A stretch of 64,000 nt of DNA from an uncultured Planctomycetota bacterium (GTDB lineage: Bacteria; Planctomycetota; Planctomycetia; Isosphaerales; Isosphaeraceae), in contig CAWGMQ010000003.1 in the NCBI GenBank assembly GCA_963823665.1, positions 1,376,001 through 1,440,000 on the forward strand. Reading direction: 5' to 3'. The notes beneath the pieces were generated by a model. That model was given only the letters and a program-made list of their open reading frames with translations. It was not told where the DNA came from and made no database searches. Every line of letters begins with the position of its first letter. Within the stretch, counting starts at the first letter, position 1. Shown in pieces: positions 1 to 64,000 of the stretch. The translations under genes were made by a program, and so were the position numbers.

Positions 1-1924
1 GCAATGATGTTGATTTCTTTCGGTTCCATGGCAAGAAGGGACAAGCGATCTTCGTTGATGCCCAATGCGCCCGAATCGGATCGGGCGTAGACCCGAGCAT
101 CCGATTAACGGCTGGCGGGGCAAACCGGACATACGTCGCCTCAGCCGATGATTCGGCGGGACTGGGAACCGACGCCAGGCTGACCGCCGTGCTCCCTGCC
201 GACGGCGACTACGTGGTCGAGCTGTCGGATTCGCGATACCAGGGAGGTGGGCGGCCCGTGTATCGCCTGGTGATCGGCACTGTTCCCGAGGCTGACGAGG
301 TGTTTCCGCTAGGCGGACGTCAGGGCGAGACCGTGGGGCTCGAGCTGCGGGGCGGGATGCTAACCGGCATGCGGACGGCGGCCACCACGCTCAACGCACT
401 GGCGGGGACGCGGATCATGCCGGCCAGGATCACGAGCTCGGCGCTGGGATCTGGCGCGAGCCCGGCGGCCGATCTCGACCTCGAGTCACTGCCGCCGTTG
501 GTGATTTCGTCGTATCCCGAGATTCGGGAGCCGGCCGACCCGGGCGCCGCGCCGCCCAGGGCTGTCGCACCCGTGGTATTGAACGGCCGGATCGATCCGG
601 CGGGTGAAAAAGATCGATTCGTCGTCGCCGTGACGCCGGGCCAGCGGATGCGGATCAGGGTCGAAGCTTCGGAATTTGGGTCGGCGCTCGACGGCGTGCT
701 GCAGGTGCTGGGGAACAACGGCTCGGTGATCGCGAATGCCGACGACACGAACATCACGCTGCCGGCGCGTAACGGCCAGCAAGCGCAGGTGCTCGTGAAC
801 CCCGATCCGTCGCTCGATCTGACGATTCCCGGCGGCACGAATGACATCACCGTGGTGATTCGCGACCTGGAAAACCGCGGCGGGATCGGGTATCCGTACC
901 GGGTTGTCGTCGAGCATCTGACGCCCGATTTCGAGGTGATCGCCAATGAATCGCAGGTCAGCGTTCCCCGCGGCGGTACGGCTAGCCTGGGGGTGACGAT
1001 CGTGCGAAAGGGTTACAGCGGGCCGATCACGTTGACCGTGCAAGACCCTCCCCCAGGGCTTTCGGTGCGGCCGGGCACGATCGCTGCCGGCCAGACCACG
1101 GGGGCACTCACGCTGAGCGCGACGGCCGATGCATCTTTCCCCGCGAGTGCCGCTCAAGCTCGTCGGGCGGGGTCAGGCCACAGAGGGGCTGATCGAGCGG
1201 CTGGCGACGAAGGAGGTGGTGTACGCTGCAGCAGAACAACGTCCCGATGTGCAGCATCGCTCACTACGGACTGGTCGCCGCGCCGGCCCTGGCACAACCC
1301 GTGACGCTTGAAACACCGTCGACTCCGATCGAAGTTCCCCATGGTTTCGGTGCGACGATTCCGGTGAAAGTCGTCCGTACCAAAGGAGCCGACGCGGCCC
1401 TGGCGATCACCGCACTACCGCTTCCGCCAGGCCTGGCTGTGCCCAAGGCAAGTATCGCCGAGAAAGCCGGTGAGGGAAAAGTCACGGTGACCGCCGCGGT
1501 GGCTGCGCCCCTGGGCACGTCGACCATCGTGCTTCAGGCCAAGGCGAAGCTCGGTGGGGCCGACCGTGTTTTCGACCTGCCCGCCATCACGCTCAACGTG
1601 GTGCCGCCGGCGGCCCTCGAGCTCGCGGCCAAATTGCTCGAGATCAAGCCGGGCACGACGGCCGAGCTCAAGGGAAAGATCAACCGCAAGGGGTCGTTCG
1701 ACGCACCCGTTACCGTCAAGATCAACGGGCTGCCGGCCGGACTGAAGGCCGATCCGGTGACCGTCGCCGGCAAGGAATCGAACTTTGTCGTCAAGGTGGT
1801 GGCCGAGCCAAAAGCGCCGGCGGCCACGGCCGACACGCGCGTCGCGCTGGCGTTTCAGGTCGAGAAGAAGGATTATTCGATGACGCCCTCTCCTCTGGCG
1901 GTGAAGGTCGCCGCCGCCAAGTGA
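1..1924 (+). CDS. PPC-domain (pre-peptidase C-terminal) repeat secreted protein, planctomycete type; 5' truncated, frameshift near 1140-1150
   Basis: PPC-like motifs (LPADGDYVVELSD..Y.GG..YRL; LNGRIDPAGEKDRF; SALDGVLQVL..NADD); ORFs 189-1304, 1129-1311 and 1247-1924 join into one protein. Confidence 0.75.
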
Positions 1925-1948
1925 ATTTCGGTTGTCGGTTGTCAGGTC

Positions 1949-3543
1949 GTGAAGAGACTAGTGGCTCCCGAGGGTACTCTGTCATGCGCGCTACGGTTGC
2001 GGTTTTGCCTTCTGCTTGCAGTCGGGTTCGGATCGGGTCTGGTGGCGCTCGGGGACGAGGGGCAGGACGGCAAGAAGAGCGATGCGGCCGCTCCGGCGAA
2101 GAAGGAGTCAACCGGGGGCGCAGCGGCTGAGGGTGCCAATCAAACCGTGAAGAAAGCGGATCCGGCGAAGAAGGCCGATTTGACGAAAGGCGAAGAGAAG
2201 AAGGACGCGACCGCCGCGCCGGCAGCGGGGAAGCCTGTGAGCTTCATTCGCGACGTGGCACCGATTCTGGTCGAGAACTGCATCGCCTGCCACAACCCAC
2301 GAAAAGTCAGAGAGCAAGTATGTGATGACGACCTTCACGCAGCTTGCCAAGGGCGGGCAGCAGGGAGAGGGGATCACGCTCGAGCCGGGCAAGCCCGATG
2401 AAAGCAACCTGGTGGAATTGATCAGGCCCGACGGCAAACCGCGGATGCCTTACAAGCTTGATCCGTTGCCGCCGGAGAAGATCGCGACGATCGAGCGCTG
2501 GGTATCCGAGGGAGCGAAGTACGACGGAGCCTCGCCCGGCGAGGATTGGACCGTCGTGCTCGCGCAAGAGTCAAAACGTTACGATTCCGGCCGCGTATCC
2601 CGCGACGGTGCCGATCACGGCGCTGGAGTTCAGCCCCGACGGCACGACGATCGCCGCGTCAGGATATCATGAGATCACGTTCTGGAAGACTGCCGACGGC
2701 ACGCTTGAGAGCCGGCTCTCGGGCCTGGCCGAGCGGGTTTACGACATCGCCTACAGCCCTGACGGCAAGTGGATGGCCACGGCCAGCGGCGATCCGGGCG
2801 TTTACGGCGTCGCCAAGCTGTGGCGGAACGAGCCGGGCGGCTGCAAGCCGGTGCGTGACCTGGCCGAGACGCAGGACGTCGTGTTTTCGGTCGCATTCAG
2901 CCCAGACAACAAGAAGATCGCTACCGCCGGGGCTGACCGCACGATCCGGATCTTCGAGGTCGAGACGGGCAAGCTCCTGTCCCAGATCGAAGACCACGCC
3001 GACTGGATCTTCGGGGTGGCATGGAGCCCCGACGGCAAGCGCCTGGCCAGCGCCAGCCGCGACAAGACCGCGAAGGTGTTCGACGTCGAGAAGAAAGAGT
3101 CTCTGGTCACGTTCCCGGGCCACCAGCAGCCGGTATACACCGTGTCGTTCACACGCGACGGAAAGGGAATTGCCACCGGCGGAGAGGACAACCGCATTCG
3201 TGTCTGGAGCCCGGATAACGACGGCAAGCCGATCCGGGACATGGGCGGCTTCGGCGGAACCGTTTTCAAGCTGCGGTACACGGGCGACGGCAAGAGCCTG
3301 GTTGCTTGCTCCGGTGACAAAGCGATCATCGTCTTCAGCGCCACCGGGTCGCAGGTGCGCAAGCTGCAAGGCCACAACGACTGGGTTTACTCGCTGGCGA
3401 TCTCACCAGATGGCAAGACCATCGCGTCGGGGAGCTGGGACGGCGAGGTGAAGCTCTGGAACGCGGCAGACGGCAAGGTGATCCGAAGCTTCATCGCGGC
3501 GCCGGGGTATAAGCCGCCGGCGGCACAGACAGCGGGGCGTTGA
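1949..3543 (+). CDS. Planctomycete cytochrome c domain + WD40 repeat protein (frameshifts near 2310 and 2565)
   Basis: Signal peptide, VSFIRDVAPILVENCIACH heme motif, PGKPDES..RMP..I..WV..GA, then about 7 WD40 repeats (FSPDG..IAT...D..I.W). Confidence 0.85.
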
Positions 3544-3624
3544 AGCGGGCGCATTGCTGGTGGGCGGGTTGCATTCGCTTGCTCACGGCGAGTCGGTCGG
3601 ATCACTGGCGGGTGACGCCTTTCA

Positions 3625-3662
3625 CCCCCCCTGCCCCTTTTCAAGGGAGGGAAAGAGGGGTT
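3625..3662. terminator. Imperfect C-rich/G-rich hairpin between convergent genes
   Basis: cccccc tgcccctt ttc aagggaggg aaa gagggg between the WD40 stop and the DUF1501 stop. Confidence 0.35.
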
Positions 3663-3664
3663 CG

Positions 3665-4924
3665 TCACGCGAAGAGCTCGTGGATCGGCTGGCCGCCTTC
3701 AACGAGTGCGAACGGCTCGCCATTTCGCCGGGCGAGGTACCGGCCAGAATCGATGCCCAGGCTGCGATAGATCGATGCCAGCACGTCCTGCGGCGTAACC
3801 GGTCGGTCGACGGGATAGGCCGCGTGCGAGTCGCTTCTGCCCAGCACCTGGCCGCCTTGAATGCCGGCGCCGGCCATGGCGATGCTCCAGACCCCGGGCC
3901 AGTGGTCACGACCGCCGGAGGAGTTCAGGCGCGGAGTGCGGCCGAACTCGCCGGCGGCGACCACGAGTGTGCTTTGCAGACGACCGCGGCGATCGAGGTC
4001 GTCGATCAAGGCCGAAAAGGCGCGATCGAACTCAGGGAGCAACACGCGAGCGTAGTCATCCAAAGAACTGAAGGGCGCCGCGCCGTGGCAGTCCCAGGTA
4101 ACCCGGTTGAAAACCGTATCGAACATGTTGACCGTGACCACGCGGACGCCCGCTTCGACCAGGCGGCGCGCTAGCAAGCAGCTCTGGCCGAACGAGGTGC
4201 GACCGTACTCATCTCGGAGGCGATCTGGCTCACGAGCGATGTCGAAGGGATTTTCGGACAAGGCCTCCGGACTGGCCTCGTTCAAGCTTGCTCGTGCCCG
4301 CACCCTGGCTGCATGCGCGTCGAAGTCTGGGCAGGCCGGGTCCGCGCCCAGGGAAAACGGATCACAGCGCGCGCCGAGCCAGGCGGAGCTCTGTCCATGC
4401 GGGATGTCGATCCCGGTGGCCTTGATGGGCCCGGGTATAAGGGCGAACGCGGGCATGCCGTTTTTGGCTCCGCAGACATGCGCGGTTAACGAGCCGAAGT
4501 GGGGCGTCTCCTCGCCCGCGCGACACAACCTGCCGGTCTGAAGGAGCTGGCAGCCCGTCTCGTGGATCGGGGCCTCATCGTGATACAACGACCGGACGAT
4601 CGCCAGGCGATCCATCCGCACCGCGAGACGCGGTAAGTGTTCGGAAATGCGAACGCCAGGACAGCGCGTCGCAATCGAACCGAACGGTCCCCGCACGTCC
4701 GAGGGCGCATCGGGCTTGGGATCCCATGTTTCAAGCTGGCTCGGCCCACCGACCAATAGCAGCAGAATCACGGACCGCTCTGCCGGCAAATCGAGCGAGG
4801 ACCCACGGGCCAAAGCGGGCGCCAAAGCTCCCAGCCAGCCGAGGCCCAGGCCACCCAGGCGCAAAACGTCGCGCCGACCCAGGTCGAACCGATCCGCACT
4901 GCTGCCGCGGGCGTGTGCACTCAT
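3665..4924 (-). CDS. DUF1501 domain protein
   Basis: Tat-like RRDVLRLGG, GGPSQLETWDPKP, YGRTSFGQSCLLARRLVEAGVR, GEFGRTPRLN...GRDHW. Confidence 0.92.
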   Translation of the reverse strand: MSAHARGSSADRFDLGRRDVLRLGGLGLGWLGALAPALARGSSLDLPAERSVILLLLVGGPSQLETWDPKPDAPSDVRGPFGSIATRCPGVRISEHLPRLAVRMDRLAIVRSLYHDEAPIHETGCQLLQTGRLCRAGEETPHFGSLTAHVCGAKNGMPAFALIPGPIKATGIDIPHGQSSAWLGARCDPFSLGADPACPDFDAHAARVRARASLNEASPEALSENPFDIAREPDRLRDEYGRTSFGQSCLLARRLVEAGVRVVTVNMFDTVFNRVTWDCHGAAPFSSLDDYARVLLPEFDRAFSALIDDLDRRGRLQSTLVVAAGEFGRTPRLNSSGGRDHWPGVWSIAMAGAGIQGGQVLGRSDSHAAYPVDRPVTPQDVLASIYRSLGIDSGRYLARRNGEPFALVEGGQPIHELFA

Positions 4925-5307
4925 ATCTCGCTCTCCCGGCACGATCTGCCAATCGGCACATCTTAACGCCAGACAGCGACGAGCGACAGGTGGCGTTGTT
5001 CAACAATTCGAGTGGCGAGAACCGAGCAACGTCATAGACTTATCACATAAGTACGAATCGATCTTGAGCTGCTCGCGGGCTTGTGACTGGGATTGCTGGA
5101 CTGGAGGGCCCGCGCCGGGTTGAGGGATTCACGTGACCCTGCCGGTTCTTCCGATTGTAGCGAATATAGGAAATACGCGTAGACTCGGCAAAATCGGTTT
5201 AACTCGGGTTTTGAGTTGAGCCGATAAAATCGTGAGAAGAGGCGTTGGCGTCGAGCGCATAGCGGCGGAATTGGTCGAGCCGGCGTGGCGAAGAGGGATT
5301 GGAAGGC

Positions 5308-6917
5308 ATGGTGAGCAAATATCACCGACGTGGCATGGCGTTGGTTTTTGTGTTGCTCGTGGTGGGGCTTCCGCGTGCGAGGGGGCAGGCGCCGACGATC
5401 GAGGAGAGCGGATTCCTGCTCAAAGGGGCTGCGGGCCTGCCGACGCCGGGCACGATGACCTCGCTCTTGGGGCCGATGCCGGGCTCGAGCGGGATCACAT
5501 TCGGGATGCAGCCGGGACGAGACGACATGATGCTGGGGCGGGTCGGCCTAGGGGCACCGCGCGTGCCGACGTCGATCACCACTCCGGGAGGTGTGTACCA
5601 GGGCCCGCCAAGGTTACAGGGAATTGCCGCGCCTCAACCGGTTCCGATCCCGCCGCCGCTGCGTTACGGCTCGATGGAACTGCCTGTGCAGGAGGATGAG
5701 GGGCCACCCGACGGATTGACGATTGACCGGGCTATCGAGCTGATGATCGAGAGGAACCTGGATCTGCACTCGAAATTCCTGGAGATTCCGCAGGCACGGG
5801 CCGACGTGCTGACGGCGAGCCTGCGAGCCAATCCGATTTTCTACGCGGACAGCCAGCTTGTGCCGTACGGCTCGGATTCCGTGAAGAGGCCGGATGGGCC
5901 GACGCAGTACGACGTGAATTTCTCGCACCCGCTTGACATTTCGCACAAGCGACAGGCGCGAACGGCTTATGCGTCTCGCGCACTCAAAGTGATGGAAGCG
6001 CAGTACCAGAATGAAGTGCGGCTGGCGATTGGCAATCTTTACGGCGCCTATGTCGACGTCTTGATGGCGAGAGCGGCTGTTCGCTATATGCAAGCGAGCC
6101 TGAAGGGGAACGATGAATACGTTCGAGTTACCCAGGGGCTCACAACAAAAGAACCTGACCAGCGCAGACGTCGATCAGGCCATGTCGGAGCGGGAGGTCG
6201 TGGCGGTGGGGCTTCTCGACGCGGAGGAAGCCTTATTGAAGCGGAAGCGGGTGCTTGGCGAGATATTGAACCTGCTGCCCGACGAGGCCGAGAGGCTTGA
6301 GGTGCGGGGAACGCTGGCCGACACCGCTGCCGCCACCGCCGGGGCTCGCCGAGCTGATCCAGCTCGCCGAAGACGTGCGGCCGGACGTGATTTCGTATCG
6401 CCTGGGAATCGAGGCGGCGCTTGCCAATGTCAAGCTGCAACGGGCGAATCGGTTTTCGGACGCGTACTTACTTTATCAACCTTATACATATCAAAATAAT
6501 GCACCTTACGGCAAGCAGAGCGGCACGTCGTGGGCGCTGGGGATCACGGTGCCGCTGCCGGTATACAATCGGAATCAGGGGAACATCGAGCGGGCGCAGA
6601 TCAACGTCACCCAGACGCAACAGCAACTGGCGTTTTTCGAGCGGAAGGTGGTGACCGAGGTGCAGCAGGCCCTAGGCGAGTACGTGACGAGCGGCCGGAT
6701 CGAGCGGCAGATCCGCGAGCGGGTCTTGCCGGGGCTGAAACGCGCCTACGAGAATCGCCAGGATCTATTCAGGGAAGGGGAGAGCACGAAGTTCGTCTTC
6801 CTGGACACCCAGCGCAAGTACAACGACACCGTCAAGGCGTATCTCGATTCCGCGGCGCGGCACCGCCGGAGCATGCTGGATTTGAACACGGTTGTCGGCC
6901 AACGGATCCTGCCGTGA
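5308..6917 (+). CDS. TolC/CzcC-family outer-membrane efflux protein (frameshifts near 6145 and 6330)
   Basis: EIPQARADVLTASLRANP, VPLPVYNRNQGNIERA motifs; signal peptide. Confidence 0.85.
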
Positions 6918-6930
6918 CGAGCCGAGTGGG

Positions 6931-6978
6931 GAAAAAAAGGGAGGCCGGCATGGCCCAGCCGGGCCGTGCGGACCTCCT
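6931..6978 (-). terminator. Rho-independent terminator downstream of the ArsR gene
   Basis: Hairpin gaggccggcatggccc-agcc-gggccgtgcggacctc next to an A-run (U-tract on the minus strand). Confidence 0.6.
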
Positions 6979-7067
6979 CATGGCGAGCAGCCGTTAACTG
7001 GGCAGTCCGGCTCTCAACGGCTCTTTATACGAGAGAAATGTGAATTGAATAGAACGATTACGGAGGC

Positions 7068-7418
7068 TCAGGCGATCAGGTTCTTGACGACGGCGGCCAG
7101 GTCGGTGCCGGTGTCGGTCAGGCTATAGAAGTTGTTCTTACCCTGGCGGCGGGGAGCGATGATGCCGCCGTGCCGCAGCAGGGCCAGGTGATGGCTGACC
7201 GCGGGCTGGCTCTGGCTAAGCTGGGAGCACAAGGCGCCGACGTGCCGTTCGCCATCGGCCAGGATCAAGATGACCTGGAGACGGGTGGGGTCGCTAACAT
7301 GCTTGAGCAAGATCGAAGCACGGCGGGCGACGTGATACCGCTGTTCCGCCCCGCGGGCCTTGGGTTTGGCACCAGAAGACTTCGGGGCGCTCTTGACGCT
7401 TGTTTTCGCTGCTGCCAT
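7068..7418 (-). CDS. ArsR/SmtB-family transcriptional regulator with Lys/Ala-rich N-terminal tail
   Basis: SDPTRLQVILIL..GERHVGALC..LSQSQPAVSHHLALLR..G.I..RRQGK...YSL. Confidence 0.92.
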   Translation of the reverse strand: MAAAKTSVKSAPKSSGAKPKARGAEQRYHVARRASILLKHVSDPTRLQVILILADGERHVGALCSQLSQSQPAVSHHLALLRHGGIIAPRRQGKNNFYSLTDTGTDLAAVVKNLIA

Positions 7419-7953
7419 GGTTTTTGCCCTCAAGATCGTTGTGAGTAATGCGCGCTGTAAAACATCCGCTGGCCGGCTTTTTCTGGCACGGATCGCGGGA
7501 GACCCTTCAGTGAGACGAGGGCCATCTTCCCCCTCGAATCACCCACTCTCAAACAATAGCGTGGCGTTGCGGCCGGGGAACCTTGACCGAGATCATGGAG
7601 CGGACGTCCGAGCTGCCCGCAACGCTCCCCAGAAAAGCCCTAAGTCAAGAAGCCGCAAATACCAAGGGCCACGTTGATCAATCCACACGTGACCGGAAGC
7701 AACCCTTCAACGACGCTATCACGATCTTGCGCGAACGTATCTCAACGTGGGTGGTTGTCGACATCTTAGAGCTTTTCTAAGAACTGTCAACGGTAATCTG
7801 CAATCTTTTATCGCTTTGATCCGTTACACTTGTTCGAGCGAGCGGCTACACATCTTATTACACTTGTAAGACGATTGTGACGTGCTTCCCCAAAGATTTG
7901 CAGAGACAGGTGTTGCAGCGAGAATGCATACTCGCGGCCGATTCGATCACAAT

Positions 7954-8967
7954 TCACGGTTTTGCTGTTCCAGAGGCCGGTGGGATCAGTGAATAAATGG
8001 TCTTCAACAGGTCGACATTTTCCCACTTGTTACGGGCGGTTCCGAGTTCGATCCGGGCGAGTTTGCCTTTCGGATCGATGATCGCCGTGCAGAGGTTGTG
8101 CGCGATTTCGTTTTCGCGAGGTCCATAAAAAAGGCCCAGCGGTGGTCCGATCTTGTTCAATTCCGGGTGCGTGGCCACGGCGAAAATCCACAATGGCGGC
8201 ATCGCGCCGCGAGCCTGCGCGTGCTTGGCGAGGACTTCGGGAGTGTCGTGTTCGGGGTCGAATGAGAGCGAGATGAGGCGAACGTACCGGGCGCGGTCGG
8301 GGATCGCACCGATCCGCTGGGCCAGCTCGGCGAATTTTCGATCCATGAGCGGGCAGAAATCGGGGAGTGGGCAACGTGTATAAATAAACGTAAGTACGAC
8401 AACAGAACCCCGCAGTTCTGAGAGCTTGAGGGGTTTTCCTTCCTGGGTCGTCATCGCAAAGTCGGGGACGGCCTCGCCGAGCTCGAGCATTCTGGGCGCT
8501 TCGCGGAGGCTCACCTTGCCTTTTGAAACGTCGAGAACCATCTGCCGCGGCGCCGGCCGGGCGACGTTCAAGTCACGCAGATCGTAGCTGCTCACGACGC
8601 CGTCAAGCGTCTCGACGTGGAGCGTGCCCACGACTTCATCGCCGGAAGCCAAGCTCTTGAGAAAGGCTCGATCGTCGTAGAAGAACGGCATGGTCATCGC
8701 TTCCATGAAGCCGGGAATCGCCTCGTGCGCGATCATCACGCTTCCCCTCGCGAGATCGACCTTTCTCACAACGCCCTTCAAGGTATAGTCGGTGACCTGC
8801 GTGCCCTTATCTTGTTTTGGCTTCGGCATGGCGGTCGGCGGTGTGGCGGAAGGGACGGATTCGCCGCTCGGTTTTCCGCCGCTGCCACAGCCGGCACTCG
8901 AGCAGACCATCACCAGACACAAGGAAAACAGGAAGAGGCGAAGCATTGCGCGGAGGCCTGCGTTCAT
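7954..8967 (-). CDS. SCO-family lipoprotein with N-terminal CusF-like copper-binding domain
   Basis: Lipobox-like SAGC, HEAIPGFMEAMTMPF, FIYTRCPLPDFCP, SFDPEHDTPEVL, IAHNL. Confidence 0.9.
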   Translation of the reverse strand: MNAGLRAMLRLFLFSLCLVMVCSSAGCGSGGKPSGESVPSATPPTAMPKPKQDKGTQVTDYTLKGVVRKVDLARGSVMIAHEAIPGFMEAMTMPFFYDDRAFLKSLASGDEVVGTLHVETLDGVVSSYDLRDLNVARPAPRQMVLDVSKGKVSLREAPRMLELGEAVPDFAMTTQEGKPLKLSELRGSVVVLTFIYTRCPLPDFCPLMDRKFAELAQRIGAIPDRARYVRLISLSFDPEHDTPEVLAKHAQARGAMPPLWIFAVATHPELNKIGPPLGLFYGPRENEIAHNLCTAIIDPKGKLARIELGTARNKWENVDLLKTIYSLIPPASGTAKP

Positions 8968-9013
8968 GGCAGAGAGGCTCTCGAATGGACAAGCCGGTGC
9001 TCGGTTAGCCTTT

Positions 9014-9784
9014 TCAGAATGGAAACGCGTCGTCGAGTGGGGTCGTCGCAAGCTCGTGGAGGAAGTGGCCGATCCGTTCGACGACCACGGCGGTAAGCTC
9101 TTCCCCTTTTCTTGCCGTGGCGGCTCGAGGGTCGCCGGCGCCCGAGTTGGTCGTGAGCAGGTGCCAGGGCCGCGTGAGCTCGACCCACCCCCGGTTGACC
9201 GCCTCGAAACGGCTGGGGCGAATAGCACCCGGGTCTGCCGTTTCTAGCGCGACCTTATCCGGAAAATGAGCCAGCCCCATGCTCGTCTCCATCTCGCCGG
9301 CGTGGTCGTCATTCCGCTCGAAGATCGTTGAATAGACGTCAGAAGATACCTTGTACCAATTGCACAGGAACAAATGCACCTTCGTCGACAGATGAAGCTC
9401 GCGCAGCACCCATTTCAGGTCGTTGCCGCCGTGCCCGTTCAAGAGCAGGCACCGGAAGATTCTGTGAAGCTCGAGCGAGGCGACCAGGTCGCCGATCACG
9501 CGGGCAACTGTGCTGGGATTGAGGTTCATCGCCAGCGGGAACTTCATCTGGTTGGTCTCGGTGCCGTAAGGCAGCGCGGGCAGAAGCAGCACGCGGGCAC
9601 CCAGGCCGGTGGCCAAGGCGCATGCCTTCTGGGCAATCACCTCGACCTGGAACGTGTCGGTGCCGTACGGGAGGTGAAGATTGTGGGGCTCGGTCGCGCC
9701 CAAGGGGAGCACGGCAGCCTGGAACGGCGGCCTCGACTTCACCTGTGCGTAATTGATGTCTGCAAGCCGCCAGGGGTCCATCAA
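9014..9784 (-). CDS. Creatininase-family amidohydrolase
   Basis: LPLGATEPHNLHLPYGTD, NGHGGN, DHAGEMETS. Confidence 0.92.
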   Translation of the reverse strand: MMDPWRLADINYAQVKSRPPFQAAVLPLGATEPHNLHLPYGTDTFQVEVIAQKACALATGLGARVLLLPALPYGTETNQMKFPLAMNLNPSTVARVIGDLVASLELHRIFRCLLLNGHGGNDLKWVLRELHLSTKVHLFLCNWYKVSSDVYSTIFERNDDHAGEMETSMGLAHFPDKVALETADPGAIRPSRFEAVNRGWVELTRPWHLLTTNSGAGDPRAATARKGEELTAVVVERIGHFLHELATTPLDDAFPF

Positions 9785-10032
9785 ACACCATCCGTCGTCG
9801 GGCCAGAATAATGGATGCGTGAGTGCATTCTGTGATTAACTCTTCGTCGCGAGTGGAGGGCTGGCCGTCCTGGGTGTGGGCCGGCTGACGTGGTGGGGAG
9901 GGTGATACACGGGTGGCCTCTAGGTCCGATGGCCATTGCGAGTGGCGGGGGTGGTCCGTTACGATCTGTTGCGGCCGGGGAAGGCCGGTCCGCACAGCCA
10001 CGAATCAAGTTTATGCAGGGAACGGCGCTCCG

Positions 10033-11263
10033 ATGCAAGCCTTCGAGGCGACGAACTACTATTTCGAGCAGGCTGCGAACTGTCTCGACCTGTCGGAGAA
10101 CGTTCGCACGCTCATGGTCACGCCCGACCGCGAGGTGCGAGTTGAAGTCGTGATCGAGCTGGATTCGGGGAAGATCGGTAACTTCATCGGCTACCGAGTG
10201 CAGCACGATAATGCGCGCGGCCCGTTCAAAGGGGGGCTGCGGTATCACCCGACGGTTGACGAGGACGAGGCCCGGTCGCTGGCGAGCTTGATGACCTGGA
10301 AGACGGCGCTTGTCGATCTGCCGTTCGGCGGAGCCAAGGGGGGCATCAACTGCGACACCACCAAGCTCTCGCGAGGGGAGCTGGAACGGCTCACCCGCAA
10401 GTTCATCGAGAAGATCCACGACATGATCGGGCCGCACAAGGACATTCCGGCTCCCGATATGGGGACGGACGCGCAGGTGATGGCCTGGATCATGAACGAA
10501 TACTCGAAATACGAAGGATTTCACCCGGCGTGCGTCACCGGCAAGCCGGTGGAATTCCACGGGTCGGCGGGCCGGGAGGCGGCGACGGGATTCGGCGTGG
10601 CGATCGTCACACGCGAGATGCTGGCGCGGCTCAAGCGTACGATCTCGGGCACGACGTTCGCGATCCAGGGTTACGGCAACGTGGGCAGCCACACGGCGCG
10701 ATGCCTGGCCCAGATGGGCGGCAAGATCATCGCGGTTTCCGACGCGTACGGTGCGGTGGTGAACCCGGAGGGGCTGGACATCGCCGAACTGGACAAGCAC
10801 GTCGGCCTCTCGCACAAGATCGTCGGCTTCAAGGGAGGCGACGCAACGAGCAACGAGCAGCTCCTGACCATGCCGGTCGACGTGCTGATCCCCGCGGCGC
10901 TCGGGGGTGTGATCGACGCGCGAGCTGGCCAAGGCCGTCAGCGCGAAGATTGTGGTCGAGGCGGCCAACTCGCCGACATGGCCGGAGGCCGATCACGTGT
11001 TCAACGCCCGCGGCATTCCGGTCGTGCCGGACGTGCTCGCCAACGCCGGCGGCGTGATCGTCAGTTATTTCGAGTGGGTGCAGAACCTCCAGCATTTTCG
11101 CTGGCCGCTTGACCAGATTCAGCGCGAGGAGGAACACAAGCTCGTCGAGGCCTTCCGGGAAGTGTACGACCTGGCGCAGCGCAAAGGCGCGACGCTCCGG
11201 ACGGCCGCCTTCATGAAGGCGATCTCACGCGTGGGCCGGGCGCGGATCCTGGGAGGAATGTGA
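10033..11263 (+). CDS. gdhA: Glu/Leu/Phe/Val dehydrogenase (glutamate dehydrogenase), frameshift near 10915
   Basis: [47 protein letters not shown]-terminus [20 protein letters not shown] lies in the next frame. Confidence 0.92.
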
Positions 11264-11285
11264 CGGCGAGACGGCGAGCCAAACT

Positions 11286-11429
11286 CTACAGGCCGCGGCC
11301 GCCTAAGTGCTTACGCTTTCGGGGATTACGCTTGCCGTGAATCTTGGCGCGGCGGCCCTTGGCGACCGGTGAGCTGTCGCACCGCTTCCGCCACTTGTAG
11401 CTTTTCCGATTTCGCGATTTGGCCTTCAT
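11286..11429 (-). CDS. Small, very basic 47-aa protein of unknown function
   Basis: MKAKSRNRKSYKWRKRCDSSPVAKGRRAKIHGKRNPRKRKHLGGRGL; AGGAG upstream of the ATG; convergent with gdh. Confidence 0.55.
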   Translation of the reverse strand: MKAKSRNRKSYKWRKRCDSSPVAKGRRAKIHGKRNPRKRKHLGGRGL

Positions 11430-11668
11430 AACCCTTGCGGTCTCCTGAGAGAGTGATCGAACGGGCCGATCGCTCCTCACCGGTCTGTTGGGACGAAAAG
11501 TCGTATTATGCCGATTGGATTGCCGCGTGTTCAAGGTGAGGCAGGCGGTGATCGCCGCGTCCTGGCGGTTGAATTACAATGACAAGAACACGGGGAGGAG
11601 AGATTCGTAAGGAATACTGTGGTTGTTGTTTCTGGCGGGCGCGGGATCGGCGATCGAAGGGGATTCTT

Positions 11669-14600
11669 GTGGACGATCTGAAGCGCGATCTGCTGGTGGC
11701 CGTGCTGGCGGTGCTGACGGATGCGATTCCCCGCACGAACCTTGCTGCGGTGCTGAAGACGTGGTCGGAGAAGTGTGAAGAGCCGCTAGCGGAGGCGCTC
11801 AAGGCGGCGACCGGCCTGGATGACGAGCGGTTTCATGCGCTCGAATGTCTGGCGGCGGCCCATTTGAAAACGCATCAAGACGACCTTCGTCTGAGCCTTC
11901 AGGCGCTGGGCGCTCAATCGCTTACTGACGACGTGCTGACGGAGGCGGACGACGGGGACGAGCGCACGCTGGCGAGCCCCTTGTCCGAGGGCGAGTCGAC
12001 AATTCCGATGGACCAGGAGATTCACGGAGAGAAGGACCTGGGTTTCACGCTTGACCCGTTCCTGCGTGCAAAGGCTTCCGCCGGCGCGAAGGACGAGCGG
12101 TTCAAACTGATTCGCCCGCATGCGCAGGGGGGAATCGGGCAGGTCTGGCTGGCGCATGATTCCGAGCTTTCTCGGGACGTCGCCGTCAAGGAGATTCAAC
12201 CGCGATACGCCGGGCGTGAAGACCAGCGAGCGCGGTTCGTGCTGGAGGCGGAGATCACCGGCAGCCTGGAACACCCCGGAATCGTGCCGGTGTATAGCCT
12301 GGGAAGGAACGCCGAAGGCCGGCCCTACTACGCGATGCGATTCATCCGCGGCGAGAGCCTGCTGGTGGGGCTGCGGCGGTTTCACAAGGTCTTTGGCGAA
12401 GAGCCCACCGGCGCTGCCGACGACGACGCGACCGTGAAAGACGTCGAGACAGAGCCCGCGGAAAAGAAAGAGCCAGCGGCGAACGATGCCGACCGGCAAG
12501 CCGCGGTGCGGTCGAAGTGGGGGATCGAGTTCCGGCAGTTGATCGGGCGGTTCCTGGATGTTTGCGACGCCATCGACTATGCGCACAGCCGCGGGGTGCT
12601 GCACCGAGACTTGAAGCCGGCAAACATCATGCTGGGCCCGTATGGCGAGACGCTGGTCGTGGACTGGGGGCTGGCGAAGAAGATCGGCACGGTTGAGCCG
12701 GCGGGGCCAAAGGAGGAAGGCGAATTCGATCCTCCGCCAGCCGAGGAAGCGGGAGCCACGCTTCCGGAGGGAACGCAGCAGGGAACCACGATTGGCACAC
12801 CGGCGTACATGAGCCCGGAACAAGCGCGGGGATTGATCGATCAGCTCGGGCCGGCCAGCGACGTTTACAGCCTGGGAGCCAGCCTGTACGAGGTGATCAC
12901 GGGGAAGGCGCCGTTCCACGAGAAGAAGCTCTCGGTGGTCATTGCCAAGGTGATTGCGGGCGATTTCCTGCCGCCGCGAGCCCTTGACCGCACGATTCCG
13001 GCGCCGCTAGAAGCGATTTGCTTGAAGGCCATGGCGAAGAAGCCGGAAGCCCGCTACGGCTCGGTTCGCGCGCTGGCGCAGGACCTCGAGCACTGGCTGG
13101 CCGATGAACCGACGGCGGCTTATCCCGAGAGCCGGGTCGAAAAGATGACGCGCTGGTTCCGGCAACACCGGGCTTGGACGTTCGCCGGTGCGGCTGCGCT
13201 GGTGCTTGTTTCCACCGTGGCCGTTGTTGCGGCGGTGGTAATCGAGGGGGCCAGGCACCAGGAGGAAATTTCGCGCAAGGAAGCCGAGACCAATTTCGCC
13301 ATGGCCCAGAAGGCCGTTGATGATTATTTGACCAATGTGAGTGAGAACACGCTGCTCAAGGAGCAAGACTCCGTCGACATCCGAAGCCTGCGCCGCGACT
13401 TGCTCAAGAGTGCCCTCACCTTCTACGAGCACTTCGCCGCCGAACGGAAGAACGACCCCCTGCTCCGCCAGCAACTGGCGTGGGCGTATTTCCGCGTCGG
13501 TCAAATCACCCGTGAGATCGACTCGCTCGAGCAAGCGATGGTCGCGTTCCGCTCGGCTGAGGAGATCTGGGAAGCGCTGGTTGCGGCTAGCCCGAGCAAT
13601 CGGGAGCTCGCGGGCAACCTGGCCGAATGCTATCTGGCCATGGGAAAACTGGAGTCCTTCAACAGCAATTTCCCAGCCGCGCTCGCTACCCTGGACCGCT
13701 CAAGTACGATCCTGGAACCTATTTGCCAGAGAATAAACGCCGAGCCGCGTTACCAGGCGAGCCTGGCCGACTGTTATTCGGAAATCGGGATCGCGTACGC
13801 CAGGCTGGACAATCCGGACAAGAGCCTCGACATCCATGAAAAAGCCAGAGCGATCCAGCAAGGCCTGGTCGACCGATTCCCGGATAATCTGGCGTACAAA
13901 AAGGGCCTTGCGGAAAACTTGAATGCGATCGGTTTCGCCTATTACAGGCGGTACCACAATCAGAAAAAGACTGAAGATATCACCGCCGCTCTCAAGGCGT
14001 TTCACGACGTGCAAGAGTTCTGTCAGGGGCTCTTGAAGGAACTTTCGTACGAGACCAAGCCGACCTGGCTGCTGAACCTGCTGGCGCTCTCCCAGTACAA
14101 CATCGGCAGCATCCACAAGGCGAGCGGAGAACTCGAGAAAGCTTTGCCGTTCTTCGAGGAATCGCTCAAGTATCGGTCGGACCTTGCGGAAGAGCACCAG
14201 TCCGTGACCCGGTTCCGGGAGAAACTCGGGGTGAGTTACCGCGACTTTGCCGAGCTGCTGCACAAAGCTGACCAGGACGAGAAGGCCATTCCTACGGTCA
14301 AGAAGTCGATCGACGTGTTCGCACAACTCGTCCATGCTCAGCCCGAGACGGCGAGTTTTCACGGCGGCCTGGCGCTCTCCTGGAACAGCCTGGGGATCAT
14401 GCACGACGAGGCTCGGCAGAACGCCACGGCGATCGGCGATTTCGAGCGCGCGGTCCAGGAGCAACGAACGGCCATCGCGAATTCCAAATCTGCTGACGAC
14501 TACAAGCTGCCTCTGTGCTATTACCTCGACAACCTGGGAGAGCAGTCCATCGACCTGGGGCGCCCTGCGGAGGGCCTTCCCCACTATGAAGAAGCGATTC

Positions 14601-15358
14601 GAATACGCCGCGAACTGAGCCGGAACCACCCCGGAAAACTGGAGGATGTCGCCGAGGTGGTCCAGGCACTCGTTGTGCTGGGAAACATCAAGCGCCGCCT
14701 GGGCGAAGTAGACACGGCGCGGCGATTGTTCGCGGACGCACGAAAGGCTTCGGAGGAAGCGCTCAAGAAGCCACCGGGCGATCCCGCACTCGAGGCCCAG
14801 CTTGCCTTCGCGGTGACGGGCCAAGCGGTGTTACTGGCCGAGGAAGCGCAGCTCGAAAAGGCCAAGCCGTTGCTCGAAGATGCAGCCGACCGGTTTCGAC
14901 GGATTGCGGGCCGTGCGGAGCCCGAGAGCACGCTGGCAACGGAACGTGCGCGGCGCAGCGAGACGCTCTGGAACCTCTCGCGCGTTTTGCGAGACCTCAA
15001 ACTGCTCGAGGACGCAGCACGCTTCGACGTTGAACGAACCGACCTGTGGAAAACCCGGGCGCCTGTCGAACTGGTCGACCTCGCGATCAAGCATCTCGAC
15101 CAGGCCAAGCTGATCGGGTACGGAAAGACGCCGCACTCGACCCGCGCCACCGCCGTTCGCGAGCTCGACCTGAGCCAAGCGGCCGATGAGGTGATACTGG
15201 CGATCTCGAACGGCTTCAAGGATCTCGCAAAGCTCAAGGCCGTTCCCGATTGGCATTTGCTTCTCGAGCGGCCAGATGTCAAATCCGCGATCGAGAAACT
15301 CGAATCGGTCGAGCGAGCGCCGGGAGGGCATCGAGTCAAGAAGACCGACAATCATTGA
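11669..15358 (+). CDS. Membrane Ser/Thr protein kinase with C-terminal TPR repeats
   Basis: AQGGIGQV, VAVK, HRDLKPAN, VDWGLAK, GTPAYMSPEQ, DVYSLG; one hydrophobic segment, then TPR-like helices; GTG start at 11669 with RBS. Confidence 0.93.
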   Translation: MDDLKRDLLVAVLAVLTDAIPRTNLAAVLKTWSEKCEEPLAEALKAATGLDDERFHALECLAAAHLKTHQDDLRLSLQALGAQSLTDDVLTEADDGDERTLASPLSEGESTIPMDQEIHGEKDLGFTLDPFLRAKASAGAKDERFKLIRPHAQGGIGQVWLAHDSELSRDVAVKEIQPRYAGREDQRARFVLEAEITGSLEHPGIVPVYSLGRNAEGRPYYAMRFIRGESLLVGLRRFHKVFGEEPTGAADDDATVKDVETEPAEKKEPAANDADRQAAVRSKWGIEFRQLIGRFLDVCDAIDYAHSRGVLHRDLKPANIMLGPYGETLVVDWGLAKKIGTVEPAGPKEEGEFDPPPAEEAGATLPEGTQQGTTIGTPAYMSPEQARGLIDQLGPASDVYSLGASLYEVITGKAPFHEKKLSVVIAKVIAGDFLPPRALDRTIPAPLEAICLKAMAKKPEARYGSVRALAQDLEHWLADEPTAAYPESRVEKMTRWFRQHRAWTFAGAAALVLVSTVAVVAAVVIEGARHQEEISRKEAETNFAMAQKAVDDYLTNVSENTLLKEQDSVDIRSLRRDLLKSALTFYEHFAAERKNDPLLRQQLAWAYFRVGQITREIDSLEQAMVAFRSAEEIWEALVAASPSNRELAGNLAECYLAMGKLESFNSNFPAALATLDRSSTILEPICQRINAEPRYQASLADCYSEIGIAYARLDNPDKSLDIHEKARAIQQGLVDRFPDNLAYKKGLAENLNAIGFAYYRRYHNQKKTEDITAALKAFHDVQEFCQGLLKELSYETKPTWLLNLLALSQYNIGSIHKASGELEKALPFFEESLKYRSDLAEEHQSVTRFREKLGVSYRDFAELLHKADQDEKAIPTVKKSIDVFAQLVHAQPETASFHGGLALSWNSLGIMHDEARQNATAIGDFERAVQEQRTAIANSKSADDYKLPLCYYLDNLGEQSIDLGRPAEGLPHYEEAIRIRRELSRNHPGKLEDVAEVVQALVVLGNIKRRLGEVDTARRLFADARKASEEALKKPPGDPALEAQLAFAVTGQAVLLAEEAQLEKAKPLLEDAADRFRRIAGRAEPESTLATERARRSETLWNLSRVLRDLKLLEDAARFDVERTDLWKTRAPVELVDLAIKHLDQAKLIGYGKTPHSTRATAVRELDLSQAADEVILAISNGFKDLAKLKAVPDWHLLLERPDVKSAIEKLESVERAPGGHRVKKTDNH

Positions 15359-15678
15359 CACCCGGGGCGCCTCGCGTTGCCGGTCGCTCTCTGATCAGGC
15401 GTATAGAACTTCTCATTTATTTTTGGAAAATCGCCAAAAAGCCAGTAAGGTGGGAGTGAGGGCATACGTATCATAGGGTGAAGTGACACGGCGGGGCTGG
15501 CCGGCACGAAGGATCGCTGGAAAGAGTGATCGGGTGCGAGGGATGGACTGGAATCGCCCTTGCTACGATGGACTCGATTCGGAGATGCCGCAGTGCATGG
15601 CTGATCCGTGCCGGACGAGGATGTCGTGGAGATACGGAGTTCGGAGTCATGGGCAACCCTTTCGCGTGGAGCAAGAAA

Positions 15679-15849
15679 ATGTCGACGCAACCGTCTCAGC
15701 CGACCAAACCAGCAACCAAGCCCGAAAAGCCAACCGACGCCACGGCGCTGCTTTCGCCTGAAGAGCTTCGCGCGATCTCCGGCGGGGCATCGCAGCCTCC
15801 GCCGACGACGGGTGGCGGCGGTAGTGGTGGTGTGCAGCCGAATACTTAA
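15679..15849 (+). CDS. Double-glycine-leader peptide precursor (36-aa leader + 20-aa core ASQPPPTTGGGGSGGVQPNT)
   Basis: GGAG RBS; LSPEELRAISGG matches the LSxxELxxIxGG C39-peptidase leader; directly upstream of an NHLM-type HlyD gene. Confidence 0.8.
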   Translation: MSTQPSQPTKPATKPEKPTDATALLSPEELRAISGGASQPPPTTGGGGSGGVQPNT

Positions 15850-15937
15850 CAGACCATTGAGGTCATTGGCCCATTCGTTGCCCCGAAAGGGTTACGAACT
15901 TGGGCGTCGACGAAATGCGAGAATCGCCGCACGATTC

Positions 15938-15976
15938 GCCCCTGTCGCGTAAACTCGCGCAGGGGCCTTTTCTTTC
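15938..15976 (+). terminator. Rho-independent terminator after the peptide gene
   Basis: gcccctgtcgcg-taaact-cgcgcaggggc followed by cttttctttc. Confidence 0.65.
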
Positions 15977-16003
15977 GCCAAGAGCACTTTCGATCGGAGC
16001 TGC

Positions 16004-17362
16004 GTGATGAGCGACGCGGTGGTTTCGACGCCGAGCCCAGCGCCGAGCGTCCCAAGCCCAGGGTTTGAACGCCTGGATACCCTGGTGCGGGTTACCACCA
16101 TCCAATCTTGGGTGTATCTGGGCCTTTTGTTTGCCGTTGGGACGGCGGCGGTTGCGTTTGCGATTCTGTATCGCGTACCGACCAAGGTGATGGGCGAGGG
16201 GATTCTGCTGATCGAGCAGGACACGATTGCCCAGGTGCGCGCGCAGGCGACTGGCCGGCTGGTGAGCCTGCACGTGAAGCTTGGCGATCGGGTCGAGCCG
16301 GGAAAGGTGATCGGGGAGATTTCTCAAGAAGAGTTGAACGATTCGATACTCGAGGCAGAGGCGAAGCTCGCGGATCTTGTTGAGGAGGACCTCGAGCTCA
16401 CGCGGTTTGAGCGGCTCGAGAGGGTGACGCATGGAAAGGCGATGGACGGAGTGAAGCTTGCGACCGGGCAGGAGCAGAAGAGCTCGCGAGAGAAGTTAAT
16501 GATCGCCGACCACATGGTCAAGGGGACCAACCGGCTTCGAATGCAGTATTCGATGAGCGATCAGGAACTACTTGAGGCACGCGAAAAGAAGTTCAGTATC
16601 GAGAATGACGTGAACAAAGGCGACACCCGATTAGCCGAGTTGGACCTGGAAGGGACCAAGGCAGAGACCGCCCGGCGCGCGCGCGGATCGAACGGAAGCA
16701 CAAGATCAATCAGCTCGAGCGAAAGCTGGAGCTCGACCGCGGGAAGATGGTGCGGATGTCGAAAGTCGTGAGCCGCTTCAGCGGCGTCGTGGCGCAGGTC
16801 TTTTGTGCGCGTGACGAACTGGTGAAAGAGGGGGGGCCGGTCGTTTTGCTGCACTCCCCCAAGTCTGAGCACGGACTTGACGATGCCGGCGTGCCATATG
16901 ACTCAATCGTGTTCGTGCCGGCCGGCGATGGGAAGAAGATCGATACCGGGGACGTGGTGGAAGTGAGCCCGACGACGGTGAAGCGAGAGGAGCACGGTTT
17001 CATTCGCGGCGAGGTGGTGGCCGTCTCGGAGCTGCCCGCGACCAAGCTGGCGATGGAGTCCGCGCTTCAGCATCCGGAGCTGGTCGAGAGCTTCGTGAAA
17101 CGACACGCGCCCGGGGTTTTGCTGCGGGTCCACGTCAAACTCAACCCGGCGAGGGAAACTGACCTCAAGCGTGCGCGAATCGGGCTGCACCGATCCTAAC
17201 CACTACGATTGGTCATCGTCGTCGGGGCTTACTCAACGGCTCAAGACGGGAACCATGTGCCAGGCGGCGATCGTGGTGGAGCGGAGGAGGCTGATCAGCC
17301 TGGTGCTGCCGTGGACGAAGAAGATCATGAGCGGGACGGAGGCGGGGTCGAAGATCGATTGA
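16004..17362 (+). CDS. NHLM/NHLP bacteriocin-system secretion protein (HlyD adaptor), frameshifts near 16680 and 17170
   Basis: ERLDTLVRVTT...W, TM helix, VPTKVMGEGILL, VSPTTVKREEHGFIRGEV..VSELP, YDWSSSSG...GT.C...IVVERRRLISLVLPW; resembles TIGR03794. Confidence 0.85.
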
Positions 17363-17410
17363 GCGAGGGCACGGGCAAGGCTCGCCGGGGGGTGCCTCAG
17401 GCCAAAAAAG

Positions 17411-18952
17411 TCAGTTCGAGCCGATGGCGGCGGGATAACCGAGCTGGTTGATGAGTTGCGAACCGATCTGGTGATCGAGCTCATCGGCGCGGCGGTAGTC
17501 GGCCATGGCCTTCTTCCGATCGCCTTTCTTATCCCAAGCAAGTGCCCGGTTCGCGTACGCCTCGGCATTTCGAGGCTGGATGCGGATCGATTCGTTGAGG
17601 TCGGCGATGGCCTTGTCGTATTCGTTCCTGGCCAACAGGGCTGCGCCCCGATTCAGGTACGAACCGAAATCACGAGGGTCGAGACGGATAGCCGCATTGC
17701 AGTCGGCCACAGCTTTGTCGAACTGTCCTTTCAGGAGCCAGGCGCCAGCGCGGTTGTTGTAAGCCAACGTGAATTGAGGATTGAGCCGAATCGCTTCGGT
17801 GAAGTCGGCGATGGCCTGGTCGTACTGCTGCATCCACCGCCAGGCGAAGCCGCGTTTGTTGAACGCTACGGCGAGACCAGGCTCGAGGCGGATGGCTTGG
17901 TTGAGGTCTGCGATGGCCTTGTCGAACTCTTTCAATTCGGATCGGCAGTGGGCTCGATCGACGTAGAACGAAGCCTGGCGCGGCTCGAGCGCGATGGCGT
18001 GGTCGAAGTCGCCAATGGCGCTGTCGTAAAGCTTTTTCTGGATGAAGGCGGACGCGCGAAAGGCGTAGACCAATGAGGAGCGGCTGTGGAGCCGAGTGGC
18101 TTGATCGAAATCGGCGATCGCCTTGTCGTAGTCGCGAGTTACAAGCCAGCAATGCCCCCGGACGGCGTAAACCCACGCGTCTTGCGGGTCGATCTGGATG
18201 GCTTGGTCGAAGTCCGCCATCGCCTTGCCGCGGTCGTTTTTGAACCACCATGCTTCGCCCCGCGCGGTGTAAGCTTTGGCCCGACCTGGGCTGAGTCGAA
18301 TCGCCGCGTCGAAGTCGGCCATGGCCATTTCGCGCTCGCGCGTTTGCTCCAAGGCTTTGCCTCGTCGGACGAGGACGTCGTAGTTTCGAGGATTCAGCCG
18401 GATAGCCTGGTTGAAATCGGCGATGGCTGCTACGTCCTGTTTCTTCTCGAAATAAGCGATTGCTCGAAACGCATAGCCGCTTGCTTGATTGGGCGCCAGT
18501 GAGATCGCCAGATTGGAGTCTGCGAACGCGCGGTCGAAGTCGTTCTGGTCGAGCCAGACAACAGTCCTCAGGATGAGCGGCACTGCGTCGCGAGGGTGGG
18601 CACGGATTTGCTCGGTGAAGTACGCGACGGCCTGTTCCACGGGAACGCACTCGGTGGCGAGGACGCGCCCGCTCAATCCGACACCGTCGGCTTTGAGCCA
18701 AAGGTAAGGACCATCGGCCCGTATGACGGTGTAGGTATAAATTTCCGTACTGCTCTGCAGGTCGCGCTCTTCCTCAGCGCGGAGCGCGAAGTTGCGGTGC
18801 TTCTGCACAACGCGCCTGCCGACCCAGTCGCCGGCCGAAGCTTGCTGGGCGTGAGCGTCTCTCGTCGGGGCGATCATCACGGCGAGGGAAGTACAGAGAA
18901 TCGACAGCCAGAATCGAGTGGTCCCGAAGGTGCGCGGGTTTCTGAGTTCCAT
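17411..18952 (-). CDS. Secreted tetratricopeptide-repeat protein
   Basis: Signal peptide (AHA-QQ); about 11 repeats of AY.NRG......YDKAIADF..AIRL.P. Confidence 0.9.
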   Translation of the reverse strand: MELRNPRTFGTTRFWLSILCTSLAVMIAPTRDAHAQQASAGDWVGRRVVQKHRNFALRAEEERDLQSSTEIYTYTVIRADGPYLWLKADGVGLSGRVLATECVPVEQAVAYFTEQIRAHPRDAVPLILRTVVWLDQNDFDRAFADSNLAISLAPNQASGYAFRAIAYFEKKQDVAAIADFNQAIRLNPRNYDVLVRRGKALEQTREREMAMADFDAAIRLSPGRAKAYTARGEAWWFKNDRGKAMADFDQAIQIDPQDAWVYAVRGHCWLVTRDYDKAIADFDQATRLHSRSSLVYAFRASAFIQKKLYDSAIGDFDHAIALEPRQASFYVDRAHCRSELKEFDKAIADLNQAIRLEPGLAVAFNKRGFAWRWMQQYDQAIADFTEAIRLNPQFTLAYNNRAGAWLLKGQFDKAVADCNAAIRLDPRDFGSYLNRGAALLARNEYDKAIADLNESIRIQPRNAEAYANRALAWDKKGDRKKAMADYRRADELDHQIGSQLINQLGYPAAIGSN

Positions 18953-18977
18953 AGTCCGGCTCCTTGTTTGGATCGGC

Positions 18978-21900
18978 TCACTCCGGCTGCGAGTCTGTGC
19001 GGGCTCGGTTGATGGCTCGGAGGGCATCGCCGACGGGGGGGAGAGGCTCGACGGATGTTTTGAAGTTGGACGGCGTGCCTCGGACGTGGGCGATGAAGAA
19101 CTGACTGCTGGTGCGGCGGGCGAATTCGCTCACCAGCGGGATGTGCAGGCGATCGCGACCCCACAAGAGGTTGAGCCGGAGGTCCATGTAACCCTGGGGA
19201 TCAAGCGTGCCGCGGCCCATCAAACTGAAGGCATTGCCTGTGAACTTGATGGGATCGAACGTGGTGATGCCGTTGGCGATGCTGAAGTTGACGTCTGCGG
19301 AGTCAAACACCGTTCTTCCCTGGCCGCGGTTCTTGTCGAGCGAGGCGACGCTGATGCTGGGCACCGGGTTGATCACGGAGGCGACCCTCAGGACCGGCGG
19401 CAGCTCGCCCAGGTCGCCCTCGCGGATGTGGGCGTCGCCGCGGCCGTGGATGCTGTGCACGTCGCTGCCCAACCCGTCGAATGCGATCGTCGCGTCGATC
19501 AGGCCGCGGTAGGACTGGCGGCCGGAGATCGTGCGCGCGTATTCCTCGAGCCGCGCTTCCTTGAGCGAGAGCGCGGCATGGTACCGCGGGGTTGCGTCCA
19601 GACTGATCCAGCAGGCGTCGTCGGCGAAAACCTCGCCGCCCAGGTAGTGACCGCGGATGCTGTCGAGGGTTGCGCGGCCTTCTCTGACGTGGAACGGCGA
19701 CTCGAGCTGAGTGAACTGCTGGCCCATGAAGCTGACGCTTTCCAGCTTCATGATTCCCTCAACCGAGAGAGCCATGCCGTTGGACCAGCCGCTGACATTC
19801 TCGAGCTGGCCCTGGATGTGCTCGACGGGGATGGCCGTCCTGATTGCGTTGTCGTTGAAGATCACCTTGGTGTTCTTCCACCGGCACCAGGCAAGATCGG
19901 TTTCGCGACCTGACCAGCCAATTTCCAGATCTCCTCGAGCACGAAACGGCCCGCCGCCATCCAGGCGGAGAGCAAACTGGGCCATCAAGGGGGGCATCTT
20001 GATGCGGAGATCTCTGTCGAACCGGATTTCCTCCAGCCAGGCCTCCTGCACGCTGAGATCGAACTGACCGCTTTTGAGGAGGCGAAACTTTCCGCTCGAG
20101 AACTTGACGGGAGCCCCTCGGAAGCTGAAGTTCACGCGGGTCATCGTGACCTCGCCGTTATCGAAATCGAACTGGCCATGAACGTCGTCCATGGGCAACT
20201 CGATGGTGGCGCCGGGATCGATACCCGGCTGCGGCGAGCGTGTGACCATCAAGTGCACCGTCGACTCGTCACGAGGGATGATCCTGATCTGGGTGCGGTT
20301 CGGGCCGCCGGGGGCGACATGCACCCGGGCCAGGACGTTGCAGGAACCCGAGGGATTGATCGTGGGCCAGACGTTCCGCCACTCGTTGGGAAGGGCGATC
20401 TTGAGCTCCTCGCTGAATGGGAGCTTCTGCGCGTCGAGGGCAATGTCGATCTTGAGCGGCTCTTCGCGTCCAGGCCCCCTGCCCCGCGCCAGCCTTTCCA
20501 CCTTTTCGACGCTGCCGCTGGCCTTGATTTTCGCTTGCCCGTTGCTGCCGGTGACGTCTTTGAATGTCCATTTATCCGGATGAATTTCGAGGCGGCCTTT
20601 CAGGTTGCGAACCGGATAAGGGAGCCGATTCCACGTGATCTCGCAGCCCTCGGTGAGATCGATGTTGGCGTCGAAGGTGATGCGGCCTTGCGGAGGAGCG
20701 TCCGGTCCCTCCATCGGCTCGCGCTGGACCCTGGCATTCACGTTCACCAATCCACTGGCCTTGAACCCATCGACGACCTTGCGTACGTCCGGGGGCATGG
20801 CGTTCTTGATCGCGTCGTCGATCGGGAGAGATTCGCGCCTTCAAGTCGAGCTTGACGACGGCGTCCGGGCCCGGCTTCCAGATCGTTCCGGAAATCTGCA
20901 AGGGGCGGCCGCTCAGCGAATTCAAGTCGACGGAGAGCGTATTCTTCTCGAAGATCAAGTCACCGGTGAGATGGTCGAGCGGATAAGGAAAATGCCGATA
21001 AATCGCCGCGACATCGCGACAACGGACCCTGGCCGTCCAATCGTAGGGCGCACGCGAGTCGTGACGAGTCACGTGGACCGTGAGGTTCACTCTTCCCTGT
21101 GGCTTGAAGAGGTTCCAGAGGTCACCGTACTCAGCCGGCGTTCTCCTGCGCAGGCGGTCGTCGTCGAGCTCCAAGTCGTCGAGCTCGACGCGGAGATCCA
21201 CGGCGCCCTTCTTGTTTCCTTCGAGGACGATCACGCCAGCGGCGCTCAAGGTGGTGTTGCCGTTGGAGCCGTTGGCGTGCTTGATGGTGATGACCTGGTC
21301 TTCGACGCTGACGACGGCCGAGAGGTCGTTGACCGGGAAAGGGAGCAACGGGCAATCCCATACTCCCTCGCGCAGCCGGGCCACCATGTTGCACCGCAGG
21401 CAGCTTTCCGGTGGCGCGGCAGGGTCATACCGGAGCCGGCTCACCTCCAGGTCGAGCACGCCGCCGTTGAGCGCCATCGCCTGCACGCTGCGCCTCAAGC
21501 CGGGCGGGAGCTTGCGGCGGAGGCTTTCCGAGAGGACCAAGCCAGCGAGCTCACCACTGGCCTCGATGATGCCGGTTTTGAGATCGATTGATCCGGTGAG
21601 TGTGAGCCGCTCGAAACCATCTCCGCTGGCCGAGCCTTCGAACTTGAGCTCGCGGTCGGGCCTCGAGCCGGGATCGATTTTGAGGCTGACGTCGCGGAGG
21701 ATTGCCGGGCTGTGCTCGGCGACGGCGCGGGCCACCGCGGACGAGCCCTCAACCGTGGGTGAAGGGAGTGACCCGGCGCCGGGCGGCGAAGGCTCTCCAG
21801 GCGCTGCGCTCGGGTCGTCGCAAGGATAGAGCTCGACGGTGCCGTTGCGAATCTGGATCGGCGGTGTTTCGATCCAGGGTCCGGGCCAGGGATCCGCGAG

Positions 21901-22305
21901 CAACCCCTGGAGGTTCCAGCTTCCATCGTTTCGCGCTTTCAGCCGCAAGGTCGGGTGACCGACGATGATCCTGCCGGATGCGAAGTGTCCCCGGAGGAGC
22001 TCGCGCGGGTTGACTTGAAGCTGAAGGAATGCGATCCGCAGAGTTTCGAACAGTGTGCCGTCGATCGGCTGCTTGAGTTTGAGGTCATGAAGAACCAGCT
22101 CGCCGGTGCGGAATGCGGCCCGAACGCGGCCGGGCTCGAGGATGGTGTTGGGCAGATAGCGGACAGAATGTTCGCGAAGGACTCTCGAAATTGTCTCGCT
22201 GTCGGTGATGTACCAGTAAGCGAACCAGAGGCCGCCGGCCAATGAGGAGAAGCAGAGCACCAGTCCCCAGAAGAGGAATCTCGCGACGCGTCTGCCCAAG
22301 CGCAT
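18978..22305 (-). CDS. AsmA-like (bridge-type lipid transfer) protein, frameshift near 20830
   Basis: N-terminal TM anchor, beta-rich repeats (PFPVNDLS / PYPLDHLTG / PYPVRNLKG), C-terminal GNAFSLMGRGTL..HVRGTPSNF. Confidence 0.75.
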
Positions 22306-22631
22306 CCGGATAAGGCCCTCCTTCCGTGGAGAAAGCTTGAGCGAGCTCGGTCTCAGATCGCTTCGAATTGCGCGCTGAAACGGTTTTCCGCTGCTGTCTG
22401 AAATGCGGGGAGATCGTATGCCAAAGCAGGCGGAACGTCAACGCCAAGCGATAGGGGATGTGCGTTCAGCATTAGCGGCAGCGTGCACATGCGGATGCCC
22501 GTGCCGGTGCGACCCATCCCTGACAGCAGCTCAGGCGCGAATGGTTTACGATTCGGATGTGACGTCAGTTGATATCATGAAAAGATTTCTTGAGGAAGTT
22601 TTGGTGAGGAGGTCGGTCTGAATGCGCCTTG

Positions 22632-22691
22632 ATTGACAGATAATGGGAAGTGCAAGGAAGAATTGACAGATTGGAGCCATCGGCTTAGTAT
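22632..22691 (+). promoter_or_regulatory. Sigma70-like promoter with duplicated ATTGACAGAT
   Basis: ATTGACAGAT at 22632 and 22662; second TTGACA is followed after 17 nt by TAGTAT, upstream of the PEP-CTERM gene. Confidence 0.45.
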
Positions 22692-22766
22692 TTCGACCTC
22701 TCGGAGTGAATCTGATCTTGCGTACACATAGCGTCTCAATGACCAGGTCCAAGAGGGCCGACAGTC

Positions 22767-23721
22767 GTGCGAAATCTATGGACGAGCCGCCCGAGCTGCA
22801 TCTTCGCAGGCGTCATGCTTCTCGGCTCGGTTCTTTCAACGGCGAAGGCCGATCCGATCTCGCCATCGTATACGGTTACTGACCTCGGCTCGGGAAACGC
22901 CGCACTCACGACCAGCACGGGCGCGTCCATCCCGTTCGATTTCTCCGGCCTGGGAAGCTGCGCTCCCGAGCGGAGGTAGCGGTGCACAGATCACGTCGGT
23001 TTCGGTCGGCCAGACAAGTTATCCGTTCCTGTCTACGCCGGCCACGGTACTCACCACGAATCAGGGGATCATGACCAATTTTCCCCTGGCGGTCGCTGCA
23101 CCGGTGGGCGACCCAAATACCTACGGCAATCCCATCAACGCGTACAGCGTTGTTTCCAGCCCGCTGATGAACGGGAACGGAGTCGTTGTCGCAATCGACT
23201 CCGCGGGAGTATCGGGCCACGAAGGATCATCGGTTGTGTATTTCGCGCAACGAAACGCCGACGGCTCATGGGGATCGCCGACCATGGCGTGGGGCGGAAC
23301 CGAGCAATCGGGTCAGGGCCCGGTTGGCGGCGTTACACTCGCTGGAATCAACAACATGGGCCAGATCATCGGAACGATGAGCTATGACATCAACCACCCC
23401 TGGCTTACCAACGCGGTCGTCTATGACATCGCGGCGCACACGTTGACGAATTTGTCCTTATTGCCGGAGCTAGCAAGCTTTACCAACATCGTTCCGATTG
23501 CGATTGACGATTCGGGGCGGATCTTGGTCGAGGCGTCGCCGGTGGAACTTCTTTCGAACTTGCAAGGCGAGCAGACGCTTCTCTTGACCCCGGACGGCGG
23601 GCCAGGGAATCAGGTCGGAGTGCCCGAGCCGAGCTCGTTCGCGGTGATGGTGCTGGCGATGGGCGCATTCGCGGTCCGCTGCCTGGGCATCCGAATTCGC
23701 AGTCGGAACAACGAACGCTGA
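22767..23721 (+). CDS. PEP-CTERM sorting-domain protein (frameshifted near 22960-22990)
   Basis: Signal peptide AKA-DP, YTVTDLG, C-terminal VPEPSSFAVMVLAMGAFAVR. Confidence 0.8.
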
Positions 23722-23896
23722 TTTGTTGCACCGTGGCGAGGCGGCTGGCGACGAACAAGCTGAAAATGCGTCAGGCTGAAGCCTGATCTACGGAAATCGA
23801 ATCGCTTGACGCCTTTTTTTGCCCGGGCCAACGACATTTGTGGTACCATCGCCGGGGGTGGTTGCTGATTGGTTCGCGGTGTAAAGCGAAGGACAG

Positions 23897-26578
23897 GTGC
23901 CTCGGGATCGGGAGGTATCGATGATCGTTACTGCACTTGTGATGGTGGCGCTCGTGCGAGCGCAGGCTCCTTCCGCCGCGGCGACGGTGTCGGGGCGAGT
24001 GCTCGACGCGGAGGGCCGGCCGGCGGTTGGGGTGGAGGTGTTGCTTTCGGGGCTGGAAGCGGGGTCGCCGGGGCGGCCGGTGCTTTCGCGGGCGAAGTCG
24101 GACAACTATGGGCGGTTCAAGATCGACGTTCCTGACGAGAAAGACCCGAGCAGGGCGAATTCTCCCCTGGCGCTCTGGGCTTATCGCGCGAAGTCGGGTC
24201 TGGCCGGGCAGGCGTTCACCCGGCGAGCGTTGCCGGCGACGGGCTCGGTGCGGTTGAAGTTGAGCGGGCCTGTGCAGACTGCACTGCGCGTGGTTGGGCC
24301 TGACGCGAAACCGGTCGCCGGTGCGCGGGTGGCGCCGGTGTCGGTGCACGTGCCCGGCGGAATGCGGCCGAGGTCTACGTATCCACTGCCTGACTCGCTC
24401 ACCAGGTTGCTCACGACCGAGACCGACGCTGGAGGCAAGGGGCAGATCGACGGATGTCGACCCGAGGATATCGATGCGGTTTGGGTCGAAGCGGCCGGGT
24501 TCGGACGACAAGGAACCGAGCTGGCCGCGGGTGCCGGCGCCACGCGGTCGATCACGCTCGAGCCAGCCGGTCGCTTGACCGGGCGCGTGCAGACGGACGA
24601 TCCATCCGATGCGCGTGGGTTGGCGATCAGCGCCATCACATTTCCGGGTGTTGAATCACGGGGTAGCCCACACACAGTGGGCGAGGGCCGAACGACGCCC
24701 GATGCCGGAGGCCGGTTCGAGATTGCGGCGCTGGCCGCGGGCAAGCTTGCGCTCAACGTCGTGCCGGCGGAGGGCTCCAAGCTCCGTCCCAAGCTTCCCG
24801 CGGATCTGGTGATCGAGCCGGGCAAGACGACCGAGGTCACGATTGCGATGGAAGGCCCTGCGCAGGCGCGAACAGTTGTGGGCCGTGTGGTCGACCGCGA
24901 AGGGCGGGCGGTCGAGGGTGCGGTTGTCTTTCAGTCGGGCGACTCTCCGGCGCGAACGGAGGCCGAGACCGGCGCGGATGGACGGTTCAAATTGCCTGGG
25001 GTTGTCACCCGGCCGACGTACGTGTTCGTGAGGAAACCGGGTTATTGCTTCGGCGGGCTGGTGATAGCGCCCGAATCAGAAGAGGTGACGCTGGCGATTC
25101 GTAAGGTGAGCGAGCCGCCGGTGCTCATGCGGAAGACGCTTCCGCCGGCGCTACCGCGTCAGGAAGAAATCGCTCTGGCGCGCCGCCTGATCGATCCCTA
25201 TGCGGAGCGAGTGTTCAAGCAAGGAGACGAGGGCGAGAAGGTGCGCACGCTTGAGGCGCTGGCACGAATCGAGCCCGAGCGCGTGCTCGAGTTGATCGAG
25301 CAGAAGAAAGTCTTCAGTGCCCCTTTTTTCAACGGCATGATCGGGCTGCAAGTCGCGCTGGGCATGATGGACGAAAGCGTCGACGAAGCCCTGGCGGTGC
25401 TGGAGGGGGTGGAGGATCCTGGGGCGAAGGCGATCGGCTGTATCATCGCGAGCCGCAAGATCGGCCTTCAGAAGCGAGCCCAGGCGATCGACGTGCTGGA
25501 ACGGGCGCTCTTGAACGCGAAGGCCGCGCGGGAGCCGGACGGCATCCGGCTGTTGCTCATGGGGCAGGTTGCCGAGGGGTTTCTTGACGTCGGTCAGGCA
25601 GAGCGCGGCCGCGCTTTGCTGCGTGAAGGGGAGACCGTGGCGAAACAGTTTCCAAAGGGAGGCTGGGCTGGCTACGCTCGCGGCGCTTTTGCCGAAGAGT
25701 TGGTGCAGATTGACGTCGAGGCGGCGCTGGGTCTGACGAAAGATCTGGACGATCCTCGGGAATTCGACCGGCATCACGGCAACATTGCTCATGAGCTGGG
25801 GAGCCGAGACCCGGCGCGCGCCGAGGCAGTGCTGATGATGGTCAGGGATCGGTTGCAGCGTGACCTGTACACGGTGCGGGTCGTCTATCGCATGGCACCT
25901 GTCGACCTTGCCAGGGCGCGTCGACTGGCCGAAGCGATCGGCGACGATGGTCTCAAGGGGTTTGGCCTGGGAATGATGGCCCTGCGCCTGAGCGAGGCCC
26001 GGAAGGAGGCCGCGCGCGAGGTGCTGGCGAGTGCGTACGAATCGCTCGAGCGTTCATCCCATATCATCCAGCCGAAACCGAACAGCCTCTACTACTTCTG
26101 CTCCGTCGCGGCCGCACTGCTGCCGGTTGCGGAGCAAGTCGACCCCGGCCTCGTCGATGAGTATCTATGGCGCAGCCTCGCGATGCGACGGCCACACCCG
26201 TGGGAGGCCGACCTTAACGGTCGTATGCCCGGACAGGCCGACGCGCCGCTGGCGATGATGCTGGCGCGGTACGACCGGGCTATCGCCCATTCGCTCGTCG
26301 AGCCGCTCGCGCGGGACACCGGGCCGGCCCACGCCTATTTCTCGAACCGGGGTGAGCTGCATGCAGCGGCGGCAGCGATCGACCCGAAATGGGCCGTTGC
26401 ACTGGTTGAAGCGATGGCGGATGATCCCGACTTGAAGCTCCAGAGTCCGAAGAATTCTGCACGGCTTGCCGTCGCGAACGTGCTGGGGCGCGCGGGCGAA
26501 CAGCGGTTCAGGAAGCTTCTGTCGTCGTTCCTCTTCCTCTGGGTGCCGGATGTTGAGGATGTTGATCCGTATGAATGA
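23897..26578 (+). CDS. Secreted protein with carboxypeptidase-regulatory-like repeats and a helical C-terminal domain
   Basis: VSGRVLDAEGRPAVG, GRVVDREGRAVEGA, TGADGRF repeats; 893 aa open. Confidence 0.8.
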   Translation: MPRDREVSMIVTALVMVALVRAQAPSAAATVSGRVLDAEGRPAVGVEVLLSGLEAGSPGRPVLSRAKSDNYGRFKIDVPDEKDPSRANSPLALWAYRAKSGLAGQAFTRRALPATGSVRLKLSGPVQTALRVVGPDAKPVAGARVAPVSVHVPGGMRPRSTYPLPDSLTRLLTTETDAGGKGQIDGCRPEDIDAVWVEAAGFGRQGTELAAGAGATRSITLEPAGRLTGRVQTDDPSDARGLAISAITFPGVESRGSPHTVGEGRTTPDAGGRFEIAALAAGKLALNVVPAEGSKLRPKLPADLVIEPGKTTEVTIAMEGPAQARTVVGRVVDREGRAVEGAVVFQSGDSPARTEAETGADGRFKLPGVVTRPTYVFVRKPGYCFGGLVIAPESEEVTLAIRKVSEPPVLMRKTLPPALPRQEEIALARRLIDPYAERVFKQGDEGEKVRTLEALARIEPERVLELIEQKKVFSAPFFNGMIGLQVALGMMDESVDEALAVLEGVEDPGAKAIGCIIASRKIGLQKRAQAIDVLERALLNAKAAREPDGIRLLLMGQVAEGFLDVGQAERGRALLREGETVAKQFPKGGWAGYARGAFAEELVQIDVEAALGLTKDLDDPREFDRHHGNIAHELGSRDPARAEAVLMMVRDRLQRDLYTVRVVYRMAPVDLARARRLAEAIGDDGLKGFGLGMMALRLSEARKEAAREVLASAYESLERSSHIIQPKPNSLYYFCSVAAALLPVAEQVDPGLVDEYLWRSLAMRRPHPWEADLNGRMPGQADAPLAMMLARYDRAIAHSLVEPLARDTGPAHAYFSNRGELHAAAAAIDPKWAVALVEAMADDPDLKLQSPKNSARLAVANVLGRAGEQRFRKLLSSFLFLWVPDVEDVDPYE

Positions 26579-26610
26579 AACCACCCAGGGCGATGCCTAA
26601 GGGTGGCCCA

Positions 26611-27876
26611 TCACGGGTCCGGAAGTTCCGGCTCTTTTTCCGACTTCACAAACCCCTCCAGCAACCCCGCCAGCTCCGTGGCGCTCGGGATTTCTTTGAA
26701 CCGAAGCACCGGCACCTTGAAGTCTTGAAATGCCTCTTCGTCGACTTTGAGGCGATCGGAGATTGCCAGCACCACGCGCGGTGGGCCGTGCAGCGGCAGG
26801 AGCCGCATCAGGCGCTCCACGCTGGATTTTTTCCAGTAGCCGAGCACCTCGATGAAGACGTCGATTCCGCTCGCGGTGTGCACGGCCCGGTAGTCGGGCA
26901 CCCACACGCCTTCGCGGCCGAGCTCGATCAAGCTAGTCGCCTCGGAGATTTCCCAGGCGGGGGCGACCTGGCGAAACCGCTCGACGAATGCGGCCAGCTC
27001 GGCGGGCACGTAGGTTCCCGAGTCTTGCCCGTGCCAGACCAGGCCATCGCGTGAGTCGAGATAGAAGCTGCGCACCTCGCGGCGAGGGCCCCATCGCAGC
27101 TCGGCTTCGAGGCGGAAATTCGAGCAGGACAAGAGCGCGGGCAGGAAGAGCGCGACTTGCATCCCGTACCTGGTGGTCGCGCTGAAGAGCGAGAGCGGCC
27201 CGTCGATGTGGAACACATAGCCGTCGGTCATGTTGCCTTCAACGCGGTGGAGCAGCCGGTGGAATTTCAACCGCCGGAAGAGCTGGCGATAACGTGGCGG
27301 GCGCTCGTGCTTGACTTCGGCGCGCAAGTACACCGAGCGGAGCAAGACCGCCTGCGCTAGCGCGACGTTGTAGCGATCGATCAATCGCTGTGCGGTCAAG
27401 TCGTCGAAGCGCAGCAGGCGGTTCTCGTCGCGCAGGTCGGCAAACAGCGCGTTCATCACGGCATCAGGGCTCAGGTCAAGCACATCGGCGACGGCCTTGA
27501 TGATCTCATCGCGCTGGAACGCATTCCGGTGGCCGGCGCTGGTCCGCGCGGCCCGCATCTGAAGGCGATAGTCGGCAGCGGCCGTGAAGACCTTTTCGCG
27601 CAGCTCTTCCGGAGGGACGTCGGAGACGACCTCGAATTCCGCGCGATCCTCGAGCACCTTGGCGAGCCCGCGATAGACCTGGGTCGCCCTGCCCCCCGCG
27701 CCGAAGAGCTCGTCGACCTCGCTTTCGATCTGGCCGCGCGTCATTCCGATCCCCTCGCGGAACAAGAGGAGCAGGCTCTCGGCCGTTTCGAGCCAGGGCT
27801 CGGCCGTGCGGTCGAGATAAATCGGAATCACGCGCTGCTTGGTGGTCCTGACTCGAACCAGATTTCCGGTGAGCAT
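26611..27876 (-). CDS. DUF790-family protein (Bax1-like predicted endonuclease)
   Basis: MLTGNLVR, LFADL..E, YNVALAQAVL, DGPLSLF..TTRYG..VALFLPAL, VPDY...IEVLGYW. Confidence 0.88.
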   Translation of the reverse strand: MLTGNLVRVRTTKQRVIPIYLDRTAEPWLETAESLLLLFREGIGMTRGQIESEVDELFGAGGRATQVYRGLAKVLEDRAEFEVVSDVPPEELREKVFTAAADYRLQMRAARTSAGHRNAFQRDEIIKAVADVLDLSPDAVMNALFADLRDENRLLRFDDLTAQRLIDRYNVALAQAVLLRSVYLRAEVKHERPPRYRQLFRRLKFHRLLHRVEGNMTDGYVFHIDGPLSLFSATTRYGMQVALFLPALLSCSNFRLEAELRWGPRREVRSFYLDSRDGLVWHGQDSGTYVPAELAAFVERFRQVAPAWEISEATSLIELGREGVWVPDYRAVHTASGIDVFIEVLGYWKKSSVERLMRLLPLHGPPRVVLAISDRLKVDEEAFQDFKVPVLRFKEIPSATELAGLLEGFVKSEKEPELPDP

Positions 27877-27879
27877 GGG

Positions 27880-29310
27880 TCAAGACGTCCCCTGGTCGTC
27901 GGGGTTCCCATCATACGCATCGTGCTTGCGGCGGCGGCTCGATGTGAATTCCTCGGCGGTTCCCCGGGTGATCACTTCGTAGAGCAAGGCATCCTTGTTG
28001 CCGGACTTGCGTAAGATCCGTCCCAGGCGCTGGACGTGCTCGCGGACCGAGCCGGAGCCAGACAGGACGATCGCCACGTTGGCCTCGGGAACGTTCACGC
28101 CCTCGTTCAAGACCCGCGACGTGGCGACGATGGGATAAGTCCCCGCGTTGAACCGCAGCAGGATTTCCCGGCGCTCCTTGGTCTTGGTCTGGTGCGTGAT
28201 CACGGGCACCAGGAACTGGCGGGCGATCGTGTAGACGGTTGCATTGTCGTGGGTGAAGATCAGGACACGGTCGCCGTTGTGGCGTTCGAGCAGATGAGCC
28301 AGTAGACTGAGTTTTGCCGGCGCGGCCAGCGCCAGCTCGCGCTGCTCGCGATAGGCGTGAAATGCCTGACGGCCCTCGGGCGAGCGGTGCGCCAGAAAGA
28401 GGAACTGCCCCCAGCCGTTGGGCTGGCTCATGTTGATGCCCGAGCTGTGCACGAACGCGCGATAGACCTCGCGCGCCTGGTCGTATCGGATGCGGTCTTC
28501 GTCGCTGAGGGAAACGTACAATCGCTCGACGCGATACTCTGCCAGATAGTTGCCGCGAAGCTGTGTGATCTCGCGGCGGTAGCTTTCCGGTCCGATCAAC
28601 TGGTCGAGGTGCGTGTGGGCATTGTCGGCACGTTCCGGCGTGGCGGTAAGTCCCAGCCGGAATGGAGCAATCGCGCAGGTGGCTGCCAGGCCGTAGGTCG
28701 GCCCGGGCAGATGGTGGCATTCGTCGAACACGATGAATCCAAAGCGATTGCCCAGGCGTTCCATGTTCAGGTAGGCCGAATCATAGGTGGTCACGGTGAT
28801 CGGCTTGATGTCGTACGACCCGCCGCCCATGAGCCCGATCTCGACGCCGAAGCTCAGGCAGAGCTCGTCGTACCACTGGTTCAAAAGGTCGATTGTCGGG
28901 GTGACGATCAGGGTCGGCCGCGCGGCGCGCTCGATCGCCATGTTGGCCAGGTGCGTCTTGCCGGTTCCGGTAGGCAGCACGACCACGCCTCGGCCGCCTT
29001 GATCCCACCACGCCTTGAGTGCTTCGACCTGGTGCGGGAATGGTTCCTTGGCGACCTGGAGCCGCCAGTTGGCGGGCTCGTAAGCCCGGGCCGTGTCGGT
29101 GTACGCCCTCTTTTCGCGGCGAAGCTGCTCGACGATCAAGCGATAGCACATCGCTGGGGCGCGGAACTGCTGCGTGCGCGGGTCGAACTTCACGCCCGGC
29201 AAGTTCGGTTCGTCGCCCTGGGAGGGGCCCTCGACGACCAGTGTTCCCGCGTTGAAGAGCAGGCGTAGCGGCGCGGCCTGCCCGTTGGGAGCGGCGGCGG
29301 CCGCGGTCAT
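27880..29310 (-). CDS. XPB/Rad25-like SF2 DNA helicase
   Basis: VLPTGTGKT, DECHHL, LGLTATPER, VLNEGVNVP, QRLGRILR; 3 bp upstream of DUF790. Confidence 0.9.
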   Translation of the reverse strand: MTAAAAAPNGQAAPLRLLFNAGTLVVEGPSQGDEPNLPGVKFDPRTQQFRAPAMCYRLIVEQLRREKRAYTDTARAYEPANWRLQVAKEPFPHQVEALKAWWDQGGRGVVVLPTGTGKTHLANMAIERAARPTLIVTPTIDLLNQWYDELCLSFGVEIGLMGGGSYDIKPITVTTYDSAYLNMERLGNRFGFIVFDECHHLPGPTYGLAATCAIAPFRLGLTATPERADNAHTHLDQLIGPESYRREITQLRGNYLAEYRVERLYVSLSDEDRIRYDQAREVYRAFVHSSGINMSQPNGWGQFLFLAHRSPEGRQAFHAYREQRELALAAPAKLSLLAHLLERHNGDRVLIFTHDNATVYTIARQFLVPVITHQTKTKERREILLRFNAGTYPIVATSRVLNEGVNVPEANVAIVLSGSGSVREHVQRLGRILRKSGNKDALLYEVITRGTAEEFTSSRRRKHDAYDGNPDDQGTS

Positions 29311-29471
29311 GGACGCGGTCCTCGTGATGAAGTCGAACTCACTTGCACAAAGAAACGTGTCACGGCAATTGCTTGATGAACCGAACCGAGCCGAACCGAA
29401 ACAGAGCAGCGGAGGAAGCCAGGCATCCCGCCGGCGCCGACAACGCATCTTCAGTGTACCCGAGTTGATGA

Positions 29472-30070
29472 TCAAGCGAGAGGAAACTTGCGCCTGAGCT
29501 TTTCGAGCGCGGCGCGCTCGAGCGCGCTGACGTCGCGCCACTGCCCGGGTGCCAGATCCCCGAGCGCGACCGGACCGACCGCAACGCGAACCAGGCGGAG
29601 CGTAGGGTGCCCAACCGCGGCGGTCATCCGTCGCACCTGGCGATTTCGGCCTTCGGTGATCGAGAGTTTGAGCCAGGCGGTCGGAACGTTCTTGCGAAAG
29701 CGAATCGGAACCGGCCGATCGGGCAGGGCGGGCTCGGACTCGAGCAGCTCGGCGTGGGCGCGGCGCGCTGTCCGTCGCGCAGGAGCACGCCGTCCCGAAG
29801 CATTTGAACCGCAGCGGGGTCAGGCACGCGCTCGACCTGGACCAGATAGGTCTTGGGGTGCTCAAACCGCGGGTCTGTCAAGCGATGTGCCAGGCCGCCA
29901 TCCTCGGTCAAGAGCAGCAGTCCCTCGCTGTCGAAGTCGAGACGCCCCGCTGGATAGATTCCGGGAATCGGCACGAGCGGCGCGAGCGTGGGCCTTGCCG
30001 ATGAGTCGCGGAACTGGCAGAGCACGCCGTATGGCTTGTAGAGCGCGATGGTGCGGAAGCGTTGGGACAT
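29472..30070 (-). CDS. rluE: 23S rRNA pseudouridine synthase E-like (frameshift near 29760)
   Basis: KPYGVLCQF, YPAGRLDFDSEGLLLLT, KTYLVQVE; next frame EGRNRQVRRMTAAVGHPTLRLVR. Confidence 0.85.
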
Positions 30071-30322
30071 GGTTGCGGGCTGCGTCGGGGTTCGCGGGTC
30101 GAGTTCGAATTTGTGATCATGGGCTATTCGAACCATGCGGGGTCTTCCATGTCCACACCGACTGTTTCACCGCCGGATCTTCTGACGGCCGAGGAATAAA
30201 TGGCGGGCCGCTCGCATCGCGACTTGCGAGTCGGCCCATCAACGGGCGCGGTGGCGCCCCGCCCTACCGCTGGCCCATTTCGTACGCGACGAAATCGGCT
30301 GAGCGGTTCGACTGCGGAGTAC

Positions 30323-30408
30323 GAAGGACGTACTTTCGCAGAGCGAAAGGCGACACTGGATTGCCGATGGGGCATGAAAGACGTACTTTCGCGGAGCGAA
30401 AGGCGACA
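30323..30408 (+). repeat. Two tandem REP-like hairpins CTTTCGC-(A/G)GA-GCGAAAG-GCGAC
   Basis: Copies at about 30323-30355 and 30376-30408; same motif near 36646/38309 and 38407. Confidence 0.8.
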
Positions 30409-30416
30409 ATGGCGTC

Positions 30417-31007
30417 TCAGGCGCTCGCCGCTCGTCTTCGCTTGAATCCCGCATAAGCGCACGTGGCGGCCAGGCCGATGCCTCCCAGGACCAGCGTGGA
30501 AGGCTCGGGGACGGATTGGAACTGCACCAGAAAGGTTTCGGTTGCACCCTGGAACGGACCACCCTGATAGACAACCGCCGTCAAGATGGGAATCTGATAC
30601 GGCGCCGAGATACCCATGAGCGTGGTTGGCGAGTCGGGGCTGGTGAATGAGAATCCAGAGAGCGAGCTTCCGGGTGCTAGAGCATTTGTCACCGGGCTCG
30701 CCTCCCACCGGATTGCGTAGCCGTCGGGAGCCGCGCCATGGGTGATCGCATTCACATCCCAGCCGGCTGGAGCCTGAGCATTAGTGGGCATGTCGGGCAT
30801 GAAATCCTTGCCTGGAACCCAGGCAAACCAGAATGTGCCAATCGGGTCGGTGCTCGCGCTCGAGTTGGTGAGCGTGATCGCGTAATCCCAATCGCTGCCG
30901 TCGGCTTTGGCGGTGATCACCGCGCTGGCGCTGATCCCGGCAGCACGAGCAGGGCTTGTTGCCAAACCGATGGCAAGCAAGGCGCAGAATAGACAGAACC
31001 GTCTCAT
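30417..31007 (-). CDS. PEP-CTERM sorting-domain protein
   Basis: Signal peptide ARA-AG; VPEPSTLVLGGIGL...KRRR. Confidence 0.9.
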   Translation of the reverse strand: MRRFCLFCALLAIGLATSPARAAGISASAVITAKADGSDWDYAITLTNSSASTDPIGTFWFAWVPGKDFMPDMPTNAQAPAGWDVNAITHGAAPDGYAIRWEASPVTNALAPGSSLSGFSFTSPDSPTTLMGISAPYQIPILTAVVYQGGPFQGATETFLVQFQSVPEPSTLVLGGIGLAATCAYAGFKRRRAASA

Positions 31008-31500
31008 ATCATCTCCTCTGGAAACTTTGAAGCGCATTGGTACACAACGCCGCTCCGCCCGTTCCCGCGCCATGGGTGCGCAGGAGCGTGCGGCGTCCGG
31101 CGCAGCTCGTGCTAGCGGTTGAAGACCAACACCAGATTGAAGTCCGCTGCTCGGACGAGCGATTAACCGAGCACCGAGCCCGCTAGCGGACCCCGGCGCG
31201 TCTCGTGTCGAGCGCCTTGCTGCTTGCGCGGCGAAAGCTCTCGCCGCGAAGGCCGAAGGGATCTCTTTGCAAGACTAGCAAAGAACATCCCGTTCCATGA
31301 TTCTCTGTCAATCAATGCCGCGTTTGGTTGCGGACAGTAAAGAAGTGCTTCGGTCCCGACGCGAGGTTACAGTTTTTCGGATCAGTCCTGCGGTGAAACC
31401 TGATCTCGCCAGCAATAGTGTTCTTTGGTATAGTATTGTTGTCTCGGATTGAGTGGCAGCTCAGAGGGTGAAGAGGTGGTTCAAGCGAGGTGAGGAAGCG

Positions 31501-32595
31501 ATGAGCGAGCCGGAGATTCCACTACGTCGCGGGCGTGGGGCGCGGATCAACCCGCCCAACCGGTTCGAGGCGACTCATCGCGAGCTTGATCTCGAGCAGG
31601 TCGAGGGGGACGACGAATACCTGGAGAGCCTGGGCCGGCCGCCGACTGAGTATCTGCCAGATACCTCCCGGAGCATCATCGCTAAAAACGATAGCCCTGA
31701 TGTCGGGTTCGAGGTGAGCTTCAACCCGTATCGTGGGTGTGAACACGGCTGCATTTACTGTTACGCGCGGCCGACGCATGAGTATCTCGGTTTCTCATCG
31801 GGTCTCGACTTCGAGACCAAGATCATGGTCAAGCACGATGCGCCCGAGCTCTTGCGACAGACGCTTTCATCGCCGCGGTGGCAGCCGCGGGTTCTGGGGC
31901 TCTCGGGAGTGACGGATGCCTATCAGCCCGTGGAGCGGCGGCTGGAGCTTACGCGGCGCTGTCTCGAGGTTCTCGCCGAGTTTCGCCAGGCCGTTGCGAT
32001 CATCACCAAGAACCGGCTGGTGACGCGCGACATCGATGTGCTTGGAGAGCTGGCCAGGCATAGCGCGGCGGGGGTGTTTGTCTCGATCACGTCGCTTGAC
32101 GACGAGCTCGTCGGCCGGATGGAGCCGCGCACCAGCCGGCCCGCGGGCCGGCTTAAGGCGATCACGGCCTTGGCGGATGCTGGAGTGCCGGTGGGTGTGA
32201 TGGTGGCCCCGTTGATTCCGGGGCTGACCGAGCACGAAATGCCGGCGATTCTCAAAGCCGCTGCGGAGGCTGGTGCGCGGAATGCGGGTTACACGATCGT
32301 CCGTTTACCGATGGAGGTCTCGACCCTGTTTCAGGACTGGCTCGAGAACCACTTCCCCGGCCGAAAGGAGAAGGTGCTTGAACGGATTCGCGCGATGCAC
32401 GACGGACGTCTCAACGATTCTCGCTTTGGAATGCGAATGCGCGGCGATGGGAGGGCGGCCGAGCTGATTTCCAAGCTCTTCCGGGTGACCTGCCGGCGAG
32501 TGGGGCTGAACAAAGAGCCCTGGCCGGTATCGCCCGCGGCCTTCCGGCGGCCGGGCGGAATCGGTCGTGGAAAACAGCTCCGGCTCTTCGAGTGA
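31501..32595 (+). CDS. PA0069-family (Rv2578c/SPL-like) radical SAM protein
   Basis: RGRGARINPPNRF, NPYRGCEHGCIYCYARPTH, SGLDFETKI, TDAYQPVE, C-terminal QLRLFE. Confidence 0.93.
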   Translation: MSEPEIPLRRGRGARINPPNRFEATHRELDLEQVEGDDEYLESLGRPPTEYLPDTSRSIIAKNDSPDVGFEVSFNPYRGCEHGCIYCYARPTHEYLGFSSGLDFETKIMVKHDAPELLRQTLSSPRWQPRVLGLSGVTDAYQPVERRLELTRRCLEVLAEFRQAVAIITKNRLVTRDIDVLGELARHSAAGVFVSITSLDDELVGRMEPRTSRPAGRLKAITALADAGVPVGVMVAPLIPGLTEHEMPAILKAAAEAGARNAGYTIVRLPMEVSTLFQDWLENHFPGRKEKVLERIRAMHDGRLNDSRFGMRMRGDGRAAELISKLFRVTCRRVGLNKEPWPVSPAAFRRPGGIGRGKQLRLFE

Positions 32596-32784
32596 TTTGG
32601 CGGGCGAGTGAAACCATTCAGGATATGCCTGGATCGGGGTTCGATTCACGCACCCCACGCGGACCCGCCTCATGCCGAGTCTGATCGGCACTGAGGTTCC
32701 CATAACGTAGGAACGCGTCTTCCCATTCCAGCGGTTAGCGCGGCGTGCGCGAACGGAACTCGCTCTGCCCGCCAAATTGAGTCA

Positions 32785-32824
32785 AAAAGAAAATCGGGGC
32801 CGGAACGGGCTCCGGCCCCGATTT
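32785..32824 (-). terminator. Rho-independent terminator, possibly bidirectional
   Basis: Perfect 14-bp stem aaatcggggccgga / tccggccccgattt with an adjacent A-run. Confidence 0.8.
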
Positions 32825-32863
32825 CCTGTCATGAGCGTTGGAATTGCCGTCGCGCCGGGCGGC

Positions 32864-35692
32864 TCAGCGGCGCCGGGTCTTGGTGCCCGGCTCATTGCCC
32901 AGCAACTCGATCGCTTTGTCATGCGTGTTCTGGCCGGCGATGGCGATCGCCTGCGTCACGTGCGGTTGCTTGGACTCAGCCACCACTCGCACCCGCGCGT
33001 GTGCGCGTTTGGTATTGCTCTTGCCCGTTACACCGGTGACGGCACCACCCGAGGACGACTTGGGCGGATCGACGACCGCCGATGAAGGTGGAACATACCC
33101 GTCTTTGGACGGCACTAACGTGCCGACGATTCTGTGGTAGGTCGCGATCTGTGCCACGAACTCGCCGCCCGGCCGGCCATTGCCGGTGGGGAAGGTTTCA
33201 TAGAAATTGCCCGACAGGGCGTTCTCGGCGTTGTCCTCGATGCCGCGGTTAGCGCTCCCGGAGTCGATCACAATCGTGTAGAGACCCCCGCGCAGCACCT
33301 TGCCATGCTGGAAGACCACCGTAACAACCACCGGGCTCGTCGGCGTGGTGCCCGGGGTCACGGTGATGCTGGTGGGAAGGATGAGCGGCAAGACGTGCAC
33401 CTTGCTCGACAATGGCTTGGCCGAAAGATGATAAAACGCACTGTCCTCGATACTGGCCATGTCCATGCCGCTTGAGTTGTCCTGGAAAGTGACGGTCAGG
33501 GTGCCGTCGAAACGGTCGAACGCGAGGGCTGTAATCACGGGACCAAGCGTGTCGATCTCGAGCGATGGCGTGATCGTCACAGGACCAGCCGTGGTATTGC
33601 CGTACTGGTCGATTGCGGTCGCCGTGAAGGTGTAGGTGTTGGTCGGCAGCGCCACCACCGAAGTGATGTTCCAGCTCCCGTTGGCCTCGGTGACGCCGGT
33701 ACCGATCTGGATTGCCGAACCGCCGCTCGTCGGCGCCGCAAAAAGTGTGACATGTGAAAGCGGCTCGGACGTGCCGTAGAAGTCTGGCTGGTTGTCGTTG
33801 GTCACGTCGCTGGTGCTGGTCGACTGCCCGCTGATCGAAGCCGGATTGACCGCGCCGGTGATGACGATCGGGACGTCGGCGACCGCCGCTGTGTTGGAGA
33901 TTGCGAGGGTCAAACCATCCTGGTCGTGGATGTTGACAGTGATCGGGTAACGACCGATGCCGCCGTTGACTCCGGCGTCGGCGTAGGTATGCGTGCCGCT
34001 GACCAGGAACGCGGTGCCCGGTCCTCCCGGCTGCGAGACGGTGCCGGCCGATTCGGGCATGCCATCCCCCCAATCGATCTCGACATAGTTGTATTCGCTG
34101 ACCGTGGAGGCCGGGTTGGTGTTGGTGAACGAGGCGACCGGACCCGAGAAGGCCACGCCTTCGGTCGTGGAGACGGTCGGTTGGGTGGCGGAGGGGATGA
34201 GTCCGGCGACCGTTGCGTCGGCATCAGGCGTGAACGTGATCGCACCCAGGAGCCCCTCAGTTTGGCCGGCGAGTCCAGCCGTGAAGTACACAGCGCCCGT
34301 GGTGCCGCCCGAGCCGCCGTTGCCTGGCAAGAGGCTCCACAAACCGGCGTTGGCGATCGTCCCATTGGGGCTCGTCAACGTGCCCGCGAGTGTGGCCGGC
34401 GTGGTGGCGAGGTCGAGTGCGACGATCGTTCCGTTCCCAGACGTGGAAGTCGCATTGCCGAAGTTACCGACCAACAGATCGCCGGCAAAGGAGCCGAAGC
34501 CGGTTGGCGCAATGGCCATCCCCCACGGTCCCTTGAGATTGGTGCCCGCCGTGTCGGTGTAAACCCGGGCGATGAAATTGCCGCTGGTGTCGAATTCGTC
34601 GATATACCCGCCGCCCGTGGTCACAATTCCAGAAGGCTGCGCATAGGCCACGAAGAGGTCGCCGTTCAGGAGTGTGATGTTGTACGGTTCATAGCCCACG
34701 ACGGCATTCGGATCGGTGAACTTGCCGGCGAAGATGGTGCTGGAGACGTTGGTGAAGGAGGGACTGAAGACGTCGATGCCGTTGGCACCGGTTGTGCCGG
34801 TGAAGTCGGCGGCATAGAGATAGAAGGTGGAGCTGGCGCTTCCCTGGGCCAGCCCGGTGAATGCGGTGCCGGTGACTGTGGCGGCTGTCAGGGCCGAGCT
34901 GGAGCCGCCGTTGGATGCCGGGTTCCAACCGGCGATCGTGCCAGCGAGGGTGGAGAAGAGGAAGTCGGAGCGGACCGGACCGCTCGGTCCCGGGATGTTG
35001 AAGTCGGTTGCCGCGGTGTCGGCGTTAAAGACCTGCCCGGTCGGGCCGTTCGGCGTGGCGACCGGCGGGATCGTTACAGTGAGCGCCTGCTTGATCGGGG
35101 TGCCGTTGGGGTTGTAGAGCGTTGCCAGCGCCGAGCCCTGGTCGGATACCCAGATGGGACTGGTCGCGCTCGAGGATGTGCCCCAGGGATTGATGAGACT
35201 CGGATCGGTCACGCCGGCCGTGCCCGCCACACTTGAGACCACGTTGGTCTGGTTGAACGCGTTGGTGGCGTACAAAGTGCCGTTGGTTACGTCCTTGATC
35301 GTCACTGTGATCGAGAACGAACCGGGAGTCGCATACGTGTGACTGCCCGGAACGTGAAAGAGGTCGGAGGCGTCTTCGGTGATGATGCCCGCCGTGGGAT
35401 TACTGCCGTCACCCCAGTTGATCGTGGCGGTGAAGTCAGAAGCAACGGCCGTCGAATCGGTGTCGTTGAACGTCGCGACGTCTTGCGTGACTGACACACC
35501 CTCGACGGCGGGAAGTGCGAGTGCCTTGAGATTTTGGATGTTGTTGAGATCGAGCGAAAGCAGCGTGCGATTCTCGAGCGCCTCAGGCCATGAGCTCCAA
35601 CGGCGCGAGGCGCCCGCGGCGCGGGCCCTTCGGCTGGATTGCGAACCGGCGGTCCCGAAGTGGCGCATTGTCTCCGCTAGTAGGCGATTCAT
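32864..35692 (-). CDS. TIGR03118-family extracellular protein with PKD/Ig-like domains
   Basis: LENRTLLS planctomycete motif; DPSLINPWG, WVSDQG, GPTGQVFN, GDLLVGNFG, FTAG; INWGDG repeats. Confidence 0.85.
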   Translation of the reverse strand: MNRLLAETMRHFGTAGSQSSRRARAAGASRRWSSWPEALENRTLLSLDLNNIQNLKALALPAVEGVSVTQDVATFNDTDSTAVASDFTATINWGDGSNPTAGIITEDASDLFHVPGSHTYATPGSFSITVTIKDVTNGTLYATNAFNQTNVVSSVAGTAGVTDPSLINPWGTSSSATSPIWVSDQGSALATLYNPNGTPIKQALTVTIPPVATPNGPTGQVFNADTAATDFNIPGPSGPVRSDFLFSTLAGTIAGWNPASNGGSSSALTAATVTGTAFTGLAQGSASSTFYLYAADFTGTTGANGIDVFSPSFTNVSSTIFAGKFTDPNAVVGYEPYNITLLNGDLFVAYAQPSGIVTTGGGYIDEFDTSGNFIARVYTDTAGTNLKGPWGMAIAPTGFGSFAGDLLVGNFGNATSTSGNGTIVALDLATTPATLAGTLTSPNGTIANAGLWSLLPGNGGSGGTTGAVYFTAGLAGQTEGLLGAITFTPDADATVAGLIPSATQPTVSTTEGVAFSGPVASFTNTNPASTVSEYNYVEIDWGDGMPESAGTVSQPGGPGTAFLVSGTHTYADAGVNGGIGRYPITVNIHDQDGLTLAISNTAAVADVPIVITGAVNPASISGQSTSTSDVTNDNQPDFYGTSEPLSHVTLFAAPTSGGSAIQIGTGVTEANGSWNITSVVALPTNTYTFTATAIDQYGNTTAGPVTITPSLEIDTLGPVITALAFDRFDGTLTVTFQDNSSGMDMASIEDSAFYHLSAKPLSSKVHVLPLILPTSITVTPGTTPTSPVVVTVVFQHGKVLRGGLYTIVIDSGSANRGIEDNAENALSGNFYETFPTGNGRPGGEFVAQIATYHRIVGTLVPSKDGYVPPSSAVVDPPKSSSGGAVTGVTGKSNTKRAHARVRVVAESKQPHVTQAIAIAGQNTHDKAIELLGNEPGTKTRRR

Positions 35693-36312
35693 CGGTGCAT
35701 CTCCCGGCTGTTCAAGACCCAGATGGACAACGGACGCAGAACGGGCCTGCCTTCTCGCCTGAGACGCCGGTGGTGTCGCGCGGGACGATGTCCGGCCGCT
35801 CACCGCTGCCGCGGCAAGCGCGTTTCTTCCTCGTCGCCGACTTTCTGGGATTGCACGGCACCCTGGTGCGGCTGACGGTCGCTTCAATGGCGTTACGCCG
35901 ACCCTGGGGTCTCGTCGCTACGGACCATTCCCTCGCGACGCAAGCCCGCGATCACGTCGGTCGGCGCCTCACCCTTGCAGCGAGCACGCGGCTCCAGCAG
36001 GACTTTCAAGGCACGTTGTTGCAGCGCATCAGAATCGTTCTTGAATGCTCGATCTCCCCGCCGTCGATCGCACGGAGCAGGCCGCGTTGGTCCAAGTCTT
36101 GACGACCAACGCGTTCGCATAACCCGCCAAAATGGCGTCCGCGTGAGTCTCGGAAGTCTGAAGTCAAGCAATTGGCAAGCGAAGGTGGGAGACTTGCAAA
36201 AGCTGCGCCGGCGGCGCAAATTTTGCAGCGCGAGCGCGGCCCGACGCTTCGATCGCGCCATTTCCGCGGCTTGGTGACAATCGTCAAGCGCGGTCAGGCC
36301 GACTTCTTGCAG

Positions 36313-36452
36313 TCTCGTTTTCGTTCAGGCCAGGGATGATTGGGGACACTGGCACCCGCACCGGAATTCCCGGATCGGCGAGAAGCTTCATCGCTCGAAT
36401 TCTCGCCAAGGCGGGTGTGTTTGTCTCGATCATATCGCTTAACGATATGCTG
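36313..36452. pseudogene. Scrambled fragments of a PA0069-type radical SAM gene
   Basis: Plus strand AGVFVSIISLND matches AGVFVSITSLDD; minus strand RIRAMKLLADPGIPVRVPVSPIIPGLNENE matches RLKAITALADAGVPVGVMVAPLIPGLTEHE of 31501-32595. Confidence 0.75.
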
Positions 36453-36656
36453 GAATCTTTGTGTGTTTCACCCACCCTACGCGGACACTCCGTCTTGGTT
36501 GCGGCTCTTCGCTGCTTTGGGTGCGGTCGACTTACAGCCGGGCGACGACGTTTTGGTTGTCATCGACGGGCGGGAAGTCCGGCGGATCGCTTTTGCGGAT
36601 TTGATCCCGTGAGTGCAGTGCCTGGAACAACAATGCAAGCAGAATCCCTTCGCGGA

Positions 36657-38308
36657 GAGGCTGTCATCTTTTGGCCGCGTTGCGGTAACTCGGCCGTTGG
36701 GCCTAGTCGGCTGTGATTCACCGCTTGGTCGCTCGGTTAGTGCCGCCGATTCACGCCAGTTCTCCAATAGCCCAGCCGTTGACGCAAACGCGCTTTCCTA
36801 TTTTGTCCCTTTTTTGCAAAGTACCGCTCATTCCGCCAGTTTGCCCATCGCTGGGCGCAGTCTCCCTGCGACAACCAGGTTGTGAGCAATTGCAAACAAC
36901 AATGCGACGGCGCGGCAACGCGGTTGGCCACGCACGGGCATAAACCAGAATCCTCGATTGCGAGCCTGGGCGTTGACCCACTCGGCTGTTTGGCCTCGCA
37001 GCCGGTAGATCAGCTTCGCGGCCTCGGTCCCCATTCGGATCCGCCAAGCGGCAACCGCTTCGCTGTCGCCCTTCTTTGCGGTGTAGGGATCTTCTCCATT
37101 TGCCTGTTTCTTTTTCTCGTCTCTGATCGGCCCGTATACGATGCAGCCGCGTTGGGCCGCCTGATCGATCGAGTCCTTGGTCGTGAAGCCACCGTCAACC
37201 AATGCCTCATCCGGAATTCGTTCGTAACGCTCCTCCAACTGGTCGAGCATGGGCGGAAGTTCTTCGCCATCGTTCCCTGCGTTGGTCACCTCCACACCCA
37301 CAATCACACCGCTTTCGGTGTCTGTTGTGAATTGAACGTTATATCCCGGCCGGAATCCTCCGTCTGGAAACTTCATGATCCTCGCGTCGGGGTCGGTGGT
37401 CGAAGCACGCGCTTCCCGCCCCTTGCGGCCGTAGGACTCGTCACGTTCGCGTTGCAGCTCCTCGCACTGCCGCATCGCTTCTTCGATCCGTTGCTGTCGC
37501 TTGTTGGCGGCACGCTCCCGCGCCGCTCGCTGCCGTCGAGTCAGCTCTGCTGTGTCCTCCTCGGCCAGTTTCTTCAGCGCCTCAACCTGCTCCTTCGCCG
37601 CTTTCAGGCACTCCTCCAGGCTACCGCGACGACGAAACGAGCTCTTGCCCGCGCTGGCACGCACTCTCATTCCGTCCTGAGCGACCCGGTCCATTTTCAC
37701 CAACCCGGCATGGAGCAGGGTGCCCACGATCTGCGTGAGCAGTTCGTTCAACTTCTCGCCCCCACAAGCGAGGAAGTGGGACAACATGCTGTGGTTGACG
37801 GTTACGCCGCCGCACAGCCACTGGTACGGCAGACTCCCTTGGTTCTTTTCGCACAGCCGTTCGATTTCACGGGCGCTGCCGACTCCCTTCAATGTGGCGA
37901 AAACCCGCAATCCGACCAGCAAGCGCGGGTCGGTGGCATCTCGGCCGACATGTCGCTCGACGGCCTTGATCTCGCCGAGCCAGGCTTTCAGATCGAGCTT
38001 GCAGACCGCCGCCCAGACGACCCGGGCCGGATGGTCGGCCTCGAGCAATTCATCGAGCGATGCCCAGCGCATCTCGATCTGGTCGCGTACGGGACACCGC
38101 AGCCGCGGCTTGCCAGTTGGCATCGACTGGGCAGCCTGGGCGGGAGAGGGCTGATCGGGCAAGTCTTCTGGGCTAAAGAGAGGAAGTGTCATGACGCTCG
38201 TCCTGCAACACCGGGGCTGCGTGGGGCTCATGCGGCGGACTACATGCATGGTATTAGAACGTGAACACTATACAAAATCAACCCCAACGCCGAAAAAATC
38301 ACAGCCTC
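36657..38308 (-). mobile_element. IS1182-family insertion sequence
   Basis: Terminal inverted repeats GAGGCTGTCATCTTTT / AAAAAATCACAGCCTC (14/16), flanking GGA direct repeat, single transposase. Confidence 0.88.
36828..38192 (-). CDS. IS1182-family DDE transposase
   Basis: LDELLEADHPAR, SAREIERLC, YQWLCGG, QDGMRVRASA, STTDPDARIMK..DGGFRPGYNVQ, LVDGGF, YRLRGQTAEWVN. Confidence 0.92.
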   Translation of the reverse strand: MTLPLFSPEDLPDQPSPAQAAQSMPTGKPRLRCPVRDQIEMRWASLDELLEADHPARVVWAAVCKLDLKAWLGEIKAVERHVGRDATDPRLLVGLRVFATLKGVGSAREIERLCEKNQGSLPYQWLCGGVTVNHSMLSHFLACGGEKLNELLTQIVGTLLHAGLVKMDRVAQDGMRVRASAGKSSFRRRGSLEECLKAAKEQVEALKKLAEEDTAELTRRQRAARERAANKRQQRIEEAMRQCEELQRERDESYGRKGREARASTTDPDARIMKFPDGGFRPGYNVQFTTDTESGVIVGVEVTNAGNDGEELPPMLDQLEERYERIPDEALVDGGFTTKDSIDQAAQRGCIVYGPIRDEKKKQANGEDPYTAKKGDSEAVAAWRIRMGTEAAKLIYRLRGQTAEWVNAQARNRGFWFMPVRGQPRCRAVALLFAIAHNLVVAGRLRPAMGKLAE

Positions 38309-41300
38309 GGAGCGAAGGGCGACAATGAGCAGAAGTCAGGCGGATCGCTGTTGCGGATTTGATCCCGTGAGTAGTGTGCCTGGAACAACAATGCAAGCAG
38401 AGAGCACTTTCGCGGAGCGAAAGGCGACTATCGTCACTTGGCGCGATCGCGCGCGCTTTCGCGGAAATCGAAAACACGCCGTTGTCGCCGGCGATGCCCT
38501 CGTTGTTTCCATCCAGCAAGACGCCGGCGGTGCTACTGACTCCGCCGGGTGGGGTGGCGACAACCGTGATCTGGCCGCCGTCTGTAAATGCCTGTTTGCC
38601 CGCGAGCATCAGGTCAACCGAGTCGGTCGCCGCGTTATAGTCGACAGTGATCGCCAGGGGGTGGAGAATTTGCGTCGTCTTCTTTTTCACGCGCTTGGTG
38701 GAGATCCAGTCGACCTGGTAGTTGGTCGCGCTGCCGGCGTTGGCGGGGTTCATCGCCGTGCTGTACTGGATCTCGAAGCCGGTCAAGACCGGCTTGCCTA
38801 CCGGCTTCTTGTGCTTGTTGAGCTTTCGCGCGGTGAGCACCATCTCGCCGATGATTGTGGGTGGCGGCGGAGGAGGCGGGGCGATGACATTGATCGATAC
38901 CGGCTGCGACATCGTGCCGCCGCTGGTGGCCTCGAGCTGGTAATTGCCAGGTTCGTTGATGCTCAGACCGGAAAACACGGCGACGCCATTCGTCGTGCGC
39001 AGGGTGGCCGTGCCGGCGAGCGTGGCACTTGAGGGGCCGGTCGAGAGCACGATGGTGATGGCGCCGTTGAAATCGGTGTCGACCGTGCCATCGTCGGATT
39101 CGACGGCGGCGGTCAAGCCGAAGCCCGCGTTCACGTCGACCGAACCGGGTGGAGGAGCGGTGATGACGATCTTGAGCGTATCCGTCGGCTGGAGGCCACC
39201 ACTCGCGCTGTCATCGGCGCCGCTGGCCGTTCCCTTGTTGCCGTTCGTTCCCTTGGTGCCTTTGTTGCCGGAGGCGCCTGTGTTCCCGGCGGCTCCGGCG
39301 TTGCCGTCGTTTCCATCAGGGGCGGTATCGCCGTCCTGTCTCGACGCTCCGAGCCCGCCGCGGCCGCCCAGTCCACTCGCGCCTCCGGAGCCACCGTTAC
39401 CGGCTTTTCCGGTGCCGGCTCCGCCGGCTCCGCCTGAACCGCCGGTTACGTTGTTACCTTGATAAGAGACGTTTCCCAGCACGATTGCTCCGCCGCCGAC
39501 GTAGATGCCGCCGCCATTGGCATTGCCGCCATTGCCGCCGTTTCCGCCGGTGCCTGCGTTTCCGCCACGACCTGCGTTGGAGCCGTCGCCGCCATCACCG
39601 CCATCGCCGCCGGCGCCGCTGAATTCAGAGCCGTCGCCGCCATCACCGCCGTATCCGCCGTGCCCACCGCTGCCTCCAATGCCGGTCAACGCGCCATGCG
39701 AGAGGTACTTGCCTGCATCTGCGCCGCCGTTTTCCCCTTTGCCCGCCGGACCGCCCGTCGCCGTGTTGTTTTGGAGCAGGTCGAGAGTCAAGGTGACGGT
39801 GCCTGAAGCGACGGCGATGCCGCCGCCTTGGGCGAGTCCGCCGGCGCCCCCCGTGCCGCCATTGACGGCGTTGCCCGCAATGCCTCCTTCCCCGCCATTG
39901 GCCCCGTGTCCACCTCGTCCTCCAGACGCGCCGGTCACATGACCGGATACTGGAGCACCGCCGTGACCGCCCTCACCGCCGTCGCCGCCGCCGCCGCCGG
40001 CGCCACCGCCACCGCCATAACCGAGGCCAAGGGCAAATTCCCCGCCGTTTCCGCCGTCGCCTCCGTGAGCGGTGTTTCCCGTGATGACCGAAGAGGTCAG
40101 GGTCAGGGAGCCGCCGTTTATAAAGATACCGCCGCCAGCACCTGTGCCGCCATCAGCGCCGGGATATGTCAGGCCGCCGTCGCCGCCTGCGCCGCCTTTG
40201 CCTCCGGGCGCTCCGGGACCGCCCTTCCCACCGACGTGGTCCTGGTGGCCTCCTCCGGCTGGGCCGCCTGCGCCGCCGTGGCCGCCCGCGCCTGCCGGCC
40301 CGCCCGGACCTCCGCCAGCGTTGGTGGCGAAGGCTTGAGAACCCTGCTTGGTTCCCGCGTCGGCCCCGGCCGCCGTATTTTGGGTGATTCTGAGGGCTGC
40401 TAGACTCACGGTCCCGTTGGCAACGTAGATGCCTCCTCCCTCCCCAGCCCCGGCAGTGCCCGCCATGCCGCCATCACCGCCGAAGCCGCCGTTGCCGCCG
40501 TTGCCGCCCTTGCCGCCACTGCCACCAGCGATAGAAAACCCATTCGTCGCAACGACGCCCTCGCCGCCGCTGCCGCCCCTGCCGCCGTTTCCGCCCGCGC
40601 CGCCGAGCCCGCCGAACCCGCCGATTCCATTGTGACCGCCGCGAACAGCATTCTGAGCGACCAGGCCGCCCGAAAAGATCATCGTACCACCAGCCACGTA
40701 GATGCCGCCGCCATAGGCGCCGCCGCCGTTGCCGCCGTTGCCGCCGTTGCCGCCATTGCCGGCAGTTCCACCCGCGATGCCGGCAACCCCGGCGTCGCCG
40801 GCCTTGGTCGCATTGGAGCCTGTGGTGCCGTTGGCACCAGGGGTACCGCTGCCGCCGTTGCCGCCGTTGCCCCCCATGCCGCCGACGGCCCCATTGTTTA
40901 TAACGGCCATGCGGAACACACCCGAGGCGCCGGGGTTGTGGAGGGTCGACGAGCTCATGATCAGCTCACCGCCGGCCATGTACACCCCAGCTCCAGCGGC
41001 CGACCCGCCATTGCCGCCGTTGCCCCCATTCTGTCCCACAGCCTTCTTACCATTGCCGCCTTTGCCGCCCGGCCCGCCTTCGTCGTAGTTGTACTGGATG
41101 ACCGTATTGAAGAGCGTCAGTTGCCCGCCTTTGACATAGATTCCCGCACCCTTGGCGGCGGCGCCGTTGCCACCATTGCCGCCGAGTGGCGCGCCGGCGG
41201 CTCCCGAGGCTCCTGTGGCGCGATTCCCGGAGATCGCGACCTTGCTCATCTCGATGCTGCCGCCGCTCACAAAAACCGCGCCGCCATCGGCCGCCGAGTC

Positions 41301-41738
41301 ACCCAGAATCCCGGTCTCGCCTTTAGCATGGCCGCCCGTGATCGTCAGGTTTTTGATGATGACGGTGACGCCCGACGTACCCGCCCCGACCACTTCCAGG
41401 ACGCGATTGTCCAGAGAGGAAGAGCCCGAGAGCACCGTTTGCGACGGTTTCGATCCGGTGCCCTCAATGACGAGCGTCTTGGCAGCGGTTGTCGCGTTCG
41501 TGACGTCGAGGTTGCCGGCCGCGGCGTCGGTCAGCGTGATCGAGGACGTGAGGTTGATTGTATTGCTCGCGGAGCTGTTGCTGTCCGCGGCGGTGATTGC
41601 GGCTCGGAGCTCGGTCTCTGTGCTCACATTAAAGGTGCTGAGCACGATCCGCGGTTCGAGGCCCTCGAGCAGAAATTGGAGCGGCCGCCGGCGCCGGCGC
41701 GTTTTGCAACCTGACAATCGACGACACGAGAGCTTCAT
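38268..41738 (-). CDS. Large Gly-rich (PE-PGRS-like) extracellular protein; the true C-terminus is probably near 38435
   Basis: RRRR..LEGLEPRIVLS motif, GGNGGNGG repeats alternating with GGGIYVxGG beta segments, C-terminal Ig-like domains. Confidence 0.85.
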   Translation of the reverse strand: MKLSCRRLSGCKTRRRRRPLQFLLEGLEPRIVLSTFNVSTETELRAAITAADSNSSASNTINLTSSITLTDAAAGNLDVTNATTAAKTLVIEGTGSKPSQTVLSGSSSLDNRVLEVVGAGTSGVTVIIKNLTITGGHAKGETGILGDSAADGGAVFVSGGSIEMSKVAISGNRATGASGAAGAPLGGNGGNGAAAKGAGIYVKGGQLTLFNTVIQYNYDEGGPGGKGGNGKKAVGQNGGNGGNGGSAAGAGVYMAGGELIMSSSTLHNPGASGVFRMAVINNGAVGGMGGNGGNGGSGTPGANGTTGSNATKAGDAGVAGIAGGTAGNGGNGGNGGNGGGAYGGGIYVAGGTMIFSGGLVAQNAVRGGHNGIGGFGGLGGAGGNGGRGGSGGEGVVATNGFSIAGGSGGKGGNGGNGGFGGDGGMAGTAGAGEGGGIYVANGTVSLAALRITQNTAAGADAGTKQGSQAFATNAGGGPGGPAGAGGHGGAGGPAGGGHQDHVGGKGGPGAPGGKGGAGGDGGLTYPGADGGTGAGGGIFINGGSLTLTSSVITGNTAHGGDGGNGGEFALGLGYGGGGGAGGGGGDGGEGGHGGAPVSGHVTGASGGRGGHGANGGEGGIAGNAVNGGTGGAGGLAQGGGIAVASGTVTLTLDLLQNNTATGGPAGKGENGGADAGKYLSHGALTGIGGSGGHGGYGGDGGDGSEFSGAGGDGGDGGDGSNAGRGGNAGTGGNGGNGGNANGGGIYVGGGAIVLGNVSYQGNNVTGGSGGAGGAGTGKAGNGGSGGASGLGGRGGLGASRQDGDTAPDGNDGNAGAAGNTGASGNKGTKGTNGNKGTASGADDSASGGLQPTDTLKIVITAPPPGSVDVNAGFGLTAAVESDDGTVDTDFNGAITIVLSTGPSSATLAGTATLRTTNGVAVFSGLSINEPGNYQLEATSGGTMSQPVSINVIAPPPPPPPTIIGEMVLTARKLNKHKKPVGKPVLTGFEIQYSTAMNPANAGSATNYQVDWISTKRVKKKTTQILHPLAITVDYNAATDSVDLMLAGKQAFTDGGQITVVATPPGGVSSTAGVLLDGNNEGIAGDNGVFSISAKARAIAPSDDSRLSLRESALCLHCCSRHTTHGIKSATAIRLTSAHCRPSLRGCDFFGVGVDFV

Positions 41739-42081
41739 GTTCGTCACCTCGCGGTGAAGAGGCTGACGGCGGCAAGAACGGGGCGTGACCAAACCCGGAC
41801 GTTCATTTCACCCGGCCGGAGTCGATCCCCTATATAGAAAGGCGCGCTAATCCTCAGTCCTTTCACGGGCTCGCACGGGTTTGCCTGCGCACCGTGCGAT
41901 ATCATGCTAGCGTGGTTGCAATTCGGCGACAAGGAGTGTTCGGATAAAAGTACAAGGAGTGTGCTTTTACGTGTCGGCGAATTCGACCTCGGGACATCGC
42001 ACCCAATTCTGATCTGGCTTGCGAACCGGTAGTGGTTGGTGTCATTCGGCGATGAGTGTGCCTATCCGAACGTTCGGAGAA

Positions 42082-42700
42082 TCAGCAGACTTTGCGCCGC
42101 CAGCGCACCAGAGGGCAGGCGAAGAATGCCAGTGTGGCGAGAAGTCCCAGGATTAGCAGCCCCGCGAGTTGGAGTCCTTCGGTTGCGAGGTGTTCGTGTT
42201 CGACCTGGTCGCGGAAGTAATGATGGAGGGCGGGGTTTGCCGCGGGGACGACGTTGATGGCGGGCAGTTCGCGCTCGAGCTCGGACACGCCGCCGGCTGT
42301 GAGGTTGGGGCCTTTGGTGTGAAGCTCGCGAACCGTGCCCAGCCGCCTCAGGCGTTCGACGGCGTAGGGAACGTGTTCGTCGTCGAGACGCGCAAAGGAA
42401 CACGGTGGGCCGATAGAGCCAGCCCATGCCGATCTTTTCGCGCAGCGCCCGCTCGTACTTGGGACTTAACCTCATCACGATCATGTCGAGCCCTGTGGGC
42501 TCGTCCAGGACGGAAAACACGCCGATGCTTGATAGTTCGGCAACGAGGGCCGTTCGCCGCTGGGCCTGTCTGTACTCACGGGTGAACCACGCGAGGACGA
42601 GCGCTGCCAGACAGATCGTCACGAGCAGGAATTTCAGACCGATGCGATAGCGCCATCGGTGCGGTGTGGAGCTGCGCGCAGCGAGAGTGGACTCACCCAT
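42082..42700 (-). CDS. Hypothetical membrane protein (frameshift near 42390)
   Basis: RWRYRIGLKFLLVTI..LAW planctomycete-type N-terminus; C-terminal TM in ORF 42082-42288. Confidence 0.5.
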
Positions 42701-43002
42701 AGTTGAGCTCGCCGTTGGAATTGAGTTTGATCCGGCTCGGCGACCCTCGTGTGCCGCTGAGAAGGCCGGTTCATGGTTATTCGCCGGCGACGCTCGAAGA
42801 TTCAAGGATCAAGGTACGTTGAACCCCGATGCGTCTCAATGAAGGGCACGCCGCCGGCGCATCGTCGCGCAGGCCAGGGCGCTCAAGAAGCCGATGCCCG
42901 CCATGAGCGCGGCCGGAGGCTCCGGGACCGCCGTGAGTAGGGTATGCGCTCAGTGCCGGCTCGAGTCGACGAAAGTCGTAGGGGGACACAGAACGTCGTT
43001 GG

Positions 43003-43080
43003 GGGGACATAGCGCTTTAGCTGGGGTCGGATAGCAGAGCCTCTTCGCCCACTCAGCGAAGATTAAAGTGCTACGTCCCC
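43003..43080. repeat. MITE-like inverted-repeat element
   Basis: ggggacatagcgcttt ... aaagtgctacgtcccc (14/16 complementary). Confidence 0.55.
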
Positions 43081-43084
43081 GTAT

Positions 43085-43639
43085 TCAACACCCGCGGTTG
43101 CGAGGTGTTTGTGTTGGAGCTGGTGAGGTGTCAGCCGATGGCCGGACCACGGGTGGATCGTGTCGCTTGTCGAGCGGACCGCCGCGGAAGGTGTTGAATC
43201 CCAGGAGGTCCAGAACGCCGAGCGCGATGCAGAGGTAGCCGATCCAGGCAGCCGGGACGCCGTTGATACGCCAGCCTTCGAAGCCCCAGATGAACACGAG
43301 GCCGGCGCCGAAGGCCCACAACGTCATGATGCGACGGCCGGTCGTGCGTGCGCGACGCTCGCGACCTGCCGCAGTTTGCAGCGTCGCCGGCTGCGCGTCT
43401 GCATCGTCAGTGGTGCGGATGCGCAGCAGGAGATCACCGTTACCGTCGAGCGCCTGGCCCTTGAGTCGCAGAATACTCCCGTCCGTCATGACAGAGTGGA
43501 GCACCACCTCGATACTGCGGCCGCCCGGAATCTCCACGGAGATAGACCGGCCTTCCTCGATCCACTGGCGCTGGACCGGAAGGTCGGCGTGGAGATCCTT
43601 CCCTCGTTGTTCGACGTTCTTGAGTGTTGTCTGGCTCAT
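43085..43639 (-). CDS. Membrane protein with a DnaJ C-terminal-like fragment
   Basis: RGKDLHADLPV...DGSILRLKGQ...GDLLLRI followed by two TM helices. Confidence 0.55.
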   Translation of the reverse strand: MSQTTLKNVEQRGKDLHADLPVQRQWIEEGRSISVEIPGGRSIEVVLHSVMTDGSILRLKGQALDGNGDLLLRIRTTDDADAQPATLQTAAGRERRARTTGRRIMTLWAFGAGLVFIWGFEGWRINGVPAAWIGYLCIALGVLDLLGFNTFRGGPLDKRHDPPVVRPSADTSPAPTQTPRNRGC

Positions 43640-43647
43640 CGAGGGCC

Positions 43648-44061
43648 TCACGATTCAAGCGGATGGCCGATCTCCCAGTGATGGCCGAATGGATCGACCA
43701 GGCGGCCCAGGCGCCATCCGTAGGCTTCCGCCACTGCGACGACCTGGCGGGCGCCTGCCGCGAGTGCCTTCGCGAAAGTCGCATCGGGATCGGGCACAGT
43801 CAAGATCATCCGGACGGAGCCGCCGCCCAGGGATTCGGGGCTGAAATTCTGATGCTCGGGCGACTCGTCAGCCAGCCAGAACTCCGCGCCGTCGATTGAG
43901 AGGCGAGCCACGACTGAACCCGAGGGATCTTCCACCCGGTAGACCTCGACCGCGCCGAATGCCGACTTGTAGAACTCGACTGCTTGCGCGCCGTTGCGAA
44001 CCGAGAGCATGGGCGCGAGCGAAGTCACGATGGGAGGTTTCACGTTTACGGCCTTGGTCAT
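43648..44061 (-). CDS. VOC/glyoxalase (PhnB-like) protein
   Basis: AVEFYKSAFGA.E, LADESPE, YGWRLGRLVDPFGHHWEI. Confidence 0.9.
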   Translation of the reverse strand: MTKAVNVKPPIVTSLAPMLSVRNGAQAVEFYKSAFGAVEVYRVEDPSGSVVARLSIDGAEFWLADESPEHQNFSPESLGGGSVRMILTVPDPDATFAKALAAGARQVVAVAEAYGWRLGRLVDPFGHHWEIGHPLES

Positions 44062-44113
44062 AATAGTTTTTCCTGATCCAGTCAGAGGCGCTCCCGATTC
44101 CAGAGCGGGGCGA

Positions 44114-44527
44114 TCAGTAGGTCAGGCCGCACTGCGCGCAGCCGTCGCGGTGGAGTAAGTCAGCAAGGCTCGCTTGGTTCCGGCAGTTCGGGCATGGGCG
44201 GAAACGGGCGGTGACCGACCACAGCAGGCACGCCAGCACCGCGAATAACAGCGCTGGAATCAGATGACATACTAGCACGAGTGATTCCTGCCAGGGAGCG
44301 GCGCCCGCTGCGCCTGCCTCCGCCGCGGCGATGGGAACAGTCTTCCTGCCGCCCCATATCGCTGCTGCCACCTCCGAGAAGCACAAGAACCAAGCCGAGA
44401 TGTGTGCCCAGACGATCGCGGCGGATGCGCGCTTGCCGGCGACCGACAAAGAGGTTCTTAACATCAGGCCAGCGAGCAGGGAAATCATGCCGTTGACAAC
44501 GAACTGAATGTGAGCAGTGAGCATCAA
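44114..44527 (-). pseudogene. N-truncated small membrane protein, possibly related to styrene-oxide isomerase
   Basis: AH...NG, AAIWG, PWQESLV motifs across hydrophobic helices; family recalled, not searched. Confidence 0.35.
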
Positions 44528-44930
44528 CCATAGATGTTGGATACCTGGGCCGGTAGTAATTTCCGCTGTGGCGCCGCAGCAGGTACTCGAGCACGTAGTC
44601 CTCGGTTTGGTTCTCGAGCAAGAAGGCGGCGGCGATCGATCGGATGCTGAATTCCTCGACCAGGCGGTGGCCGAAGCCTGGACTGAGCGTATGACTTCTC
44701 ATCCAGCCGCTGATCCCATTTTCCTCGCTCGCGGTCAGTCCGATCCCATTCTTTTTCAAGCCCGAAACAATGTCGTCAAAATTCGGGACGATCTCCATTC
44801 CCTCATTCGGGTTGAAGTACACTCCGATTGCGTTACTTGACTCCAGCAGCTCGTGCGGAAAGTTCACTTTGAACGCTGCCAACGTATCGATCGAGCGGGC
44901 CTTTGTGGCCTTCGGGGCGAAACTGATGAT
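44520..44930 (-). pseudogene. C-terminal fragment of a DUF3843-like protein
   Basis: YFNPNEGMEI...LEYLLRRHSGNYYRPRYP; no credible start codon. Confidence 0.35.
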
Positions 44931-45018
44931 CGGCCATGAACGACTCCGATTCGAGTTCCTGGTCACGCATGTAGGCGGCTGCGCTGCCGGCTGGGTAACG
45001 GATAGCAAATCGGGTTGC

Positions 45019-45238
45019 CTACATGAACGTGATCGGGCGACTGTGCTCTCGGGCGACGACACACAAGTTCAGAATCGCTTCAAACAGGTTTTCGCCGTCG
45101 ACTGGCATCAAGGTGCCGTTCGATGGTGTCCCGGAAGCACGCGAAATCGCTATAGTGACCGACATTGCACTCGGCGATCTCTTCCGGTTCATCATCGCCA
45201 CCGACATCGGAACCGAGTACATACAGGCATAGTCCCAT
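45019..45238 (-). pseudogene. Internally deleted Imm70-like immunity gene
   Basis: MGLCLYV...EIAECNVGHYSDFACFRDTI joined out of frame to VDGENLFEAILNLCVVAREHSRPITFM*. Confidence 0.45.
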
Positions 45239-45260
45239 TTCTAAAGACCTCCGCTTTGTT

Positions 45261-45605
45261 CTAGCCCGTGAACTCTCGACCCGTAAGAATTCGATCGATC
45301 CCGCGGGGGACGAGGAAGAACGCCATCACGGCGTGGCTGGTGGTGGGCCTGACCAGACCGGCCAGCTTGTGGACCGTGCTGCGCATGGCAACGACACGTC
45401 GCTTCCGGAAGTATTCGTAACAGGAGACGCTGTTCACGAGGACGTACAACGCGAGGACACCATACCACGGGTTGACTGCAGGCAGGACGAGGGGAGTCAG
45501 GATCGATGCCAGGGGGAGGAAAATCACGAGTTGGGCCAGGAGGCTCAGCACGATCATGACAGCGCCCACAAAGATGCCCCAGAGTCGCCAGAGCAGCGTG
45601 CGCAT
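45261..45605 (-). CDS. Hypothetical membrane protein
   Basis: GGAG RBS, several hydrophobic helices. Confidence 0.5.
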   Translation of the reverse strand: MRTLLWRLWGIFVGAVMIVLSLLAQLVIFLPLASILTPLVLPAVNPWYGVLALYVLVNSVSCYEYFRKRRVVAMRSTVHKLAGLVRPTTSHAVMAFFLVPRGIDRILTGREFTG

Positions 45606-45721
45606 TTCGATTTGTCTCCGTCGTTGAAACCGTCTAAACAGCAAGACCAGCGGACCAAGCGCGGGCAGGCGCAGATTCTATCAAAGTCGGCGACGGTTGC
45701 CTCATTCAACACGGCGGGCGA

Positions 45722-46031
45722 CTAGATTTCTGATTGATGCGCTGGTTGCTCGGGCGACGAAAATGCCCAGCGGATGATCTGGCGAGCCAGACCGGCCGGG
45801 CTCCTGTAGGAGAACTCGGGCGGGCGAAGGACGAACGGACGCGGTGCCGACGCGGCCAGGCGCGGGAATTCAGAGCCGCTTACGGTTAGCTCCGGCTCGC
45901 CGAGCCAGCGATAGGCGACGACGAAACGCTTGTCCTCCGAAGCGATGCGAATGTGCGTCTCGCCGTGCACGTACCAGACGAATCGCCGGCCGGCGACCTC
46001 GATCTGACTGCGGCGCTCTGCGCACGCCCAT
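45722..46031 (-). CDS. Hypothetical protein (N-terminal frameshift)
   Basis: MGVR.. then R.IEVAGRRFVWYV...IASEDKRFVVAY...P..ARQIIRWA. Confidence 0.45.
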
Positions 46032-46091
46032 CGCGACCGACTCCACCAAAAGCTCACCGATGCAAAGCCCGCCATATTCGCCCGAGTAAGG

Positions 46092-46373
46092 TTACTCGAT
46101 GCACTCTCCGCCATAGATCCACCGCACGACGGCCCTGATCCGATCCGCATCCGCGGCGACAACCTCGATCGGCATTGCACAATGATAGCGCAGCTTGTCG
46201 ATCAGCCCGAAGTCGAGTGGATCCTCAATCGCGACGGTCAGCGTACCGCCTACGAGAGAGATGGGCGCGACGTTGTCGCCGCGAGCTAACTCCTCTGGTA
46301 GGCACTCGACGGCTGCGCGTGGAATCACCATCACGGTCGGGTCAATGAATTGGACACCGTGTCGCGTTTCCAT
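46092..46373 (-). CDS. Stand-alone GspE/PilB N-terminal (T2SSE_N) domain protein
   Basis: IP..AVECLPEELAR...VAPI....GTLTVAIEDPLDFGLIDKLRY.....IEVVAA....I...V..IYG. Confidence 0.7.
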   Translation of the reverse strand: METRHGVQFIDPTVMVIPRAAVECLPEELARGDNVAPISLVGGTLTVAIEDPLDFGLIDKLRYHCAMPIEVVAADADRIRAVVRWIYGGECIE

Positions 46374-46426
46374 CGGCAATGCCTCGCGCTGAATGATGCT
46401 CACTCAGGATAGCCAGGGCGTCTGCC

Positions 46427-46777
46427 TCATCCCAGCTCAGTTGTTTTGGCCCGATGCTGATCGGACTGCTCACGAACATCGACGGTCTCGGCATCGACTT
46501 CGAGAAAAGCCTCGTCTGTCTCATCCCAATTCGCGAAGGCGAATCGCCGCACCGGAGGCGAGCCGCTCAGCTCGCTAAGGGCATACAGCGGCATACCCTC
46601 CGGACGGTTTGCACGCAGTGCGCGGACACCGCGGAATTCCACGACGAATTCCTTCCCGCTCGCGCCGCGGACCCGAACACGTATGTGATCGTTGTGGCTT
46701 TCCACGGCCACAACCGTGCCGTCATGCAAATCGGGTTCACCGATGTAGCCGACGAACGAGGGTGTCAACATGGGCAT
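46427..46777 (-). CDS. Hypothetical protein
   Basis: Open 116-aa ORF with GAGG RBS; YIG.PDLHDGTV motif. Confidence 0.55.
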   Translation of the reverse strand: MPMLTPSFVGYIGEPDLHDGTVVAVESHNDHIRVRVRGASGKEFVVEFRGVRALRANRPEGMPLYALSELSGSPPVRRFAFANWDETDEAFLEVDAETVDVREQSDQHRAKTTELG

Positions 46778-46980
46778 GCCTCAACTCGGAGCGGACGTGG
46801 TGCCGCCACAGTTTGACCAGCCCTCCCGTGAATATCGACGGCGGGAAGCGCTCAACCGCCGACTGATATCGTACCACAAACGGTTCTCGTTCTTCGAGCG
46901 GCAGGTCCGATGTAGCCGCGGCCGCCAGGCGCGCGATGCGCTCCTCGAAGCCAGCTTACCGGAAGAACTCGGGCAAGCGA

Positions 46981-48273
46981 TCATCGCGGTGGCGAGGCCT
47001 CGGAGGACGGGGTGCCTGGTGCCCCGGAAAGCCAGCGGCGGGTCAAGGGACCGACGGTGAGACCCTGCACGAGGATCGAGAACACAGCGACCACGTAGGT
47101 CATCGCCAGGATCGCGTTTTTCCCTGGAATTGCGACGGCCAATCCCGTGCCGGTCAGGGATAGTGCCAGAGCCACGGAGATGCCGCCACGCAGCCCACCC
47201 CATGTCAGGATCCGCACGGTGAACGGCTGGAACCAGAGCCAGCGCCGCAATATGCGTATGGGCAGGCCGACGGAGATCAGCCGGGCTGCGAGGACGATGG
47301 GAATCGCCAGCAAGCCCGCCAGCAAGTTCTTCGCGGTGAAGGTGAGTGCGAGAACCTGCAACCCGATCAAGACGAACAGCACTGCGTTCAAGGTCTCGTC
47401 GACGAGCTCCCAGAACTGGTCGAGGCGCTCATTCGTGATCGCGGACATGGCGAAGCTGCGCCCGTGGTTACCGATCATGAGTCCGGCGACAACCATGGCG
47501 AGCGGGCCGGAAAGGTGGAGCGCATCCGCCAGGCCGTAACCGCCGGCCACCAGTGCGAGCGAGAGCAGGATTTCCACCTTGTAGTCGTCTACGGACCTGA
47601 GCATGAAGAAAACGAGCAGTCCAGCGCAGAGCCCGAACAAGGCCCCGCCGACTGTTTCCCGCACGAGCAGGAGGGCGACATGCCCGAGATCCGGCCCGTG
47701 TGGCGCCTTTGCGAGCTCCAGGAGGCCGGTGAACACGACGACGCCAACGCCGTCGTTGAACAGAGACTCGCCGGCGATCTGCACCTCCAGCGATTTGGGG
47801 ACACCGACGCGCTTGAGAAGGCCCATGACGGCGATGGGGTCGGTAGGCGAGATCAGTGCCCCGAACAGCAGGCAGTCGAGGAACCTGACCGGCAGGCCGA
47901 TCCAAGCCAGCATGAGCCACGTGAGCCCGCCGACGATCACGGTCGAGAGCAGGACGCCCAGCGTGGCAAGGATCGCGATCGGCCAGCGGTACCGGATCAG
48001 GTCTTCGAGGTCGATGTGAAGTGCCCCCGCGAAGAGGAGGAAGCCGAGCATCCCGTGCAAGAGCGCCTCGTTGAAGTCGAGCTGACTGACCAGGTCAAGG
48101 GCATGGCGGTCGATTCCTGGTGCCAACCTGCCGGCAGCCACGATCGTCATGGAGAAGAGCAGCGCAAGCGCCATCAAGCCGATCGTGGTGGGGAGCTTCA
48201 AGAGGCGAAGATTGACGTAGCTGAACCCGGCTGCGAGCACGATCAACACCGCAATCAAGTCGAACAGTCGCAT
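46981..48273 (-). CDS. nhaP: CPA1-family Na+/H+ antiporter (NhaP-like)
   Basis: LPTTIGLM, FLLFAGALH, FGALISPTDPIAV, GESLFNDGVGVV, WGGLRGGISVALAL. Confidence 0.9.
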   Translation of the reverse strand: MRLFDLIAVLIVLAAGFSYVNLRLLKLPTTIGLMALALLFSMTIVAAGRLAPGIDRHALDLVSQLDFNEALLHGMLGFLLFAGALHIDLEDLIRYRWPIAILATLGVLLSTVIVGGLTWLMLAWIGLPVRFLDCLLFGALISPTDPIAVMGLLKRVGVPKSLEVQIAGESLFNDGVGVVVFTGLLELAKAPHGPDLGHVALLLVRETVGGALFGLCAGLLVFFMLRSVDDYKVEILLSLALVAGGYGLADALHLSGPLAMVVAGLMIGNHGRSFAMSAITNERLDQFWELVDETLNAVLFVLIGLQVLALTFTAKNLLAGLLAIPIVLAARLISVGLPIRILRRWLWFQPFTVRILTWGGLRGGISVALALSLTGTGLAVAIPGKNAILAMTYVVAVFSILVQGLTVGPLTRRWLSGAPGTPSSEASPPR

Positions 48274-48360
48274 CGGTGCTCCTGGTACAAGGGGAATTCC
48301 CGGATGGGGATTGTCGGCATATAATAGACAAGGAGTGATTCCGATCAAGGAGCCACGCCA

Positions 48361-48903
48361 GTGAATACACTCGCGGGCCGCGATCCCAAACTCAGGAAGC
48401 TCGCCGAATTGATCGGGGAGATTCAGTTTGGAGTTTTGACAACGGTCGGGGAAGACGGCTCGATGTGGAGCTGGCCGGTCTCGACCCAGCAGGCCAACCC
48501 CGACGGCGAGCTTTGATTCTTCACCAAGCGCGACTCGCCGATGGCCAAGGAACTCGAGCGCCATCGGCGCGTGAGCCTTTGCTACGCCAAACCCGATGAT
48601 TGTAGCTATGTGTCCATAATGGGCACCTGCGAGCTGATTTCTGATGGGACGAAGGCAGAGGCACAACGAGAAGGACACCCTCCCTGATCGCTGGCACCTC
48701 GAGAAGGTCGAAGCGGCCATCGGAGAAGTTCGAGTGTTTCTCGCCGAAGCTCCCGTGGAGAGGCTGCTATTTTGAATTCCAGCTCGTGCGGGCAGAGATT
48801 CCCACAAAAGATGGGTGTGGTGCCGCTTGCCTTTGACCAGCCCCTCCTTGAAGATCGAGGACAGGAACCGCTCAACGGTGTCACCGTGATCCGGTCAAGT
48901 TGA
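48361..48903 (+). pseudogene. General stress protein 26 / pyridoxamine 5'-phosphate oxidase-family pseudogene
   Basis: KLAELIGEIQFGVLTTVGEDGSMWSWPV.TQ...DGEL*FFT (TGA at 48514 where Trp is expected)...VSLCYA....YVSIMG; later stops; 3' end approximate. Confidence 0.7.
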
Positions 48904-48949
48904 TGGTTCGACTCCGGTCATTCTTCCTGGTTCGAAGGGATCAACGTCC

Positions 48950-49990
48950 ATGCCGCAGATTGGATTCGGAATTGTCGGGACGGGCATGATCGCCGGTGTT
49001 GTTGCCGATGCGATCGCCAGGTCCGCGAACGCCATGTTGGCGGCGGTGTCGAGCCGGCGGACCGAGAACGCGCAGCGGTTCACGGCTCTGCGGCCGGGGG
49101 CCAAGGCGGTCCAGGGAATCGACGAACTGCTGGCTTGCCGGGAGGTCGATGCCGTCTATATCGCGACTCCCACGGTTGCGAAGGAGGAGATCGCGCTCGC
49201 GGCGCTCGCGGCGGGCAAGCATCTCCTCGTTGACAAGCCGTTCGTCGATCACGCCTCAGTGTTTCGCATGACGCAGGCCGCTCTTGCCAAGGGCGTCGCA
49301 TTCATGGATGCGACGCACTTCGTGCACCACCGGCGCACCCAGGCGATCCGGGAAGCGTGTGCGGCGAGGATCGGCGAGCCACGTTCCTTGCACACGACCT
49401 TCTACTTCCCGCACTCGGACCGCGACAACATCCGCTTCGACCCGAAGCAGGAGCCAATGACCGGGCTCGGTGACATGGCGTGGTACTCGATGCGGGCGGT
49501 GGTCGAATATCTCGAGCCGAGAGGACGGATCACGAAGGTCGCTCTCGCCACGGAACGCGACGCAAAGTCCAGTGCGATCGTCAGGGCATCAGGAGTAATT
49601 GCCTTCGAGGGGGGCGAGGTCTCGACGTTTGACGTCGGCTACACCGCGGGTACGATCGTGATGGATCTGCAGCTTCTGGGAACAACGGGCGTGATCGCGA
49701 TGGACGATTTCGTGCTGGACTGGGAGAGCAGCTTCGCGTTCAAGAACCCGGAGATCAAGGCCGGGTATACCTTCAGGACCGGGATGGCGACCCGTAAGGA
49801 CGCGATCTTCGTGCCGACGCCGACGGACGTTGCTCAGGAGGTCGCGATGATCGATCACTTCGCGGAGCTGGCGGCCTCCGGTGACGCCACGAAGCGGGCA
49901 AGGTATGCAGAAGCCTCGCTGAAGACGCAGGAATATCTGGATGCGCTCTGGGTTGCAGCCGGAGCGTCAGCCTTCCCGCCGGGGAAGTGA
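48950..49990 (+). CDS. Gfo/Idh/MocA-family oxidoreductase
   Basis: GIVGTGMIA, VDAVYIATP, GKHLLVDKP, NIRFDP..EPMTGLGDMAWY. Confidence 0.9.
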   Translation: MPQIGFGIVGTGMIAGVVADAIARSANAMLAAVSSRRTENAQRFTALRPGAKAVQGIDELLACREVDAVYIATPTVAKEEIALAALAAGKHLLVDKPFVDHASVFRMTQAALAKGVAFMDATHFVHHRRTQAIREACAARIGEPRSLHTTFYFPHSDRDNIRFDPKQEPMTGLGDMAWYSMRAVVEYLEPRGRITKVALATERDAKSSAIVRASGVIAFEGGEVSTFDVGYTAGTIVMDLQLLGTTGVIAMDDFVLDWESSFAFKNPEIKAGYTFRTGMATRKDAIFVPTPTDVAQEVAMIDHFAELAASGDATKRARYAEASLKTQEYLDALWVAAGASAFPPGK

Positions 49991-50897
49991 ACCGCTCAAG
50001 CTCCGGGGGAACGTGGTCTGATCGTGCATGGCGGCGCCGAAACCGGAACTCGCGCTCGGAGCGGCTTTGAGCGAGGGGGTGGAATCCGTGCGCTGATAAC
50101 GCGTTTGGGGCATCGGGCCCTCGTTGCTCAAGAGAGGCGCAGCTGCTGGGTCAGCGAGGACCTCTTCGATCGTCGTCGCGACGCCGTTTACCATCATCCG
50201 GCGACTGACGAGCCGGATGCCGTGGCTGTAGTCGACGTGCGACGCAGCATGTCCCGTGTAGAGCGGCTGGATCGGCTTGCCGTCGGGCTTGTGCCAGCCG
50301 TAGATGGCGACCTTGCCCCGCGTCTTGAAGAGCCTGTTCGCAATGACAACGTCTTTCTTGTGGCCGGCCACGAGCTTACCAAGGGGGTATCTCTCCGCGG
50401 GCGGCGCGCACGATCTCGTTGTGACGAAGGAACACGGCCACCGTTGTCATCGCTGGCGATGGGGGAATGGGCGCGGGCCTGAGCTTCACGGTCGCGGCTG
50501 CGTAGATATCATCAACCATTTTGGGTGTCGGAAGGATACAGTCGAGCCGATCTGCGATCGCCTGGGCGGTGAGTGGCGAAAGCGGTGTGAGAAAGAAATC
50601 ATCGTCGGAACCGATCGCGAGATAGTCGGGAGCAACGAAGTACGACGCTTTGACGGTCGCCGCGGAGACCGCCACCGGGACGAGCTTCCGCAGGAATGGC
50701 GGGACGTTGCCGGCCTTGACCTCGGCGAGGATCTTCTGCTCCCGCTCCTCGAGCGGCAAAGCGGCGATCGAGAGTGCGAACGCTGTGCCTTTGGGAGCCG
50801 ACGGTTGCCGGGGGGGTAAGTCGAGCGATTGCGCGGAGAGCGGCGAGCCAAATGGCAGGAGCAGAATCATACCGGCAAGGATCAAGTTCTGGCTCAT
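49967..50897 (-). CDS. Conserved secreted hypothetical protein (frameshift near 50378)
   Basis: Signal peptide; GNVPPFLRKL, PDYLAIGSDDDF, LPTPKMVD, LVAGHKKDVV, VAIYGWH, PIQPL, DYSHGIRLV. Confidence 0.7.
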
Positions 50898-51189
50898 CGC
50901 ACCTCATCCGCGTAACAAGCGTGCTTTCCCGCAGTCGCAATTTGCGTCGCGCGGCGGTCGTTGCACACTTCCTCTGGTGTCGATCCGAGTCGCGAGCGCG
51001 AATGTCCGGATCGCCTTCAGGATATGCGATCCGCTTGCGCTCGAGCCAGTCACCACTGCGTCCGGCGGGATTTCTCGGCGTGAATTCCTCACGCCTGCTG
51101 AATCGACTAGAATAGTCCGAAGCGCTCTTGGCTGAGATTCTTACCACGCCGAGTTTTCGGAATACGCCGCTCATGCGAGCCTTGGACCA

Positions 51190-52383
51190 ATGAGAAAGAA
51201 AGCCGCCACCTCGAAACGAGCGGTCCTGGTGAAAAGGAAGCCCGACGACCTCGCTGCGCTCATCGCCGAGGTTCGCAACCTCATCCAGTCGGCCCGCCAC
51301 ACTGCTGCCAGCACGGTCAACATTCTCCAGGTGCTGACGAACTTCGAGATCGGCCGGCGCATCGTGGAGCACGAGCAGAAGGGGGAGAAGCGGGCGGGGT
51401 ATGGGACTAAACTGCTCAAGGAGCTAGCCACAAGGCTGACGGAGGAGTTTGGAAAGGGTTTCTCTGAGCGAAACCTCGAGTACATGCGGAAGTTCTTCCT
51501 TGTCTGGCATGATCGAGTTCGGCAGATTTCGCAACAGCCTGTTGCGAAATTGGCGCTGGATGCGCAGAACGAGCGGGCCGGAGGCAGTTCGCAAATTCAG
51601 CGGCGATCGTCGCTTAGATTGTCACCCGATCAGATTTCGCAACAGCCTATTGCGAAATTCCGCCGGACATTCCCGCTCAGTTGGACTCATTATCTCGTCC
51701 TCCTCTCCATCAAGGACCCCGATGAGCGAGGGTTCTACGAGATCGAGGCCGCAAATGAAGGCTGGTCGGTGCCCGAACTTAGACGGCAAAAAGCCTCGTG
51801 CCTGTTCGAGCGCCTCGCGCTCAGCCGTGATAAAGCCGCCGTGAAGCGGCTCGCGGAAAAGGGCCAGATCATCGCTCGCCCCGAGGATTTGCTCAAAGAA
51901 CCTGTCGTCCTTGAATTTCTCGGCCTCGATGAGAAGGCGGATTACAGCGAGACGGACCTTGAATCGGCGCTGATTACCCACCTCGAGAAATTCCTCTTGG
52001 AACTGGGCAAGGGCTTCCTGTTCGAAGCCCGACAGAAGCGATTCACTTTTGACGGCGACCATTATTTCCTCGACCTCGTTTTCTACAACCGGCTCCTGCG
52101 CTGCTACGTCGTCGTCGACCTCAAGCTCGACAAGCTCATGCACCAAGACCTTGGTCAAATGCAAATGTACGTGAACTACTACGACCGCGAGGTAAAGCTG
52201 CCGGACGAAAACCCCACGATCGGGTTGCTTCTTTGCAAGGAGAAAAAAGACGCCGTTGTTAAACTCACCCTGCCCAAGGATGCGAACATCCACGCGCGGG
52301 AGTATCAGCTCTACCTACCCTCGAAGGAGCTGCTCAAAGCGAAGCTCCTCGAGTGGTCGCGCGAGCAGAACGGCCGAGCGTGA
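51190..52383 (+). CDS. DUF1016/YhcG-family PD-(D/E)XK nuclease
   Basis: IGRRIVEHEQ.G..RAGYG, FGKGFS.RNL, LSWTHY, LEFLGL, FLLELGKGF, DLVFYN..LRCYV, DLGQMQMYVNYYD. Confidence 0.93.
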   Translation: MRKKAATSKRAVLVKRKPDDLAALIAEVRNLIQSARHTAASTVNILQVLTNFEIGRRIVEHEQKGEKRAGYGTKLLKELATRLTEEFGKGFSERNLEYMRKFFLVWHDRVRQISQQPVAKLALDAQNERAGGSSQIQRRSSLRLSPDQISQQPIAKFRRTFPLSWTHYLVLLSIKDPDERGFYEIEAANEGWSVPELRRQKASCLFERLALSRDKAAVKRLAEKGQIIARPEDLLKEPVVLEFLGLDEKADYSETDLESALITHLEKFLLELGKGFLFEARQKRFTFDGDHYFLDLVFYNRLLRCYVVVDLKLDKLMHQDLGQMQMYVNYYDREVKLPDENPTIGLLLCKEKKDAVVKLTLPKDANIHAREYQLYLPSKELLKAKLLEWSREQNGRA

Positions 52384-52485
52384 TTCCTCGGAAGCGCTCG
52401 TTCGAACTTCGTGAATCAACGTCGAGCTGACGGGCGGCGTACTGGCGGCGGAAGCTCTGGAAGTCGTGCGGGGATCGAGCAAGTA

Positions 52486-53058
52486 ATGGACGTCACGCAA
52501 ATCTCCAAAGTCTATGCTCTCCTGGACCAGCCGTTGTGGCTGGTGACCGCGGCCGACGGCTTGCGGTGCGGCGGATTGATCGCCACCATGGTGACGCCAG
52601 CATCGATCGTGAGTACTCTGCCGCGCCAGCTCATCACGATCGACAAACGGCACAACACCCACGCCTTGATCGAACGCAGCGGTGCATTCGCCATGCACTT
52701 GATCGACGAAACGCAGCTCGATCTCGTGTGGCGGTTTGGATTGCAGTCAGGCCGCGATGTCGACAAGTTTGCCGGGTTGGTGATCCAGATCGGAGCGACC
52801 GGAAGCCCGCTGTTGCCCGAGGCACTGGCCTGGTTTGACTGCCGGGTGGAAGCTCGTATGGACTCGGGTGACCGCACGGTGTATCTGGCCGGTGTCGTCG
52901 ACGGACGATTGGAACGAAGCGATCCGCCGTTGACGACCCGGCGGTTCTTCAAGATCGCCCCGCCAGACAAACAGAAGATCATGAGCGAACAGTATGAGCA
53001 TGATGCGCGCCTCGATGCCGTGGCGATCCAGCGGTGGCGGGGCGAAAGGCAGGGGTGA
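52486..53058 (+). CDS. Flavin reductase-family protein
   Basis: LWLVTA, FGLQSGRDVDKF, GSPLL..ALAWFDCRV, GDRTVYLA. Confidence 0.88.
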   Translation: MDVTQISKVYALLDQPLWLVTAADGLRCGGLIATMVTPASIVSTLPRQLITIDKRHNTHALIERSGAFAMHLIDETQLDLVWRFGLQSGRDVDKFAGLVIQIGATGSPLLPEALAWFDCRVEARMDSGDRTVYLAGVVDGRLERSDPPLTTRRFFKIAPPDKQKIMSEQYEHDARLDAVAIQRWRGERQG

Positions 53059-53076
53059 GCGGGATTCAATCCTCGG

Positions 53077-54102
53077 TCATTTCCTTTTTTTTTGGGATGT
53101 TTTCCTTGCGGCTGCCCTTTTGGGGGCCGGCCTCCAGGTGTGGAGCGTGGTGTTTGTGGTGCGCCCGGCGCTCGGCTTAAGGTCTGTCCGCTTCGTGGGG
53201 GTGGCGCTCACCGTCTCTCCGGCCGAGTCGATCACATCACAACCGCTTGCCACCATCGCGGCGATCGTGGCCGCGTTCACGGGCGTCGCGTCCGGAGGGA
53301 CTAGCAGCAGATACACGTCGACAACATCCCCACTCTCGAAGGCCAGTTCCTTCGAAAGGGTGACTTTGAGGTCGAAGTCGCTTCGGTCGGTCTGGGAAAG
53401 CCGGCGCGCCAGGCCGGTTGAAATCCGAATGTCATCCTCGTAAGGAACGTCGTCGCTGCGGACTCGGGCGACCAGGACGAGACTACAGTTCTCGCATTTC
53501 TTCCAGTTTTCCTGAAGAGCGACGGAGGAGATCCGGACCGAAAAGGCTCGTGAGGGCGGGTCGAATCCACCGGCCCGAATGAGCGCGATGTTCTTCCGCC
53601 TGCGACCTCCTGTCTTGACGCGAGTCAAGAACCCATCGAGGGCCGAGGCTACCGAACCGATGAGAAGGCCTCGATCCTTGCGGGCATCGAACCGGCTGAT
53701 CGTGATTCCCTCAATATCTGACGGAACCCTGACCTCTTCATCGGAGCTGGGACTCTGCATGATCCCAGCGACACGCTCAGCACCCAGATGGCCGAGAAAG
53801 AGCCCGAACTCGAAGAGCACGTTGTCTCGGATGCATACAGTCTGCTTTCCGCGCAATTTGAGGCGGTCGTCGAGGCTCAGGACGAAGAGCGCGAAGTCGT
53901 AGCTATCGATTGCGTTCAGAAGCCCAGCGAGCGTGCTCTGCGACGGCTCGAATTCCGGGCTGTCCCTCCAGGTGAGCGCCATCGCATAGGGTGCGATCAA
54001 CTTCCGCGCGACCTCGGCGACCTCGATCGATTCGGCGGACGAGCCTATGAACACCTTCGGGAGCACAACCCGTGTTCTCGGTTTGAGCACGCGCTTCGCC
54101 AT
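53077..54102 (-). CDS. CAP12/Pycsar-type TIR-domain nucleotide-binding protein with unknown C-terminal domain
   Basis: KVFIGSSAE, W....F.PS.STL..L, YDFALFVLS.DD, RDNVLFEFGLFLG.LG.ERV, PSDIEGIT. Confidence 0.85.
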   Translation of the reverse strand: MAKRVLKPRTRVVLPKVFIGSSAESIEVAEVARKLIAPYAMALTWRDSPEFEPSQSTLAGLLNAIDSYDFALFVLSLDDRLKLRGKQTVCIRDNVLFEFGLFLGHLGAERVAGIMQSPSSDEEVRVPSDIEGITISRFDARKDRGLLIGSVASALDGFLTRVKTGGRRRKNIALIRAGGFDPPSRAFSVRISSVALQENWKKCENCSLVLVARVRSDDVPYEDDIRISTGLARRLSQTDRSDFDLKVTLSKELAFESGDVVDVYLLLVPPDATPVNAATIAAMVASGCDVIDSAGETVSATPTKRTDLKPSAGRTTNTTLHTWRPAPKRAAARKTSQKKRK

Positions 54103-54331
54103 GGGAATCCTCGCGGGTTGTGTCTAGAACGCGACCGTCATGGCCGCGAAGTTAGCTTCTGGATCCGAACGCGAATTCAGCAGGCCGGTGGGCTTTTCAA
54201 GCCGATCGGAGCATGACATTAGACACGGCCAGGCGATCGGATTCAATTGTAGACGACGATCTCGACTTTGACGCTGCGGTCCCCGGGCATTCGAGATCGC
54301 GATATCGCTGGTAATGCTCGGCAGATGCGAG

Positions 54332-55102
54332 TCACTGGCTGGAGAGTGCACCCAAACTCACACGGAAACCCATAAACGTCCCGAGTCGATCCGGGCTCGT
54401 GAGGAAGCGAGTTGCGCTTCGCACAAATTGCCCGGGGTGTAAAACAGTCCCGCCCCGGAACATGCGCCACGCTGGTTGTTCGGGCCCGCGCGGATCGTTA
54501 ATGGGCGATTTTGAATAATAGTCTGAGTCGAAGCCGTCCCAGCACCACTCGACGACGTTGCCGTGCATATCATGCAGACCGAACGCGTTTGGCTTCAACT
54601 CGCCGACGGGATGGATCGTTTTCTTCGCGTTCATTCGAAACCACGCGTATTCTTTCAGCAAATTCTGCTTGTCGCCGCATGAAAATCGCGTTGTCGTACC
54701 GGCCCGGCAGGCATATTCCCATTCCGCCTCCGTGGGCAGGCGATAGCCGGCGCTACTCCAGTCGGGCACTTCCACCATCTTCGGTTTGATCCGATAGAAC
54801 GCTGGCAGGCCCTCGATCGCGCTCTGCGCGTTGCAGAAGTCCACTGCATCGAACCAGGAGACGTTTTCGACGGGAAGACGATCGTTGCCCGAGTTGGAAC
54901 TCGGGTTCTTGTTCATGACCTTCTCGTATTCACCCTGGGTGACCGGGTAAATCCCCAGATAAAACGGGCGGCTGATCACGACCTTGTGCTGAGGTAGCTC
55001 ATTCATCTCGTAGCTGCCTTTAGCGGGTGAACCCATCTGGAATTCACCAGCGGGAATCAGCTTCAGCGTCATGCCGATTGAATTGACGAAGAGACTTTCC
55101 AT
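54332..55102 (-). CDS. Formylglycine-generating enzyme (SUMF1)-family protein
   Basis: NSIGM.LKLIPAGEFQMGS, PVENVSWFDA, YRLPTEAEWEYACRAG, PNAFGLHDMHGNV.EWC. Confidence 0.92.
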   Translation of the reverse strand: MESLFVNSIGMTLKLIPAGEFQMGSPAKGSYEMNELPQHKVVISRPFYLGIYPVTQGEYEKVMNKNPSSNSGNDRLPVENVSWFDAVDFCNAQSAIEGLPAFYRIKPKMVEVPDWSSAGYRLPTEAEWEYACRAGTTTRFSCGDKQNLLKEYAWFRMNAKKTIHPVGELKPNAFGLHDMHGNVVEWCWDGFDSDYYSKSPINDPRGPEQPAWRMFRGGTVLHPGQFVRSATRFLTSPDRLGTFMGFRVSLGALSSQ

Positions 55103-55116
55103 CCTTCTTTCCCCCG

Positions 55117-57183
55117 TTATTCCGACGACGCGTCTTCGGCTTTCGCTTTCCTGGGAACGTCCGGGTTGGCAAAATCCGGCAGCGGGTCGTTCCAGATAAA
55201 GTGATTGAACCAGGCGAGGTTGTGCTGGGCGACGGCCCGCACGGAGCGTGGCTTCGTGATGCCGTGGCCAAAGCCTTTGTAGACGACCATCTCGACTTTG
55301 ACGCTGCGGTCTTCCAGGCCCTGGCGCAGCTCGTAGGCGTTGGCGATTGGTACGCGGCGATCATTTTCGCCATGCTGGATGAGTGTTGGCGTCTTCGCCT
55401 TCATGATGTAGGACATGGGCGAGGTTTTTTGATAGATGGCCGGGTCGGCAATCGGGTCCTTGCCGAGATACTGGATCGTGAAAGGGGTGATGTCCGTGTT
55501 GTAATAATAAGTCGCCCAGTTAGAGATGCCGGCGCCAACGGAGATGGCCGCGAAGCGATCCGAGGAAGCGGTCAGAAACGCGGAGATATAGCCGCCCTGG
55601 CTCCAGCCCATGCAGCCGATCTTGCTCGGGTCGACGTAACCGAGTCTGATCAAGTGATCAACGCCGGAAAGGACGTCCCACGCATCGCCAACGCCCAGGT
55701 TGCGGACGTTCTTCTGACGGAACTTCTCGCCGTAGCCGGCGCTGCCGCGATAGTTCACACGCAAGACGAGCGCGCCGCGGGCAGTCCAGATATCGGCTGG
55801 GTAATAGCCGTCGACGAGCAACGCGGGGCGATCGATGCCGGTCGGACCGCCGTGGATGATGCACAGGAGTGGCCGTTTCTTCGACGGATCGAAGCTGGCA
55901 GGCTTGGTGAGCACGCCTTCGATCATGGTACCGTCCTGGCTTTTCCAGGAGATGACTTCGGATGTGCCCAGGGTGAAGGACTTGGTTTGCTCGGTCATGT
56001 CGGTCAGCTTGCGCGGCGCGAAGGTGGAAATGTCGGTAAAGAACACCTCGCTCAGCGAGGTGGGCGAGGCGGAGGAATAGGCCATTCTGCGGCCGTCGTG
56101 GGTGAGGGAAAAGTCGCCAGCCATCACGTTATCGGGGCTAGTGATGCGAGTGGTCTTGAGGGTGGCCGGATCGACTCGGAAGAGGTGGGAAGCTGTCTTC
56201 TGGAGTCCAGAGAAGTAGATTCCGTCCGGCTTCCAATCGAGCAGTGACGGCGATTCATCGAACGCGTCGGTTACGGAGCGCGGGTTGCCACCGGTCGAGG
56301 CAACCACGGCGATGCGAGCATTGCTGTGGAAGAAGTCGGGCTTGCCCAGCGCGGATCGGAAGGCGATCTGCATGCCGTCGGGCGACCAGTGTGGGTTGCT
56401 GTCGGGGCCGGGTTGCGCGACGATTTTCACCACGGCGTCGTCGCCCAGGTTCAGGACGTAGACGTCCGCGGTGCCGCGCTGGATCAGGTCAGGATTGATG
56501 CTGGCGTCGAAGGCGATCTTCGAGGCATCCGGCGACCAGGAGAAGCTGCCGACGCTATAGTCCTGGCCTTTGGTTCTTTGCTTTCCGGTCTGCGGGGACT
56601 TGAGGGCTTCCGCGATTTCGATGGTCCAGAGATGCTGGTAATCGTATTCCTTGCGTATGACCTCAAAGTCGCCGAGGTGCTCCTTGCGGTTTTTGGTGAT
56701 CTCCTTCCTTGATGGAGAGGCGGTGAAGGCGATGAGCTTACCGTCGGGCGACCAGTCGAATCTGCTCACGCCGGTCTCGACCTTGGTGAGCTGTACCGCT
56801 TCACCACCATCGGGCGGGATCGCAAAGATCTGGTCCTTGTCACCAGCGCGATTGGTGGTGAAGGCGAGCCACCGGCTGTCGGACGACCAGGTCAAGTTGG
56901 CTGCTGATTTTTCGCCTCGGGTGAGCTGGTACTTGCGTCCGCTTGCGGGATTGGCAATCCAGATTTGTTTGATAAATGCGTCTGCCTTGAAATCGGTCTG
57001 ACTCACGGTGTAAGCCACCCACTTACCATCGGGCGAGATGGCAACGCCGCCGACGGACTGGATCGAGAGCAGATCATCGATGGTGGGCACGCGGCCGTTG
57101 TCGCCGGCAGCGGCGCCTGCGGGCGAGCCGATGAGAACAAGCATGATCATCATGAATAACGTCGAGCGTCGTAGCGGGGTCAT
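55117..57183 (-). CDS. S9-family dipeptidyl/acylaminoacyl peptidase
   Basis: SPDG propeller repeats, IHGGP, NYRGSAGYG, GWSQGG, HGENDRRVP, GHG. Confidence 0.93.
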   Translation of the reverse strand: MTPLRRSTLFMMIMLVLIGSPAGAAAGDNGRVPTIDDLLSIQSVGGVAISPDGKWVAYTVSQTDFKADAFIKQIWIANPASGRKYQLTRGEKSAANLTWSSDSRWLAFTTNRAGDKDQIFAIPPDGGEAVQLTKVETGVSRFDWSPDGKLIAFTASPSRKEITKNRKEHLGDFEVIRKEYDYQHLWTIEIAEALKSPQTGKQRTKGQDYSVGSFSWSPDASKIAFDASINPDLIQRGTADVYVLNLGDDAVVKIVAQPGPDSNPHWSPDGMQIAFRSALGKPDFFHSNARIAVVASTGGNPRSVTDAFDESPSLLDWKPDGIYFSGLQKTASHLFRVDPATLKTTRITSPDNVMAGDFSLTHDGRRMAYSSASPTSLSEVFFTDISTFAPRKLTDMTEQTKSFTLGTSEVISWKSQDGTMIEGVLTKPASFDPSKKRPLLCIIHGGPTGIDRPALLVDGYYPADIWTARGALVLRVNYRGSAGYGEKFRQKNVRNLGVGDAWDVLSGVDHLIRLGYVDPSKIGCMGWSQGGYISAFLTASSDRFAAISVGAGISNWATYYYNTDITPFTIQYLGKDPIADPAIYQKTSPMSYIMKAKTPTLIQHGENDRRVPIANAYELRQGLEDRSVKVEMVVYKGFGHGITKPRSVRAVAQHNLAWFNHFIWNDPLPDFANPDVPRKAKAEDASSE

Positions 57184-57466
57184 CGGGGGAACTCGTGGAG
57201 GGAGGATAAGGGTACTCTGGCGTAGGAAATCATCGCGATTCACTGGACTCGCGGCAAGATGGTGTCAGGCAATCACGAGCTAACGCCGCGATGCGGAATC
57301 TTCATTTCAGGCTGAACCAGTGCAATTCGCAGGCAGTCGCTGCGCGGCTGAGGATTTGACGCCAGTGGGCACGCGCGCGAGGATGGCTTCTTGTACGGCA
57401 GCTTCGGGATCGGCAGCCTTCGATGGCGGTTGTATACCGCGCATAACCCATAGGGAGCGGCGATCG

Positions 57467-58227
57467 GTGTCGGGAACAAATAAGGGCGGTCGACAAGCAT
57501 TCCAGGCGCACCCCACGCCGGCGTGGATCTGGCTGGTGTTGCTCGGCGGCTTTGCTCTGATCTTCTGGCAATTCGCTCCGAAGCGCCCAGGGCCGCAACC
57601 AGCTCCGCGCCGACGTCATGGATCTGGGTACTGGTTTTCGTCGGGGTGCCGATCGTCTTCCTTCTGGCGATGGTCGCCTTGCAGTTCATCCGCAACTTCG
57701 ATCCAGGCATTCGACGCGCTGAGAAACGCGCGGCGGAAGGAGATCTCGACGGAGCTATCGCGGATCTGCGCGAGCAGATCGAGGAGAGAGGGGCGAAACA
57801 GAACCGCGTCAACGCGCTGGGGATATTCCTCATGCGTCGCGAGCGCTATGACGAGGCCGCCGCCATGTTCCGCAAGGCGGATGCGGTGGGAGAATCCAAT
57901 AACGCGGCATGCCGGGCGAATCTGGGTCTGGCCTTGCTGAAAGGGGGCAAGCCCGCCGAGGCCATTCCCGTGCTGGAGGAAGCTGCACGAATCGGTGCGC
58001 AGGCATTGGTTTTGAACAGCGTGATCAATCTCCACATGGCGCTGGCGCTGGCCGAGCTGAGAAGGTGGGGTGAAGCGGAGGAGCGATTCCGGCGCGCGGA
58101 AGATGCGGCGCGGCGGCTGCGCAAGACTCAGCTTGCCGCGCTCGAGAAAGAGATTGAGCAATGCCGGCAGAAGCTGGAGCAGCATGCTCAAGAGGAACCG
58201 AAGCCGGAGGGGCTTGGCGAACTTTAG
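57467..58227 (+). CDS. Membrane-anchored TPR protein (frameshift near 57610)
   Basis: Two N-terminal TM helices; NALGIFL, ANLGLALLKGG TPR-like helices. Confidence 0.65.
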
Positions 58228-58261
58228 GTACGGTCGCGCTGGCCACTGAGTGGGGCGACGC

Positions 58262-60709
58262 TCAATCGACCTTGATCTGCGCCCCTTCCTTTCGTGCCGC
58301 GTCGAGGAATTTCTCGCCGTCAAAAATTCCGGGCGGGAATGTCTCGGGGTCCATCGGGGTGATGACGACGCGGCGGAACGTCGTGTGGTCCGGTTGCTGG
58401 GCGGCCTCCGGTTTGCCGGCGGCGTCGAGCTTGTCGAGGTGATGCAACCGCTCCCAGGTTTTGACGTACCAGACGCCGCCGGGGAGCTGGGCCCAGTGGA
58501 GGGCCTTCGACTCCGTCCGGAACTTCAACCGGCCGCCATTCTGAATCGACGACTCAACCATTCGTGCCACGGCGTAGCCGTGCGCAGGGTCGGCATAATA
58601 CAGGTTCTGGATCTCGGGATACTCGACCTTGATTGCCACCCAGCCCTTGGGCGTGCCGGGCTCGGCTGGGACGAGCTGGAGGTCCTGGCGGTTGTCGAAC
58701 GCGAATGGCCAGATCGTTCGGAGCCAGTCCGGGGGAAAGGTCGCTGAACTATCAAAGTGGACGTGGACCCGGACGTCCCTGGGCTTGTCGGGCGCGGTGA
58801 TAAACCGCGTGAGGTCATACCCCCGCGTACCGTCTTTCAAGTGAACATTCACGGACCGCTCAACTGGGAGCCACGCTGCCAGAGCATCGGCCGGGAGGTC
58901 GGCATCGGGCCGGGTGCGCAGGGCTGGCGGGATCTCGGGGCCGGAAGCGCCCTGGTGATCGGCGAAGAACGACCGCGGCGTGGGGGTGGCGTGGATTCTC
59001 GAATCGTTGTGATCGCGGACGAAATTGGCCCATGCCTCGAGATATCCCTTGGCGGCGGCCCAGTAGGTCAGTTGCAGCCCGGCGTCCCCGTCCTCGGCGA
59101 CCCGGACGGACCGCGGAAGCCGCTCGATCACCCGCGCTGCGCCGTTCCAGGCCTCTTGAAGCGCTGGTGGGCTGGCGACTTTTTGTAGCGTTTGCTCATC
59201 GACGATCGGTGATCCGGCCGGTACACCGAGGGCGTAGATGTCGGCCGGGCCGTCATCGACGTAGGTGATGGTCGTCGTCCGGAACTCGCGTTTGTATTTC
59301 ATTTGATAGCCGAGCTGGAGGATCTCGCGCCGCTGGATCGGGCGGCGTGTCTCAACGTCGTACCACGTCTGCTCGCTGAGTCTCAACTTGCCGAGTGAGT
59401 CGAGCCGGGAGATGTCGATCCGGAGGCAGCGGCGGCCGAAGAGGTCGACGACCTGGGCATCGGACCTGAAGTTCCCTCCCTCGATCTTCCGCCCCTCCTC
59501 GGTCATCCGCGAGCGCAACTCGCGCGGGTCGAGCGGCTTGACCCCGGCGCGCTCGAGCGCGAAGTCGGCGTTTGGGCCGCCGTTGTCCTTGACACCGACG
59601 AGCTGTGACCGCCGGATGATCGGCCCGTTACCCGTATAGTTCAGCTCGCTCCCTGATGCCGGGTCGTGCACCCCGGCGTACTCATCGGACTTCCAGAGGC
59701 TGCGCCCGTCCTCGAGCCGAACCCACGACTCGGATCCGGCGTCGGACGTCAGGTGCGCCCACTTCGGGGACGCGGGCGCCTGGGCTTTCGCCGTCGCGAC
59801 CGGAGGCGGCTTCGGGGCCTCGGGCTTGCGCTCCTGTCTCCCACCGATGGCCCCGGACGCGCTCAAGATGAGGCCGGTGCCCGCGAGAACCAAGAGTACG
59901 AGCGTGGCGACCTTGAGCTTGGACACGAGCATCATTCTCAGTACCTCCCCGGTCAGAGCGAAAGCCTTGGCGAGGCCCAGTCCCGGCGTTCCGCCCGCAA
60001 GGAAGAGGGTTGCAGTTTGCGCCGTGGCACGGATCAACCGCGCCGGCACGGTGGCCGACGCTACCTCCCGATTCAGGAGCACGGCTAGGGAGCCAACGGA
60101 GAGTGAGACGCCGGGCCGGACGAGCCGCTTGGACAGCATCGCTCTCGCCCTGGACAACCGGCTCGAGACGGTCCCGACCGGGCAGCCCAGTTGACTTGCC
60201 GCCTCCTGGTGAGTCTTGCCTTCGAGCTCACAGAGGACGACGGGGATGCGGTATTTCCTGGGCAGGCGGCTCAACTCCTGATCGAGGAGCGCGAGCAGGT
60301 CGTCCCGCTGCTCATCCGCCGCCGCTTTGGGCTCGGGCATCGCCACCACTTGCTGCTCTTTCGACCACCGCCGGAAAGCCATTGCCCTGGCCCGCACGGC
60401 TGTTTTGTGCGCCACCGCGAAAAGCCAGTTGGCGACCATCTCGCGGTGGGCGATCGAGGAGGCCTTGCGGGCGAGTACGAGGAAGGTGGCCTGAAACGCG
60501 TCCTCGGCGTCGTTGGGGTCGCGCAGCGTGCGCCGGCAGACTCCCCAGACCATCGGGCCGTGACGCACAACGAGGGCCTCGAACGCCGCCTCGTCGTGGC
60601 CGGCGGCGAAGCGCCCGAGGAGCTCGCCGTCGGCGAGCCCGCTGATCGAGCCGTCCCCGAAGATCGTCCGAAGATTCCGACTGAGTTCGTTCATCCGGTT
60701 TTTTCCCAT
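58262..60709 (-). CDS. Planctomycete ECF sigma factor with TM helix and long extracytoplasmic extension
   Basis: DGELLGRF..DEAAFEALV.RHGPMVWGVCRR.L....AEDAFQATFLVLARKA; LCELEGKT..EAA..LG.PVGTVSSRLSRAR. Confidence 0.92.
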   Translation of the reverse strand: MGKNRMNELSRNLRTIFGDGSISGLADGELLGRFAAGHDEAAFEALVVRHGPMVWGVCRRTLRDPNDAEDAFQATFLVLARKASSIAHREMVANWLFAVAHKTAVRARAMAFRRWSKEQQVVAMPEPKAAADEQRDDLLALLDQELSRLPRKYRIPVVLCELEGKTHQEAASQLGCPVGTVSSRLSRARAMLSKRLVRPGVSLSVGSLAVLLNREVASATVPARLIRATAQTATLFLAGGTPGLGLAKAFALTGEVLRMMLVSKLKVATLVLLVLAGTGLILSASGAIGGRQERKPEAPKPPPVATAKAQAPASPKWAHLTSDAGSESWVRLEDGRSLWKSDEYAGVHDPASGSELNYTGNGPIIRRSQLVGVKDNGGPNADFALERAGVKPLDPRELRSRMTEEGRKIEGGNFRSDAQVVDLFGRRCLRIDISRLDSLGKLRLSEQTWYDVETRRPIQRREILQLGYQMKYKREFRTTTITYVDDGPADIYALGVPAGSPIVDEQTLQKVASPPALQEAWNGAARVIERLPRSVRVAEDGDAGLQLTYWAAAKGYLEAWANFVRDHNDSRIHATPTPRSFFADHQGASGPEIPPALRTRPDADLPADALAAWLPVERSVNVHLKDGTRGYDLTRFITAPDKPRDVRVHVHFDSSATFPPDWLRTIWPFAFDNRQDLQLVPAEPGTPKGWVAIKVEYPEIQNLYYADPAHGYAVARMVESSIQNGGRLKFRTESKALHWAQLPGGVWYVKTWERLHHLDKLDAAGKPEAAQQPDHTTFRRVVITPMDPETFPPGIFDGEKFLDAARKEGAQIKVD

Positions 60710-60943
60710 GCCACGGTGCGGCTGATCCGTGTGATTGGCCTCTGACTATGAACTACCGTGGCGGGGGCGAATTCATCCACGATTTTTGGGATCGGGCGAG
60801 ATTCCAGCTTCCGCGGACAGCCTGGGCTTTGCAATGCGGCTGCACCAGGTTCCGCGGGCTGGTTCGCTTAACCTGTCGAGAGCACGGCCTTTACGGTGCG
60901 GTGTCGGCGTCGCTCGGGGATGTCAGAGGGATGTCGAACCCAC

Positions 60944-61522
60944 CTACCGCGGAGCGTCGGACACTCGCCTTGTGCGTATTCGAATTGACCAAAGGCCGTG
61001 GTTTTGCCCCGAACTTGCGAGCCGCGAATCAATGGATGCGGGGGACGGTGACAAAACGATGGGTGGCTGGAATCCCCTGCACGTTGACGTCACCGTAAAG
61101 TGACACGTACACGTGGAAGCCCGTGCCGCGCGCTCGCGCACCCGCGCGAAGAGGGAGCGTGGCGAGCTGATCGAGATCACCGCGCCGTCGCTCTGGCGAA
61201 GCTGTGGATACAATTTGCCCCACGAGGTGACGAGGGTGGTGGGCAACACGTTGCCGCCGTTCGAGATCGCGATCACGCGGACCAGGGGATTCTGGTCGCC
61301 GGGCGTCGTGATCTCTCCGCGGGCGAAACGGAACGCGACAGGCGTGGGATCTCCGCGGCCGAGGACCGTGCCTTTCACGACCGCGAACGCAGGCCCCTCG
61401 AGTTGTGATATTCCCGACGTCGCTGCCAGAACGACGCGTTCCTCGAGACATTCCACCTCGAGCCCCCGCCGCGGTTGTGATGGACGAAACCGGCGCGCGA
61501 GCGTTCTTTGAACGAGTCTCAT
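60944..61522 (-). pseudogene. Short or frameshifted planctomycete extracellular protein
   Basis: RR.LEVECLEERVVLA motif; frame break near 61130; 3' end uncertain. Confidence 0.5.
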
Positions 61523-61898
61523 TGGGCACTCTTAGCGATAGTGGAGCGCGGCATTGACAACGTTGTCCGCATGCGGACATTCGATCTCCACGCCCGGTCG
61601 GACCAAGGCCCTGGTGGGTTGAGCGCGGACTGTTTCCATCGAAAGAAGTAGAACACGATTGTCAGACGCGCTAAAGATTTGTCGAGGTCTGAGCGCTACC
61701 TCAGGTTGAAGCACCTGACAGGTTCTTAGCTCATGGACGGTCAGACACGGCCGCGGCCATTGCCCAGGCGTTGGGCATCGGTGACAATCGAGTTGATGAC
61801 GCGCTCTCTCCTGGGTCGCGTTACTGTAGCGCCCCCGGGACGGCTGACGGGGTTTGGGCTTTCGAGATTCCCAGTCCTTTGTGGGAGTGACTCTCTGA

Positions 61899-62318
61899 AT
61901 GTGGCTGCTGCACGGAACGACGCTCGCGCGGGCGGAGAGCATTGTTCAGCAGGGCCCCGATGTCACGTTCGTTGAGCCGGCAGGGCGAGGCATCGCCGAG
62001 AACTTCTCGTTCACCGCCGAGGGCACGCCGTCTGCTGTTGGTGACTCCATGGCCTATGCCCGAGGCAAGGCGACCGCCTTCCCGAACGAACTCGGCCCGG
62101 CGGTCCTCGCGGTCGATGTACCGGATGACGTGGTGCGGATGGCGGCGCTCGAACACCTGTCCCTCTACGCGGGCTTGATCGAGTATGATAAAGGCGCGGA
62201 CGTAGGGGAACTCGTCGCACTCTGCGGCGGGGTCGTCCAGTTCGACCCGGGGCCCGCGCTCGACAGCCTACTGGCGAGGTGGGGGTCTCTCGTCAAAGAG
62301 ATCCGAGGTGTGCCGTGA
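61899..62318 (+). CDS. Hypothetical protein with ART/DUF3990-like HGT motif
   Basis: LLHGTT...AESI...G, FSF, A.YA, GPAVL, VQF. Confidence 0.55.
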   Translation: MWLLHGTTLARAESIVQQGPDVTFVEPAGRGIAENFSFTAEGTPSAVGDSMAYARGKATAFPNELGPAVLAVDVPDDVVRMAALEHLSLYAGLIEYDKGADVGELVALCGGVVQFDPGPALDSLLARWGSLVKEIRGVP

Positions 62319-62767
62319 TCATATCCCAAACGGCCGATGATCGCCTGCGACGTGCATTCGCGCCGACGCAAGGCGGCATCGTCGAGTTGACCGATCAGCT
62401 ACTTGAGGCGTGGGTCGGCAGCGACGTGGAATTCAAGCGGGTCGGGAACCGGTGCGTTTGCAACTGGACCGTCAAAGGGGAGACAAAGGAGGCGGTGGCG
62501 CCTCTGCCGCCCGCCGCCTTCCGGACAATCCTGGCTCGCATCGCCGCCCTTTGTAATGAATACAGCCCAAACGCTGTCACCCCGTACGGCGGAGAAGGAC
62601 TGCTGACCGTCAAGGGACCCCCGCCAACGGTCGTTCGTGTGGCATTCGTCAATACTCCCAACGAGCAGCGATTGGAAGTGAGACGCAACGCAGAGGGCAG
62701 CCACCGGCCGTCACTCCGTGGTGGGCCAGATGCTACGCTCAGCGCCGCGATCGAGCCGTTGCCGTGA
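62315..62767 (+). CDS. Hypothetical protein resembling an isolated GspE/PilB N2 domain
   Basis: GTGA overlap and GAGG RBS; GIVELTDQLL...ILARIAAL...PYGG....VRVAFVNTP..QRLEVR. Confidence 0.55.
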   Translation: MIISQTADDRLRRAFAPTQGGIVELTDQLLEAWVGSDVEFKRVGNRCVCNWTVKGETKEAVAPLPPAAFRTILARIAALCNEYSPNAVTPYGGEGLLTVKGPPPTVVRVAFVNTPNEQRLEVRRNAEGSHRPSLRGGPDATLSAAIEPLP

Positions 62768-62814
62768 TCTGTTGAGCCTGACTCACGCAAGCTGAGGCTA
62801 ACCGGCACGAGATC

Positions 62815-63750
62815 ATGGATCAACTCGGCCGTCGTCAGGTCGCCATTAACGCGACAAGCCGGGACCAATGGGAGGCGTTTGCCGAGCATCGGCGGTGCCT
62901 CACGGCCGCGCTCGCCCGCGACGCGACGGTGCGGCGATCGCGCCTCTGTGTCCTGGGGGCCGGCAACGCCAACGATCTGGATTTGGCGGCGTTGCTCTCC
63001 GTCCATCGTGAGGTGCACCTGGTGGACATCGACTCCGAGGCGCTCTGCAGCGGTGCGCAGCGGCAGGGAGTTGCGAATCACCCGCGATTGCGGCTGCATG
63101 GCGGCGTGGACGTCACGGCGACGCTCGGAGTCCTCTCGGACCGGACGCCGTGCTCCGAGCTGGGGCCTGCGGATCTCGAGGCGATGGCCGCATGGCCCGC
63201 GTCCCGCACCGCGGTGGTCCTGCCCGGCGGGTTCGATCGGGTGGCGTCGACCTGCGTGTTAAGCCAGATCCTTGAGACGGCCGCGTACTCGCTCGGCAAG
63301 GACCACCGCCAGCTCGCCGACGCCAGGGCTGCATTGCTGGCCGGGCACCTACGGCTGATGGCCCGCCTGGCCGCTCCCGGTGGCGAGGCCGTGCTCGTCG
63401 CCGAGGTCACCTCGTCCGAGATTCTCGCGGAGTTGCCGGGCCTGGCGAACGAGGAACTCGCCGGGCTTTTGACGGAACTGGGGCGTAAAGGCAACCATTT
63501 CCGCAGAGTGCATCCTCGGCAGTTAATCGCGGCCCTGCGCGGATCCGTCAATCGGGCCGCTCATCGCGGCCGCGGGCCCGCTCATGCCTTGGCGATGGCG
63601 GCTGCACGATCAGACATACCTCGTCGGCGCGATCGGCTTCCGACTCGCGCGGGTGATTCGGGCGGTCCTTCGATCCCAGTATCCAGCAGGATTTCCACTG
63701 CCAATGAGGCGGGGAGGCTCGCTGTTACGGGGGACGGCGAAGTTCGCTGA
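62815..63750 (+). CDS. Class I SAM-dependent methyltransferase-like protein (probable frameshift near 63550)
   Basis: CVLGAGNANDLDL, VHLVDID, FDRVASTCVLSQ, LAAPGG. Confidence 0.7.
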   Translation: MDQLGRRQVAINATSRDQWEAFAEHRRCLTAALARDATVRRSRLCVLGAGNANDLDLAALLSVHREVHLVDIDSEALCSGAQRQGVANHPRLRLHGGVDVTATLGVLSDRTPCSELGPADLEAMAAWPASRTAVVLPGGFDRVASTCVLSQILETAAYSLGKDHRQLADARAALLAGHLRLMARLAAPGGEAVLVAEVTSSEILAELPGLANEELAGLLTELGRKGNHFRRVHPRQLIAALRGSVNRAAHRGRGPAHALAMAAARSDIPRRRDRLPTRAGDSGGPSIPVSSRISTANEAGRLAVTGDGEVR

Positions 63751-63946
63751 TTGACAGGCCGACTTTGGCCAGTCAACATCGATGCGTTTTCGTGAGAGGA
63801 TCACAACGCTACAACGATCTGCGCGACCAAATCCGCCCCGAGATGTTGATTCATGGTAGGCTGTATTTTGACCGGCCGATCCCGGCTCCCGAATGATCGG
63901 CGGGACTTTGTTGGATGATCTCAAGTGCGGCAAGAAGAGGAATATC

Positions 63947-64000
63947 ATGGTGAAGTCGGCGTCTGCTGCCTTTGTCTTGTTGCTCCTCGGGGCCCACGGG
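63947..64000 (+). CDS. Start of a probable secreted protein (truncated by window end)
   Basis: GAGG RBS, then MVKSASAAFVLLLLGAHG. Confidence 0.4.
   Translation, partial: MVKSASAAFVLLLLGAHG

Follow-up and report, generated by a model that had tools for sequence, protein, structure and literature searches.

A double-glycine peptide precursor beside a membrane kinase gene in the Isosphaeraceae: a possible exported signal with an NHLM-type exporter

Introduction

What would a peptide gene of 56 codons, with a double glycine at the end of its leader and an NHLM-type adaptor gene just downstream, do in an uncultured member of the Isosphaeraceae, and which exporter would serve it? This question is raised by a locus within the window, by which we mean the whole 64,000-nucleotide stretch that was analysed (G000:C3:1376001-1440000), and touches on a wider one, for planctomycetes possess many membrane Ser/Thr kinases with TPR domains, together with kinase-linked ECF sigma factors, the inputs of which are mostly unknown. 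The initial annotation of the locus had proposed a new RiPP or peptide-export system. The reading that we favour, tentatively and at somewhat short of an even chance, is that of an unmodified exported peptide signal that would be read by the adjoining kinase and would feed an ECF sigma factor.

Results

The precursor gene and its leader

The peptide gene occupies positions 15679-15849 of the forward strand and is nested in frame within a longer ORF (15526-15849); the 56-residue sequence quoted for it in the initial annotation was recovered exactly, and the ribosome-binding site of its own that had been claimed for it is a GGAG (Table 1). A protein search with the peptide returned 25 clusters, the window's own included, and since 22 of the 24 non-self homologues begin at the methionine equivalent to 15679, the longer starts at 15526 and 15649 were ruled out. 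Among three related copies, third codon positions take 60 of the 84 substitutions, as counted over three pairs that are not independent of one another.

The double-glycine leader that had been claimed for this ORF is equally well borne out: the pattern L[ST]xx[ED][LI]xx[IV]xG[GA] occurs once in the six frames of the window, as against a mean of 0.01 in 100 shuffled windows; residues L25, E29, L30, R31, A32, I33, G35, and G36 are invariant in all 26 rows of the alignment; and I, L, and L stand at -4, -7, and -12 before the Gly-Gly (-2/-1) of the window peptide. The window peptide gave no NCBIfam match at E<=0.1 and no Pfam match at E<=1, matched none of TIGR03793, TIGR03798, and Nif11 (its leader being of 36 residues), and in an ESM Atlas search had matches under 0.9 only. 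The check with curated double-glycine-leader HMMs came out divided, in that the window peptide fell below TIGR01847 and its relatives, whereas one of eight related peptides passed TIGR01847 (17.5 against a cut-off of 15.7). Judged by its sequence and conservation, the ORF is a real gene of an uncatalogued family.

As to transcription, a weak hint comes from a soil RNA run (X6), where positions 15576-15785 are covered by contigs from relatives about 89-97% similar; these contigs are uninformative on level and strand and belong to a run that also covers 17 of the 30 bins of a 20-kb stretch; among the pieces listed, all four of the relatives' RNA contigs matched to 2.2 kb fall on the leader region of the peptide gene.

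Table 1. Features of the locus and their positions in the window
Feature	Position	Strand	Basis
Glutamate dehydrogenase gene (gdh), frame-broken	9913-11263 (feature start 10012)	+	Ancestral neighbour of kinase
Membrane Ser/Thr kinase, 1259 aa	11579-15358	+	Pkinase and TPR matches, HRDLKPAN
Predicted ECF-sigma-type promoter	15445-15470	+	GTAA (15445-15448), 18 nt, CGTA (15467-15470)
Short conserved box after the -10 element	15485-15497	+	Alignment of 15 leaders; possible operator
Ribosome-binding site GGAG	15668-15671	+	Sequence; seven bases ahead of ATG
Leader peptide, 36 aa, with double-glycine helix LSPEELRAISGG at its end	15679-15786	+	Invariant residues
Core predicted to be exported (20 aa and a stop codon), rich in Pro/Gly/Thr/Ser	15787-15849	+	Sequence; cleavage inferred
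NHLM-type periplasmic adaptor (TIGR03794), in three frames	16007-17362	+	Profile matches; orthologue intact

The precursor family and its cores

The precursor co-occurs with a C39 transporter: among 121 genomes of the bacterial family, many of them incomplete and the related ones not independent of each other, 32 yielded precursors to a broader profile, and all of these (32/32) hold a C39 domain at E<=1e-20, while the domain occurs alone in 5 genomes and neither is found in 84. The small ORFs beside orthologous HlyD genes, where the initial annotation had advised looking, do include a conserved one with a double-glycine leader, and the search for others in this genome recovered at least seven double-glycine precursors at E<=0.001 for two transporters, most of them with no nearby kinase. 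At G000:C7:710454, C4:1354340, C4:1354761, C6:1573107, and C6:448336 (L152-L155) there are orphan precursors far from any exporter; the core of one begins with LNPQPLPP, as likewise in P0136, P0149, and G001, for which motif we found no description in the literature searched, and another core is His-rich.

In a representative protein library 236 proteins matched at E<=0.001. The core statistics cover the best 150 of those representatives, with 174 proteins fetched in all, and the leader pattern fits 164 of the 174, the search profile having itself contained the motif; the 10 long or non-fitting proteins were excluded, and 25 rows are closely related to the window peptide. The 164 cores have a median length of 20 aa, range from 8 to 30 aa, and are composed of 20% Pro, 16% Gly, and 10% Thr; Cys occurs in 4 of them, Tyr in 20, Ser or Thr in 152, and Lys in 129, and the cores are hypervariable, with no invariant position after the double glycine. 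The core had been described as uncharged, Cys-free, and rich in Pro, Thr, Gly, and Ser, which description suits the window core, but the absence of charge does not extend to the Lys-containing family. Because the leader is conserved and the core is hypervariable and almost devoid of Cys, the reading as an identity signal would fit. The cores of L146, L147, L149 (G085), P0076, P0117, and P0129 presumably resemble short pieces of Hcp, the tube of type VI secretion, and could be decoys or mimics. Among the representative matches, P0026, P0039, and P0157 are polyproteins with repeated cassettes resembling the double-glycine leader.

The low-complexity Pro/Gly/Thr/Ser composition of the cores and the several tandem or dispersed precursors per genome could also mean that the product is a structural or surface peptide—for matrix, adhesion, or aggregation—secreted in bulk, with the kinase and the ECF sigma factor answering another cue; and the available text of PMC4997328 describes proteins with a double-glycine motif that, through a C39 transporter, enable biofilm formation in Synechococcus. 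The placement of the four RNA contigs likewise favours bulk secretion, if weakly; but the cores, at 8-30 aa, are short for polymer-forming peptides and share no repeat, and a matrix peptide alone leaves the kinase-peptide linkage across 12 genera, described below, unexplained, so that we consider this alternative rather unlikely. An unmodified class II-like bacteriocin or proline-rich antimicrobial peptide, to which the leader and exporter type (as in the class II bacteriocins treated in the accessible part of PMC2887384) and the Lys of many cores might point, is very unlikely: the window core has neither charge, nor an aromatic residue, nor an amphipathic stretch, the peptide matches no bacteriocin family, and in a non-exhaustive view of the annotated loci no conserved small immunity-type gene was seen between peptide and adaptor. 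The portion available of PMC5352709 mentions bacteriocins only in passing.

In the wider phylum a TIGR03794 match was found in 22 of 300 sampled genomes, where some adjoin Nif11-like precursors and a few adjoin short double-glycine peptides. Eight other Planctomycetota NHLM adaptors (L199, L207, L210, L216, L205, L197, L203, and L214) have as neighbours either Nif11-like precursors, the cores of which are Val-rich or very short, or short-leader double-glycine peptides rich in Lys and Thr.

Adaptor and transporter

The gene taken for an HlyD with NHLM motifs is indeed of the TIGR03794 type, although its split into three frames had been overlooked. The pieces (16004-16771, 16747-17199, and 17171-17362, with breaks near 16673 and 17172) each match a successive part of TIGR03794 below the cut-off, and the same-genus orthologue is a single ORF of 460 aa scoring 221.7 bits against a cut-off of 156.2. 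Two public DNA runs gave contigs that equal the window except for one more base at 16673 and two more at 17172, each contig having a depth of 2.5 and the one over 16673 only 26 bases on one side. Given those extra-base contigs, the intact orthologue, and the split neighbouring genes gdh and AsmA-like, the adaptor breaks are very likely errors of the long-read assembly, which assembly carries frequent indel errors; a true pseudogene is disfavoured. The AsmA-like gene (18978-22305), frame-split in the window, is one ORF in L031, and the gdh, also frame-split, is one ORF in several relatives.

That no NHLM-type C39 transporter lies inside the window, as had been noted at the outset, was confirmed by a genome-wide search, in which two proteins exceeded the TIGR03796 cut-off, at C3:1458070 and C3:1098900, both outside. 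A conserved double-glycine ORF beside HlyD genes and C39 transporters elsewhere in the genome are thus both present, which are two of the three features on which the proposed export system had been made to hinge; for the third, expression, there is the weak hint from RNA given above. Both transporters are fusions of TIGR03796 and TIGR03797 that keep the Cys, His, and Asp motifs; the one at G000:C3:1458070-1463418 scores 1246.8 bits (TIGR03796) and 1097.8 bits (TIGR03797), above the cut-offs, and the fused protein, of about 1,790 aa, contains a linker of about 340 aa that has no Pfam match. Such a fusion is not described in the literature searched.

The transporter at C3:1458070 has no adaptor beside it, the adaptor of the window being about 65 kb upstream; in other genera transporter and adaptor are adjacent. 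Since it shares its downstream neighbours, Ig-like and CYTH genes, with the unsplit operon of G021 (the Ig-like gene being found in G030 as well), the operon kinase-peptide-adaptor-transporter was split in this genus, and in G001 the split is identical. The transporter at C3:1098900, for its part, follows an intact adaptor and two tandem double-glycine precursors. This second, intact system (L017:10840-19314; G000:C3:1095836-1104313) comprises a divergent ECF sigma gene along with the adaptor and the fused transporter, and its two tandem precursors have longer, acidic leaders; in G001 the precursors number three.

The upstream kinase

The initial annotation, right as to peptide and adaptor, had missed the kinase gene upstream along with the promoter motif and the adaptor breaks. 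The kinase has a C-terminal TPR domain and a single transmembrane helix near residue 537; since basic residues precede that helix, the TPR domain is predicted to be periplasmic and the kinase domain cytoplasmic. Among 56 loci picked by peptide or adaptor matches, a kinase of this type lies directly upstream of the double-glycine peptide in 23, from 22 genomes and 12 genera, and the same arrangement occurs in three of six new metagenome loci (two near-identical). Kinase and peptide are still paired where the adaptor has moved away (L121) or the exporter is inverted (L077), and likewise in two genera whose loci have another neighbour in place of gdh, which is probably not part of the peptide system.

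Of the 121 genomes, 35 have a kinase of this family, and 28 of the 35 also belong to the 32 with the peptide. Of 21 further kinase loci, 15—two paralogues in this genome included—have no double-glycine peptide behind the kinase, one is at a contig end, and 5 belong to the genus g31; in G103 and G104 the kinase stands beside gdh, with peptide and adaptor elsewhere. Because of those 15 loci and the separation in G103 and G104, the adjacency of kinase and peptide may be one of inherited position and shared regulation. A predicted complex between the kinase TPR region and precursor residues 27-56 scored 0.25 against a mark of 0.32, in a prediction run without controls, and so counts neither for nor against binding.

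Relatives without the exporter

Five genomes of genus g31, 94-100% complete, keep the kinase, and in them both the C39 transporter and the NHLM adaptor are absent (loci L173-L177, in G031, G122, G120, G123, and G124, respectively). In all five a Pro/Thr/Gly ORF of 42-68 aa with a ribosome-binding site, yet with no double-glycine helix, lies behind the kinase and is followed by a convergent cytidylate-kinase-like gene; the strict promoter motif is present in three of the five. The small ORFs have little sequence in common and could be remnants in the course of decay. In a quick tree the g31 kinases form one clade, sister to the kinase of G119, a full-system genome, and a single event of exporter loss would seem to have taken place. 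Because these five exporter-less genomes have no helix, and their kinases constitute a single clade, the double-glycine helix appears to be tied to the exporter and to track the transporter; kinase and small ORF, for their part, can persist without export.

The retention of kinase, ribosome-binding site, and small ORF in g31 counts against the signal that we favour, inasmuch as an export-dependent signal needs none of them there, and could mean that the small protein is mainly intracellular, where it would be a disordered substrate or a decoy for the kinase or would regulate it by feedback; C39 export would then be dispensable and would serve to remove or tune the protein. Yet the weight of those five ORFs is lessened by their scant common sequence and possible decay and by their descent from one loss event only, and many peptides have no kinase nearby; we regard a mainly intracellular role as improbable.

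Promoter region and ECF sigma factors

The predicted promoter of the window is placed 208 nt upstream of the start codon, and transcription would begin a few bases beyond 15470. Its motif, GT[ATC]A-N17/18-[CG]GTA, was derived from the same upstream sequences in which it was then counted, and occurs in 32 of 60 peptide-gene upstream regions, with none on the reverse strand and a mean of 1.3 (maximum 5) in shuffles; by type of locus, it is found in 18/23 kinase-adjacent, 3/6 other, 9/14 second-type, and 2/17 orphan loci. Outside that set, five of six metagenome loci (two near-identical) contain the motif, and the sixth is one base off. Locus types vary in their -35 element (TGT[AT]A or GAGTCA). 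A bipartite shape with a CGTA-like -10 element is typical of ECF sigma promoters, and on that shape we predict the motif to be one; a sigma-70 scan found no promoter. Because the motif combined with a ribosome-binding site is rarer genome-wide (153 matches) than its reversed control (382), and thus not enriched, no regulon can be derived from it.

Long 5' leaders of 130-210 nt, comprising that of the window (15471-15678) and those of L017, L069, L126, L137, and L143, share the box that in the window follows the -10 element; in most kinase-adjacent loci the leaders are of about 45-60 nt and the box is absent. The 5' leader had no Rfam match above noise, and the aligned leaders have no shared RNA structure.

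A divergent ECF sigma gene, above the TIGR02937 cut-off, stands beside the peptide in 8 of the 56 loci; none was found beside the window's peptide. L151 unites kinase, ECF sigma factor, peptide, adaptor, and transporter, and L072 holds an ECF-kinase pair inside the operon. Kinase-associated ECF groups, several of them planctomycetal, have been described, and phosphorylation of EcfP has been shown, according to the accessible portions of PMC7826278 and PMC8999054.

Modification of the core

The proposal of a RiPP fared poorly. No YcaO match was found anywhere in the genome, which is 92% complete; the one LanC-like match, a partial one at an unrelated locus on another contig, was rejected as a modifier since it belongs to a separate locus with HopA1-domain and APH-kinase genes; a PqqD match, single and weak, is likewise on another contig; and in the annotated loci there is no conserved linked modifier apart from the kinase. 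The cores being hypervariable and nearly Cys-free, with no invariant residue, and YcaO having no match, a classical RiPP is unlikely. The LanC-like gene, together with the HopA1-domain and APH-kinase genes and an ORF for a 166-aa Pro-rich protein, makes up a locus of its own (L163:7572-11164; G000:C6, about 267,500-271,200), which locus resembles a lanthipeptide-type cluster in split form, with broken frames in the assembly.

A subtler form of the idea is that of a RiPP modified in trans or by a neighbour before export: the kinase, whose catalytic domain is predicted to be cytoplasmic, might phosphorylate the core, for which purpose Ser or Thr would be at hand in 152 of the 164 cores, or unlinked TPR enzymes might glycosylate or sulfate it in the manner of RaxX, a double-glycine precursor with an adaptor, a PCAT, and a sulfotransferase (as given in the part of bioRxiv 10.1101/442517 at our disposal). 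Both transporters do have a TPR-sulfotransferase gene within about 10 kb (L017:3426-5159 and L019:6245-8503); but the genome has 22 sulfotransferase matches, scattered throughout, only 2 of the 56 peptide loci have one, these two being orthologous, and only 20 of the 164 cores contain a Tyr. Being thus scattered and not conserved beside the peptide, the sulfotransferase was rejected as a dedicated modifier. With no invariant core residue, no YcaO, and that lone PqqD match as further points against it, modification in trans is in our estimation unlikely.

Discussion

In the mechanism that we propose for an unmodified signal, the fused ABC transporter with its C39 peptidase, whose gene lies 65 kb downstream, would cut off the 36-aa leader after the double glycine, and the adaptor, the transporter, and a putative outer-membrane channel would export the 20-aa Pro/Gly/Thr core, unmodified, in one step. 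The exported core would constitute a lineage-specific signal, with the TPR domain of the adjoining kinase as its predicted sensor; the kinase would phosphorylate and activate an ECF sigma factor, and this factor in turn would transcribe the peptide operon, with positive feedback as the outcome. For cleavage after the double glycine and for export we argue from the known PCAT families, while synteny is what suggests the signal role, the kinase binding, the phosphorylation of the ECF sigma factor by the kinase, and the positive feedback. Besides the situation in g31, several findings count against the proposal: the excess of precursors over transporters, with the kinase mostly at a distance; and, for the kinase circuit, the 15 further kinase loci that have no double-glycine peptide behind them, the want of an ECF gene by the window's peptide, the varying -35 element, and the motif unenriched genome-wide. 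That the whole would amount to a pheromone circuit of a Gram-negative phylum, assembled from parts other than those of any described circuit—a double-glycine precursor, a fused NHLM-type transporter, a eukaryote-like TPR receptor kinase, and an ECF sigma factor activated by phosphorylation—is a doubtful, though conceivable, proposition.

The exporter is of a known kind; the precursor family, the transporter fusion, and the kinase and promoter context are new to the literature searched, in that no description of them, nor of cell-to-cell messaging of the proposed type, was found in open-licence publications at the level of listings and abstracts. The locus offers a short peptide that can be synthesized, a candidate receptor, a candidate promoter, and relatives that are natural exporter-loss variants, so that the ligand question and peptide signalling in this phylum become directly testable. 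If the proposal were true, the large orphan families of TPR kinases in planctomycetes would have their first self-made ligand, and the more than 150 variable cores would be species dialects; even with no signalling, the locus defines an uncatalogued precursor family and indicates that short peptides, apparently unmodified, can be substrates of NHLM-type exporters.

Among known systems, the streptococcal ComABCDE/CSP circuit combines a double-glycine precursor, a peptidase ABC transporter, an accessory protein, a histidine kinase, and a response regulator. The present system is similar in its double-glycine precursor, transporter, and accessory protein, in the variable core, and in a membrane kinase gene that adjoins the peptide gene; it differs in having a Hanks-type Ser/Thr kinase with a TPR domain and an inferred ECF sigma factor, in a host with an outer membrane, and in that the signalling is predicted. 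No two-component genes were seen among the annotated neighbours. ComC is a verified substrate with a double-glycine leader, as stated in the available portion of bioRxiv 10.1101/442517.

With the NHLP/N11P cassette TIGR03794-TIGR03796-TIGR03797, as far as the accessible part of PMC2887384 describes it, the present system shares all three families above cut-off (the adaptor by way of the intact orthologue and the paralogue), and the 12 residues before its double glycine match motif 2 of that account. The leader, by contrast, is of 36 aa instead of about 70-83 and is neither nitrile-hydratase-like nor Nif11-like; TIGR03796 and TIGR03797 are fused, the cores are nearly Cys-free, no cyclodehydratase or LanM is present, and the conserved neighbour is a membrane kinase.

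The kinase-activated sigma factors EcfP/PknT, EcfK/PknS, ECF59-62, and ECF217 (PMC7826278 and PMC8999054, in the parts available) find a counterpart in L072 and L151, where an ECF sigma factor and a Ser/Thr kinase are co-encoded; those parts describe no self-made peptide ligand, and the ECF sigma factor here keeps the acidic residues of sigma2.2. In RaxX/RaxSTAB of Xanthomonas (bioRxiv 10.1101/442517, in the same portion) there is likewise a short precursor with an extended leader, hydrophobic residues at -4, -7, and -12, and an adjacent adaptor and PCAT, and the product binds a receptor kinase, to which binding the present system would be analogous only as a proposal; RaxX, however, is sulfated on Tyr by a linked enzyme and has a plant receptor as its target, whereas Tyr is absent from the window core, and no modifier is conserved in linkage with it.

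As a PCAT that serves differentiation in a Gram-negative bacterium, HetC provides a further parallel (PMC10986499, in the part accessible). The last comparison is with EbfG1-4/PteB of Synechococcus elongatus, for which no link to a kinase or an ECF sigma factor is reported in the available text of PMC4997328: there, too, several small proteins with a double-glycine motif are exported by a C39 transporter in a Gram-negative bacterium and have a non-antibiotic role.
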